From positions 1 through 64,000 of the forward strand of contig JALDZX010000040.1 of NCBI GenBank assembly GCA_022813865.1: 64,000 bases of DNA. The letters are read 5' to 3'. Position 1 is the stretch's first letter. Each line of letters opens with the position of its first letter. The notes beneath the pieces were generated by a model, which saw only the letters and a program-made list of their open reading frames with translations, ran no database searches and was not told where the DNA came from. Made by a program: the position numbers and the translations under genes. The DNA is from Xylographa opegraphella. Lineage: Eukaryota. Below are positions 1 through 64,000 of the stretch, piece by piece.

Positions 1-399
1 GTGCTAGTCCTGATCCAGCCCGACCCCTATTACCTGTGACTGATGTCATAGCCGTCACATATATGGTCCAGCGCCGGCCAATCGAGAGGACATGTCTTCG
101 ACTTGGTGGGCTGACATGTCGCTTATCTATTCGAAATGTTAGGACTATTTTATGGAGTTCACAGGCAGAGTTCGGACTAGTCCTAAATGGGATCGCTACA
201 GCATGTAATTCGCGCCACAACTTGTCTTTTTCAACACATTGAAACTGGTTCTTAATGCTTTTTTCGGGCTAAAAGTATTTACAGGTAGGTCTAAGCTTGT
301 ATGTATTTTACTAACAGTTATATAGTTTACGACTAAAAACTCGGCTCGCGCCGGGATTGAAAGGAGAACATGGGTATGGGTAAAGTTTGTCGCCATTGG

Positions 400-3050
400 G
401 GTAGCGAGTCTAGGCTCTTTGACGTCCACCCGGGTGAGCTGTCTGATCGAGCATCAATCAGCCTTGCATTTCAGGACTCATCCAGCCGAACGACCAGGTG
501 CAGTTATCGTCACCATGGCCCGAACAATGAAGATTCAGGCCGACTTACCTGAAAATCTGTGGCCCGAAATCGTGGCTGCAGCAGCCTACATTTTGAACAG
601 GCTTCCAATTCAGAAAAAGGGGTGGAAAACACCCTTCGAGCTCGCAACGGGCCGGAAGCCAACAATCGCGCACCTTCGCATCAATGGATGTCGCGCTTAC
701 GCACACATGGTGGGCAGCGGAGCTCCAGCAAAGCTTTTGAAGCTGCGCGAAAGAGCTCACATCGAATATCTTGTCGGATGGGACTCCACCACCATCTTTA
801 GGGTGTGGATTCCTAGTCGAGACTTGGTTATCCGCAGCCGCGATGTCGCTTTTGACGAAGGGGTTTTCTTCAACTCCGGCGGCGTGGACGCAGCAGCCGT
901 CCAAAGCATCAATGAAATAGTGACCGTTTTAGCAGACGAGCTGCTAAATTAGTTCGAATAATTGGTTGATGCAGATGCATTAATCACCAAAAGCCGGAGT
1001 TCCGAACGTTCGGCAATAGGGGGTGGCGAAAATCCGACCTCAGGTCAGCAAAACGGCCATTCGGAAGGTGCAGATCAGGAAATGACGGACGTACCCTTCG
1101 CTGCAACCTACCCAATGGACACTGTCTAAAATCAGGAGTTTCCAATCGTGACTCCGCCAGAATCGATCTTCAGCAGCTCTGAATCAGTGGCGACTTCACT
1201 CACTACACCGGGTCAGCCAATTCAGCAGCAACCATCTGAATTAGATCCCATACCCACGAAGCACAGCGATGCTTCACCAGACCACGATTCGGACGTTCCC
1301 AACCATCATCCGAACGGTCATTCGAACGGTCATCCGAACGATCATCCGAATGATCATCCGAACTATCGTCCGAACGGCGATGCGGAGCCCATTGAGCCCG
1401 CATCGGACCTTCTACCCACCGGTCTGAAGCGACTCATGGCTCGTCGACAGGCAGAAGCTCTTCAATCGCTTGAGAGCTCGGGCTTGCTCGAATTAGGAAC
1501 CCGAAAGCGAAGTGCGCCCGATTCGGATGAGAAAGATGAGCTCCTCGACGACGACGACTGAACGCCTTCCCCGCGATGTTTGATTCGAACCAGTATTGGC
1601 ACTGGCTCGCGATGGCTACACCTATCGCAGCGAAGCAATCAGCGGATGCATTCGCCCAAGAAGACACTTACCTGCAAAAAGACGTGCAAGCTGAGCCGCG
1701 ATATTGGGGCCAAATCGCTCATCCCAAAGATGCAGATGCCTGGATGCAGTCAGCCAACGAAGAATGGGACAAAACATGGAATAAAGGAACATTCGGCTGG
1801 ACCGAACGCACGAAGATCGAATCAGGGGTCCAAACTATACCCCTAACCTGGGTTTTCAAGAACAAATTCAACGACTTCGGTCAGCTGATGAAGCGGAAAA
1901 GCAGGATTTGTGCAAGAGGAGACCTGCAGGTAACAGTTCGCGAGACTTACGCATCCACGCTCGCAGCAAGGGTATTCAGGCTTTTGATAGCCCTAATTGC
2001 CTACTTTGACCTTGAGACGTGGCAGGCAGATGCGGTCAATACATTCTTGCGTATGTCGAACCCCCTGAAGGATTTCGAAAGCCGGCTATGTACTGCGGAT
2101 GTACTGCGGCTCCGCAAGGCTCTTTACGGCCTTAAGGAGTCTCCTTACCTATGGCAGCAGACCTTCACCGCAACGCTCGAAGCCGTGGGTCTGCACCCCA
2201 TCTTAGGGGTTGACTGCTTCTTTTACGACGGAAAGGTCTTCGTCTTCTTCTATGGTGAGGATATAGTGTTAGCCTATTCAAAGAAATGTGAAGAAAAAGC
2301 TCAAGAAATCAAAGGAAGGCTGACATGCACCTATGAATTGAAGGGTCTTGGTGAGCTTACCTGGTTTTTGGGCATCCACATTCAGAGAGACCGCAGCAAG
2401 AAGCTCGCTTGGCTGTCTCAGGAGCAATACATCGAGAAGATGGCCGCCAAATTCGCCATCAAGCTGGTCGCAAAGGAGGTCTTTACCCCCTTACCAGAAA
2501 ATATAGATCTTTCGGCATGCCAGACCGAAAAATCACCAACCGAACGAACGCTGAGCTTTCAGCAACGCGTAGTATCTATCAGCTTCGCAGCAATTAGCAC
2601 CCGTCTCTACGTATCGAACAGATCGCAAGCACATCACTACTTACCGCAGCGAATGCGTCATTCGGCGACGGTGCATCGAACCGGACCAGCTCGGTGAGAT
2701 GGCTCCTCTCGCTTTTCGGCGGAATCATCGACTGGAAGGCCACGAAACAGTAGACGGTCACCAAAACGACCACCGAGGCAAAGCTTCTCTCGCTTTCACA
2801 TGTCGGCACGGAGGACATGTGATGGAAGCGGCTCTTTCAGCGCCTCGACTTAGAGCTGGACCAAAAGCCTCTGATCTTCTGCGACAACGCACAGACCATC
2901 CGAATCGTTCAAAAGAAGGCGCAGAAGATCGAGACCAAGCTCCGCCACGTCGACATTCACCAGCACTGGCTCCGTCAAGTGAATGCAGCAGGCAACCTGC
3001 ATTTCTAATGGTTAGCCACTAACTCAATGCCTGCAGATGGACTTTACTAA
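400..3050 (+). mobile_element. Degenerate, 5'-truncated Ty1/copia LTR-retrotransposon pol (integrase C-half, RT, RNase H)
   Basis: Copia order IN-RT-RH. Integrase end: PAERPGAVIVTMARTM..LPENLWPEIVAAAAYILNRLP..KTPFEL. RT: LTWVFKNK..KRKSRICARGDLQ, WQADAVNTFL, LRKALYGLKESPYLW, FFYGED for YVDD. RNase H: FGGIIDWKATKQ..CDNAQTI..KLRHVDIHQHWLRQ..MPADG. Several in-frame stops (e.g. 950-952, 1559-1561) and frameshifts. Confidence 0.95.
1307..1378 (+). repeat. 12-bp tandem repeat x6 (catccgaacgat-like; HPNG/HPND) in the copia IN-RT linker
   Basis: catccgaacggt cattcgaacggt catccgaacgat catccgaatgat catccgaactat cgtccgaacggc. Confidence 0.85.
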
Positions 3051-3075
3051 GCTTGTTCCCAGGAAGCGCGGTATC

Positions 3076-3138
3076 CACTACCGCCCAAGCCAGTATAATG
3101 TTGTGGCCGTTGGCGTCAATGCCAACGGCCAGAAGGAG
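3076..3138 (-). mobile_element. Short Mutator-like (MULE) transposase fragment
   Basis: Minus strand reads LLLAVGIDANGHNIILAWAVV, the typical fungal MULE transposase core motif. It abuts the broken 3' end of the copia RNase H. Confidence 0.65.
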
Positions 3139-3681
3139 TCCATTAACTGTGTTGTTTAGGCTGCTTGACAAGATCACGATGATTTCTCGGAGAGGCTGGC
3201 GCAGAGAGCCAAGAGACCTTATGAACGAAAAAGCGCCCCCACTCGTCCCCTCGGGATGTCCTCGCGATATTGAAAGACCTAACCTCGCTTCTATGTTGGC
3301 ATCATCGGAACCCGCTGCCCTTGGTCCGGAACTGCCCTTGAATCATACTCATTGCCTCTGTTGGAAGGAATGGGACTCAACGCACAATGGTATCTCTCTC
3401 CAAGAAGGCGATTGGACCCAAGTGTACTTGAGGTTAATACCTAGTTCATCAAGAGGTGGGATACAAACGTTCAACGACTAGAATAGGTGGATCTTTGCGG
3501 TATACCATAGATAATGGCTTCGTCTCGATATTACGCAAGGAGGAGTGGCTGAAGAGTATTGTCGCCGGTCCTCTGTGAAGAGAAACCCATGTCTGATGGT
3601 ATGCTTACTATAGCAGTATACGGGCTAGAACTTCACTCTTGTCTCTTCATTATTTGTCTGGTACTGCTACTGCCTAGATAA

Positions 3682-3806
3682 TGTTGAAGCAAGGCGATCC
3701 TAGGTGGCTGGGCCCCACGCCCCCCAGGGGGGGGGGGCAACTATATTATAGTGGACCACCCTCATAGTCTTCATAGATCAATGAACTCACGTTATACACT
3801 TCAACA
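3682..3806 (+). mobile_element. Solo-LTR-like element (125 bp)
   Basis: 8-bp inverted termini TGTTGAAG...CTTCAACA (copia-type TGTTG..CAACA), internal TATA-like tatattata and a C/G-run. Flanks gataa/agtac do not form a TSD. Confidence 0.6.
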
Positions 3807-4169
3807 AGTACCTCGCCTTGTAGGACAATCAAAGGGAGAAACGCTTGACCGTATTACTCTTGAGATCATCCCACTCCTTGCTCCGATATGCTCGGGGTGT
3901 CTTGATTGCTGGGTGGCACCACCTGGTGGGCTAGCAGGCGGTCTTAGAGTATATCAGCTGAGTAGAGACAATGAAAACCTTACCTCCTCACAAAACAAAT
4001 TTACCCACTCGGACACAGTTCTAGATAACGGGGCTCAGACACCTCCAACACCACCACGGAACAACCGCAATTATTATTCTTCAATCCTCAACATGCCAAT
4101 GGTGTTTGCTACACTATCCCCATCATCTGTTGAGACAACAATGAGTGTCGGCCTTGAATGCTCATCGGG

Positions 4170-5622
4170 TTACTTGCCGTTGTTCTTTCCCTTGCCCTTC
4201 TTGCCACTCGCCCTCGGCTGCGAAGCTTTATACAGAACCTCCTCGGACCCGTCCACAATCAGCGGACCACTGCTACATCTGACCCGCGGCGAAATCGGCA
4301 CTATCTCGGAGAGTAAAGCCTCGCTCGCGGCGCGGCTCCGCTCGGCCGTAGAGTCATCCTTGGCCACTTCCGTGGAAATGAGCCTGCCGAAGAATACCAC
4401 CCCGTTGAATCGATTCGCGGCCGCTATGGCTTCCTGGGCGTTGCTGAAGACGATCTTGGCGGTGCACTTCCGCTTGTCTTTCCAACCGAACCCAATCTCA
4501 CAATGTGCGATGACTCCAACAGATGAGAAATAGGCTTTGACATCTTCCGCACTTGCCCTGTGATTGATGTTCCTGACGAGTATGGCACGAGACTCGCCAA
4601 CTGGGACAGCACCCTGGATTGTATTCACGAGTGTTCTATCAGGGTTTTCGTGGTAATCGTGATATGGAGTCATGATAGCCGTTGAGCCTGATATGCCATA
4701 AGTAACGGGGTATGTAGCTACTGAAGCAGGCGGATAGTTCATATGGATAGTAGTTTTTGCGATAGCAGTCGTTGTATAAACCACCGCGCTGGTCGGACTA
4801 TGTACATAAGGCGACCAAACCGGTCCGTTCTGACCTGGTCGGTGATTTCTCGACATTCGATGTGCATGCTGTAGCCTTTGCTGTATAGCCAAGCTTTGTC
4901 CTGACACTGCCGTCAATATTGACAGGCCAGACGATTGCCCGTAAGCTGTTGCAGAGCTGCCGGTACTGTACGTGGGATTGGAAGAGTTATAAGAATGCAA
5001 GCGTGCGGGTAGGTTGCCAGAGTATCTATCGTTTTGATTTTGGTAATCAAGCATAGTTGTAACTGGCAAATTCATTGGAGGTGCCAAGACGGGAATCCGA
5101 AGTAGGAGGGATTCCTTGATAGGCGATATAGATTCGAGATTTATGGGCTGACTGAAGCTAGTGACGCTCATGTCGCTCAGGAGCTTGCTTTCGCCATGCT
5201 CACAGACAAAAAGCCACGCCGTCAGTTGCGATCCATGCCAGAAGTTACCTGCAAGCCATTCTATAGTTCCGGTCAGTTCAACCCGACCGAACAGCAGAGC
5301 AGGACAACGAACTGAAGAGTTTTTGGCAGACTTTCTCCTCTCTGAAACTGTATGACGCCGAAGGAAACTGATGTTCCCCGGATGGAAGGTGAAGGTTGAC
5401 CGCTCCGAGGTCCACTTGCATTTCATCGGGCTTCATTCTCAGTAGTTTGCGGTAGAGATCTTTTACTGGCTGCCAGGATTTGGTGGTAATCGTGATTGGG
5501 ATCTGCACAGAGTGAATAGACATCATGGGGAGAAGATGACGGGGTTCATTGAGACTGACTCCGTATAAGACCAAAACGTATTCGACGGCAACGCCCTTCG
5601 CAGACGGTTGTCTTTGCGACAT
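4170..5622 (-). CDS. RNA-binding protein with a C-terminal RRM and a degenerate N-terminal RRM (~447 aa)
   Basis: Exons 5622-5560, 5502-5313 and 5260-4170 with GT-AG introns join in frame. C-terminal RRM: RAILVRNINHRASAEDVKAYFSSVGVIAHCEI..AKIVFSNAQEAIAAANRFNGVVFFGRLISTE. N-terminal VLVLYGIP..SWQPVKDLYRK. Confidence 0.75.
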
Positions 5623-7025
5623 ATTGCTGTTTTTGGCTCAGTAAGCTGCTGGTTTTTCTTAACCGAGCTTGATATCTGTGGGATATATAAAAGAACGGAA
5701 ATTCGCAGATAAACGTTCTGTGCGAATGGAAATGAAAAGGCTTAGAATGATATTGAAACTGCTCCACATCGTCCAATGGTGAATAACACCGTTCAACGAA
5801 TTGATCGATGAAGAGAAACAGATAATCCTTTGGAGAGCCTCGAGTTGAAGAATGGTACTTAGGATTTTGTATCTTCCAGCTTGAACAAAGCGTCTCAGAT
5901 TTACTATATTTCAAGATACAGCAGGGCTAATATACGTGAATATGGATTCACAATGAGCGTGGAGGTCACGCGTGAAAACTTGATACGTATGAGGAATTGG
6001 TAGATCGTTTAACAGTGCATAATGGCGTTATGGATGCCGAAGCATGTATCCTACACCGTCTGCGCACGATCCGAGCCCTATCCGTGAGCTCGGCTTGACA
6101 TAAAACGTTGACAATCAATTTCCCCTGATGTCAACAGCTTGCCACAGACCAGATAGAGAAAAGGGGGGAGCCAAATTTGCTACTGCTAGTGAGAATAATT
6201 CAACATCTGGAAATGGAACGATACGCCCGACATGGGTTAGAGCGAGGCACCTCCGCATGATAGGCGTTACCGGAAGATTCGCAGTCTCCGGCTCTATGCA
6301 TGCTACAAGCATGGATACACAACACGCAGATTGCGGAAGGTACGGACGAATTAAAAGATGCAGGCGGAGGGAGAGAGCAAACGCAGCAGAAATTGGCCAA
6401 ATGATATTTGTAGGAGTCCCCTGGTCAATTGAGCGAAAGGTGCATGTGAAGATGATTTCATCGACTGCAGATCATGATGAACAAGTTCTGTGACTAACAC
6501 GATGTATAAGAAAAAGAGTATGCAGTAGGGGTGGTTGGGAGGACCACTTCAAGCCTCGATCTTACAGAGCTGATGTTGAGAAGCTCTGTGTCACCACACA
6601 AATGCATCAGCTGGAGACGAACAGATGGGACTGTGCAACACGAGTCTTCTCACACAGTCGGGGGAACGCTCCCGAAATGCGTTGCCGGAGACTCGATGCA
6701 TGTATCTGAAGACACGTAGCCAAACAGGGAGTTTGAGTGGACCTGGTACGCTGAAACTGATGCGAGAGCTGATATGTGACATGGCACCTCCCGTGTAAGC
6801 TTTCACGCTCCTCACGCGGGGGTACAAAAATTGCGGCCTTATCGAGCAGAGCATGAGACTGGTGCTGCACCTTGAAATCATTTCATGTTCTATCGCCAGT
6901 GACCATGGTGTTCAAAATCGCAATGTCTATCAACCATGCTCCAGCCGGATGCACGAATCGACCGTGTGGTATAAACACACGGTATCTGCCATTATGTCGT
7001 AAAATATTGTAGCTGACCAGTACAT

Positions 7026-7789
7026 TTATAAACTTGCCTTTTTGGGATACCCAACGCCGTCGACTGCCTTTACGTCGATGAACCGGCTTACTTGCTCCGC
7101 TCTTCTCCTTCCTCGTTCACGAGTCCGCAGGGCAGACGCCGTTTTTCGTCAGTATCAAATATCTGCCTGAGTAACCCTGATTTTCCTCCGCGAATGCGAT
7201 CCTGTTACCGCGAGTTATAACAGGTAAGGACAGAGTGATTCGCTTTGCTGAAGGCTTGGGGGCTGTCTTCGATAGGGGCGACCCAGTCGTCCGACTCTGA
7301 AGCTCATGGTTGGGAAACAGTGAACAAGTGTGCCCATCAGGGCCACAGCCAAGTAGAAGCAGATCGAAGATGGGTAATTAGACACTATCGTTGGCAGCAA
7401 ACGAGCGCATCAGTTCCTCCTGATGTTGATCGGCCGGACATCGTTGTGGTACTTGGGTGGATTGTCGGTTTCCCCAAGTTTTCGGGCATTTAATCGAGCA
7501 GATCAATCTCCAGAAGCTTGTAATTGCTGTCCTCATGATCCAAGGGCACGGCACATTCATCTGCGAAGAAGATCTCCCATTCTGTAAAGTCCACTCGCTT
7601 CCATTCCTCCGAATCCAGCAAAGCCTGTGCCAAGATGTTTGGTATCGAGCCACCCGACACTGCGACCTTGAAGGCATTGTGACGCTCAAGCCCGGCTTGT
7701 TGGCGTTGTAGAATGTACGATAGCGTTTTCGCAAGGTCGTCAACGTCCTTGAAGGTGTAAAGGTGCATTGTATGGCGACGATCGTCCAT
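7026..7789 (-). pseudogene. 6-phosphogluconolactonase (SOL/6PGL) pseudogene
   Basis: Motifs FKVAVSGGSIP, WEIFFADECAVPLDHEDSNY, FDLLLLGCGPDGHTCSLFP, VAPIEDSPKP..RITLSLPVI and a C-terminal YPKKASL*. They lie across different frames, with TAA stops and frameshifts. Confidence 0.9.
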
Positions 7790-8177
7790 GAGCCTATCGC
7801 GGGAAAGACAATAATAATGATGGTCGGGAAGGGTGGGCGATTCGGCATGTCCCTTTCGTCCTCCCAGCCGTCGTGCAAACTGTTTCAATAATTATCGGCT
7901 TTCGAAGCCCTTCCGTGCTTGCTTACCCTGGATCAATTCCTGCTTAGGAGATTTTAGGCTAGCTCAAGTAGCCCACAGGTCACCACCTAACCCAATAAAG
8001 TAATGTGATATCCTAGCGGCCGGCAGGCTAGGGGGTAGCGCCCCACACAAGCTGTGGACCACATTATTGATTTCATAAGGTAAGGTAACATGTCCATCCC
8101 GCTGTGCCCGCCATGGTTGGCTTGTACGTTCGTACGATCAGACGCACCCCTCATCAGACATTACATGCGGCGAAAAA

Positions 8178-8552
8178 CTCGCCTACCCCCCCTCTTACCC
8201 TGGTACCTATGTACACCGCAGCCCCCAAATATCCTAACAAAGGCACCTTTTTCGCCGATGTTCCTTGCGTATTTTGATCCAATTGGTTCACAACCTCGCT
8301 GCCCTGGACCTCGCTGCCCTGGACCTCGCTGCTTTGGACCTCTGTGCCGCGAGCCTTATTATAAAAGTGTTTACGACGCCTGAAAAGAATGCTAAAACCG
8401 ACGCGCAAGGGGATTATACGTATATAAATTAAGGCCTGAACCAATCATAAAGTAAAATGTCGCTTGTACAAAGGGCATCGGCGCAAAAGTGCTTTTGCAA
8501 GGGTATTCGGGGGCAGCGGAGTAGATACAAGGGTAAAAGAGGGGTAGGCGAG
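8178..8552. mobile_element. Decayed non-autonomous DNA transposon/MITE with ~90-bp imperfect TIRs
   Basis: 8178-8270 (ctcgcctacccc..ttaccct..ccgcagcccccaaatatcc..cgccgatg) is an imperfect reverse complement of ~8465-8552. TA follows on the right and AA lies on the left. Confidence 0.6.
8293..8343. repeat. 15-bp tandem repeat x3 (cctcgctgccctgga)
   Basis: Directly visible; lies between the TIRs of the 8178-8552 element. Confidence 0.85.
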
Positions 8553-9699
8553 TACCTCCGTAATTCACCGTTAATTCTATCGTACTTCGCTAGTGTTATT
8601 GCAGCTTCCCCGGGTTCGGGGGCCAATCCGGGGCTTTTTGTATCTGGCAGAAATCAGACCCCAACATCCGCGGAATACATGGCCCGATAGAGATCGTGCA
8701 GATCACTTTCTAACTCACGGACGCCTCGAATCCCCATGAGCTTCGTGTTTAGGTTAATGTCTGTCGCTGCCATTGTTATTATTTATTATTCGTGGAGACC
8801 GAACCATGTTCGCTTCCTCTCCAGACGGCCTCTAGGACCGCGGAGGCAACTTGATGCATACCGGTCGTCGTCGAGTGACATATACAAAGCTCGGCTCCGC
8901 TGCAGCCTGGTGGCCGGATGGAACTACGCCACAATCTCCTGCTGTATATGTAATCTTTAGCGGTGATACTGCTGGTGTATCGACACCGCCACCGATTGGC
9001 CGCCTTCTGTTCACGACTGGCCGTGATGTGTTGTTAATGGGGTTAGAACCTTACTATGTGTTTGCTCCCACGTTGGTGACTTACAGGTCGTCCATTTGTA
9101 CCATATAACAAGTGTCTGATCATTCCGATGAAGCACGGTCTCTCTGCAAGCCTTACTCGGCGCTTTCCACCGATCGTGCGATTAGTCGTTGCCGACCGTC
9201 GGCTCAAAAGCCTACATGTGAGCTCAAGACCATTTCGAATAGGCCATACCGAGAGCTCATGAGAATCGTTTCGGAGAGGCATCTGGCATCTTTCTGTCAT
9301 ATCCAGAAGGTCAAGATATACCGTCAAGGACGCGAGGAACAAGAAGGACCCAGAGGAGTCCTGCCAGCAAATAGTCATTCAAGGCAAGGCTACAGGAACT
9401 GCCACTACAGACTATTCTCAAGTCTTGATGTCTACCACCAATGCGAATTAACCCCAAACAAAGAGTTTAATAGAGATGATAGACTCACAGGGTCCGTACA
9501 AATCTAGCTCTGGTAGCATTCGTCCTTTCAGACCTCATCAATGTGCCCACCTCGTCATCGGATTCGCTCGAACCAGTGACGACGTTCCGCGGGATGCCTA
9601 CGATGAAGGGTGCTATCAGTCAGTGTACATCAAGACAACAAAATAAAGGATGACTTGCCCTAAGATCAGAGGGATATCTAAGGCCTCGCTAGGGGGAGG

Positions 9700-10803
9700 A
9701 TCATCGAGAATTAAATCTTCATAATTTAGCAAGTAATAATATAGATACCCCAGCGTGGCAGTATACCTCTACGTGGTGCTGGGGACCAGTACCTATCTCG
9801 ATAGGGAAGCTAAATACTGGCCGAGAGGTGCGCGGGGTGCGGGTGGAGAGCATGGCTGCGACAAAGAGAAGGTGGCGACGGAGCGTGGTGAGACGCAGAG
9901 TTTTCACCTTCTACAATACGAAAACTACAACAAGGAGCCTTGAACACGCGTGATAGATGCCGTCTTTACGCACAGAAAGGAAAAGAGCATGGAAATACCT
10001 GAATTTGGGGCTCTACAAACGCTCTGCTACGTGGCTCTGGCTTTACGCAGATGGCCGACTGAGACTTCGCGGAATGGTTGATCGTGAAGGATTACAAGTA
10101 TCTAGGACGGGAGGAGCCGCCTACTCCAACAGTCGCCCAGCGTAACCTGAGGGGAACGTGGCTCCCACCTCGATGCCGGGTTCCAAGAAACGCTCAGTGC
10201 CGGGTCCTGATACCCCGAGGCGCGCAGCAGGCGCAGATCCTACGGGACGGCCGATTATGAAAGGCTACACCAGTCTGAGGCGTACGGAGCCGCCTACGCC
10301 AAGAGTCGCCCAGCGTAGCCGGAGGGAAGCGCGTCTTCCACCTTAATACCGGGTTTTGGGGCCTCGCTTTATGCGGGCGTAGGGGCCTTGAAGGAGGGTA
10401 GGACCAGACAGACAACCAACAGCGTGTCTATTGCGGCTCGAATGTGGTTCTACGGCGTGCATCTTACTACAGTTACAACTAAATTGCGAACAATCATCGA
10501 AGGCAACAAAAATTGGCTACTGGGGCCCCTCCTGATGGAAGCATAATGGGCGCAGGATGAGTGCGCTATTGAGAGCGGCCGTTATGAAGCGAGTAGGAAA
10601 TCAGGAGGAAGGGGGTAGCCACAACGACTACGGTACTCATCGACTATACGCAGGCCGAACGCATGGGAGGCGTAGAGAGGATACAGGTTTTTATGCCTTC
10701 AAGTCGCTTTTTCGCCTATACATACAAACACTGATAGCTTAGTACCGCATAGACCCCCTTAAGGGTCTACATCGGTGTAAGAATAATCAATCAATCAATC
10801 AAT
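9700..10803 (+). mobile_element. Possible 3' remnant of a non-LTR (LINE/Tad-like) retrotransposon
   Basis: Stem-loop tagaccc..gggtcta (10750-10769) followed by an (AATC)4 tail (10785-10803). Upstream are degraded coding-like frames with a possible decayed zinc-knuckle (GETQSFHLLQY) and a TA-rich RIP-like composition. The 5' boundary is uncertain. Confidence 0.3.
10077..10356 (+). repeat. Diverged direct repeat, two ~100-bp copies with 173-bp period
   Basis: ggagccgcctac..agtcgcccagcgta at 10113 and 10286. Peptides IVKDYKYLGREEPPTPTVAQR and IMKGYTSLRRTEPPTPRVAQR. Confidence 0.75.
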
Positions 10804-11149
10804 AGTATAGATATATCGCAGAAACATGTAATAAACCGAGTCCAAACGGTCAGGAACTGCGTGCGTGATGGCGTCGCGAATTTTTCGCCAGACAAAACAC
10901 CAAGCGAAAAGTGGCGGTCTATACAGAAAATAGGGGAGGTTTCCGCAAGGACACTGTCTATGAACTTTACAGGGCAAGTAATTAGTAGGTAACCCGACGT
11001 ACTGGGGCTTATATGTGGGTTCTACACATCATGTACTTCAGGGTACCCTCCGTTAGTCCCCATGGCATAAATTAATGGAGATAACGTCTATATTTAACCA
11101 AGATACATTAACTAAGCATTATGTACAAGTTGAAAAAAATGATTTGGGT

Positions 11150-11450
11150 CCCGCGGGCTCCTCTTCCTCTGCTTCTCCGCGGCGAGGCGAGCGCCCGTTC
11201 GGAGCGCGCGTTCCGCTACCTCTTCCTTAATAAAAAGGAGGAGCTTCCCTTCGTCGACGTAGTCGCTGGGGAGGTACGCAGACCCTATCGCAGCGCCGCT
11301 GAAACTCATCTTCGCACACCATTCCGGTAAGTAAATTGGTTAGCCAGCGGAACGCAAAACGAAAAGGGTAGAGAAGGACAGAGAGGACAAATGTACTCTC
11401 CATTGTTTCTGCTTGGGCTTGTACGCCCACGTAATGTTCTGGGACGGCGT
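11150..11450 (-). mobile_element. Crypton/Ndc10-like tyrosine-recombinase element, N-terminal remnant
   Basis: Minus strand reads SQNITWAYKPKQKQWR, then an intron-like stretch (gtacat..gctaac, degenerate acceptor), then WCAKMSF..LPSDYVDEGKLLLFIKEEVAERALRTGARL. This matches the recalled NT..AY.PKQ..W..WC / V.E.KLLLF..EEV..R N-terminus of fungal Ndc10-II/GCR1 Crypton proteins. The catalytic domain is absent. Confidence 0.55.
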
Positions 11451-12767
11451 CCGCGACTGCAGCGGAGCCGGGCTGGAGGGGAGGAGGGCCCGAAGAGGGA
11501 GGAAGAGTTATTACGGTCTTAATGCGGGGCGAGATGTCTGATCCATCGCCCCCACTGCCAGCGCATTTGCGCACGGCTGCTAAGGTCTGCTACTACTGGC
11601 AGACCTTAGAAAGAGGTGTTAGCGCTGTCATCAAGGTGTAACTTAATAATAAGGTCTGGTGGTGTAATCGGCAGTTTCGCCGCCAGCGAAAAAGTCGGTA
11701 TAGGGGGTTGTAATCCGGCGGCTTGGATGACGCCAAGACCTTGGACACCACTAATTGAATGAGCTGTCGTGATATTCAAGAACTCAGTGTACAGGGTTGC
11801 TCTCGAGCAAAAGCTGTAAATGTTGGCCGTAGTTTCGGAGAACAGCTACGCAACTTGGCTTGACACGAAAGGGTGCTGAGCCGTATCTTTCGCCACGTAT
11901 AAAGGCGAACTATCAGAAGTACAACCGGTGACGAGAAACTATATCTGAGCCTTCCAGTATCAAAGGATTGATCCAGGTCATGGTCGGCAACATTACACAG
12001 CTGAGTTTGAGAGTAAATAATGCATGCTTACAACCGAAATGTATATTCGTATCAAAAAACTGCAAAGGCTGAAACCATTCTTCTTGATTCCAATAAGTCA
12101 GCCCACGAGATGAAGTATCTGATCAGGTGCAGCCTTAATTTCGAGCACTCTCAAAAGCACTGAACCTGGAGATACAAGACATGTTTGTGTTGTTAAACAA
12201 CCCCTTCCAAGGTTGATTTCGCGAGACCGGACCGAATGCTTCCGTAGTGCGCTAACGCTTCTGAGCATAAAGCTCTCGCGCTTGCACAGGCCAACGGGAA
12301 GTAAACAGCAATACTTTGAACAGCACCTCAAGTCTCCCTCATTGTCAAGTTGATCGCTTAGAAGCCGAATACAGAACGCTGCGTGCAATAAATCACTTCC
12401 AGGGACATTTTTGACTTTAGGAGCCAGAATATCAATCTGATGCTGTCCATTTGGTGGACTTAACAAAACAAGTTATATAGTTCGCGAGACAAGAGCAAAT
12501 CAAAAAATAATGAAAATACGCTTGAGGAATAGAGAGGAGGAGCGAAATTAGACTGCAGAGAATATTACGGATACTGCCACACGAATCCTTGAAAACCAGA
12601 AAAAATTTAAGCTGAACCTTCCAAAAGCTTCTACAAACATACATCAAAAGTGTAAAACAGATGCCAATCAACTCCACCACACCAGTAAAGGCTCTTCGGT
12701 TCTTCAACTCAAACGAGATGCTCCTACTATAACTCGCAATAGACGCCACAAACGTCAATGCCGCAAA

Positions 12768-14560
12768 ATGGAGCAATCTACCTCTCCTTCCGCACTGATA
12801 GCGTCCCGTAATGAAGTGGTGAATCGAGATGCTGAGTCATCAGTAAAAGAGATCTTTCATTCACTTCGCAGCTGTTCTCTGAAGTCATCTCCGATAAATT
12901 CTCCAGCATCAGAGGTCTTAGGATGCCACTACATACCTAACAGTGCTAGCTCTAGCCATATTGAATCATGGAACAACAAAGATACTAATGAGGACTATCT
13001 CGTGTCCGACGAGGATATAGAGAAAGTAAGGGAATTGTGGAAGCAGGTCGGAGAAATGGCAAAAACGGTAAGATCAAGGTCCAATTTATAATGTAATAAT
13101 GTATTAAAAGACTAATCTGTCGTATCCAGTATACATCGATGTCCTCGACTGAATGCCATACAAGTATCTTTGCGCACCGGGGTATCAGGATATGTGAAAA
13201 AAGCGAACTTCGGAGCACCGATATGTGGAGCGAGTTACAACAGAAAGCATCGTCCATATTGGGCTTCAAACTAAGCCAGAACAACCATGAAAAGATAAAA
13301 AAACTTGCGGGATCCAACGTTTACTGCGAGGAGTTGACTGATGAGCAAGCAATATCGCTTCAACGGCAACTTGAGTACCTTCGTACTGATCGTCCGTGGG
13401 TGGAAACTGAATGGAGCTCTTTGGCGTGGCAAACGTTTGTTTTCCGTGGTACAGTTGCCCCAGATGCAAATCGTCCAATCGAAAACCAGGATGCCACAAT
13501 GCGTATTCTCGAGGACCGAACCCAGCGTGTTGTATTTTCAGGAGCACTAGAAAAGGTCGATTCAAGATACCCTCCGATTGTTAGTCATGAAGCTCGGCCT
13601 TCCGTTGCATGTTCAAACGAGCCATGGGAATATTACCGCCAAAAAGGCGGTGGTCGCAGCGGGTATGCATACTGCGATATATCCTACCGCGTTAGCTTTC
13701 GGGATTGGATAAACACTCTGGCAGCGGAAGATCGAAGGAGACTCCACATGTTTCCACTGATGCGACTACTCCCCTCCTCAACCACATATTTACCGTCTCT
13801 TTTGATGTGCGAAGTCAAATCTTCACCTGACATGATCAATGAAGCCAGGAATTATCTCGCATTGCAAGCGGCTACCATGCAACACGAGCGTTTGAAGCTG
13901 TGTTGGCTGGCCCGCTCGACCGACGCACAAGGACGTTTACTCGACTACATAAAAAAGCCATCGTACTTTGTCATTCATCTGCTGGCCCTAGTTGGGCACG
14001 AAGCGCACTATTATATCTGCCGACTTCGCGCAATCGCGTTCGAAAATCTCACCCAAGGTAGAGAAAAATTCGTTACATATGAGATCGTGTTTCAGCGCCT
14101 TTACAACTTAGAGGAGGAATTTGGCATTACGACTTTTTTCGCGACGCTGAACAAGATCTATGTAATTAATCACACTATTGGTCGCGATGCTCAGCTCGCC
14201 GAGTTAAAAGCGGCTTTGAATTCCAAGTGCATGGATATCCCGCATCAGGACCAAACCTTTGCTTGGAAATGCAACTTGAACGAGCCCGTTTTGGTCCTAC
14301 GATCTCCGAAAAAGTATAAGTCCGACCAACTGCTGAATGCACCTGATCCCAAGGCACATGTGGTCACGCCTTGTTTGTTGGCAGAATCAAAAGCGAACGA
14401 AGCGAAAGAGACTACGGACCTCAATGCAAGCACGAATAATGGCCGTATATTGTTATCATCTTGCATTGTTTCTGGCGATGAAGACCCGAGAAACCGAAAC
14501 GGGAAAATTCATAAAGATACGCTCTCTCCTCGTAGAAACAGGTCAGGCTTGGTGAGGTAA
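12768..14560 (+). CDS. Orphan protein with PD-(D/E)XK nuclease-like motif (~576 aa)
   Basis: Exon 12768-13067, GT-AG intron 13068-13129 (gtaaga..ctaat..ccag) and exon 13130-14560 join in frame. Motif YAYCDISY...LPSLLMCEVKSS..EARNYLALQAA. Confidence 0.6.
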
Positions 14561-14588
14561 AGCTTGGTGAAGTAAAGCTTGGCAAAGA
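14548..14588. repeat. 15-bp tandem repeat (~2.7 copies) across the stop codon
   Basis: gcttggtgaggtaaa gcttggtgaagtaaa gcttggcaaag. Confidence 0.7.
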
Positions 14589-14972
14589 TAACCATCTTGA
14601 AGCACCGTCCAACCAAGTAATTAATGGCCAACTTGGCGGTTAGTGCTGTAAACTGTTGTTCAAGATGTATATGCTCAACGTCTTTAAATTGCTTTTCTCC
14701 AAGACAGATTCGTGAAATTGGGCTCTTGATTTATGCAAGATATTTTCTGTCAATAATGCTCTTCCACCTTTGGCTTTCCACATGTTTAGATGGCCGCAAT
14801 ATCTATTTCAGAATAAAACGTATAACTGTAGTGGAATTATGAATACTTTGCAGGAATGTAGTATTCCAAGCTGAGTTTCCATTGTACCACGAAGCTACGC
14901 TTTATATGGGCCGCTAATCTGACCACATGATCCCTTACATAAGCACTATTCCTACAATAAGTTAATAATAAG

Positions 14973-15095
14973 TTGCCTCAGTACCTCAAGCGTGTGGGGC
15001 GCTAAGCCCCTGCGGGTTAGCTTATTGCTCAAGTTAAAAGCAATAAGCTAACCCGCAGGGGCTTAGCGCCCCACACGCTTGAGGTACTGAGGCAA
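14973..15095. mobile_element. 123-bp perfect hairpin MITE (57-bp TIRs, 9-bp spacer) with 8-bp TSD ATAATAAG
   Basis: 14973-15029 is the exact reverse complement of 15039-15095. ataataag occurs at 14965-14972 and 15096-15103. Confidence 0.9.
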
Positions 15096-15371
15096 ATAAT
15101 AAGGGTTGAAGCTAGCCTTACTATAGAGGCTGGTCAGGTAACTTGACCAGCCTGCACCAACAGCGCCCTTGATATACTTGGGGTGGTCTCGATTTAAACG
15201 CCGTCAAGAAATAATTAATCAAATGAAAATTTAAAATGAATTCAAAATCAGCGAAAATTGAATTGCCAAACCTTTTTAATATAAATTCAGTCTTTTTGTT
15301 TTGACTGCCCAGCGCTTCTCTCTCCGCCGGGTATATACAATTTCATCACGACAATAATAACGTTCAGGAAA

Positions 15372-16506
15372 ATGAAGTTTCATACAATAGGGGCTGAACA
15401 GTTTGATTCTGATATTTTTTTCAAGTCGTGGCCTCATCGTCCAGTTAATCTGTTCGATAACAATAATCTTCAACATGCCATTATTACCGCTTTTGAACTT
15501 CCTCATAACGACAGCTTCGTTTACCATGCCGTGGCAAGTGTCACGTTGGCTCAAGTGCAACAAGCCATCAGCCATGGCGGAGAAGGGGGTTTACATGCTT
15601 GGTACCTAAATGAGCAAGGCAAGCCGGTAATAATCTCCTGATAATGATTCAAGCTCTCAATCGCTTGACAATCTGATTCATAGATTTCCTAAACAGTTAC
15701 CGCCACCGCCCTCAACAGATATCACTGCCTACACGTCAATTTTTGCTCCTCATACTGTAACATCCAAAGCTCTGATCGGTCTGGCTGCAAACGCCAAAAA
15801 AGCGTCTATACGGGAAAGCGTTGCCATACATCTGCAAGCTCAACGACATTTACCTTCCAATATAACAGTATCAAAGTCCAAGCAGCATATCAATCCATAC
15901 TATGACTTCTGGTGCTGGTCATGTCAGAACCTCGAATGGGCCGGTCCCACCAAAGACACCGCCGATGTGAAAATCAGTCATCACATTCTTCCAGTCTTCA
16001 TGCATCACTTTGGGTGCATTGTTCCTAGCTATGAGAGCCTAGAGATCATCAAACAAATAGCACGGAAGAGAACCGTGATAGATTTTGGGAGTGGTAATGG
16101 CTATTGGGCATATATGCTTCGAAGACTCGGTGTCGAAGTTCAAGCGGTCGACAACCTGCAGAGTGTTTGGCGAACGCAGTGGATTGGCGATACAATAGTC
16201 AAGAATGGGAATCAGTATCTGCAGGAAGAGAAGGGTTGCAAAAATGCTGTATTGCTACTTGTGTACCCGATCGTTGGTTCGGATTTCACGTCCAAAGTGA
16301 TTGACGCCTACCAAGGTGCTACAATCTGTGTGGCTGGAACACAGAACAGAAACGGATATACTGCCTTCAAGGATAAAACAATCGACGAGTATATGGCTGC
16401 TGAGAGAAAGGATTTCGATAAGATACTACAAATACCGCTTCCTTCCTTTGCAGGTAAAGATGAGGCATTATTCGTATTCGAGAAAAAAGAACCGCAAGAG
16501 CCTTGA
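15372..16506 (+). CDS. Conserved hypothetical protein with SAM-dependent methyltransferase-like motif
   Basis: Exons 15372-15627 and 15697-16506 join in frame. Motif I-like VIDFGSGNGYWAYMLR..VQAVDN. Confidence 0.75.
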
Positions 16507-16923
16507 GAGACACGGTATGCAATCCTGAATGACATGTGAAGCAGAGTGATAGAGGTGTAGTTACGTGTGCAAGTTATATAACTTCGTTTGAGAGAGATGT
16601 CAAATATTTCAAGACGTTGAAAGCTAAAGGCACATTTCTGTAGCTATAGTAAATCATTTGTATTATATACAACATTATATACAACAATCATAATTAGTCT
16701 CCGAGTTTACATCTAACCGCATTCATATTGGTCGGGAGAAAGCTCCAGACCTCGATCAATCAGACATACTGTATACTGTAGGGAAATCGTATAAAGCCAT
16801 TCTCAAAGGACCGAGGAGACAATGTTCTGCAATAAATATAAATGTCTCAAGATCACCCAACTACAGTGACTTGATAATATAGTCATGATATAAAATTTAT
16901 AAGGCACATGCGATATAAACCAT

Positions 16924-19162
16924 CTACGGAAGGCTGAGAAACAAAGCCAGCATGCGAGGAAAGTTCGGCGTGCCTAATCCAGTCACCGGATCCCATCCGG
17001 GCACAGATTCAAACCCGGAAGTAGAGCAGCCAGGATTGCTCCCACAGGTAATGTCATTCAAAACCTCGGGATGAGAGTAAACAGCGGGATTGATGAAGCC
17101 TATGGGTTTCTTGCCGATCAAAAGACGCTCTTCGTTGATACGGTTGACAATCGAGGCGAAGATAGGCGTACTGGCACTCGTACCACCTTCGAGTGTAAAG
17201 CTACCTTCGTTATAAACAGCAATGTTATCACCGTTCGCGGCAACATCAGGATATCCGCGACCAATGCGATTGTAAACACCGCCGTTTTTGCCGAAACTCG
17301 CATTGCCACTGTAATACTTGTACGGCGGGTTGTAATCCGCAAAGAACTTAGCCACAGCTGCAGCTTGATAGCCAGGTATGGGATATATGTTCGAAAACCC
17401 GCCTCCGGATGAGAATGCAACAGAGTAGGGCTCGTTGATCGGGTCGACAACTGCACATTCTGGTTCGAACACTGTTTTGTTCGGATATACCTTGGTAGCA
17501 CCGACATTGGTTAGGTATGGGCAGCTATTAGGCCATGCAGGACTGAAAATGTTGTCCTTTTTGCCCAAACATCCATTCGGGCTGTCGTCACCAGGAGGTC
17601 CCGCAACACCGTCATCACCGGAGGCGTAGAAGATTGAATGGCCTTGCAATCCAAGCTTCATAAACTCGTTGCACTGGCGCTCCTGATAGTACGCAGGAAG
17701 ATCGAATTCTTGGCCACCATAGGATACCGAGATAACGTTAGTTGGTTTATACACACCACATTGAAGTTGGCCTTTATATCCACCAGGGGCAGGATCAGGA
17801 TAAGTAGGATCGAGAACTGGATCATCCCCTGTTTCGCCAAAGGCTGAATATGTACAGTATGACTATATTGAGTCAGCTGAAGCTGAATCCACCTTGAGCA
17901 ATTGGTACTTACACCGTCAAGAGCGTCTAGGAAGGTGTTGAAACCTCCTAACGAAGTCGAGTTAGGATTGGTAGCATAGTTGAGATCATCAGTCTGGTAA
18001 AGGGTGATTGTCTGAGGGTAAATCAAAGGATAGGCTAATTGAAAATCCAAGTCGCTCTCTCCGCCAGCATCTTTCACGGGTACTGGCGCCTCGGCACCAT
18101 CGATGAATGCCGGAATGGGGTGTGTGCCTTTCGGGATGTATGGCGTAAAGTTCGCGAAGAAGAGATTGAGATCTTTTTGAGCGTAGAAGTCTCCTAAAAA
18201 ATAGCAAGATAATCAGCCGACTATAGAAAGACGGATTTCTTGTGATAGCTTACCCTCCTCGAAGATACCTAGAGAGTTGCTTGGATCAGCTTGTCCAAAC
18301 GTCGGCGGCACCTCATACAGCGCAGCCACACAAATGGGAGTGATTGCAACATCGCATGCTTCCAACTCGTTGAGGAGCGTTATCTGACCAGGCGTCCTAG
18401 ATTTGGGAGGTGCCGGAATGCCACCGCCCATGGTCATACCGAATCCGCGCTTAGAATTGCCACGCCGCGAGTGCCCACGCTTTACCGGTGCAGCGAGCTT
18501 GACACCGGGAGTAATATAATCAATGTGCCATTGAACATGTTTGGGCAGTTGATACCTGGTTTGGTTTGTCAATAAGGTAGACAAGAAACAATCTCAGAAG
18601 GGGCACGTACTGGTCGCATGCTGTCTCGATATGCCCATATGACGTATGCTCGTAAACGTAGTACTCCGTATGCAAGAGATTCTCTACTTCTTGAGCGCTC
18701 ACGTCAAATGCCAGCCAGCCCTTGTTGTCGGAATGGGTGATACGCTCCGCTGGAATGCCAGAGTCCACCAGCCACTCTCGAACAGTAGCAACGGCCTCGT
18801 CGGATGGAGCAAACATATCAGCAACTTCCTTAGCATTCCAATGCTTTGCATAATTTGTGGACGCCGGATGAGATCTGTAGGCGGTTATCAGCCAACGGTG
18901 ACATAAACGAAGACGCCCAAGTCAGTTTATAAGCACGGTGTACTACTCACACATCCATGAGGAAGTCATAGCCTTTCTCGAGGTTGCTCTGCCTGAGGCC
19001 GACGCGTACTGGAATAGTAGTAGTCGGAAGGATGCGGTCACGCTTCACCCAACTTGTGGGAGTGTAATCACGCCTCTCGTGGATGGCATGAGTTGCGGCA
19101 TGAGGTGCAGCATAAGAGTATGCTGCGAATAGAACTACGGCAACAGCTTTGAGATGCATCAT
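16924..19162 (-). CDS. Secreted sedolisin (peptidase S53; aorsin/tripeptidyl-peptidase-like), multi-exon
   Basis: Signal peptide, pro-domain (VRVGLRQSNL, FAPSDEAVATVREWL) and catalytic GGESDLDFQLAYPL, SGDDGVAG, RGYPDVAANG, GGTSASTP and GWDPVTGLGTPN. Confidence 0.95.
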
Positions 19163-20214
19163 GAGCAATGCCAGAGATGGCCTCCAATTTCCGCGAGCAC
19201 ATTTTCCAGAACCGGGCACACAGGTCCTCTTATAGGCATCACCTCAAGCCGCAGAATGTAAACACGACTTACAGGCGACGTGCGGACTCTCATCAGCCAG
19301 TACACCAGGGAGAGTGAAATGATTCGACCGTACGCCCTACCTGGGACTTAAAGTCGACCTTGGACTTGAAGCAGAAGGTCGTCTCCGATGAAGCCGTGTC
19401 GCGCGCGAGCAAGCTTCCCCTTTGACTCTAGGAAAGCGTATATTGCCAGGCTTCCTCCGAAGCTTGGGGAAACGAGCGGGAACTCTAGCCGAGAAGTGTG
19501 TCTCATGCAAGATAGCGATAAGCATCATGAAGTCATTGCCCTACAGGCCTACAGGCGGAAAGATGAGCACCACGTCAACCAGCTGGATCAACAGTTACAA
19601 GGCATCAAGATGCGATTCTTCTCTAGATGTCCTCAAAGAGATGCATCACGATAGAGAAATAATAATAATGGTCGCGGCGACATCATGCTCGTACGGGACT
19701 TGCTTCCCAACAGGCATATCGATTCAGGCACCATCGGCGTGCTCGCTCAGAAGGGCTTAGGATCCCGGAGATGGCTTCAGGCTTGATTGACTGCAGGCGG
19801 AAGGCTTTGCTGAAAGTATATGGACTGTATGTGACAAATGTCCATGTTGCTATTGCCTCTCATTGCCCCCAAACAGAATCAAGACAAGGAAATGGCAAAT
19901 CCGGACATGTAAATTTCTCACGTGTTGTTGTCGCCCTTATACGTCTTGAGAGCTTCAGTACAATCTATTCTAAACAGCTGAGAAGAGAGACCGAAGCAGT
20001 AATTTCTACACAAGAAGGAACGAGTAACAGTAAGTCAACTTTACTCAGGTTTCGCTTGTCAGTCATAGCGCGACTTGCCAAGACAACGCGATTTGAACCC
20101 TTCCTCCCTTCTTACAAGTCTCTTAACGTAAGATACCTTGTGGTAGGTACCTGAGTCGACGGTTGTCAGAAAGTCTTCTCTACTCCCGTTTCTATCACAG
20201 ACACCGGGGAAACC

Positions 20215-20950
20215 ATGCTAAAAGGGCGCTCTGGCTTGTCAGAGCCGCTTGAATCAATTGCCGGTAACAATGTCAAGAAGCGGCGCACCAACCTGTGGTC
20301 GCTCGACAGAATTCTTGCCCTCTCTATACAGGATCTCTCTGAACTACCATCCGATACCCTTGTTTCATACCTTGTGGATCTTCAAGAAGCGTATAAGGCT
20401 GTTGGCACAAAGCTCGAAGCGGCAAACCGCCAGCTGAATAATGAAGTTGCAACCACGGGCATTAAAGCAGGAGGGAACATGAACAAGGAACAGGTCAGAG
20501 TCAAAGCGAACAAGCTGTCGAGAATGATGGCGTCGGAGATCAAGAAGCAAATGAAGTGGCAGTAAGCACACGCATCTTAACTTTTTATAACACATTGATA
20601 ATGGATACATCGATAAGACCGTCCTGTAAACCCACGGGGAAACGCTGGTCCTACTCAGCTATGGTGCCCAATGCAGAATTTTTCTCAAGCTCTTCAACTT
20701 CGGTGAAGAGAAGAAGGCGTGGAAGCAGAAAAAAATCACTTCGAATGCGTTTGAGGACATCACTGGAGAATTGAGCGCATCGGTATTGCAACGCTCTCAC
20801 TGCAGCATCCGCAGTTCGCCGGTATCAAGAGGGCTGATAATAGAGCAGATCCGTTATGGCTACTTGGGCATTACCAGCAAGGAAGTAACAATTCGCTGGG
20901 ACGAGGACGATTTGAGCTTCAGTGTCTCAGGTCTCTAAGGACTTGTGTGA
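20215..20950 (+). pseudogene. Conserved fungal hypothetical gene, apparently frameshifted
   Basis: Introns 20562-20617 and 20783-20848. Protein-like reading EIKKQMKWQPSCK..KRWSYSAMVPNAE / FLKLFNFGEEKKAWKQKKI..ELSAS-IRYGYLGIT needs a frameshift at the T-run 20679-20683. TAA at 20936 lies four codons before TGA. Confidence 0.55.
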
Positions 20951-21269
20951 TCTCTGAGAAATCCCGGCTTGTGCCATAGTCCATAAGCTCATAATCCGAT
21001 CCTCATCTGCAACCCTTGAGCTTACCGTTGGTCTTGTGAGTGAATAGTATTGCCAGCTAACGACTTGATTTCGCTAATTTGCATTGGGGAACAGTTGCTA
21101 CCAGGTAGGTCAATCGGTATAACAACTGAGCTCAGGCAACTGGGATGAATCTATAAGGTTCCAGGAGCGCCATATGTAACTCGCATGAATTGAAGTGGTA
21201 CGCTAATCTTAGAGAAAAGATGTTGGTGATATTCGGACTCGACAATATACAGGGTGGTCGGAATTGCTG

Positions 21270-22533
21270 TCAAGGTTCAAATTCTCCTTTATGTATGAAG
21301 TTAAGAATAGCTTGCAATGTATCCTCGGGTTGTTCCTGTTGAACCCAGTGTCCGGCTCCCTCGATTAGGGTGACTCCTTCGAACTTGGTGCACCAGTCGG
21401 CCATCTTCTCAATCACCCCAGGCTCCTGATATGTCCCCCAATCCTTCGCACCAGCAATAAACAAGCAAGGGACCTCTATTTTCTTCCCCGCAAACATGTC
21501 AAGGTCCCGCAATCTTGTAGGATCAGTCTGCACGCGATACCAGTTCAGACCGCCTTGAAACCCTGTTCGACCGTATTCCTGAACGCTGTTGAAGACCTCC
21601 AAGTCAGTAACTTACGGCAAGCATGAAATTTTATGTGCAGGACCTCAGAATTGCACGATAAATAAGGGAGCTTCGGATATATACATACTAAACATCCAGC
21701 TCAGCGTCCGAAAGCCATCTTTGACTCTTGGCTATTCCACTATCTAGTTCTTTTCTTACCGCTTCGCGCATACCGGACTTCAACGGCATGATATAATATA
21801 GAGGCATTTGTGCTAAGTCTTCTGCTGTCCATGCTTTCAAAGGCCGCGGATTGTTCCCAGTCCAGTCCGCACTTTTAATGTAGAAATATCCTCGTAGGAA
21901 TTCTTGTAAACCCTCATTGGGGGCCATTTCCGAGTTGGCCTCCCGAGTGGAGTAGTACCATTTGTAATGCTTCCGTGGATTGGGCAAACGGGCTAAATCA
22001 TGTTGGATATCTCTTCTTGGAGGAGATTCGGTCGTGGAGGACACATCGAAAGGTAATATGGGTGAGCCCTTAAACGGATGACTCAGGAGAACGACTTTAT
22101 GAAAGAAATCGGGTCGTGTTAGGGCGCATAGGGAGGCAGTAACGGCTCCAAAGTCATGGCCGACAATGCAATCCACCTGTCGGTATCCCAAAGCGTTGAC
22201 GAGAACCACCAAGTCACGGACCAGGTTGCTAACAGAAAATGTCGCCAAATCCACATCGTCAAAGCCCGCCGTGTCCCAGCCTGTCGTCCTCCCATACCCA
22301 CGTTGGTCAACAGCCACTGCGTAATACCCTGCCTCCGCAAAACCGGGCATACACTTGCGCCAAGAGTATGCCAGTTCAGGGAAGCCATGAACGAGCAATA
22401 TCAGTGGCTTACCCTTGGCACCAGCCTCAAGGATGTGATATGAAAGATCCGACGCATTATTCGTTATGTATCTTTCATTGAGCGTTGAAGGTAGCGGAAG
22501 CGGCTTGAAGTGCAAAGAATTTGCGGAAGTCAT
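21270..22533 (-). CDS. Alpha/beta hydrolase, soluble epoxide hydrolase family
   Basis: HGFPELAYSWR, DQRGYGRT, VGHDFGA nucleophile, GLNWYR, GAGHWVQQEQP. Intron 21688-21586. Confidence 0.93.
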
Positions 22534-23224
22534 CAAGGCGGGGGAAACAAAAACAAAACTATTGTTTGTTGGTTGATTCAGGGCAAAATTGATACAAAGG
22601 CAATAGCCTATGGCGTTGACTGCGCTGTAGTTATCAACCAGTGTGAGATGTATTCAACGCCCCCTTCTGTATGCCAGGCCAACTAGGCGCAACGCATACT
22701 TTTACTGGAACTCAAAGAGAGACCGGCCACGCGCGCATACTTATATGAGCTCTGTATAATAAATTGATGTAAGAACATGAAATGGTGTTGACGTGTTTCA
22801 AGAAATGATGTCAGAAGCCATGAGTTACCTTAACCTACCTTACATAAAGGCTGGACCGACGTGGACCGGGGATTTTCTTGGCCAAATTAGACGCTTGCAT
22901 GACACAACTAATTAGTTATTGCTGCTGTACGGCCTCGTCCTCTTTCATTACTGCATACCCAAGGTCACATCCCTAAGGCTACATCCCTACTGCGCATCTC
23001 ATGCCCCATACTTCTATTCCGATTGTCAAGATGCTGCGCCGATGTTCGTGGAAGGTTATCGCGTCTACTTAACAAGCTGCGGTGATCCGGGATTTTTTCA
23101 CTGGATATGCACGCACAGCCACATCTCCATTCCTAGCCATACCATCTCGGAACAAACTGAGCTTCGCGCACTTGTATGCTATAGTTTCCCTTTTTACGAG
23201 GTTGAGAAAGCTCTAGTAAACAAC

Positions 23225-26200
23225 ATGTTTTCGCGCAGGAGAGCGCAATCGAACCCGGTACGCAGTGAACTCCCTCTACCCATGAACAAATGTGGGAAGC
23301 TAAACTAACATTCTGATCATCCAGCCTCAGAAGACCACTCCGACAGCAGCTGCAGCAACCGCCGCCGCGCAGGCGTTCCTTGCCAATCGTGCCTCCAATG
23401 CAAATTTATCTTCCGCTGCAGCTGCGGCAGCCCTTCGCACTCATGCCAGCACACCGACTCCTGTCAGTGATGTACAAACAAAGCGAATGCTTCAGAGGCA
23501 AAGCTCAATTTCCTCTAACGGTAGCGCTCCTGGAAAAGCTGGCCGACCTGGTGGCCTATTACGACAGACTAGTTCGGGGTCAATGACAGAAAGAACATTC
23601 CGTGAGCCATCACCTGCTCGACGACCCCAATCGCGAGCAAGAGAAGACGTACCACCACCAATGCCGCCTATGCCGGCTCGTTTGAAAGCTCATATATCAC
23701 CCCCTCCTTTACCAGCTAAATCTGAACGGCGACCTGCCAGTGTCGAGCCGCCTGAACGCATGGGCTCACCTCCCCCAAAGCTTCCTGGTGGGCGAGGGGT
23801 GAGTCTTGACAGAGGACCGGGGGTGCTTCCAGGTAGACTGAAGAAAGTGACCGGTCAACGAAACTCCAGCCTTATCAACGTCCCGGAAATCGAGCGGCCG
23901 AGTAGCAGAGCTTCAATCAACTATTCACGACCTATGAGCCCTCAGAGCACCTCTCCCACGTCCCCGTTGCCAGCATCTCATTCTTCAAAATTAGCCGACA
24001 CGTCGGTCCCAACTCAGAAGAAATCTGGACTGAGTTCAGTCCTCACAGAAGCGGAAGTGGAGAATATACAGTACTTGTTACGCGACAGAGCCGGAAGCCC
24101 GGTCAACAAAAAAAAGAAGAACATAGTGCCGGCTATTGTTGAAGGTAGCCATCTTTCGAATGGGACGTCTGGTATAAAGCCGACTGGCACCGCACTCCGA
24201 AATAACTCGCAGGGACAAGCAACATCAGCTTCGTCGACTCCATCGTCGACAACCACGCCACTTGCAAATCAGCCCGACGACGCAAGTGAGTTGATAACGA
24301 AAAAGCAGAAAAATTCCGGCACCACACAAAGGCGAGGTTCACAAGGCTATGGCTCAGACTCTGATACCGCTTCGGAACAAAGCTATACTTCAGACCGCCC
24401 ACGCAGCTTTAACACGAGAGCTGCAGGACAACTGATGAAGCAGCCATCTATTGTTCGGGAGGATCGAGAAGCCGAAGAGCATGAGGAGCGCGTTAGTTCC
24501 CCATTTCGAGAGGTTTCAAGTCCCCCGAAAACTGCAAAAGCTACAACCGCAATGTCGACTAAATCCTCAATATCGAACCCATCAGCGACCTTGGAACCAG
24601 CGCCACTGGCATCTACAGCCGAATCCACCCTTACTCCCGATCATATAAGCCAGGCCGAATCTGGCACGCCCAAACGCTCGTCCCTAAGCCCCGCCAGAGC
24701 CGCTCACTTTTCATCTCAGCCTGTTGTCGAATCACTAGAGGGACTGAAGCATCAGCCTTCAGGTCGCTCGGTTTCCCCAGCTAAATCCGCTCTCAAGCAT
24801 TCACCGTCACCTAGAGGTCCTTCGCCGGCTGGTCCAGTCATTGGTGGCTGGAACCGGTCTGGGCAAGCACCAAGTGAGGCCTCAGATACAACTTCAGTAG
24901 TATCCGATGATGGATATAGATCCATGCCCAAGAAGAAGAAGAACGTGAGAGTCAGCTTTGACGACGACCCAACAGTCGTTGGCCGGTCCGCCACCCCGCC
25001 TTCAAGTCTTGAATCACCTATAATGTTCAGTCCACAAAGTAAAGACAATGCAAAGCGAGGCTGGTTTGGTATAGGTCGCGACAAAAAGAGAGAACTTGCC
25101 CCTGGCGACGATGAGAAGGACGACGTTATGAAGCCGATACCAACATTGCCTTCATTCGGCAGTGTAAGACCCCGAAAAGACACGGAAGGTGGAGCCAGTC
25201 TAGAACAATCGATAACTTCGGCATCTGGTGATGAAGTTACTCGAATTCATCAGGCATTGACCAATACCGGAACATCAAGTGACGCTGCAGTTGGAGGAAT
25301 ACTCGCGCGCGCGATTGAGCAAAAGCCCAACGGAACAGCATTTGGTCGATCTACCAACGATCCAATTCCACCCGAAGTGACTTCTGTTGAGGGTACGGGC
25401 TATAACTCGGATACTGATGGCAGTACTTATAGTAATCACGATACGACTAGGGACCTATCTCAATCATCCACAATTAGGAAAGCGGTGACTGAACCGAAAG
25501 ACATTGACCAATCTCCTGAAGATTTTATCCCACATATATCTATCCAGCCTGCCACCCCTGGTATTGAAGAGTCGTCTCAACCCAAAGGAGGGTATCTTGG
25601 AATGCCAGGTGGTTTTCCAGGATCGAATGAGAATTTCGAAAAATCAAGACCAACTGCAGCACACGAAGAGGACGGCAAGTACGTCGATCAAACACCGTCT
25701 AGTATGGGGATTTCTGAGCCTGAGCCCGAAGCCGTTGCTGCCTACCACGATCCAGCATCTCCAATCATGGGCGAAGTATCACATAGTTTAAGGCAGCAAA
25801 CAGAGATTTACGGAGACGATGCATCTGATGATACTGGTGGAAGTATTTACAGCGATGCTCCAGAAGACTTGTCCGATCTGGACGGTGATGGCTTCGGTTC
25901 TATCAATGCGATTGTGGAAAGTCCTAATGTATCGACATTCCAACATTCTGCACAACAATCGCCCATCGTACTAAACGGTCAAAGACAACCCCCGACTATG
26001 GAAGGCGAGCCGGCTGAACCTAGGTCAGAAGAGGGATGGGACAAAGCACAGGCATATTGGTCTGGACTAAGCCAGAGCCGAAAGTCACAAATCGAGCATG
26101 CAGCGTCTTCGCCAGTCGTTCTTCCTATGGCTGCAGAAAAGAAGCCAAAGCCGACGAAGAAGAAAACCGTGACATCAAAGGCTGCTTCGACTTCTGGTCA

Positions 26201-27704
26201 ACCTCAGCTTCCATCTTTGAAAACTTACAGCCTTGATCAAGAACCGGACAATACAAGTCCGCAATTAAAAAAGTCCCTCCGTGATCGTCCCAATAGCGTA
26301 GCAGATGCACCTCATCTTAGGTCTTCAATGCGAGATGCTGGCCCTCAGAAGTCTTCGTCGAAGCAGAATAGTGTACGAAGTGGAGTACCGTCGATTGGCT
26401 CTCCAGAGCCTAAGGGCACATTACAGAAAAAACTTCGACCCGTTTCGGCTGTAGCGATGGTCGATTACAACAAAGCACAAAGTGGAATTCTTCATACGAG
26501 GCTTCCTTCTGACGAAGTTCCACTTAAGCCTCTGACGCCTGTGAAAGCTCGGTCTGCGATAAAGCCTGCAGCCACAATGTTCAACTCCCGTCGCCGAATG
26601 TCGAACGGAAGCGACTCTTCGAGCAGTTTTAAGAAATCTCGTCCTGTGGCTTCCGACAGCGGCCGATATACTATGAAACGAAGCATGCGAGCGTCTTCAG
26701 TGGACGAAAGGCCTAGGGCTTCTGTTAATCATTCCAGTCGTTTCAGTGTTCGATCTGCATCGCCTACTGGTTCCACGGCTCGGGCTCCTTTTAGCTCAGC
26801 AGGCGTGAGTATGCGATCCTCGATGCGGGGTTCGACGGACCTAGCTAAGTCGAGAGACTCGAAGTCACCGTCGAGGTCCTTTGGCTTCGGAAGAAGCTCC
26901 AAATCGAAGCCTTCCACCGGGAAAACCGGATCGCGTTTCTCTAGCCGCTATGGTAATTCGAGTGACGAAGAAGATGGGCCGACTTCGTATCAAAGTCGCT
27001 TCGTAGATTCGAGCGACGACGAGGAACCAGCAAAGCTTCCTCCGGGCATGGCTCCTGTACGCGGTATACCAAAGCGGATTGACGAAGGAGATTCGACTGA
27101 TTTGGAAGACAGCGCGGATGAACGTATTCCACAGGGGGGAAAGCGGGTTACATCCCCACCTTCAATGAAGGCTCTTGAAGGAGCCGCGCTGGCATCCGGA
27201 TCGTTACGATCCAATGGCGCCGGACGTGATCTATCAAAGTCGGCAGATATGGGTACTCGATTTCAAGCAACAAAAGCGACCGAGAAAGACAAAAAGAAAC
27301 GATCTTTCTTCGGGAGTCTGGGAAGGAAGAAGGATGACTCCAAGATTTTCAAGGCGGATGTGGAAAGCGCAGCTCGTCGGGATACCCCATTGGAACGGAG
27401 TAAGGCGGAACGAATGCTTGCTCCAGAGGTTTTGGCGCAATCACCGAGGAGCCCTAAGCTTCAACGACGGAACACACCAAAGAGATATGCTTCAGACTCA
27501 TGGCCGTTGCCCGAAAGTCCCGCGCCGGCTCCTATAAACAACAGACCTCAGACATCCGACGGATTCGCGGCCGGTGCAAGGCCAAACCTTGGAACACGTC
27601 AATCCACAGCTCAGAGTACCGCAACGAATGGGGTGGTACTCGGAAAGAATGGCAAGAAAAAGAGGTTTCCTATGCTGAGGAAGGCGTTTGGTTTGCATGA
27701 TTGA
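23225..27704 (+). CDS. Large low-complexity Seg1/Sle1-like eisosome-associated protein
   Basis: Exon 23225-23257 (MFSRRRAQSNP), intron 23258-23323, then PQKTTPTAAAATAAAQAFLA..LSSAAAAAALR into the 1405-aa ORF. Polybasic amphipathic C-terminus GKKKRFPMLRKAFGLHD. The Seg1 identity is inferred from the terminal motifs. Confidence 0.7.
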
Positions 27705-28903
27705 AAGCAAGAGTGAACACATTTAAGATATCCATTGAGATTTTGCATTCGTGCCGTATGCAGGAGATCTAAGGCGACTCGAGGGCATACTTTGATTGCA
27801 CACATACTACGGCGTTCATGCAAGAATGGGATTACTTGCCCGGCTGTTTCCAACCATATTACTGTTTAATTAATAATATCAACTCGTTTGCCTCAGAATA
27901 GCGATTTCTAGAGAAGAACAGTTGCTCGCCCTTGATATTAGTATATGCGTCAAAGTAAATGGCGTGCCTGTAATAGCTTGTTTAACACTTGCGAGTGATA
28001 TAACCGTCTGTATCGCACATGAACATACAGATGAACCCTTTCCTCAAATCCCTCTAATCTCAGATTCTCAATAGACAATCCGAGGGCTTCATCCTCAGAA
28101 AGCCGACTCCAAATGCATTCGATGTCCTTTGCGGATCAACATTCAACGATTTCGTTTACCCCAGAACTCAGAAACGTGAATGTGGTGTTGGACATCCAAT
28201 TCCAGGTAGACGTTTGCTTCAAATTGTAGGACCCAGTGAGCATTCAAGAAGCCACCTTGGACATACTATCGAGTATCTGCGGCTTTCTCCGCGCTCAAGG
28301 TCCTTTCCTTTGCACAAAGCTCGGTACTGTCCAAGGTGGTCAAGCGCCACAACGATACGCAAAACATATGGAAGCACAGTGACTCTGAGGTTTCATTTTC
28401 ATGGTTTGGTGGATGCTAGTGTTTGATGCAGTCATGCTGCTTTTGACATCGCCCCGCCAATTTCGAATAGTTTGTGTGATCGTGCTATGGCAGTGTAGGC
28501 TATATTTACCCAGTAACTGCGTTCTACAAAAGCTCACAGAAAGACAGGCGTTTATAAGCAGTGTTCCTCAGGCGGCATTGCCTGCACTCCTAGATAAGTA
28601 TAACTACTCGGTAGTCCAAACTTTTCGCACTTTGTTACAGAACTTTGAGTTTGATGTGTCGTCAAATTACTCAATCCAGCAAAAAGCATGGTGGTTTACT
28701 TGGAGAGGCAAGGATATGTCTAGTGGCTGCTAGAATAACACGGAGTAGACCAAACACTGAAACCTTGTGGATAAGGACACAGGAAACCCGTATGAGGCAC
28801 CTAGTGTGACGAAGAGATCACAACTTCTTCATTCCCAAGACCGTGTACCAACCATTTTTCTTTATCAATTTCAAGTCTGCACGTGGTGCCCGTCACCGAA
28901 CAG

Positions 28904-28987
28904 GGTACTTTGAGTCGTATACGATAATCCTATCCCCTAGAAAGAGGTACTTTGATTCGTATACGATAGTCCTATCCCCTAGAAAGA
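28904..28987. repeat. 42-bp tandem duplication, each unit containing palindrome TCGTATACGA
   Basis: ggtactttgagtcgtatacgataatcctatcccctagaaaga x2 with 2 mismatches. Confidence 0.9.
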
Positions 28988-29483
28988 TTGTGGTATATCT
29001 TCCTGGACTGTGGTAGTGAAAAAGTAGTTGACACTCGAATAGTCTTCCAAAGCCTCACGGTGAATCCCGAAATGAAGCTGATCTTTAAGCAATGGTTGTG
29101 AATACAGAAGTACGCTGCTGTGCGGATCACCAGTCTAGGACGTGGGCATAATGATATATGCTGCATGCGAAAGGTTGGTTCTTGCGAAATGAAGAACATA
29201 CATGTCCCAAAACCAGACTTCAATTGTGCTTCATGATTTGTACGTCAAGGAAACAGAATTCAGGCGCTATCGAACTACTGCGGGAGGATGACTAGTCGGA
29301 AGACAACCAACCAATGAGATGCCTCGGCGCAGAACGGTGCATCATTGTCATGTTGATCACTGATCTTGTCGAGATGCATTGTTCAGTCTTGCCTCGCATT
29401 TTACTGAATGCTCATGATATCGACGACAACCCCGCGTGAACTATTGACTCGTACGAAGGCGTCGGAGGCTATAGTTAAATGTC

Positions 29484-31915
29484 ATGGCGACTGCAGCTTC
29501 CCCTTCCTCGACCATGTCCAGCAGACCTACCTATTCTTGCATCCGTTGCGCTGATCGAAAAGTCAAGTGTGACCGCCAAAGGCCATGTAGTGCTTGCGTC
29601 AAGCACAACGCTGACTGCGTCTTCAACCCTACGCAGCCACCTCGGAAGAGACACCGGCGTACCAAAGATCAGATCTTGACCGATCAACTTAAGCATTATG
29701 AAGCGCTGCTTCAAAAGCAAGGCATTGATCCAAGCAAGCCACCAAATTCTTCTGACTCCAAGTCACGCCGTAGATCGAGTCACTCGGTATCAGTGATTCC
29801 GGAAGAGGTTCAATTACAGACTCCTTCATCCATCGAGTCGGAGCCAAGCCAATGTATCAACCACACACACATAGTACATGCCCAAGGGCGCTCCAAGCTG
29901 GTCGACAAGTGAGTTCTATGACCAGTCCCCGTGGCTAGCCGCTGATGGCTGTGCAGTAGCCTATGGGCCAGAATGGTAGAAGAGGTGCGTTGCCCGAGTT
30001 AAGCTTCATACCTGAACCGGAACGCTCACACAGGAACTACCACTAACAGCACGATTAGTTCCACGAACCCGAGGATGCTTTGGAGAGCGACTCAAGTGAT
30101 TCGAGCGACATAGACACATCAGACAATGAGTTCAGTTTTGTGCTCAGCAGTCGAGCAAAGTCTAACACAAGGTCTCGCCACCCGCCACCCGAACGTATAC
30201 ATCAGTTATGGCAAATATTCATAGAGAATGTCGATCCTATGACGAAGATCGTGCACGTTCCGACCTTACGACCCGCGATACAGAAAGCCGCAAGCAACAT
30301 CGCAACTATACCACGAAGCTTCGAGGCTCTCCTGTTTTCTATCTACTGTGCGGCCGTCATGACCTTGCACAAGGACGAGTGCGAACAAAGACTGGGTGAG
30401 CCCCGTAAAACCCTATTATCACGATATATCTCCGCCACAAAAGCGGCACTGTTACGAGCCAAGTTTATGGGAACCATCAGCCTCGTCGTCCTTCAAGCAT
30501 TGGTTCTGTTCATCATCTCCGTCCGAGACATCTATGAGCCACGTACTGTTTGGTCGTTGACCGGCGTGGCTGTTCGTATTGCACAAAGCATGGGCCTTGA
30601 GCGCGACGGGGCCAAGTTAAACCTGCCTCCATTTGAAACTGAGATGCGGCGACGTCTTTGGTGGCTGCTCAAGACCCACGACTTCCGTGCCGCTGAGCTT
30701 TGTGGCCTCGTCAAACTTCGAGATCTTAATGTGGATGACGAGAGCACGAAGTATCCGACCAATCTTAACGATGATCAGCTCTATCCAGGCATGCCCTCGT
30801 TCGTGGCTGAGTCAAATACGTTGACGGATTCTGTCTTCGTTGCGGTGAGATATGAGATTTTAAACTTTGCTGCGCGCCGTGTTGCCAAATTCCGTCAAGA
30901 AGGAAAGACTCCCAGTCAATGGAACCTCAATGTGTCAGGAAGCGACAAAGCAGACATGGATGAAGCTTTTAGGGACGTTGAAGAAGTTATCGAAACGAAG
31001 TACCTACGCTACTGTGACCCTTCACAGCCGTTGCAGCTCTTGACGATGGTGGTAGCCCGGTTTGCCATGAACGTTATTCGCTTCCTCTCACATCACCCGC
31101 GAAGATGGTCCAGCATAGAGCAGACACCACTTTCTGAGCGTGAATGGGTTTGGCAAGTCAGTATTAAGCTTCTGGAGCAGCATAATATGTTGCAGTCCAG
31201 TCCCCAACTCAAGCGATTCACGTGGCATGCAGCATATTTCCAGCAATGGCACGCTTTCATCCACGTGCTCGATACTCTCCGAGCCAAGCCGCTCATAGCA
31301 GATGCGGAAAAAGCATGGCAACTTATTGGAGATAAATACAAGAACACTCCAGACATGGTTCTCGATACCAAAAAGCCCATTCATGTAGCCGTGGGCAATC
31401 TCTGCTTGAAAGCATACAATGATCGTGAAGCTGAGCTCGAACGGGCAAACATATGTGCTCCGGCAACTCCGGCATTTATAGCGCAGCTACGACAACAACG
31501 TGAGATGGCAAAGGCAAAAAGGCAAGCGCGAGAGGCGAAGAGCAGTCGCCCTGAGATTCCAGTCAGCCATGACCTGACAGGCGATCAAGGAGTGGGATTC
31601 AGACCACATGGCGGTACGCTTCACGCGAGCGATACTCTGGACTCTGTGGATCTTCAGCAGAGTACAACCTCACATGGAGGGAATGTTACGCAAACCGACG
31701 TAACCATCGAAGGCGATCCATACTGGTTAATCACCGGTTTGGATGACAGCCATGTTGACAACTTAAATAATGCTATGGATATGGACCTGGGATTTATACT
31801 GGCTCAGGATCCCATGGTGGATGACAACGATACTCAGACTATCACTTGGGAACAATGGGACACTTGGCTGGCCAACTCCAATTTGATGCCTATGTTATCA
31901 TCAGCACAGGGCTAA
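29484..31915 (+). CDS. Zn(II)2Cys6 fungal transcription factor
   Basis: SCIRCADRKVKCDRQRPCSACVKHNADC cluster; fungal TF domain (NVDPMTKIVHVPT, AVRIAQSMGLERDG, EMRRRLWW). Two introns and a micro-exon around 29909-30058. Confidence 0.95.
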
Positions 31916-32871
31916 AATATGGGCACCTGACTTCGACATAGCCTTATTGAGCGGATGAAACGAGGTTGCATATACGAAAATGGAACAGGAAGGTCTTGTC
32001 ACGCACATATCCGGACCATCACATTTCGCACTTGCTAAAGTAAGCTTGAATGTTATCATGGAAGGATACTCAACTAAGTTCTCCATCATTCACCGGATGA
32101 ACCGAGTGGGAGTGAGGGGGGCACTCTTACGTGGAGGATTTATTCGTTGTTGCTCTTATTGATGGAGTGTTGCGATGAGGCTTACGGTCTAGCACCTGTG
32201 AACTGAGATATGGTCCAGGACTGGAAAGCTGTGTGGAGAGCTGTGATTAACTCCACAATCCTGTTGGGTAGCACAGGATTCGATTGCCAGAGATATCTGT
32301 ACATTCAGCTCTCGCATTATTGTACATTGTTACCTGTTACGTACCGTTGTTGAATCCGGGCATGAGATATCTTCGGCATCGGTACTACTACTACCCGATC
32401 CCAGAGCACTCATTGAGCCTTACCTAGCGTGTCCGAGATCCTGGTGACATACGGTACTGGGTACTGTGTTGTACTCCGTGCCATAGTACTTGGTTTTAGC
32501 GCCCGCCGAACCCTGCGCCAATCATCGCCCCGTTGCTAGGGCAGGGGTTAAGAGATGCGCCGCGTATCTTAGAATAAACATTGGAGGCGCAGCTGGACAT
32601 GAAAATAGGTAGGTATCCCTCTGCTGTGGTTATGGGAAGCCTGGCATGCCTCTTGGAAAGCTACTCCATCCCTCCTGCAAAGATTTCACTTGGCCTTGTA
32701 CTAACACTTTCAACAACTGGCGAGAGACGCTCTTCCTTGCTCACAATAATACTCCCCCTCATCAGATTGATTCAGCTACCGCTGAGTTCGAAGTCGTTTC
32801 TGTTCCCTTCATCGTTCGCGCATTGTTCTTGGGCTACATCAACCAGGGAAATATAGAAAATAGCAGCTTTT

Positions 32872-35104
32872 ATGTCTCCGCCGCCGGATCGGACATATTC
32901 GTTTGACAACAACGACGAGGCGTCCTTATCTCACAACGTCCAAGATCACTATGTGTCTTATCATCAGACATATCATGACCGTCCATCCTACTATAATGGA
33001 GCCACACCATCTGCGACATACGCTGCCTACAGACCCAGAGACGAGACTCCTCCGCCACTTCCGATACATCGAGTCCAGCCTCGGTTTTGTTCCGAGTGCT
33101 ATCAGACACACTACTTGGGGGCATGCCCAAGTCGGGGATCCTACAGGGACGAAGGAAACCCGTTCGTAGACTCCGACCAGGACACTCAACCTGCACACGG
33201 CCTTGCGCACACGACATCGATGCGGACTGCCTCCACTTCGACACCTGGCATGGATAATTTAGGTAGCACGGCTGCAGGAGGGGGCATCGCTGGCATTGCG
33301 CTCGGTGTTGCAAATACAAATGAGAGAGACAGTGGATTGCAAGCATCGAGAGCGCTCGATGACGATTCCGCAATGCGATACGTATCGCCGCCTGAACGAA
33401 ATTATGATACGCTCGGTACAGACACTCCTTACATCCCTGAACCGCCCCATAATCTGCGGCCCTTCGATCATAACAATAATTCCGCCTCGTCAACAGTGCC
33501 GCTTGGCTCTACAATGAATCCGAGTAATCAATTTCTGCCACGCCCATACCAAGATGCTGGTACAGTGTATCCAGATGACTACGCACACCATGGTGGCGTT
33601 AATCTTGCTTCCTCTAGGAGCAATAATGGATTTCGAGGTTACACCTCACCTTGGAATTCCAGAGTGGTGGAAGACGATATACATCCAGATGATATTGAGG
33701 ACGATGGTGACGATGGCATAACTGTGCCAGCAGCTGGTGGAAGGTCAACACTGCACGGTGCTGGTGCTGGTGGCGTTCTTGGGGGACTGGGAAACATGGT
33801 CAGCAGAAAAGCTGCCGGTGGTGTGCTTACACCCAGTGGAAACTACAGGCAAGTGGCTGCTCAAGCATATGACAGCAGCAGCGCAGAGAAGAGTGAATGG
33901 CTTCAAGCTCAAACTTCAAGCACCAAGAGATTACGATGGATCATAGGTGTCCTTGTCGCGATCGTTCTCATAGCGGGTATTGTAGGTGGCGTCATCGGAG
34001 GCGTGAGGGCTTCTCACAACTCCAGTGCGGCTAAATCGAACGGCGGTGGAGAGTCAGCGGCTCAGGACGACGGAGCTGGCGATTTGGATGCTAATTCCGC
34101 AGAAATCAAGGCGCTTCTCGGGAATCCCAATCTTCATCGGGTCTTTCCAGGGATCGATTATACTCCTTACAACGCCCAATATCCAGCATGCCTCGCAAAC
34201 CCTCCCAGTCAGAACAACGTTACCAGAGACATGGCTATGTTATCACAGCTTACCAAGACAGTTCGACTTTATGGAACAGACTGCAATCAGACCGAGATGG
34301 TGTTACACTCGATTAACAAATTAGGTCTAACAGACATGAAAGTATGGCTTGCCGTCTGGTTAGATAACAATGCAACAACAAATGCACGTGGACTTGCTGC
34401 GATGCAGGATCTTTTACACACCAATGGAGCGGATCCGTTCGCTGGTGTTATTGTCGGCAATGAAGTGCTGTTCCGTAAAGACATGACATCCGCCCAGCTT
34501 ATCAAGGTCGTTACAGATATCAAAAGCAACTTCACGGCCAAGTCGATCAACTTACGCGTGGCCGTAGCAGACCTAGGAGATGATTGGACGGCCGCTCTAG
34601 TCGACAGCGTGGACGTTGTTATGAGCAATATTCATCCCTTCTTCGGTGGAGTTGCAGCGGCTGAAGCGGCTGGCTGGACATGGGATTTCTGGCAGAACAA
34701 TGATGTCACCCTAACCAAAGGAACGAGTAAGAAAAGCATCATATCAGAAACAGGATGGCCGTCCGCAGGAGGTAATGATTGTGGCGCGGTAAACTGCACC
34801 AGCAGTACGCAAGGAAGTATAGCAGGAATCGACGAAATGAACACGTTCATGGCGAACTTTGTTTGCCAGAGTTTGGCCAATGGGACCGACTACTTTTGGT
34901 AAGTTGTACCAAGGCATGCTATCCTGTCCGGAGCGCGATACTAACGGTCCCCACCACTTCAGGTTTGAAGCGTTCGACGAGCCGTGGAAAGTGACCTTCA
35001 ACACGGCAGGCAAGGAATGGGAGGACAAATGGGGATTAATGGACTCGGCTCGGAATCTTAAAAGCGGCGTTACCATCCCTGACTGCGGAGGCCGAACGGT
35101 ATAG
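32872..35104 (+). CDS. btgC: Membrane-anchored glucan endo-1,3-beta-glucosidase, GH17 BtgC
   Basis: Long disordered N-terminus, TM ([22 protein letters not shown]), [51 protein letters not shown] across one intron. Confidence 0.92.
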
Positions 35105-35753
35105 ATCTCGAGCAGTGCCGCATGGTGCGAATCCTTATTATGTACAGCTTGTGATGAGTTTCTGAATAGCATGGAGGGCCTCGACATTGGCGCATCATCG
35201 CATAATATTGAATAGGTATTTAAGAAGGGAGCATTCCCAGGTGGCATTTTTGGAGCATAGCGCGAACGGAGTTCTGGGTAGCCCCTTTGTGGATGCTATC
35301 GGAGTCTGCTTGCATCTGTCAATTTCAAACGAACATGAAGAGAGAGCAGGTCTAGTCGCACAATCACCTAGGCTTGCTGGTAATATACCTTATCTATTAT
35401 CAGATGCAAATTCGATCCAAACTTCCAGCCATAAAGACCCTAGCAACGGTCCGAAGGGAACCGCCAGGCGTGACCCCGCAAGGGCCCGACGTAGCTCATA
35501 ATGCATATTGCATTCTACCCCACATCATAGGTACAGAAAGAGGATCCTATTTGTAGGACTGAATTTTCTGATTGTATATAGCTAGCGACCTGGAACTACT
35601 TGAGCTCGTAGATCATTCACAGTGTTACGACCTCCATGTCATTCCGCCACCGCAGCACACCTCGACGTTCGAAGCAATAAACGTACTTCCATTCATATAT
35701 TACACTCGTCTCGGCAGTCACCAGCACCAGCACCTCCCACCGACCAGCGAACT

Positions 35754-36492
35754 ATGCCCAGCGTCAAATCTTTCCGCGAGCTCTTGGGCGTGTCGCCCTC
35801 CGGCGCTTCCACGTCCGACTCGACACTCGTGATCATCGACGCGCAGCAAGAATACGCCTCCGGGCTCCTGCAGGTCTCCAATACCTCGTCCTCCTGCGCA
35901 GCCATCAAATCGCTCTTGGAGAAGTACAGAGCCGCGGGCGGGGGGATCGTGCATGTCCACCACGAGACGCCCGAGGGCGCTCCCGTCTTTACGCCGGGGA
36001 AAGCGGTTTCCGAGCCGATGAAGGGTCTGGAGCCCCAGAAGGGGGAGAAGGTGATCTGGAAGCAACATCCGGGGTCGTTTGCGGGGACGGATTTGCAGGA
36101 GTGGTTGGATGGGAAGAGTGTGAAGAAGGTGGTTCTTGTTGGGTATATGGTAAGCCTCCGTTTCGGGCAGGATCGTTCGTGGACAAAGTGGTTGCGTTCG
36201 GATCTGGCAAGACTTGTGCGGAGTACCGGAGTGCGTGGTCACTGATCGAGGTTGCAGGCCCACGTATGTGTCTCGACGACTGCGAGACAGGCGTCCGAGG
36301 TGGGTTATGATGTTGTCCTTGTGGAGGACGGAATCGGCGATAGGGACATTCCGGGGATCAGTGGAGACGAGGTCTCGAAGGCAAGTGTGCGCTGACCGTG
36401 GGATACATGATGCTAACACCCCATAGACCGTACTTTTGGAGCTTGCCGATGCATTTGGCTCCGTAGTGAGGAGTGAGGAGATCAAGGGGTAG
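35754..36492 (+). CDS. Isochorismatase-family cysteine hydrolase
   Basis: [33 protein letters not shown]. Introns 36150-36257 (GT-AG) and 36381-36426 (GC-AG). Confidence 0.92.
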
Positions 36493-36601
36493 TATGTAGC
36501 TCGGGTGACAATCGAACCTTTCTTGTAACATATTACTCACGCAGGTATCTCTGCCGAAGTTAGATAAAGTCTCTGTGACGTTACTGACCAGTTCTATATC
36601 A

Positions 36602-37586
36602 CTAGTTCAAAGAATCGTCTTCTGTCGGGTCAGGCTTCCAGTATATAGTCAAGTCGTTCAACCCTATTTGCGAGCTGCCCGTGGATCTTGGTAGTGTGAA
36701 ACTTGTCCTTGATTTGATGAAGTTCCGAAGAACAGTTTCACCACCTTCCTGCGAGTAGCCATAGTCTCCATTCGGGTACTGCTCTCTGAAGACTGTTAGT
36801 AAAGGTAGGGATTTCATATGGCATCTCAGGGACGCACCGGTCGCGTAAATGCTGCCCGATGTCATTGGTAATCACCAGGACCGGGTCCGTTGTCTGGAGT
36901 GCAGATATGAGAGAGGTCCAGATCGCGAACGGTGCGTAAAGGAAGGTGGAGGAGGTGATGTACTTCAAAGCTGTTGGCCGCGGCAGAACGGAGTAGCCTC
37001 TCGAACGGAGGACCTTTTCATCCAAGTCGTTGAAGCATGGATCCTGAAAGTAGACTTTGTTGATACCGTGTTTCGGCCCTGCGTAGATGTAAGTAAGTGA
37101 TTTCGTGTCTCGTCCTTGGAGTCGTCTCCAAACATGGGACCGTATACCTAGAAACTGTAGCATGGCTTCCAATGCCAAAAGCTGGTGCATCGATGCCCCT
37201 GGACGGCCGTGGAAGTCATCCGTCGTGAAACTACCCAGTGCGAGACACACGCAAGAGGATATGTCCAGGTTTCCATGCTTCGACAGCTGCCTGGTGAAGA
37301 CGGCCTTGATATCGGTAGAGGAGGTCGAATCCGTCCACCTGCGAGCAGTGGTAGCAAGCAATTGCTTCATCTTGTCTTCTGTCAGTCCTCTACGCACGAT
37401 ACTCTTAGGAATTCGTTCTTCATCCTCCTCGGTACCGTGCAGAGATGGCATTACCAGACCTGGGGGATGGGTATGGCGGAAATCGTGGTGGTTGGATCCT
37501 CTGGTAACGTGTGTCCAGCCATCATCACCTTCGATATTTCGATGTTTCTGGATCGATCGATTTTTTTTCCGTGCGGTATGAGGCAT
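36602..37586 (-). CDS. SRR1-domain protein
   Basis: DDGWTHVT, CVCLALGSF, SMHQLLAL, VYFQDPCFNDLDEKVL..GYSVL, STFLYAPF, C-terminal LTIYW. Two introns. Confidence 0.85.
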
Positions 37587-39579
37587 AGTGGCGAGGAGAC
37601 AGGCCTTTCAACCGTGTAGAATGAGAATTAATTGAGCACAAGAGATAGTTTATATAGCCAAAAAATCAGGACGTTACAGGATGTACAACCTGCATAGAAA
37701 TGAAACCTCTTCGGTTGACATGCAGGCTTGTGCCTAGGTCAAGCTGGTATCGACTCAGGTCCTCATCATTTTAGCTTCGTTATAGGCATCGATGATGGAG
37801 AGTGACCAGAGTCACCTACGGAGACTAGAGACGTGAGGCGATCTTCGAACGACGTTGGAGCTGCATGAATTCGTCCACGAAGAAGCATTGGGCGAAAGGT
37901 TACGGATGAGTGATATGAACGGAGAAACGAGTAAAACTACGATGGCGTATTTATATAAGATACAGTACTCCTGATCTTGAGAATTGCTGTTTCTTCTTGT
38001 TGCTCGCATTGAATCATTTACTATGACTAGCTAGCCACGGATCATTGGACATACAAAACGACTTTGCAGTCAGAGCTGGCCTTCCGACGCTTGCAAACGG
38101 ACGGCAACTTGGTGGCAGACGCTTCATTGCGGTATTGCCAATGCACTTTCGGACATTGATCTTGGTCAGAGAACACACACCACCAAAGCTTCCACCACCG
38201 ACCTCCGTCTCGTCCCAACTCACAATAGATGATATTCCGGAGAGCGACAGATGTTATAGCTGCGACACGTGGCGAGCGCGTCAAGCATGAAGTGAGGAAG
38301 AGAGCCGCGTTTCATGCAAGGCAAAGCCGATCCTACCTTTCTATTATTATCGCCCAAGATCGTGAAGGCTGGATGTGCTGCGATCGGCTAGGTTGATGTG
38401 TGGGTATGATTGATGAGATATCGCTGCGAGTTACTACCGCACCAATGATGGCCGGAATGCAGTTACGGTGTGTGCATCTGTGCTTATGCGGTTCGGATTA
38501 TATTTATGTTGAAGAACAGTCGATGATATACATATATATATATCAGCTTGTAGCTGACTGCTCTCTGCATGCCAGATGGAGATGTTCATTTGTTACGGGG
38601 TGCATAGAGGGAGAATGGGTACCTTAATAATGTAGAACAAGAAGAGGGTGTGAATTTACTAAAATTAAGCTACTCCAATCCAATCGTGCTTCGGGCCGGC
38701 CCTTGAGCAAGAAAGGGACTAGCCGGGGGATCTAGCCGCTTTAGTGCGTGTTCTGGTCCCACCCTCGACACAGTAAGCGACGGAGTGCGCTGCGAGTGAG
38801 GTGGAGATGTGATCGGCCCTTTCTCTTTACATACCGTGCCGGGTATGATGGTTGTGGCGACGAGTGTAGTATTTGTCGCCGGGAAGGACGCTCAGTGTGT
38901 CGGCGTCAAGAGATGGACTCGGTGCACAATCCTTTCGATGTTTTAATTTGATCTGCTCATCAACTACTTGCAGCGCTTCGAATCACGACTCGACGTGGAC
39001 CAAGCGCCGGCGCTACACACGCTTCTAACCGGGTCGGGCTTAAGCATCCGTCAGCCCACGCATGTCTGAGGGCGGCGGCGGCGTTTGACTGGTTCGTGAT
39101 GTGTGAAGTGCGAGCGGATGGGTGTGAAGGCTTCCAGCTTTCGTTGCCAGCAATTGATTCTTACTCGTCCACTCGCCCACACTTCATCCTGCAGAGAGGG
39201 CCGCAGTTCGAACATCCCTCCCGGGATCCAGGCCTCCCCCCCCACAACAACGGAGTACCTACCTTAGGTACGAAGGTAGACTGCCTGCCGATTCCATGCA
39301 CCAAAGCTGGTGCCGCCCTCAACTCATGCTGCTTGGTCACACCGATAATGCCGTTGACCCTCCTCCATCGTGCCCTCGGCGCCTAAGCCTCCTCCTACCA
39401 GTGTCCACCGAACTGTCCCTCAAAAGAACGGTCAGGCCTCCTTCGCGCTGAGCACTTGTTCGTCCGAGTTTCATATCACTGCCCTCGCCGCCGTTCCTTC
39501 CTCAACGCCAACGTCTTACTTCTCGCTCTCGATTCTTCATCGCCAAGACACTCTCTCGCCGCCGAGGACGACGACCACG

Positions 39580-40399
39580 ATGCTGTCCCAGCTTTCCACG
39601 AGCGCATGCTGCCTGTTCGCCTTCCTCGCCTGTGCGTCGGCACACACCGTCATCACATACCCAGGCTGGAGAGGTGACAATCTGCTTTCCAACGGCACCC
39701 AAGCCGAGGCGAACGGCTTGGGCGTCGGGCCAGACAATACTTTCCCGTACGGAATGCAGTGGATGTATCCATGTAGGCATCACCAACTGTCCTACTGTCT
39801 GACCCTCCGTCGCTGACCTTCTTGCGACTTAGGCGGAGGCATGCCGTCGACGACGAATCGAACACTGTGGCCCATCGGTGGAGGTGCGATTGCAGTGCAG
39901 CCGGGATGGGCCGTCGGTCATGCGACTGCCTTCATGTACTTCAACCTGGGCATGGGCACCATCCCCGTCAACATGTCCTTGCCCATGATGCCCGTCTTCC
40001 AGATCACCGGACCCACCCGACAATCCTATGCCGGCGGCTTTTGCTTCCCGCAGGTTCCTCTGCCGGCCGGCGTGTCGCCTCAGATTGGTGACAACGCTAC
40101 GATACAGGTGGTGGAGGCTGCCGTACACGGAGCCGCGCTCTACAGTGTAAGGTCTCCTGTGATTGCGGTGTGAGGATCGGTTCATTGACGGCGAGATTTA
40201 GTGTGTCGATATCACGTTCGCCGATCCGAAAGACGTGGCCCAGGTCAATGCCAGCAACTGCCAGAACTCGTCGGACATCGGTTTCAATCTGGTCTATGGC
40301 ACCGCTAGTTTAGGAGGCGCTTCAGCCATCTCGCGGCCATCGTCACTGATGGTCTCCATACCACTCGCCGCCGTTCTGCTTTGGGGTCTCCTTGCCTAG
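39580..40399 (+). CDS. GPI-anchored BIM1/X325-like copper-binding (LPMO-like) protein
   Basis: Signal peptide ending ACASA with a mature N-terminal His (HTVITYPGWRGDNL), YPCGG, QPGW..GH, NATIQVVE..HGAALYSCVDITF and a hydrophobic GPI tail. Introns 39773-39832 and 40147-40201. Confidence 0.8.
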
Positions 40400-41071
40400 A
40401 CTGATCACCACCGGCTGAGCGAACACTGCCCTCCTAACGTCCAGCGACCACGGAGGGAAGTACGAGTCAGTGGAGCGAAGACTGACCGAGTATGAGTCGT
40501 ACGATACAGAGAAAGACCACTACACTTCTAATCGGACCCGGCGCACCGGGGGCTACCGCATGTTTACCGGGTGATATTGGAGACGAGGGACCGGGGTGTA
40601 ACAGCATTGGTGGCGTTGGATGATATCCTCGTTCGATCTCGTGTCGCCATTCACTATTGAGAAGGCATTTGTATATAGACATCTCCAGCCGTGGGAAGGG
40701 TGGGCAATTCTAGTTTCAATTTGACTCGGAACCTGATTCTCGTCTTCTCTCGTGCGATCTTGTGTTTTCGGTGGCCGTCCTCGGCACAGTTTCCGGCTCT
40801 GTCTGCCTTTTGATCCACCCTCGATATGCGTCGCGCCTGCCTCCAATACTTTTGCCAAGATATCATACGAGCCTGGGAATCTGCTCTCCCTCTCAGCGCC
40901 TTCACCACACATCTGTTATATCTCTCACCGTATTTCATTCCCTTGACAAGCACCTGCATCGTATACCATAACATCTCCATTCGTTTCTTCAGCACAATCT
41001 ATCTCTCTTTTTTATATCGGTTCTGCTTTTTTCCTTTACCTTCTTTTTTTTTGGTTCACCACAGACAAGCA

Positions 41072-42676
41072 ATGGGCAACGAGTGCAGCCACGAAATCGC
41101 TCCACGGGGATCCGATCTGATCGACATCCACCAAGGCCTCCTGTACACGGTGCTCGAGTTCATCTTCACCCACGCCGCCTCGCCCGGGGCGCTGGCGGCC
41201 TTTATCTCCTCGTGCCCCTGGCCCGGTCTCCCCGGTCTTCCCGGGTACCCGGAGCACCACGACAAAGCGTGCGACCTGCTCGGCCTCTTCGCTCTGGTCG
41301 CCCACATCCTCCCCGCCGACGACTTCGCCGCGGCCTTTGTCGAGCCGCAGCCGTCGGACTGGGTCGCCGAGTATCTAGCGGCGGCTGGCGAGAAGAACAC
41401 GCGGGTTTGCGACGATCCCAGGCTCCGCCTGCGGGACCGAGATCTGCAGCTCCTCGGGCACATGCAGCACGAGAGCAAGCGGCTGTATAGGGAGATGTCC
41501 TTGCGCAACGCTCGGTGCGGCTGGAGTACGCTCTCCGCCAGGACGGAGCGACAGGGGCGGGTGAGGGGCCGGACGCGCTACATCACCGTCGCCGGGGCGT
41601 ACCATGTCATGAACGGAGACGCCAAGCTCGAGGCGGTGCGGAAGGCTCTGGCACTCCTGGCCTCTCTGGTGCAGCACGCCGATCTGGGAACCGTGTTCCG
41701 CAAGATCACGCTGCCCAGATACGTTCGGCGGTTCGTGCACATGCTGCCTCCATCGGCGTCGCAGCGACGAGAGATCTTCACGCTGAGCAGGCTGGTCGGA
41801 ACCTTCGAGGCCGAGGAGGCGAGGCTGCTGGGCATCAAGCGCGAGCGCGCGAGCAGGGCTCAGGCCGGCCACTTCCTCTGGCCGCGGTGGGGGACCGCGC
41901 GCCCGCGACCTGCGCGGACGAGCCATGCGCCTTTGCTGCCGTCGTGCGTGAAGCCCGAGGATACAGTCTCGCACGAGCGCGCGATGCCGAATACCCTTTC
42001 CCGCGGAACCGTCGATGCGAAAGCGCTCTGGAAGTCGGGGGACTTGAACGTCTTGCGGATCCTCCAGGGGGTGGCTAGGATCAGGGCATTGCGCAGGGGG
42101 GGATTCAGCACGACGTGGTCGTTCGGGACTTCCATTTTGGGGGGGGTGGCACCGCACGCTGGTATCGGGAGTGCACGCGCCGCCGCGGCGGCGGGTCGGG
42201 GAAGCGGCGTGCGGCGATTTAAGGAGGGGCCGAATGCTACTTTTCGTACCGGTCTCGCGGTGCGTAACGACCCGGATGGAGATGGCAGCGACAGCGACAA
42301 GACGGTCATGGGGAGCTGTGGCCGTGCTGCTGCTTCCGACGACGTGGCGGACGCTGGGGACGGAAGGATACCTCTTACGGAAAACTGCCTTGCGACCTTC
42401 AACGACGCACAACAATTTCCAGACAACGGTCACCAGCGTTATGCGGATCACGCATGGGATGATTCCGAGCTGTACTCCGCAGACGATGCCGTTTCGTCGC
42501 CCACGCCGCCACAGCTCGAGGCCTTTCCTGCCGGCATGGCCTTGTCGGGGGAGTGGGCTTTCACGAAGCTGCTTTACAGTCCTGCTGTGCGTGACGTGGG
42601 GCCGGAGGAGGCGGAGGATGCGTGGCTGCTTTGGACCATGGACGATGTGGAGGATGTGGGGAGTGCGGGCTCGTGA
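41072..42676 (+). CDS. Intronless GC-rich hypothetical protein (~534 aa)
   Basis: Long ORF with high GC3 from ATG 41072 (MGNECS...). No recognised domain. Confidence 0.6.
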   Translation: MGNECSHEIAPRGSDLIDIHQGLLYTVLEFIFTHAASPGALAAFISSCPWPGLPGLPGYPEHHDKACDLLGLFALVAHILPADDFAAAFVEPQPSDWVAEYLAAAGEKNTRVCDDPRLRLRDRDLQLLGHMQHESKRLYREMSLRNARCGWSTLSARTERQGRVRGRTRYITVAGAYHVMNGDAKLEAVRKALALLASLVQHADLGTVFRKITLPRYVRRFVHMLPPSASQRREIFTLSRLVGTFEAEEARLLGIKRERASRAQAGHFLWPRWGTARPRPARTSHAPLLPSCVKPEDTVSHERAMPNTLSRGTVDAKALWKSGDLNVLRILQGVARIRALRRGGFSTTWSFGTSILGGVAPHAGIGSARAAAAAGRGSGVRRFKEGPNATFRTGLAVRNDPDGDGSDSDKTVMGSCGRAAASDDVADAGDGRIPLTENCLATFNDAQQFPDNGHQRYADHAWDDSELYSADDAVSSPTPPQLEAFPAGMALSGEWAFTKLLYSPAVRDVGPEEAEDAWLLWTMDDVEDVGSAGS

Positions 42677-42908
42677 ACGGTGGGGACGGAGTTGGTCGTG
42701 GAGATTGGGGGTTGGACGGAGGGGGTTGCTTTGAGGTCTGGGATTCGGGTTGGGTGGGAATTAGGCGTGTGGGGGGGGCATATATGGATAGCGGATATGT
42801 AGTTGGTTAGGTGTCATGAGGGACAAATAATATGTTTCGGACAAGAATGAATGGTTTCCAATGATCATCCTCCGTTATCGCCGACCACACTCCCACCCAG
42901 TCCATCCA

Positions 42909-44146
42909 TCACTCCTTCTGTCCAACCCTCTCCGTCCCGCTCCATCCCTCCTCCACGTTCCCACCAATCCTCCTCCCCAATGCCCTCCGCAGCACCCACT
43001 CCTTACTCCTCACCGCCTCCTCCACCTCGCCCTCCGCCAACAGCGGGATGACATCTCCGCCACCCAGCCGCCTCAACAGCACCTCGTCATCGGGCCGGGC
43101 GAAATACACGACGCTATACTTTGGCACAGCGGCCTGCTCGCCGGGCGGGGCCACGACGCGGTGGACGTTGGAGCGCAGCACGCCGGCGGAGAACTTGGCC
43201 ATGGCGTCGCCGAGGTTGACGATGGCGCAGCCGGGCAGGGGTCGCACGTACAGCCACTCGGGGGGGCCTTGGCCCGGCGAGGCTGTGGGCGGCAGGACCT
43301 GCAGGCCGCCGACGCGGTTGAAGAGCAGCGTCAGGGAGCCGAAGTCGGTGTGGGCGCCGAGGGCCGGCTGCGCGGTGGAGGGGTCTTGCGGCGGGGCTTT
43401 GAGCAGTCGGACCTGGTCGCCGGAGGGGGCGGTGAGGCGGTGAAGGGAGGGGAGCGTGTGCGGGGGGAGGTGCAGGTGCTGGTCGAGGTGGGTGAGGAGG
43501 TGGGTGAGGATGGAGTGGGCGGAGTGGATGTAGGATGCGAAGAGGGCGTGGTTGTGGGCGAGGATGGCGGGGGCGGGTAAGGGCGGGGAGAGGGCGAGGA
43601 TGTCGTCTTTGGAGACCTAAGGCGGAGGGAGGGAGGATTAGTATTGTGGATTTCCTGCATGGACGTTAGGGGGGGCGGCGAAGCTGACGTTGTAGAACTC
43701 GTTGCGGTCCAGCGTGCCTTCCTTGTCGATAATGGCTTTGCCGTAGCCCTTGTAGCTGCAGGATACCTTATATAAGTTCACGAATGTCGCGGGTGCCAGC
43801 ACTGACGGATTGCGTACCCGAAATACGACTTCTCGCCGCTGAAGTCATACTTCTGCTTCTCCTCTACGTCGAGGTTGAATAGCTGCTCTCCAACCTTGAA
43901 TAGACGGTCGACATCGTCGAGGATGGAGTCACCCTCGTGGCTATCGCGAAGATCAAGGTAGAAGAAGCCTAGTTGTTTCGAGGCTTCGAAGAGTCGCTTG
44001 GACTCTTCGACATCGCCGTCGAGGAGTTTCTTGAACGACAGTTTGAGGAGAGGTGCACAGGGTACGTCATTGGGGAAGGGAGGAATATTGGAGAATCCTC
44101 GGAGGCCCGTCAACAGGGCTGGGGCCGTTATCGTTTCTGTCAGCAT
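42909..44146 (-). CDS. 2-oxoglutarate/Fe(II) dioxygenase (IPNS/DIOX_N family)
   Basis: IPPFPNDVPCAPLLKLS..GFFYLDL, AHTDFGSLTLLFNRVGGLQV, VNLGDAM..RSNVHRVV..KYSVVYFARP. Two introns. Confidence 0.93.
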
Positions 44147-44604
44147 CGTAAGCTTAATATAAGTATCTTGAGTTTGCAATGCGACAATGGTCCAGCATCA
44201 CTTGATTTGGACTGTCTTCGGAGACAAAACGCTGCCGATCATTTTGCACAATTCCGTATTGCGGGGAACGTGAGAGCGGTACGATAAGAACATCGCCTCT
44301 CATGGATCTCACGAACATAATGATGCTGCAGGAGTGAATGTATACAAGCATACAAGATGAACAGATCTCAGGCTTCGAGAATTTATTCTCATTGAACCAC
44401 AATTACATTTATCCAGTTCTGCAGTCAATTCCGTGTGCCAGATGTCCCGAGGTCCAAATATAAACACCACAGCCAATGTCAATCTGTACCACTACTACCT
44501 TTCGCCCTTCAACAGGAACCTCATCAACGGAGCTATGACCTGCTTTGGTTCAGATTTCCTGGCTGATGTATTTGCAAGCACGTCGATAAACTTACGTAGC
44601 TGGC

Positions 44605-45297
44605 TCATAGCCTAGAACCATGAATGACCTTGTAGTCGACGGCAAGTTCACGGCCTCCATCATTGATGACCAAAACACGAACACTTCCCCGTCCGTGTTC
44701 GAACGACTCGCTCAGTCTCGACAACAGTCCATCCTGGTCGATAACCGGTAGGCCTTGCTTGATATCACCGCTCTCAGTCATGGCAACAACACGGCCATCC
44801 TCGCGGATATCCAACACACGATACTGTTTAAAGACTGGGCCATACATGTTCTGCACAATGACTGAAGGAGCAGGATTGGAGGAGAAGCTTGACTCTTCGT
44901 GGAGCTGCTTGGTGAAAAGGTCAACTCCAAGATAGCGGTGCTGTCCAGTCTGAGAGGAGGTGCTGATGCGGATCACCTGGCAAGGGCGGCCTTGCAGTAT
45001 CAGGAGATCGCCCACACGGATGTGGTGGCACGGAATGGTGATCGAGTTCGGCATGTTGCGTGGCACCTCAGGGTACTGTTGACGCGGTGCTTCAGAGTAT
45101 TGAACGCTCTCGCGTACTGTCTCGCGTATAGGTGGAGGTGCAGAATGTTCGGACCGTCCGCTCTTATGTTCAATGACAATCTCCTCGCGGTCGTGATGAT
45201 GGTGGTGATGGTCGAATGGGTGAAGAACACGATCGGCAGCTCGTTCTAGACCACGACGGAATGAGTGATAGTGTCCCGCGTCGTCGTAATAGCCCAT
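44605..45297 (-). CDS. hex-1: Woronin body major protein HEX-1 (AUG-initiated core)
   Basis: MGYYDDAGHYHSF, poly-His, eIF5A-like fold (IPCHHIRVGDLLILQGRPCQVIRIS, HRYLGVDLFTKQLHEESSF) and C-terminal PTS1 SRL. Confidence 0.97.
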   Translation of the reverse strand: MGYYDDAGHYHSFRRGLERAADRVLHPFDHHHHHHDREEIVIEHKSGRSEHSAPPPIRETVRESVQYSEAPRQQYPEVPRNMPNSITIPCHHIRVGDLLILQGRPCQVIRISTSSQTGQHRYLGVDLFTKQLHEESSFSSNPAPSVIVQNMYGPVFKQYRVLDIREDGRVVAMTESGDIKQGLPVIDQDGLLSRLSESFEHGRGSVRVLVINDGGRELAVDYKVIHGSRL

Positions 45298-45907
45298 ATC
45301 ACGTTTCTTGGGCTGTTCGACGGTCGTCTCTGCCTCGATGTGCACGTGCTCTCGAGGGGCTCGACGCTCGTATTCAATCCCGGCGTCGGAGTTGTTGCGT
45401 CGACGATACTCACGTTCGGTTACGTCGATTTCAGTTTCACGATGAGGACGCTCGATGTCGATGTTGATGTCGGTATGCTGCTTGAGCGGTGCTTGGTAGC
45501 TGTAGCGTTAAGCAAATTAGATAGTGTTAATGTAGAAGAAAGATGCTCGACAATAGACCGTGCTCGATCTGGCGGATGTTGGGTGGAATGATGACCTACC
45601 GATCTCGAGCAAGTTCTACTTCGGGGAATCGACGGTCGCGTTCTTCGTAGACTCTGATATCCTCGCTGCGGCGCGGACGGCGGTTACGGTCCTCGTCGTA
45701 GATCTTTACCTCTTCCTGTTCTTGACGACCTCTGCCGGGCAGCGAGGCGGAGAAGGAAGTAGTGCGAGTTTCGTGACCTTCCCGTCCGACGCGCTCGGTG
45801 TTGACCTCTCCTTCTACTCTAGTACGAGTAGTCTCGTCAACGACGTCGCTCCGGTACGACGATGGGAAGATGCTGAAAGGGACAGGAACTCTGGCGTCAA
45901 AGTCCAG
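45298..45907 (-). CDS. Putative CUG-initiated 170-aa N-terminal extension of HEX-1
   Basis: Exon 45907-45600, GT-AG intron 45599-45500 and exon 45499-45298 read without stops and in frame into the MGYY ATG: (L/M)DFDARVPVPFSIFPSSYRSD..FPEVELARDR..EIDVTEREYRRR. No in-frame ATG up to a TAA near 45960. Confidence 0.6.
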
Positions 45908-47289
45908 GTTGACTGTGGTAGTGGAGCGGGCTGGGTGTCTTGGACAGCCTCCGAAGTGTTAAAGCAACAATTCGAAGGGAGAGACAAGGACAACGACTCT
46001 CTCGATGGGTGATGATGAGGAGGAGAAGGTTCGGACAGTTAAAAGAAGGAGAGGGATGTTTGTGGACAACTGCCTTTAGCTTTGGTGTGAGTCTAGTTTA
46101 ATTGATGTTGACGTGGGTCGGGACGTCCTCTGCTCTGATTCGACAGCCAGAATGCAGTGTTTCTGCACAACTCGGGCCCCAGTGAACGATCTTCCGCTCG
46201 GGTGGGCCACGTCTACGGTGGTGATGTCGGAAATACGAGTGGACGACAGAATGAGAGAAAGGTAAGGATGGAGGGAGGTGAGATGGGGGGGATGTTGGGG
46301 TGCAAGCTTGTGAAAGTCGAAGGCTGGTCCTGTTGACTCGTGCTTTTGGGCGCGCGGGCTGGTGGTCGGGCTGAACTTTCGATTGTTTACGGAGTTACGG
46401 AGTACTAGTGACTCCTCAAGCCAGTGGAAAACACGGATGGGGATCCCAAGGGCGACTTTCATTCACCAAAACAAGGTCAGCCAATCTGTCAACAATCCTG
46501 GAAGCTAGCCAGGGAGAGCTTTCGCGTCGTTGTCACACAGCAACGGATCCGACAGGGGTGCTCTTCTCAGCAAATCTACCAGTAACAGTGTATGCAGTTG
46601 CTCCATCGAATAACAAAGTCGATGTGGTTATGGGAGACAACTGCTCGGGCATGATCAGTGATTGAGATTCTGGATAGGAAGACGGCGAGGCTTCAATGGC
46701 CGACCATCAGCAATCAAGATCCTGCTTGGGGTCCCCCTCGATGGCTTTTGGGGTGGATAGACCACCAGAGCCTGGATGTCGGGCGTGGACTGCCCTCATT
46801 GGTGCATCAAGCGTCGCGGATGCACCTTCGGCCACTGCTTTTCAGCTCGCATGCAACTGGCTTTGCTGCCTCATGCAAGCCGCTGGCACTGGGCTCTCGT
46901 TTCTCTAGCGAATAGGATGCCGTTGCCGTCGACCTCGCATTTCACTTGTGGGTAACTGCTCCCAAGCACAAGAGGACGACATGCGAGAGCGAACAGTTGA
47001 CGATAATCAGAATGCTTGGATCTGTTAGGCATGCAATTTGTGCTCGACCTTGCTATACGGCAAGCACCCTACCCTAGCCACCGGGCTTCTCGTCTACCAC
47101 TACCAGCACAATCCTGTGACTCACTCATAATATACACAAATGCGTATGAAAACAGCGCAGTGTCAACGTTTGCGAGACTTGGTTATTTTATTACGTACAG
47201 ATTTCAGTCGTCGGTGACGGGGCACCTGGTTCGGTGTGCAACGGCAGTTTTAACAAGATAATATGCTGCCGGTGGCATGGGCATTACAA

Positions 47290-50200
47290 TCAAATGAAGG
47301 CCGGAGAACTTCCTTCCTCGGTGATTCTGCCGGTCCTCCGCTTACTCAAGAACAATTCCACCATCTTCTGGCTGCCCGCTGCCTGCTTCTCCGTCGTGAT
47401 CGCCTCCAAAAACCCTGCCCCTTTCGTGACCAACACGTCGCTCGGAGACGGCATCGGAGTCAGGTCATTGATCGCCTGGTTTTCTTGGAGATGGCCCATC
47501 GTATGCAATCCATGATCGTGCGCTCTCATGTTCTCCTTCGACCGTGTAAAATGACTGCTTTGCATCCGCCGTAGGCGTTCTGCTCGTTCAGGGCTATAAC
47601 GATGGTTCCTGGTGTTGGGTGATTGGCTGTGTGTCTTGACTTGAGCATCATGATGTTGGAGAACATTGAAGTTTTTGTTCTCCGCTAATATTCTGGAGGT
47701 ATCCATATGACACCCATGGCGAGGTGTAAAGGGAGATAGCGGTGTGATTGGTCTCAATCCGCTCACATTGGAGCGGACTTCCGAGGGGGCGTATCCTGGA
47801 ATGCCCGATGTCGATAGTCTCCCTGACGGAGTAGAAGATATGGGTGCCGCTTCAGAGATTGGCCTAGAAAGATCAACCGTCTCAGTTGAGATTGTCCTTT
47901 CAATCGTCGGGTATCGCAAGGGTACTTTTTCCATGGTCTGATCAGAAGCTTCGCGGCCGAGTACAGGCCTTGAAACAGCATTGGCTTGAACCACAGCTAA
48001 AGGCTGTTTGGGTCCCGAGCTTTTCCTACGATGATTGCCAACAACAACATCATCAGTATCGATCTGAGCATTTTCTCTTCGATGAGTGGCACGTCTCCTT
48101 CGACTCATCCCCAAGAGATAATTTTCGGCCATACTGTGGCCCTCAAGACCTTTGACTTCGGCAGACATCCAGCCGTTCCATTCGTCTGTGCTCTTCGCGC
48201 TTGATGCTGTCACTGCCGCAATATTGGCGGACGGGCGCCTCAGAAGCGATGGCGAAGCCATCTGTACGATTGTAGCTGTGCCTGGGGTACTGTTATCGGA
48301 TCTAGACAGTGATAGCGATGTTCTAAAGGCTTTAGGTGTCCCATTAGGACTTCTTGAATAGATACTACTAGAAGTAATGGAGCCCTCAATTGGTATCGCC
48401 ATATGCCTCCCAACAGTAGTGATAGCTGACTCATTGGTTGTTGCCATCTCCCTACTCGTAGTATCACGTTCCTCTGTCATACTGGATCGTACTGCTCGCC
48501 GATACGGGCTAGGATTCCGGGGCTGGTAGTGTACGGCGGATGGAAAGAAGGCCGACTTTACTTCGCGTAGCGGTCTTCTCCGGGATTGCCCACGGCTCTC
48601 ATTACGCTCGGCTATTTGCTGATAAGTGAGTTCTCGTTCCGATACCGAGCGAACAGCTTCGACAGGCTTGCGCTTAATAGAAGATGCGGGCGAAGACCTA
48701 AAAACGTCGTGTGAAAAGCTTCGTGTGGATGGCGCTAAACCAAAATCAATCGCATCAACAGTGCTAATTTTGTCCTGCTCTGGTAAGCTATCGTCTGAGT
48801 CTTGTGGCAGGAGTTTTATCGTCTGTCCTATTTGTCCTTGAGAGTCTAGGGAGAATGAATGCATAAACTCGTTCGAAGCTTGCGGCGAGGTCCTGGTGTG
48901 CACTGTGTATCGCTGAGATTCTGACCCTTGATATACATCGACACGATTGTGCTCGTCGAGTCTTTTTTGCAGGGCTGAGTAGACCCGCTGGCTATCAAGT
49001 TGACCTTTGACTTTAATGCTTCCTGCGGCTCCACGCAGCGGCTTTCGGAACACGGCGTAACCTTTCCGAGCAGCAACACCTATCAAGCCTGCAGATGATG
49101 ATGGCTGATGAGGACCACCATGCTCTTGAATGATTGAAAGACGTTTCCTTTCGAGGATCTGCTGTTTTGTCAACGAGTTCCCCGCTGTTGAGTTTGTCCA
49201 GCTTGTGATGCGAGATCTGCCAATGCTTGGGCTTCCACTTCGCACACTTCGAATACTACCCGGACTTCCAGCTCGCTCAAGTTGAATGGGCATTTTGTGT
49301 GTGGATGGACTCCGGGATTGTACGCGGGAGAGCAACTCACGATCTGGTGTTGGTGGTAGGGGACCCTCACATTCCAAACCTGAACTTGCTGATATATAGT
49401 TACCAAAGTGGGCACGTTTTGCCTCCACCTGCTGGCTCGGAAGAACGTTTGCATTGTGCTCATTGCGATGAAAAACATTCCGCAGCTTGTTCTTCCACGT
49501 CGCCGATATATTTCTTGCCCTGTCTCCAAGACCTTTTGCCTTGACTGATGTAGGAACTGGATCTGAGCCGATGGCATTTCCGTAACTATTGGTACTACTA
49601 GTGCGGACGGTCCTGCGGAAGGCCTTTTGTGCACCTCGTTGCCGTAGACTGATCATTGAAGGGCGCTCCTTCAGCCTTTGTTGCTCCAACTGGTGTAGGT
49701 ATTGATCTCGTGCTAGTTGTATTGCTGCGTCTTGATCGTAGCTTTGGCGATAGGAAGAGTTCATATTGCCTGTATTCTTGTGCGAAGACAGGTCAATCAC
49801 CCCTGTGTGGGCTATCATTGGCGGTAGTCGTTGATCTTCCTTTTTAAGGGACCCATTACCCTGCAGCTCATTGCTACTCGGGGTTGCGTTGGTAAATGTG
49901 AGAGGTTGACCTCTTCGAGGAGTAAACATCGACTTGGACTTTCTGAGTCTTCGATACGATGATGGCGTCGAGGATATTGATTCTACTGGCGGCAAAGCCG
50001 TTAGATGATGTTCAGGCTCATATATCGGCGATCCAAGTGGTTTTTGTTCTGGTCTTGTATACTGCAGTGCAAGACTTGCATCAAAATAGCTAGGAGCGTT
50101 GCGCCTAGTGATGGGGCGCTGATGTATAGGTACCGCCGTGGAACCCGTGAAGCGGACACTTTGTCTTCGTCGTAAAGGCTTGTCATGCTGAACATGTTTG

Positions 50201-50424
50201 GTGGGATGCTCGCGATTAAGTAGAGGCTCGTAGCTATCGCCAGAGGTTCGCATCACACCCGAAGCACGTTCGAAGGCGATGTTAGCTGCAGTCAGAGCAT
50301 GTTGACGCGCAACTTCGGGGTCTGTATACTTTAGCTCCAAGGCAGTACCTCTTGTCTTAGCAGAAGCGACCGACTTCGCCCGCCCTAGTCGTCCAGAAGT
50401 AGTACTGTTCCCGCGTGAGAGCAT
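47290..50424 (-). CDS. Conserved fungal low-complexity hypothetical protein (~1044 aa)
   Basis: Long intronless ORF; first ATG at 50424 (MLSRGNS..RLGRAKS). Ser/Arg-rich, with blocks RRRQSVRF, SRITSWTNS, RKRLSIIQE and C-terminal MVELFLSKRR..PAFI. Confidence 0.8.
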   Translation of the reverse strand: MLSRGNSTTSGRLGRAKSVASAKTRGTALELKYTDPEVARQHALTAANIAFERASGVMRTSGDSYEPLLNREHPTKHVQHDKPLRRRQSVRFTGSTAVPIHQRPITRRNAPSYFDASLALQYTRPEQKPLGSPIYEPEHHLTALPPVESISSTPSSYRRLRKSKSMFTPRRGQPLTFTNATPSSNELQGNGSLKKEDQRLPPMIAHTGVIDLSSHKNTGNMNSSYRQSYDQDAAIQLARDQYLHQLEQQRLKERPSMISLRQRGAQKAFRRTVRTSSTNSYGNAIGSDPVPTSVKAKGLGDRARNISATWKNKLRNVFHRNEHNANVLPSQQVEAKRAHFGNYISASSGLECEGPLPPTPDRELLSRVQSRSPSTHKMPIQLERAGSPGSIRSVRSGSPSIGRSRITSWTNSTAGNSLTKQQILERKRLSIIQEHGGPHQPSSSAGLIGVAARKGYAVFRKPLRGAAGSIKVKGQLDSQRVYSALQKRLDEHNRVDVYQGSESQRYTVHTRTSPQASNEFMHSFSLDSQGQIGQTIKLLPQDSDDSLPEQDKISTVDAIDFGLAPSTRSFSHDVFRSSPASSIKRKPVEAVRSVSERELTYQQIAERNESRGQSRRRPLREVKSAFFPSAVHYQPRNPSPYRRAVRSSMTEERDTTSREMATTNESAITTVGRHMAIPIEGSITSSSIYSRSPNGTPKAFRTSLSLSRSDNSTPGTATIVQMASPSLLRRPSANIAAVTASSAKSTDEWNGWMSAEVKGLEGHSMAENYLLGMSRRRRATHRRENAQIDTDDVVVGNHRRKSSGPKQPLAVVQANAVSRPVLGREASDQTMEKVPLRYPTIERTISTETVDLSRPISEAAPISSTPSGRLSTSGIPGYAPSEVRSNVSGLRPITPLSPFTPRHGCHMDTSRILAENKNFNVLQHHDAQVKTHSQSPNTRNHRYSPERAERLRRMQSSHFTRSKENMRAHDHGLHTMGHLQENQAINDLTPMPSPSDVLVTKGAGFLEAITTEKQAAGSQKMVELFLSKRRTGRITEEGSSPAFI

Positions 50425-51199
50425 GTCAACATTCTGGGTTGTCACTTATGGTAAAGATTGTCAATACAGCTCAATGATGTACATCAGGAGATGTGGAGAA
50501 CAGGTAGTTAACCAAAAGAAATGTGGCCTGCAATGGATCAAATGCAGTTGATCAGACGCGGTACTATCTGGGAATAGAATGTAATAACTGTACAAAGAGA
50601 TAGGAAAGCAGTACATGAGGAATTCCCATGGAACATGAGGAAGGGGCAAAGGCCAGTACTTCTCCAATCGCTCATCATCACGGATGGAAAGTGCGATTGG
50701 TCTTGAGTGAGAACAATCGTATATTGGAAAGAAAGGGTATTAGCCCTCATTTAGTCTTATACAATAACCATGATATTGAAGGCAACTTGAACAAAGGTTC
50801 ATTTTTGGAATTTTGACATTATGAACTAGCTGGTTCGCCTCAGTGTCGGTACTGTACGTCTACCCTTCACCACGATGCGGTGTCCACAGAAGCCAGTAGT
50901 TCATCATGCGACACACGATGTTCAAGTCAGAGCCGGCACTGATGTATAGTTATTAGATTCGGTATACAAGGAGAAGTAAACCCTAACCGAGGTTAATTCC
51001 TCGAAAATCAAAAGAACTTTGCCACTACTTCGTTATATAGTGTCGTAGCGGCTCACGATCTGAAGTACAGTAAGTAGTACTCTAATAAGGGCTGAAACCT
51101 GGAGTTAATCTCAACGCGAAGGTTTCGTGGTCAGATATTGCAGCTATCTTGTAGTCTAAATTTAACTTGTTGAAGTCCCCGCTACGAGGCTTCGAAACA

Positions 51200-51596
51200 A
51201 TGCCGTCCTCGTGCAAAGATATCCGTACGTGTATTCCCGACATCTTTGGACTGTCATGAACTGATGCCATCATCGGAAGGCGCTGCTCTTGCTGCATGTC
51301 TACAGAACTCCGACTGTGTAATGAAAGACCGGAATCTTCCCGCTGACTGCCTTCGACCACCTTTGGTCGACACGCTCCCCACCCAATGCCAGCAGTTGAA
51401 GCGCGGTTATGGAGAGTGCAAGAGGGGGATGGTCGATATGCGGAAGAGATTCCGTGGCAACCAACCTATCGCTGTGAGCCAAGAATTGGAGGCTGGCGCT
51501 GGACCTGGAGCGAAGCAATTGTACGGAGGGAAGCCGGCTGTGGGAACAGTAGTGAGGACCACTGACGGCAGGGAAGAGAGGCAAGATGGAGGTTAA
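51200..51596 (+). CDS. PET191: Cytochrome c oxidase assembly factor Pet191/COA5
   Basis: MPSSCKDIR|AALAACLQNSDCV..DCL..QCQQLKRGYGECKRGMVDMRKRFRGN twin-Cx9C pattern. Intron 51225-51279. Confidence 0.93.
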
Positions 51597-51880
51597 GATG
51601 CTTCATGTGGGCTTGAGTCATTCAGACAAGCAGTCAAATACGTATATAGCGACAGATGGCGATATCCTGCATCGGATGGCGTTATAGTGGCGGTTCACTC
51701 CAACAGATGTAGGATTAAAACGGATTTTTATGGTAGCTATCTAAATCTACCTTATGGCATGTGGTACCCATCCAAGCCCCTCCAGATTAGACTTCTGTCA
51801 TGTTACGATTTCGTTACAAGGATCTCCAAGGAAGCGTCACCGACTTTTTGATATCCTATCTATTCATACACTGTTATAGT

Positions 51881-53455
51881 TTATTGTATTTTCTTGCCTC
51901 GAGCGGCGTCGAATGCAGGTTCGCTCCAAAGCCAGATGGCCACAAACGCTACCCAGCCTGCAATGGTAACCCAGATGCCTGCAATCCATACCCATCCACC
52001 GCTGATCATCCAACTCCTCGGCCATTCGTCGTGAGCAAAATGTCTGACCGTGACCTCCTGCTTGACATCAACGCTCGTCATGAAAGGCCGTTTGTAATTG
52101 ACCTTGAAAGCAAATATTCCATGCTGATCTGGTAAAGTGAATGTAGTACTATAGAAGGTGCTGTTCGGAGTAACTTGGACTGGGAGAAGAGCGAGGCGGT
52201 GAAACGGTGACAGCATTGAAAATTCAAGTTGAAGAGCGTCTGAAGCGGGAATGGTTGGTGGCGACCAATGTGTATGCGTGTATTCAGAAAGCTCGACAGT
52301 AAAAGTCTTTTAGGAGAATTCAGCATACGCATTTGCAGGGACAACAACATTTCTTACCACGTCGTTCTTCACTCGATAGATATCTGGGTTCAGGTAACCC
52401 AGTTCAGTTAGACTGTTGTTCCCTGATTTCCCCGGCTCGATCGAGCTGAGACGATGCTCGACCCTACCAACTTTCAGAACGCCAGTCTCCATGAAAGTCC
52501 ATTCGGTTAGCTGTCGCGCAAATTCTCGATTCGCGGTCTTGCTTTTCGAACCCTGTACACGTTGCACAGAAGCATCAAACCAAACATCCTCAAGCGCTTC
52601 AACAGATCCAAGTACAGTGAAGCGGGCGGAGTTCCGGGCCTGCATAGCTGATACTAGAGCAATCTGAGTGCCCGTCGCGAAAGGATCTTCGACGGTGTCT
52701 GCCTCTTCTTTGGGGTTATAGCTATATGCCGTAACGTCTGCCTGTAAGATCGGGGCAAGGAGAGGACTTAGGTTCCCTAACTCCTGCGCTACAGCACGAG
52801 GAAATGCTATAGTACCATCACCACTGAAAAAATGTCTCAAATCGGTCCTAATTGACGATGGTTGCGGCAATAAGAGCACATCATGCTTCTCGCTTGCAGA
52901 GATTGTATCGTAATTGAAGTGATCTACAACAAGAGAGGTCCGGTCAGGTGGAAGCTGGATATCGAGCTCAAGAAGAAGGGATGAGATCGCGGTTGGTGTG
53001 GAAGAAGCGCCGGAGAGAGCCAGGAGAATGTTCCCATTCTTGTTCACGAAGTCGAGGATGAGCTTGGGAGTCAATGCAGGACCAAAGCCTTCACAGAACG
53101 ATCAGCATGGCAATCTATCAGGCTATCCCATGTTTCCAAACCTCTTGACTTCGGGGGAAGGAGTATAACATGGTCGAATGCTAGCTCGTCATGCTTTAGC
53201 AGTGCCAGTTTCTCATTCTTGGGCGAGTCGAAGGATATCGAGAAGCCGCGTCCTATGGTCAATTCATTAGACACCAATTCTTAACGAGATAGCTGCAATG
53301 GTGTGGGGCACACCTCTCAGATCACTCCAGAACTGGGAATATTTCTCTTGTTCGGCGGCTTCCTCTATCACAACAAGTAGTCTATTACCACTACTGCTGA
53401 GCCCATGTACTAGGACCGAGACGGAGACAAGGAGAAGAGATAGGAGCCACCGCAT
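51881..53455 (-). CDS. WBP1: Oligosaccharyltransferase beta subunit (OST48/Wbp1), multi-exon
   Basis: Signal peptide, ILDFVNKNGNIL, LVVDHFNYD, MQARNSARFTVLGS, LPDQHGIFAFKVNYKRPF, RHFAHDEWPRSW, TM and a KKxx ER-retrieval end (GKKIQ). Confidence 0.96.
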
Positions 53456-53783
53456 ATTCGTTTGTTGACTGAAGCTTCATTCGCGGATTTCAGATCCTCG
53501 GGAGACGTGTTTCCTTCCGTGCCAAGACATTGAGGGTTTACGTAAGCATATTCCGCTGCTTCAGCCAGTCGTCGCACTAACGCGCAGAGGCTTAGTGCTC
53601 CCATGCCTGAGGAACCTACGGCGAGGCATCTGAAGCTTCTTGATTCAGAGGACCAATAAATGTGGTGTCCTGCACTGTGCGCTATTCAACAATGAAGAGC
53701 AAGCACTTTACCTGATCTTAGCCCATATTCGCCTCGTTTATGTCCGGTACTAAGTGAAAAGTTTCTCGAACAACAATTCCGAG

Positions 53784-54147
53784 ATGTCTTCACCACGCTT
53801 CTTCTCCACCCCCCTCCACTACCTCCGGTGGGCCTCCCACGAAAAACCAGCGATATTCTATTCGATGATAGTTGGTTCAATGGGTCCGGTAGTGGTTCTC
53901 ACCGTACCACCGTTACGGAGGAGGTTCGGAGACGGGCCACGGGAACCTATACCTCTTACTTATCCAAGTGAGTATGGCTGCTTTCGCACATCATAATAAG
54001 CATCAAGCCCTACTCATGTCTTTAATATATGACCGCATACTCTCATTGTTTCTAGATATCATTCATACCTCCAGAATTCGATTAGCTGACGTAGTATAAT
54101 CAGTTCCCAGTGGACCTAGGAAGATTCCGGATGGATATGATGATTGA
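53784..54147 (+). CDS. NADH:ubiquinone oxidoreductase 9.5 kDa subunit (NDUFA3-like)
   Basis: PRFFSTPLHYLRWASHEKPAIFYS..GPV..PPLRRRFGD..IPLTYP|IPSGPRKIPDGYDD*. One intron ending at 54103. Confidence 0.9.
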
Positions 54148-54631
54148 TATGTGGATGATCGTAGGGCAGATTCTAGGGCAATATCAATGTACAAAAGCAT
54201 TGATGTTGAGCATCAAGACAGATACCAGAGAATTGGTTGGTTTCGGAGACTACAATACAGGGCAATTCGGGAACCTTACAGTAGCAGCGGATTCTATCTA
54301 CCAAGAGACTTCAAATGCATCAGAAACCCTAAATTCGCTCTGCAATTATCAAGATTTGTATTTGGAATATTTTCAGTGCATAGACTTCAGCCCAAATTGA
54401 GCATCCTACAACTTTTATCCAACCTCTGGCCATTTTTGTGTCCCAGACGTCGTAATAGAGCCAGCGTATTATCAATGATGGGAAAGCCTCCACTTTACTT
54501 TCGAAGACTGTTTACTGGTACCCGAAGCTTCCCAATGGTACAAAGAATTAGAGTAGAGACAGCTGTAAGCCTTCCGCCTACCATATATGAAAGTGCCTTT
54601 GGTCGGACCAGAGGCTTCAGTTAATATACAG

Positions 54632-55899
54632 TTAATCGCGATCTGATCCCTCTCCGCCAGTTTCAACGTTCCATGGATAGTCGTCTTCACTGACCTCTAG
54701 ACAGACCAGATGGTTTGGCCGATTATGATCCTGGAATTCGAGCTGCGTACAATTGGCCATTAGTGGAGCAACGAATGCTTGCACTTCCGCTTTGTACCCA
54801 TTAAGATGATTCTCGAATACGGTCTTTCCTTTCTGAGTCATAGGAAAGTAGAGATGGAACCCTTCCCGTTGCATGCGGTCCAAGTACGCGCCACCACCTT
54901 TGCTAAGTAGCAAGTAGAAGCTATATCCCCCGTCATTTGCCTGTAGATTACTGCCCTGGCATATGTTCTGGGCAAACCATTGACGAAATAGACAGAGCCC
55001 CATCCAAGAATAGATGTCATTGGCGTAGCTCATCCGTCCAGGATTATCAGATTCTGGTTTCTGAATTTTGGCAGAATAATGCCCAAGAATCCGTAGTTCG
55101 AGAGCTTCCTTTTCAAGTTGAAATTCTTCATACTTTCTCTGACAGATTTCCATGATGGGCAAATCAAGGTTGGCATGCTCTTCTTCTTCCAACAATTTCC
55201 ACTTCCCAACCAAGTGAATGAGGCTATCCTTAAAGATGCTTGGCGAACGAATCCGACACGCGAAGTTTGCCCATTGGACAGGGTTTTGAGAGATCGATTT
55301 GAAGAGGACTTGGCCTTGGCGGAGTAAAGCAACGTCGACAGATTCTCGAATTGCATCAATACATTCGTATTTCTCAGCAAGGTTAACCATACCCATGCAG
55401 TCGTGAAGCGCGGTAGCTAGGTTTCTGCTATCGACATTGAGTTCCTCATTGTAGAAAGAGCGAAAGACGTTGTCATAGTGCTTGAGTTTTTCGTTGGGAG
55501 CCTTTCCGTTCTCGTTGTCCAGAAGGGAGCTGAGCGGAGCACAGTATCCCATATGGTTGATGGGCTGAGTATGGTTAACCAATATTAGCAATAGTATTGA
55601 CATGGTTGACACTGATGAGATTGCGTGTGAAACACAAGCATGGAAATACGTACCCTTGAAATAAAGTGTGGGTTACCGGTCTCTGTTCCAATAAGATCAA
55701 TGCGGTAACGAAGGTTGACACCATCTTTTTTTGCCTTCGTAGATAGTAATGCACCGAGTTCTTCCGTTAAGAACTGTGCAAAAAACCTAGAGGCGCGACG
55801 GAAAACACCAGCATGAAGATGATAAATACGGCCGCCTGGAAGAGTGACTTGGAGGTCGCTATCAGCATACTTTGAAGAGTGTGAGAAGTTCAAAGCCAT
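54632..55899 (-). CDS. Fungal BTB/POZ-like hypothetical protein
   Basis: Exon 55899-55654 (ADSDLQVTL..IYHLHAGVFRRASRFF), intron 55653-55565, exon 55564-54632 (LAEKYECI..RIRSPSIFKDSLIHLVGKW..CLEV..DYPW). Confidence 0.75.
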
Positions 55900-57271
55900 A
55901 ATACTATCCCATAGAAGAGGGTCAGCAGACAATATAAATTGAAGCTAAATGCACGAGATGATCTTACGCTACTTGGATCAGTATCAGACGTTTTTCTGGA
56001 AATAGAACTTTATGATGAAAGGTGGGAGAAATTCGAGAACTATGTATCATGGGAGTCAGCAGTAAGGCCTTTGGAAATGAACGACAGCTTATTTAGAAGT
56101 GACTCAATGGCAAACAGGAAAGCAGATCCCGAGAGCGAGCGCGTTGTTCATAAGATTAGGAATAAACATTAGTGGGTGTTCAAGTAAAAGCTATACCTTA
56201 TGTACAACACCAAACTGTCCTGGAGTGCGGCTTTACAGATGCAAGAGAAAGAGAGGAAGGAACTTGTAGATAGTCGTAGGAGGAGCTCGACCAACCTGTA
56301 ACATAACTTGGGACCGAGGGTGTCAATGAAAAGGGGAAGTGCTGGTGAAGGAAGTGAATGAGATGACTGGCGTTAGAATGCCTTGTGATGGTGTGATTCA
56401 GCGAATGGCCCTGTGGCAAATTCACAATGTGGTGATGAAACATTTCGGCAGAAGAACACAGGCTTCAAGCTTCAATTTGCATACAACACGAGGGTCGCTT
56501 CCTGGAGTATAAGCTTGATGTTGTATGTGTATCAGGCTACCATACCAAATGCTGACCCAATGCAATCACATCGGAGAACTCGGAGCATGCGAGACCTAAG
56601 TGGAGGAATGACTATTACAATAGACGCATACAAAACAATGTGAGAAAGGGCTTCCGAGGAAGTAGTTAGGTACAGTGAAGAGACCATGCAGAGTATGTTG
56701 TAATGCTTGACTCGAGATGGGTTGAACAAAAGTCATGGCCGGATGACAAGAACATTTACAGTTATTTCGACTGGATATCAAAAGACTTTGGGATAAGTGA
56801 ACACGATTCTGGTACTATAAAGCTCTTCCCGTACAAACAGGAGCTATATAGACTGCGCGGAATCAGACTTAAAGTCAAAGTATATTTTCCTGAATATCTC
56901 GGGAGGACACATAGACGCGGGGTGACTATGGCATTCTATCTAGGACCTACAAGCGTGTTCTACGATTCATCCCAGTAAGTGTCGGATGGCACGAACGATA
57001 TTCAATCACGTACCTATGCGATCTATAGCAGACTGAAGCATAGCGAATCACCTGAAGAAGCTGACAGTAGTTCCTGTCATGTTTTCTTGCTCCAATGTGG
57101 AGGCGTCTACGTGATGTCTGACTCATCGGTAGGTTGGTTATTTCAAAAATCCTAACATCTTTCGACTCTACGGAGTACATTGGTCAATCTTGCCAGCATT
57201 CCCAAAGCATACATTCAAAGAGTGTGTTAGTCAACTGGATCGTTCATATTTCATTAGGCTTTCCAATCGCT

Positions 57272-58682
57272 ATGGCTCAAGCGGCCAGCGAACTGCCGCT
57301 GCCGGTCCATCTTAATGGAAGTACTCTTGAAGGAGGCGGCCAAGTTAGTGCTCGAAATTAGCTCTGTGTGTTTCTCTTGACAGATAGAACAGTTGCTGCG
57401 GCTTGCGCTTTCTATATCCTCTGTTATGCACATACCTGTTCATATTAGTGATATTCGGGGCAAGCGGGGTCCCAAATCAAAACCTGGAAAAGTTGGAGGT
57501 CTGAAGTCCGCACACCTAGCTGGTGCTGAGTGGCTTGCTCGAGCTACAGATGCAACAACAACTGGATTGACAATCAAGAGCCGAGACCTAGTCTTTCGAC
57601 CTACGTGTATCAGGCCTCCTTTAACTTCTATTACTGGTTTCACGCAAGAGCATGAGATATTCAAGAACGGAAGTACCGAATCACCAAACGGGGTCTGGAC
57701 AAATGTTTACGTCGATGAACGGCTTGTGAAGCGGACTAGCCACATTTCAATGTCCTCCCCCGGATCGATATTTCTCATATTGCAAGCAATTCTTCCCTAT
57801 ATTTTGTTTTCATCGTCATCATCTGTGGAATCTGCAACACCTAATGAACCAATTCCAATCCGACTTACAATAGATGGAGGCACCAATGTCTTTCATTCCT
57901 TATCGTATGAATATGCATCACAAGTCTTGTTTCCGATGCTCCGTTCAAAGGTCGGAATTGGTTCGATTGACATGATACTACATAGGCGTGGCTGGTCTAC
58001 AGGGAGAGCCGACGTTGGAAGTGTAGGTTTTGACATCACGCCAATAAGGCCTGGTCATAATATATCAGCCTTTTCCTTCACAGATCGTGGCCATGTCAGT
58101 AAGATACATGTATCAATTCTTGCAGACACTTTTGCGGCAAGAACCTATATTCGGGATTTGGTGACAAAACAGATTATGAGAAGATACGCAAATATTGAAA
58201 TTCTGTTTCCCGTTGATGAGGATTCAAAGCATAGCAAGCGGTTGTATCTACTTCTTGTTGCAGAAACTTCAAATGGCTTCCGATTAGGCCGAGATTGGCT
58301 CTACGATGAGAAAATTAGTGGGGATAAGCTCGAAAAAACTCTTCACAGGCTTGTCTCAAAAGTTGTGAAGGATCTCGAGGATGAGCTGGCGCATGGCGGG
58401 TGTGTCGATGAGTTCATGCAAGACCAAATTGTCGTCTTCCAGGCATTAGCCGAAGGGCGAACGGAGGTTGATGGAGGGACTGATAGAATAGCTAGTCTGC
58501 ATACACAGACCGCGCGATGGGTAATTGAAACACTATCTGGACCAAGATTTGTGGGCGGGCATTGTCACGGAATCGGCCTGCAAGCTGGAGATCTATCACG
58601 GAAGAATTCGACCGGTTTAGCTGAGGCTGAGGATATCGAAGCAAAGCTTTCAGGTCTTTCTGTCAAATCACCGACTAGCTAA
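57272..58682 (+). CDS. RNA 3'-terminal phosphate cyclase (RtcA-type)
   Basis: LEGGGQ|LLR, IRGKRG..GGLKSAHL, GSIFLILQAILP, GGTNV, RRGW, CVDEFMQDQIVVFQALA, SLHTQTA. Intron 57344-57392. Confidence 0.9.
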
Positions 58683-59052
58683 GTTAGAGGTAGACTCCGA
58701 TTCAAAGCACCCTTTACCGGTATCTCGTAGGCAGCACCTGAGCGCACTCGTAGAGTTTGGGACTCTGTCGTAATCCTCAGAAATGTTTGAAGCTATAAAA
58801 TTGACTGGATAGATTGAAGCGATCATCATGCGAACGGGAAGTAGTCGTCGAATATGTTGAGAAGTGGAAGTTTTGATACGCTTCTGATATGATGGGATAG
58901 AAGACCCCTGGTCGTCGATTTTCTTTCACATGCCCGCGTATGACGTCTGGCCACAACATTGACAACAGTCGACTTTAACCTCAACTCTATCCAATGGCCT
59001 CCGATGTACGCATAATCTCTGGTTGTTGACATGACCACGAGTCTAGATCAAT

Positions 59053-61078
59053 ATGGCAAGAGTGCCTTTCATAGGAAGGTTGTTTTGGTAAGCTTGTGCT
59101 GAGGATTGAACAATCAACCTCATTTTCAACTTCACGACCCCCCCAAAGCTAACAAGCCCGAGCGCACAGGCGCCAATATCTAGCCTTGATAGGCTCTATT
59201 GTGCTTATATTCCTTGAGGGAATAATCAGAGTCATCACTCTGGGACTACGTATGGCTTCGGAGACATGGATCCAGGCATCACAGCTAATCAGTCGCAGCT
59301 CAACCGATCATTCGGTTTTGCTACAATCGGTCAAAAGGTCTCTTCAACCTCCTCTCGTCACCTCGTGGTCGACAATTGAGATCTAGAAAGCAATCGATAT
59401 CCTCTTCAATCGCTAGGGCGTCGGACTTTGTTGACCTTTGCGCGTTGTATGGTTATTATGCAGAAGAGCATGTGGTGCAGACTGGAGATGGATATCTCCT
59501 GGGACTCCATCGCCTTGGATGGAAGAAAGGGGAAGAAGGCATTCGAGTCAATGCGGGGCAGGACAGTCTACACAAAAAGGTTGTCTACCTTCACCATGGG
59601 TTGATGATGAATAGCGAGGTGTGGGTTTGTGTGACGGAGAAGGAAAGGTGTTTACCCTTTATGCTTGTGGAAAAAGGCTACGATGTTTGGGTAGGCTATG
59701 TAACGCTTAATGATCTTGACCAGGTACTCACATCGAACAGCTTGGTAACAACCGTGGCAACAAGTACTCTAAGAAATCGACACGACACTCTCCGAATTCC
59801 CACGCGTTCTGGAACTTCTCGATTGACGAGTTCGCATTTCATGATATACCCGACAGTATCAACTATATTCTCAAGACTACCTCGCAATCTACTTTGTCAT
59901 ACATTGGTTTCTCTCAGGGTACGGCGCAGGCGTTTGCCACGCTCTCCATTCATCCCACGCTGAACGACAAGGTCGATTTATTCGTCGCCCTGGCGCCCGC
60001 CATGGCTCCCGCTGGCCTATCTAATGGAATTGTTGATTCGCTGGTCAAGGCATCCCCAGAAGTCATCTTCCTTGCATTTGGGCGACGGAGTATCCTGAGT
60101 TCCACGACCATGTGGCAGACGATACTCTATCCACCCATTTTCACGCGGCTCATTGATCTGTCCTTGGCCTTCCTATTTGGCTGGAAAACCAAGAACATCA
60201 GCGTTCACCAGAAACTCGCCGCATATCCACATCTATATTCATACACCAGCACCAAGAGTATGGTGCACTGGTTCCAGATCATCCGGAACAAGAGCTTCCA
60301 AATGTACGACGACGACGTGCAAGCTCCGCTGAGCTTAGGGGCCAGTGATCGGTACTACAAAGTTGCCAAGTTTCCCACGCGGAACATCAAGACGCCGATC
60401 GTGCTCGTGTATGGAGGCAGCGACAGTCTCGTCGACATCAAGGCTATGCTGAAAGAGTTACCGCGGCATACCGTTGCGAAAGAAATCGCGCACTTCGAGC
60501 ACCTCGACTTCCTCTGGGGCCAGGGCCTTGACACTTTGGTCTTCCCCTACGTCTTCTCGGCCTTGGAGGAATACGCTGGCCGAGATCATCTCCAAGATGG
60601 ACAGTTCCGATATCCGCATTCCAAGAGCGGATCGCTCACCTTCACCCAGTCCTCGGAGTACTCTGACGATGATACGTCGTCGCCCACGACCGATCATGGC
60701 TTCCACGGGAGACGGCCGAAGACGCGGAACTTGATCTCGTCGGAATCCCCGCCGGTTCGGATCTCGGAGGCGAACCTCCAGCGCTCTTCCCCTTCGACGT
60801 CCAGCCGCAGCGCACGGGTGCAGTCGCTGTTCGAGGCGAGCGACTCGTCGTCCCCCAGTCCGGTCGGGGATAGTGCGGGCCCGAGGGGCAGCAGGCGGCC
60901 GAAAGGCACGGGCAGTGTCACCAAGGCCGGGAGTGTCGAAAGCCTGGCCGGGCTCCGACATTTCGGGGAGAGCGGGATCCGCCTCGGGACCGGCAAGGCC
61001 ACGGTCAGCGGCGTGGCTCCGGCCACGGCGACGATGGAGGCGGAACGCGGCGGGTCGTCGATCAGCAGCACGAGGTGA
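59053..61078 (+). CDS. Sterol esterase/triacylglycerol lipase (Tgl1/Yeh-like), multi-exon
   Basis: MARVPFIGRLFW, EEHVVQTGDGYLLGLHRL, HHGLMMNSEVWV, GYDVW|LGNNRGNKYS, GFSQG nucleophile, GGSDSLVD, EHLDFLWG. Confidence 0.93.
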
Positions 61079-62135
61079 GGGCGCACCCACTGGCGGATCT
61101 CGAGGTGGACACCTATCACATCGTAGTACTACGTAGCATGGTGGAAGGACAGGACAGGCAAATGCATGCTGGGTCTAAGCCTCGGCAATGCTAGACGGCG
61201 GAGGTTGGGGGGGGGGTGGAGGTGGTTGGACGATGATGTTGAGCAGTTACCGTCTCCAGTGGATACGGCCCACCTTCGAGAAGGTGTGTTCCAGACGGAA
61301 GTTCTGCCTCACCATTACGAGCATGACTCAGGCATCGTCCTCCCTTAAGCGATGTGTGGTGTATCTCGACCGCGTAAGCCACCCCCCATCAGCCTCAGGC
61401 TCCCGGCGTCTCGACTGATCGATGATTGGTGACTTGCCATAGAAGTAAATCCTCCTCCTCCAGCGCAGGGGACGTCGTTGCTTCCGAGCCGAGCACCGCT
61501 GCAACCGAGGTTGCGCTAGAGCGGAAAACGTGCCACGCGGTCTCGGGCAGCAGCCTGTCAGATGGCGCACCGCGGACTGGGATCGCTGTCGCAATATGAA
61601 AGTCTAACTACTATCGGTCTGGTCTGGGTGGATGCAGCTTCTTCTTTCTACTCGGCTTCCATGCTTCCGGGCAGGCGACGGCGGGTTCGAACGACGACAT
61701 CATGTTAAGCGATGTTGAACAGACTTGGGAGAATCAGTCAGTCCACCGGCCGCTGATTGATGGCAAGCGATGCCTTTCTCCCGGCGACAGTTTGACCCGC
61801 ATTACCAGTGCTAGTTGGTTAGGGTACGGAGCACGTACGGAGTCACTACGGCGGAAGTGACCTGACCATTACACTCCGACCCGCCATATACAGCCTGCAC
61901 TCTGGTTTCCTTCCTTCAACAGAATAATAATCCACCGATTTCTTCGACTATCACATTTCCCTTCGTTGTCGCCGTCCTGCCTCTGCGTCTCGACGTGGAA
62001 GTCGTTCGTCCTTTCACTTCTCACGCCTAGCCCTCCTGAGGTCGACTAGAATACAGTAGCCCTATCCGACCAAACCTCGAATAAGTACTTCCGGAGGCGA
62101 CAATCAACTACTCCATCCTATTTTCACTTCGCACC

Positions 62136-63267
62136 ATGGACACCCTCCATCTGCTTCCACGTGCATCGCCAGGAGCAAACTACACGGCCATCACCGACTA
62201 CCGCAATCACTGTACGCTGGAAACCTGTCCCCTCAGTCAGTCGTACTACGCCTACCGCCCGTCTCTGCCTGCCAACGCCCTCTTCCTCGCTCTCTTCTCG
62301 TTCAGCCTTCTGTGCTTTCTCGTGCAGGCGCTGCTGTCCCGTCGCTTCATCGGATTCACCATCGCTCTCGTCTGCGGTTGCATCCTCGAAGTCGTCGGCT
62401 ATGCGGGTCGGATCATCAGCTACATCAACCCATTCGATCAGGTATGCTTCCTCCCCATAGAAATCTATAATTTATCCGTTTTTTCTTTATCCTGTTTATC
62501 TTTTTTATCTTTGGCCACGCTCCCTATGCATTGCGGCTGACCCATCGCAGAACGGGTTCTTGGTCCAAATATGCTGCCTAACCATTGCGCCCGCCTTCAT
62601 GGCTGCCGGCCTCTATCTCTGCCTGTCCCGCATCGTCAACACCTTCGGCCGGGAGAATTCTCGTATCGCGCCTCTTTCCTACCCGCGCATCTTCATCCCG
62701 TGTGATATCGTCTCTCTTCTCTTGCAAGCTATCGGAGGCGCCATGGCCTCGATCGCGAGCCACCAGAACAAAAGCGCCGACAATGGTGATCACATCATGG
62801 TCGCCGGCCTGGCTTTTCAAGTCCTCACCCTGTTGATCTTCATGGTGTTGTGCGCCGACTTCGCGGTCAAGACGCTCCGGAGGATGAAGACCATGGGCGA
62901 ACAGGCGCTGGACCCGACGTACGCCAAGCTGCGGCAAAGCTGGTCGTTCAAGACCTTTCTCGTTGCCCTCGCCCTCGCCACCGTGTGCATCTTCATCCGG
63001 TCCGTGTACCGGGTGGCGGAACTCAGCGCAGGCTGGGAGGGTGCCTTGATCAAGAACCAGAACCTGTTCATCGGGCTGGAAGGGGTCATGGTCGTCATTG
63101 CGGTCTTGGCACTGAACGCCTTCCACCCTGGCTTTTGCTTCCGAGAAGGGTACGACATGTCTCTCAAGAAGGTCAAGAGCAAGAAGAGCAAACGAGGCGA
63201 CGTCGAGAAGGAGTCGCCGAGCCGAGACGAAGCCGGCAGCGAAAATGCCATTGTCCCTGACGCGTAA
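62136..63267 (+). CDS. RTA1/Rsb1-family lipid-translocating membrane protein
   Basis: CTLETCP..YYAYRPSL, LEVVGYAGRI, QICCLTIAPAFMAAGLY, CDIVSLLLQAIGG, IRSVYRVAEL, FHPG. Intron 62442-62550. Confidence 0.94.
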
Positions 63268-63887
63268 GCAGCAAGCAACGACTCACACAGTTCATCTCTT
63301 TTCATGATGGTTCTCCCATCCGCCAAATTGTGCTTTAGAGGGTCTGTCGGAGTTTGGAGCGATATAGATTGGTCGGCGATACCGCCACCGGGCGACGTTG
63401 CTCCCTAGATGTTTCTGTGCCACATGAACAGCCAGCGATACAGACGCGTCTTTTTTCTTCCGCAATGATAGCGAGCGATCTTGGGGTACTTATATATATA
63501 GATACAGTCCATATTCAAACCAGGCTCACTTGATGCCTCATATAAGATAATCCAACGCCATCCCTTCTCGTCTGCCGAGTCAGGCACTGCCATCCACGAT
63601 TGCGTCTACCGCTGGACTTTGTGCCCACGCTGACGTGCTGTGCTGTGCTGTGATCACCAGCGCTGGAACCGTACCTTACCCCTCTGCCTTCGCTGAACGC
63701 CTGTGTCTTCCAACCCGCGGTCGTGGTGCTTTGCATGAATCCCATACATTGTCCTTCCCTCCAATCCCACGCGCCCCCCCCCTCCCCCCGGGAGCTCCTG
63801 TCTCTCATTCCCCCCTTTCTCCGTCTGAAGCTTCGACCCTCCCCCTATCAGCTTCCGATACTTACCCACACGGGGAACAATAACCAC

Positions 63888-63929
63888 CCAGACCTAGACC
63901 CAGACCCGGACCCAGACCCGGCAGCCCGG
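63888..63929 (+). repeat. 6-bp tandem repeat (cagacc/cggacc) before a possible ATG at 63937 of a gene running off the window
   Basis: ccagacctagacccagacccggacccagacccgg, then accATGgcc..ctg|gtaaga donor-like site. Confidence 0.5.
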
Positions 63930-64000
63930 AAGGACCATGGCCTCGTCGACGGGTCGGCACGAGCGGACGGGTCTGGTAAGAAGGGCGGGCGGCGGTCGGG

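Follow-up and report, generated by a model that had tools for sequence, protein, structure and literature searches.

The hex-1 gene of Xylographa opegraphella probably encodes two proteins on one mRNA: by leaky scanning, ribosomes would produce a form of ~400 amino acids that begins at a CUG codon and a form of 230 amino acids that begins at an AUG. In textbooks, HEX1 stands for an organelle matrix built from a single protein, and work on it has taken this protein to be ~19 to 25 kDa and to start at MGYYDD. The gene lies on the minus strand of a 64,000-nucleotide stretch of contig JALDZX010000040.1 (assembly GCA_022813865.1; here called the window), and a preliminary description of that DNA had proposed leaky CUG initiation yielding a long and a short form. 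Our analysis supports that reading, and we infer both initiation at the CUG and the ratio of the two forms from comparative sequence evidence. In the proposed mechanism, hex-1 would be transcribed as a single mRNA with a long leader that lacks AUG, and scanning ribosomes would first meet the CUG at 45907, whose context (A at −3, G at +4) is strong. Only some of the ribosomes, a minority, would start there, presumably with Met-tRNAi, and would read a disordered, acidic and basic arm of 170 codons in frame into HEX1, giving an isoform of ~400 amino acids that retains the C-terminal PTS1 signal. The majority would bypass the CUG and, because the mature mRNA is free of AUG in every frame over the 510 nt that follow, would reach the MGYY AUG at 45297 and make the classical 230-amino-acid HEX1 of the Woronin-body crystal.

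The downstream part of the gene encodes canonical HEX1. The core matched the Pfam families PF21485 (IF5A-like_N; E value of 1.3e-7, 31.8 bits against a cutoff of 27.1) and PF01287 (eIF-5a OB fold; E value of 4.2e-6, 27.3 bits against a cutoff of 24.2) and has the eIF5A-like two-domain organization of HEX1. Excerpts of PMC7762394 give MGYYDD and SRL as further hallmarks of HEX1, and the window protein begins with MGYYDDAGHYHSF... and ends in ...VIHGSRL*, such that both MGYYDD and a PTS1 are present. In the window, the MGYY ATG (45297-45295; stop codon at 44607-44605) has a purine at −3 and a G at +4, as it does in 26 of 26 relatives. In the structural model of a relative, the core was well folded, with a pLDDT of ~90 at the C-terminal domain.

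Upstream of the MGYY ATG, the minus-strand frame of the window remains open back to a TAA at 45961-45959 (Table 1). From the CTG to the codon preceding the MGYY ATG, the mature sequence measures 510 nt, or 170 codons, and thus the long product, extension plus the 230-amino-acid HEX1, would be 400 amino acids. The extension frame contains no stop codon, whereas one of the remaining frames has 4 and the other has 9, and the exon joint across the 45599-45500 intron (..cg + c...) forms an Arg codon that leaves the frame unbroken. Among the in-frame codons that separate the TAA from the DFDARVP block, CTG 45907 is the sole near-cognate. The positions that the preliminary description had assigned to the MGYY ATG, the intron, the upstream TAA, the CTG, and its context were all recovered on the minus strand, and the similar block that it mentioned for Aspergillus HexA does occur in an A. 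fumigatus protein (P0064), where it reads ANLDFDARVPIPFSVFPSSYRSDA.

Table 1. Position of hex-1 features in the window
Feature	Position	Strand	Evidence
Canonical HEX1, 230 aa, MGYYDD to SRL plus stop	44605..45297	-	Pfam matches, C-terminal SRL
Extension part 2, ending at the codon before the AUG	45298..45499	-	Motif IDVTEREYRRR at 45429-45397
Intron, 100 nt, GT..AG, frame kept	45500..45599	-	RNA contigs, 2/2 runs
Extension exon 1: conserved N-terminal peptide LDFDARVPVPFSIFPSSYRSD, then charged region	45600..45907	-	Matched by 186 long HEX1 models
Proposed CUG start codon of long HEX1 isoform	45905..45907	-	CTG also in 80/80 related loci
Putative context of initiation, gtcaacCTGg (−3, A; +4, G)	45904..45913	-	Kept in relatives
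Upstream end of the open frame: in-frame TAA, 17 codons 5′ of CTG	45959..45961	-	Open reading frame
Inner stem-loop of conserved 5′-leader hairpin, CCUUCGAAUUGUUG...CAACACUUCGGAGG, including the in-frame TAA	45948..45978	-	Folding
ATG-free zone: leader, extension, and intron	45298..46461	-	ATG scan, minus strand

The codon at the proposed start is invariant among relatives. The related loci analyzed, 80 in number and forming 25 clusters at 90% identity, all used CTG for the Leu, and in each the codon had an A at position −3, a G at +4, and the context consensus G[TGC]CA[AT][TC] CTG G. As a control, CTG accounted for 28 of 181 codons (15%) at 7 other conserved Leu columns in the same genes, and its share of all Leu codons there was 13.6%. 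Peptide LDFDARVP was invariant, beginning with its L. Upstream of the CTG, an in-frame ATG was absent from all 80 loci; instead, an in-frame stop lay 2 to 42 codons 5′ of it wherever a locus included upstream sequence. A representative-library search with the extension gave 90 clusters, many of them exon-1 fragments, which were used for the −1 residue: the amino acid preceding the Leu was N, K, T, or I, all specified by A-first codons, in 172 of 173 predicted proteins. Some gene calls place M at the Leu position (the P0125 cluster, P0184, and P0150), and P0185 reads MQDFD. The extension was present in Lecanoro-, Eurotio-, Dothideo-, Leotio-, and Sordariomycetes, the last reached from the representative-library search. 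Judged by these sequences, the predicted dual-start arrangement occurs in all major Pezizomycotina classes sampled.

The interval between the two candidate starts is devoid of ATG. The preliminary description had noted an extension without ATG, and in the window the mature 510 nt indeed contained none in any of the three frames, versus 5.9 expected from composition; the nearest ATG upstream of the ATG-free zone was at 46462 (minus strand). Likewise, all 32 loci whose frame is continuous (32/32) had a CTG-to-MGYY-ATG interval that was ATG-free in all frames; it spanned 576 to 1,089 nt, for which 6.3 to 11.8 ATGs were expected. For comparison, complete core coding sequences contained 6 to 13 ATGs. 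Met was absent from the extension in 27 of 27 open reading frames, in 136 of 138 predicted proteins (two had Met), and in 104 of 104 proteins from the Sordariomycete search that carried MGYY. We conclude that conservation of the CTG (80/80) and of the ATG-free stretch (32/32) is far beyond chance.

The extension behaves as protein-coding sequence. It was 170 to 463 codons long and had no stops in its frame, versus 2 to 8 and 4 to 22 in the other two, and differences between relatives fell mainly at third codon positions. Median dN/dS was 0.37 (range, 0.13 to 0.66) for the extension versus 0.14 for the core, as calculated from 136 pairs, out of 351, that were retained after dS and length filtering and with a protein-guided alignment that may lower dN somewhat; the ratio was thus less than 1, and below 0.67, in every pair kept. 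Moreover, 186 long HEX1 models matched the extension at an E value of ≤1e-3, and peptide motifs persisted across classes while the nucleotide sequence diverged. In the region of the IDVTEREYRRR motif, alignment columns E187 and R191 were invariant, and a weak helix was predicted at 185 to 194 in an aligned relative (L013 open reading frame model, 47-row alignment). The full-length fold of the same open reading frame predicted disorder (pLDDT of <50) for residues 1 to 183 bar isolated residues, and no docking of the N-terminal motif on the core was seen in that predicted structure. Tryptic peptides of the extension would be of the type VPIPFSVFPSSYR. A Trichophyton rubrum propionylome lists HexA K168 without a model length and has no bearing on the extension. 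We conclude that the extension is, on the pattern of substitutions, under purifying selection at the amino acid level.

Sequence upstream of the CTG is also conserved, in a different manner. The apparent "FERHSRKD" conservation 5′ of the CTG corresponds to the 3′ arm of a conserved RNA hairpin in the leader and not to coding sequence. Across 37 leaders, 97.7% of cells were paired, 4 of 12 pairs had compensatory changes, and 0 of 500 shuffles reached the hairpin score; the fold z-score of the window's own hairpin was only −1.1. The distance from hairpin to CTG varied in phase (phases 0, 1, and 2 in 26, 11, and 3 of 40 leaders), and an in-frame stop separated the conserved upstream block from the CTG in 19 of 40 distinct leaders. 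A reading in which "RHSRKDA..VN" is coding and the start lies further upstream is ruled out by the phase shifts, the stops, and the RNA pairing. Thus, the expectation of the preliminary description that conservation should end 5′ of the CTG held in one respect, as coding-type conservation starts at the CTG, and failed in another, as the upstream sequence is conserved at the RNA level. An Rfam scan of 45300-46500 gave no match at an E value of ≤1. A stable upstream hairpin could lower scanning. On the 3′ side of the CUG, no stable structure that might boost initiation was found when positions −6 to +90 of the window and five relatives were folded (z-scores of −0.48 to +0.74). One hairpin considered as an initiation booster, GUCGUCG/CGACG at ~+45 to +68 from the CUG, recurred but was small and not significant.

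RNA contigs were consistent with a single transcript. For the window's own lineage such evidence was sparse: the only two metatranscriptome runs found contained 5 to 6% of sampled words, the source being a relative of ~90% identity, and in RNA contigs of that relative the 45599-45500 intron was spliced in both runs, with joints from 45499/45498 to 45600. The extension and the core coding sequence lay on one contig of this close relative at equal depth. The contigs ended at 45921 (X1) and 45838 (X2 main contig), ends that are not readable as transcript starts. A further 29 short contigs of relatives were taken as transcripts because they lack introns, a status that a genomic locus confirms for only three: L052, L036, and L022 are colinear with genomic L047, L035, and L034 through the leader and have introns removed only downstream. 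All 29 had a colinear leader that lacked ATG in the extension frame and carried a stop in that frame 5′ of the CTG, and 27 of the 29 had a leader of 102 to 426 nt without any ATG, where 5′ ends may be incomplete; the other two, L073 and L078, had ATGs ~211 to 221 nt 5′ of the CTG. None of the 29 contained a 5′ exon that would supply an in-frame AUG, an outcome that the preliminary description had named as contrary to its proposal; its second set of contrary outcomes was not seen either.

Such an exon, or an alternative 5′ end, would supply a conventional AUG if it were spliced just before the CTG, for example at ccacag (45920-45913), a plausible acceptor 6 nt before the CTG. Gene predictors used this or nearby acceptors in X. 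pallens (P0006) and X. opegraphella (P0003), and in the window's lineage the site is bridged by only one low-depth RNA contig (depth of 2.6), which could be pre-mRNA or DNA. We regard an upstream exon as highly improbable: the transcript-like contigs run colinearly through the leader, the three with genomic counterparts reveal no leader intron, the sequence before the CTG contains no conserved acceptor (..ctccgtcaat, ..aggtcgtcaac), the N termini that gene predictors place 5′ of the block are mutually unrelated, and neither the invariant CTG nor the all-frame lack of ATG would be explained. Only slightly less improbable is an untranslated leader in which RNA-level constraint accounts for the open frame and the conservation and in which ATGs are avoided as in any leader. 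The conserved hairpin and the predicted disorder of the extension would fit such a leader, as would a search of paper text with six extension peptides, none of which was matched, and excerpts of the Verticillium dahliae Hex1 paper deem long N-terminal extensions a probable misannotation (PMC7762394). Against it stand the 170 to 463 stop-free codons in the HEX1 frame versus 2 to 22 stops per other frame, the third-position variation and dN/dS of 0.13 to 0.66 in all pairs kept, and peptide motifs common to classes despite nucleotide divergence.

If the extension is translated, it might start at one or more other near-cognate codons and not specifically at CUG 45907, an alternative that is unlikely but the most credible of those weighed here. 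Of 36 distinct upstream stretches, 30 have in-frame near-cognates between stop and CTG (chiefly AGG or AAG, more rarely TTG or ATC), and the P0070 and P0072 gene calls open the frame further upstream, reading SSFRHVERHSRRD.... The CTG is the only one, however, in the window and in the remaining 6 of the 36 stretches, where no other lies between stop and CTG; moreover, no upstream near-cognate is conserved in position, the upstream block shifts phase, a stop separates it from the CTG in 19 of 40 leaders, and LDFDARVP is invariant from its L. Least probable of all is a CUG form as sole primary product, from which the 230-amino-acid HEX1 would arise by proteolysis instead of AUG initiation. HEX1 is among the most abundant proteins of the hypha, and a CUG, given the low efficiency of near-cognate codons, would serve it poorly as the only start. 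In addition, the all-frame lack of ATG only makes sense with scanning to the MGYY AUG, which is itself invariant and in good context in 26 of 26 relatives. In favor of proteolysis, excerpts of the MrHex1 paper note cleavage of Neurospora crassa HEX-1 and a mature length undetermined in many fungi (PMC7559983).

Dual initiation at the CUG and the MGYY AUG has parallels in other systems. The mRNAs of FGF2 and c-MYC are classical cases of a CUG/AUG dual start, in which leaky scanning past an upstream CUG lets one mRNA specify both a minor long isoform and a major isoform that starts at AUG, as proposed for hex-1. The hex-1 spacing differs, as 0.5 to 1.1 kb that are AUG-free in all frames separate the two starts, and HEX1 differs as a structural, self-assembling organelle matrix protein. 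Closer in phylogeny, excerpts of Ivanov et al. 2017 (PMC5487733) describe cpc-1, in which an N-terminal extension of CPC1 conserved in Pezizomycotina arises from near-cognate starts. As those excerpts present it, cpc-1 resembles hex-1 in having a conserved in-frame extension 5′ of the annotated AUG, purifying selection on that extension, near-cognate start codons whose context (A at −3, G at +4) is close to optimal, and annotations that miss the start. By the same account, cpc-1 has AUG upstream open reading frames and several candidate near-cognates, whereas hex-1 has one invariant CUG, an AUG-free leader and extension, and a longer extension (170 to 463 codons). The main text of PMC5487733 contains no mention of hex-1. 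HEX1 isoforms of 188 and 209 amino acids in V. dahliae, per excerpts of PMC7762394, also represent one gene with two HEX1 proteins that differ in their N-terminal region, and they are attributed to alternative splicing of an intron just after MGYYDD. There, the MGYY AUG is common to both and ~20 residues downstream of it differ, whereas the long form proposed here would add at least 170 residues upstream by means of another start codon; the window hex-1 lacks an intron at that position.

Long HEX1 models have been noted before. Excerpts of PMC7559983 report that 51% of 460 GenBank Hex1 models are 405 to 534 amino acids long, take MrHex1 as 392 amino acids, and raise possible misannotation, with no start-codon mechanism proposed in section 3.1. 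These models include the same extension and differ in that unrelated AUG-bearing N termini were invented for them or that they were marked partial. Consistent with the latter, several NCBI models flagged partial begin at or just before the block, and P0355 begins exactly at the L. At the window locus, the predictor model is 1,452 amino acids and fuses hex-1 to its neighbor. No paper tying HEX1 or HexA to CUG or other non-AUG initiation or to leaky scanning was found in the literature searched, which covered few subscription papers.

As for function, our guess is that the core domain would bring the long form into HEX1 assemblies and leave the disordered arm exposed, and that the arm, with its two short conserved motifs, would serve in tethering or in limiting assembly. 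A more far-reaching version, which we hold as possible but doubtful, is that dual-start hex-1 is ancient in Pezizomycotina and that long HEX1 is a regular part of Woronin bodies or the septal-pore plug. The CUG-started arm would then be 170 to 460 disordered and highly charged residues, whose terminal LDFDARVPIPFSVFPSSYRSD and internal ID.TEREYR.R.QP motifs would dock for tethering or for control of crystal nucleation. The conserved two-tier hairpin 33 to 45 nt 5′ of the CUG would respond to cell state and set the CUG:AUG ratio or localize the mRNA.

If dual initiation is true, there would be a second HEX1 proteoform, two to three times larger than has been assumed. The "too long" half of the database models and the fusions of hex-1 to its neighbor, such as the 1,452-amino-acid model, would be accounted for, and annotators would gain a rule for the true hex-1 start. 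For translation biology, hex-1 would be an unusually clean natural case, with one invariant CUG, a conserved leader hairpin, and an AUG-free stretch of mRNA of up to ~1.5 kb, and it would be testable in genetically tractable fungi. In many pathogens of plants and humans, Woronin-body processes are linked to virulence and to resistance to stress, and the long form would be a new player in Woronin-body assembly, tethering, and pore plugging.

The hex-1 finding, a candidate N-terminal extension of the Woronin-body protein HEX1, is real, and every coordinate assigned to the gene in the preliminary description was confirmed on the minus strand. The mature RNA runs for 510 nt, equal to 170 codons, between the start of the CTG and the MGYY ATG, and the predicted products measure 400 aa from the CTG and 230 aa from the AUG. 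The 510-nt extension contains no ATG in any frame, against 5.9 expected, and no stop in the HEX1 frame, versus 4 and 9 in the other frames. The only in-frame near-cognate codon from the upstream TAA to the conserved peptide is the CTG itself. A Pfam scan matched eIF5A-like families in the C-terminal part, as expected of HEX1, and found no family in the extension. Inspection by eye also shows a CTG in another frame at 45947 on the minus strand, with A at −3 and T at +4; the 16 codons it opens close at TGA 45899-45897, slightly beyond the main CUG.

Features of the hex-1 locus in the window and of the leader hairpin in relatives
Feature	Position	Strand	Remark
HEX1 frame, MGYYDD... to ...GSRL and stop	ATG 45297 to stop 44607-44605	minus	AUG product of 230 aa
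Intron, GT..AG, 100 nt	45599-45500	minus	HEX1 frame continues across
TAA closing HEX1 frame upstream	45961-45959	minus	frame open from there, through the intron
CTG, context gtcaacCTGg	45907-45905	minus	first conserved peptide LDFDARVPVPFSIFPSSYRSD starts here
Second conserved motif of extension, IDVTEREYRRR (consensus ID.TEREYR.R.QP.Y)	45397-45429	minus	invariant E and R columns
ATG-free zone	46461 to 45298	minus	minus strand free of ATG throughout
Inner stem-loop of leader hairpin	45978-45948	minus	contains the TAA
Leader hairpin in relatives	L022:156-256, L045:240-340, L024:217-317		

To compare relatives at the DNA level, metagenome contigs were scanned once, which yielded 80 hex-1 loci in 25 clusters at 90% identity. 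In relatives the extension frame was free of stops, with 2 to 8 and 4 to 22 stops in the other two frames, and substitutions were concentrated at third codon positions. Pairwise dN/dS of the extension was 0.13 to 0.66 (median, 0.37; core median, 0.14) over the 136 of 351 pairs with dS of 0.05 to 2 in both parts and at least 50 aligned codons, and was 0.13 to 0.40 for close pairs; the values lie in the purifying range, as anticipated for a coding extension. Synonymous sites were unusually constant at 45840-45862 (minus strand) and at the same place in relatives, within the PSSYRSD codons (CC. TCG TCG TAC CGG AGC GAC G), where a small GUCGUCG/CGACG hairpin is possible about 45 to 68 nt past the CUG; as a whole, the fold did not reach significance.

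The preliminary description had asked whether the CTG and its context are conserved, and all 80 loci carried CTG at the Leu codon, each time with A at −3 and with G at +4. A regular expression caught 73 loci, and the remaining 7 (ATC CTG G) came through a pattern not containing the Leu, so the invariance is not an artifact of the search pattern. As controls, CTG made up 28 of 181 codons (15%) when seven further Leu columns conserved in these genes were counted, and 76 of 558 over all Leu codons. Among 173 predicted proteins the residue preceding the Leu was N in 150, K in 10, T in 9, and I in 3, all with A-first codons, and one read MQ. Three gene calls, P0125 (a cluster of 33), P0184, and P0150, start with M at precisely the place of the Leu (MDFDAKVP.., MDYDARVP.., and MHIDARLP..), and a fourth, P0185, reads MQDFDARVP; their lineages may use ATG, GTG, or TTG instead of CTG.

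No in-frame ATG lay upstream of the CTG in the 80 loci, and where upstream sequence was present an in-frame stop occurred 2 to 42 codons upstream, commonly 2 to 3 or 14. From the CTG to MGYY, all 32 loci with an uninterrupted frame lacked ATGs in every frame over 576 to 1,089 nt (6.3 to 11.8 expected), and the downstream coding sequences that were complete held 6 to 13. Of these 32 loci, 29 are short contigs resembling spliced transcripts, and in 27 of the 29 the leader of 102 to 426 nt was also ATG free. The exceptions, L073 and L078 of one lineage, have ATGs about 211 to 221 nt upstream of the CTG, near the contig 5′ ends, which could be an upstream open reading frame or foreign sequence. 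Met was likewise absent from the extension in 27 of 27 open reading frames, 136 of 138 predicted proteins, and 104 of 104 MGYY-containing proteins from a Sordariomycete search; its frequency in the core was 1.4%. All 26 cases had a purine at −3 of the MGYY ATG together with G at +4.

One alternative is that translation begins at an AUG farther upstream. An AUG-bearing exon spliced in ahead of the CTG was not seen in the 29 transcript-like contigs, of which L052, L036, and L022, at 97 to 100% identity to genomic loci L047, L035, and L034, have colinear leaders and introns removed only downstream of the CTG. In protein alignments, a seemingly conserved block, (F)ERHSRKDA..VN, precedes the Leu; it was not anticipated in the preliminary description and could be taken for coding sequence with a start farther upstream. 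Nucleotide alignment ruled this out, as the block lies 33 to 45 nt from the CTG in phases 0, 1, and 2 in 26, 11, and 3 of 40 distinct leaders, with an intervening in-frame stop in 19 of the 40. The block instead forms the 3′ side of a hairpin with two tiers, CUUCUUG ... CCUUUCG - loop - CGAAAGG ... CGAGAAG. Over 37 leaders, 97.7% of cells were paired, with compensatory double changes at 4 of 12 pairs, and none of 500 shuffles matched the observed pairing or covariation. Fold z-scores were −4.4 to −5.2 in three relatives, far better than shuffles, and −1.1 in the window and −1.05 in L052, which did not stand out in this way. Rfam gave no match for the hairpin, which might act in scanning control, protein binding, or mRNA localization. 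We conclude from the phase shifts, stops, and RNA pairing that this block does not encode part of HEX1; conservation thus ceases upstream of the CTG at the protein level, as predicted, but not at the sequence level, where the hairpin persists.

RNA evidence came from two metatranscriptome runs, X1 and X2, the only ones to contain even a small fraction of the words sampled from the region; their contigs derive from a relative about 90% identical. Both runs showed the intron spliced out (joints 45499/45498 to 45600), and extension and core lay on the same RNA contig at equal depth (44307-45838 at depth 74 in X2 record 8; 45168-45921 at depth 56 in X1 record 7). A single low-depth contig (2.6) followed the genome without a break between 45859 and 46028, bridging the possible ccacag acceptor. 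These data are consistent with two starts, if weakly on their own.

Existing gene models treat the region inconsistently. At 99% identity, the extension matches a segment of P0003, a 1,452-aa "hypothetical protein" of Xylographa opegraphella in which a spurious intron of about 1.3 kb links hex-1 with its upstream neighbor; similar fusions occur in models from X. trunciseda and X. pallens, and X. bjoerkii and Ptychographa models have short, mutually unrelated N termini ahead of the block. Predictors behave in this way where a coding exon lacks an ATG. That neighboring gene, on the minus strand between 50424 and a separate stop at 47292-47290, encodes a Ser-rich protein of about 1,040 aa. Residues ahead of the conserved block differ wholly from model to model, several NCBI models flagged partial start at or just before it, and a Coniochaeta model starts exactly at its L. 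With the extension as query, 186 long HEX1 models matched at an E value of ≤1e-3, the named ones from Lecanoromycetes, Eurotiomycetes (Aspergillus, Penicillium, Talaromyces, Histoplasma, and Coccidioides), Dothideomycetes, Leotiomycetes, Geoglossum, Xylona, and others; another search, along with a cluster look-up, added Sordariomycetes (Xylariales, Sordariales, Hypocreales, Colletotrichum, Gaeumannomyces, and Coniochaeta). By these matches, the extension is conserved over the major Pezizomycotina classes sampled. In the passages concerned, a Verticillium dahliae study holds long predicted Hex1 N-terminal extensions to be probable misannotation and describes only two isoforms, arising from an intron after MGYYDD (PMC7762394). 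A Metarhizium study counts 405 to 534 aa in 51% of 460 GenBank Hex1 entries and, in section 3.1, accepts a 392-aa model as it stands, with no mechanism given (PMC7559983). The main text of a study of non-AUG initiation in Neurospora crassa deals with cpc-1 and leaves hex-1 unmentioned (PMC5487733). Our literature search, mostly outside subscription papers, found nothing tying HEX1 to CUG or other non-AUG initiation or to leaky scanning.

The long isoform started at CUG that had been proposed for HEX1 thus has strong comparative support in the invariant CTG, the ATG-free stretches, and dN/dS. Leaky scanning on one mRNA is the most economical reading: a fraction of ribosomes would initiate at the CUG, and the others would go on to the first AUG, the MGYY codon. 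We consider this mechanism quite likely. Up to 1.1 kb without ATG in three frames is hard to explain otherwise. Folding found no CUG-enhancing structure downstream of the CUG. In a monomer model of a relative, the extension comes out as disordered apart from one weak helix at the second conserved motif, ID.TEREYR.R.QP, and the N-terminal motif is not docked on the core. With a disordered arm and an undocked motif, we commit to the initiation mechanism alone, and a role for the long form in tethering or assembly control is a guess. The hex-1 case would join the known N-terminal extensions that begin at near-cognate codons through leaky scanning, in a protein where none was expected.
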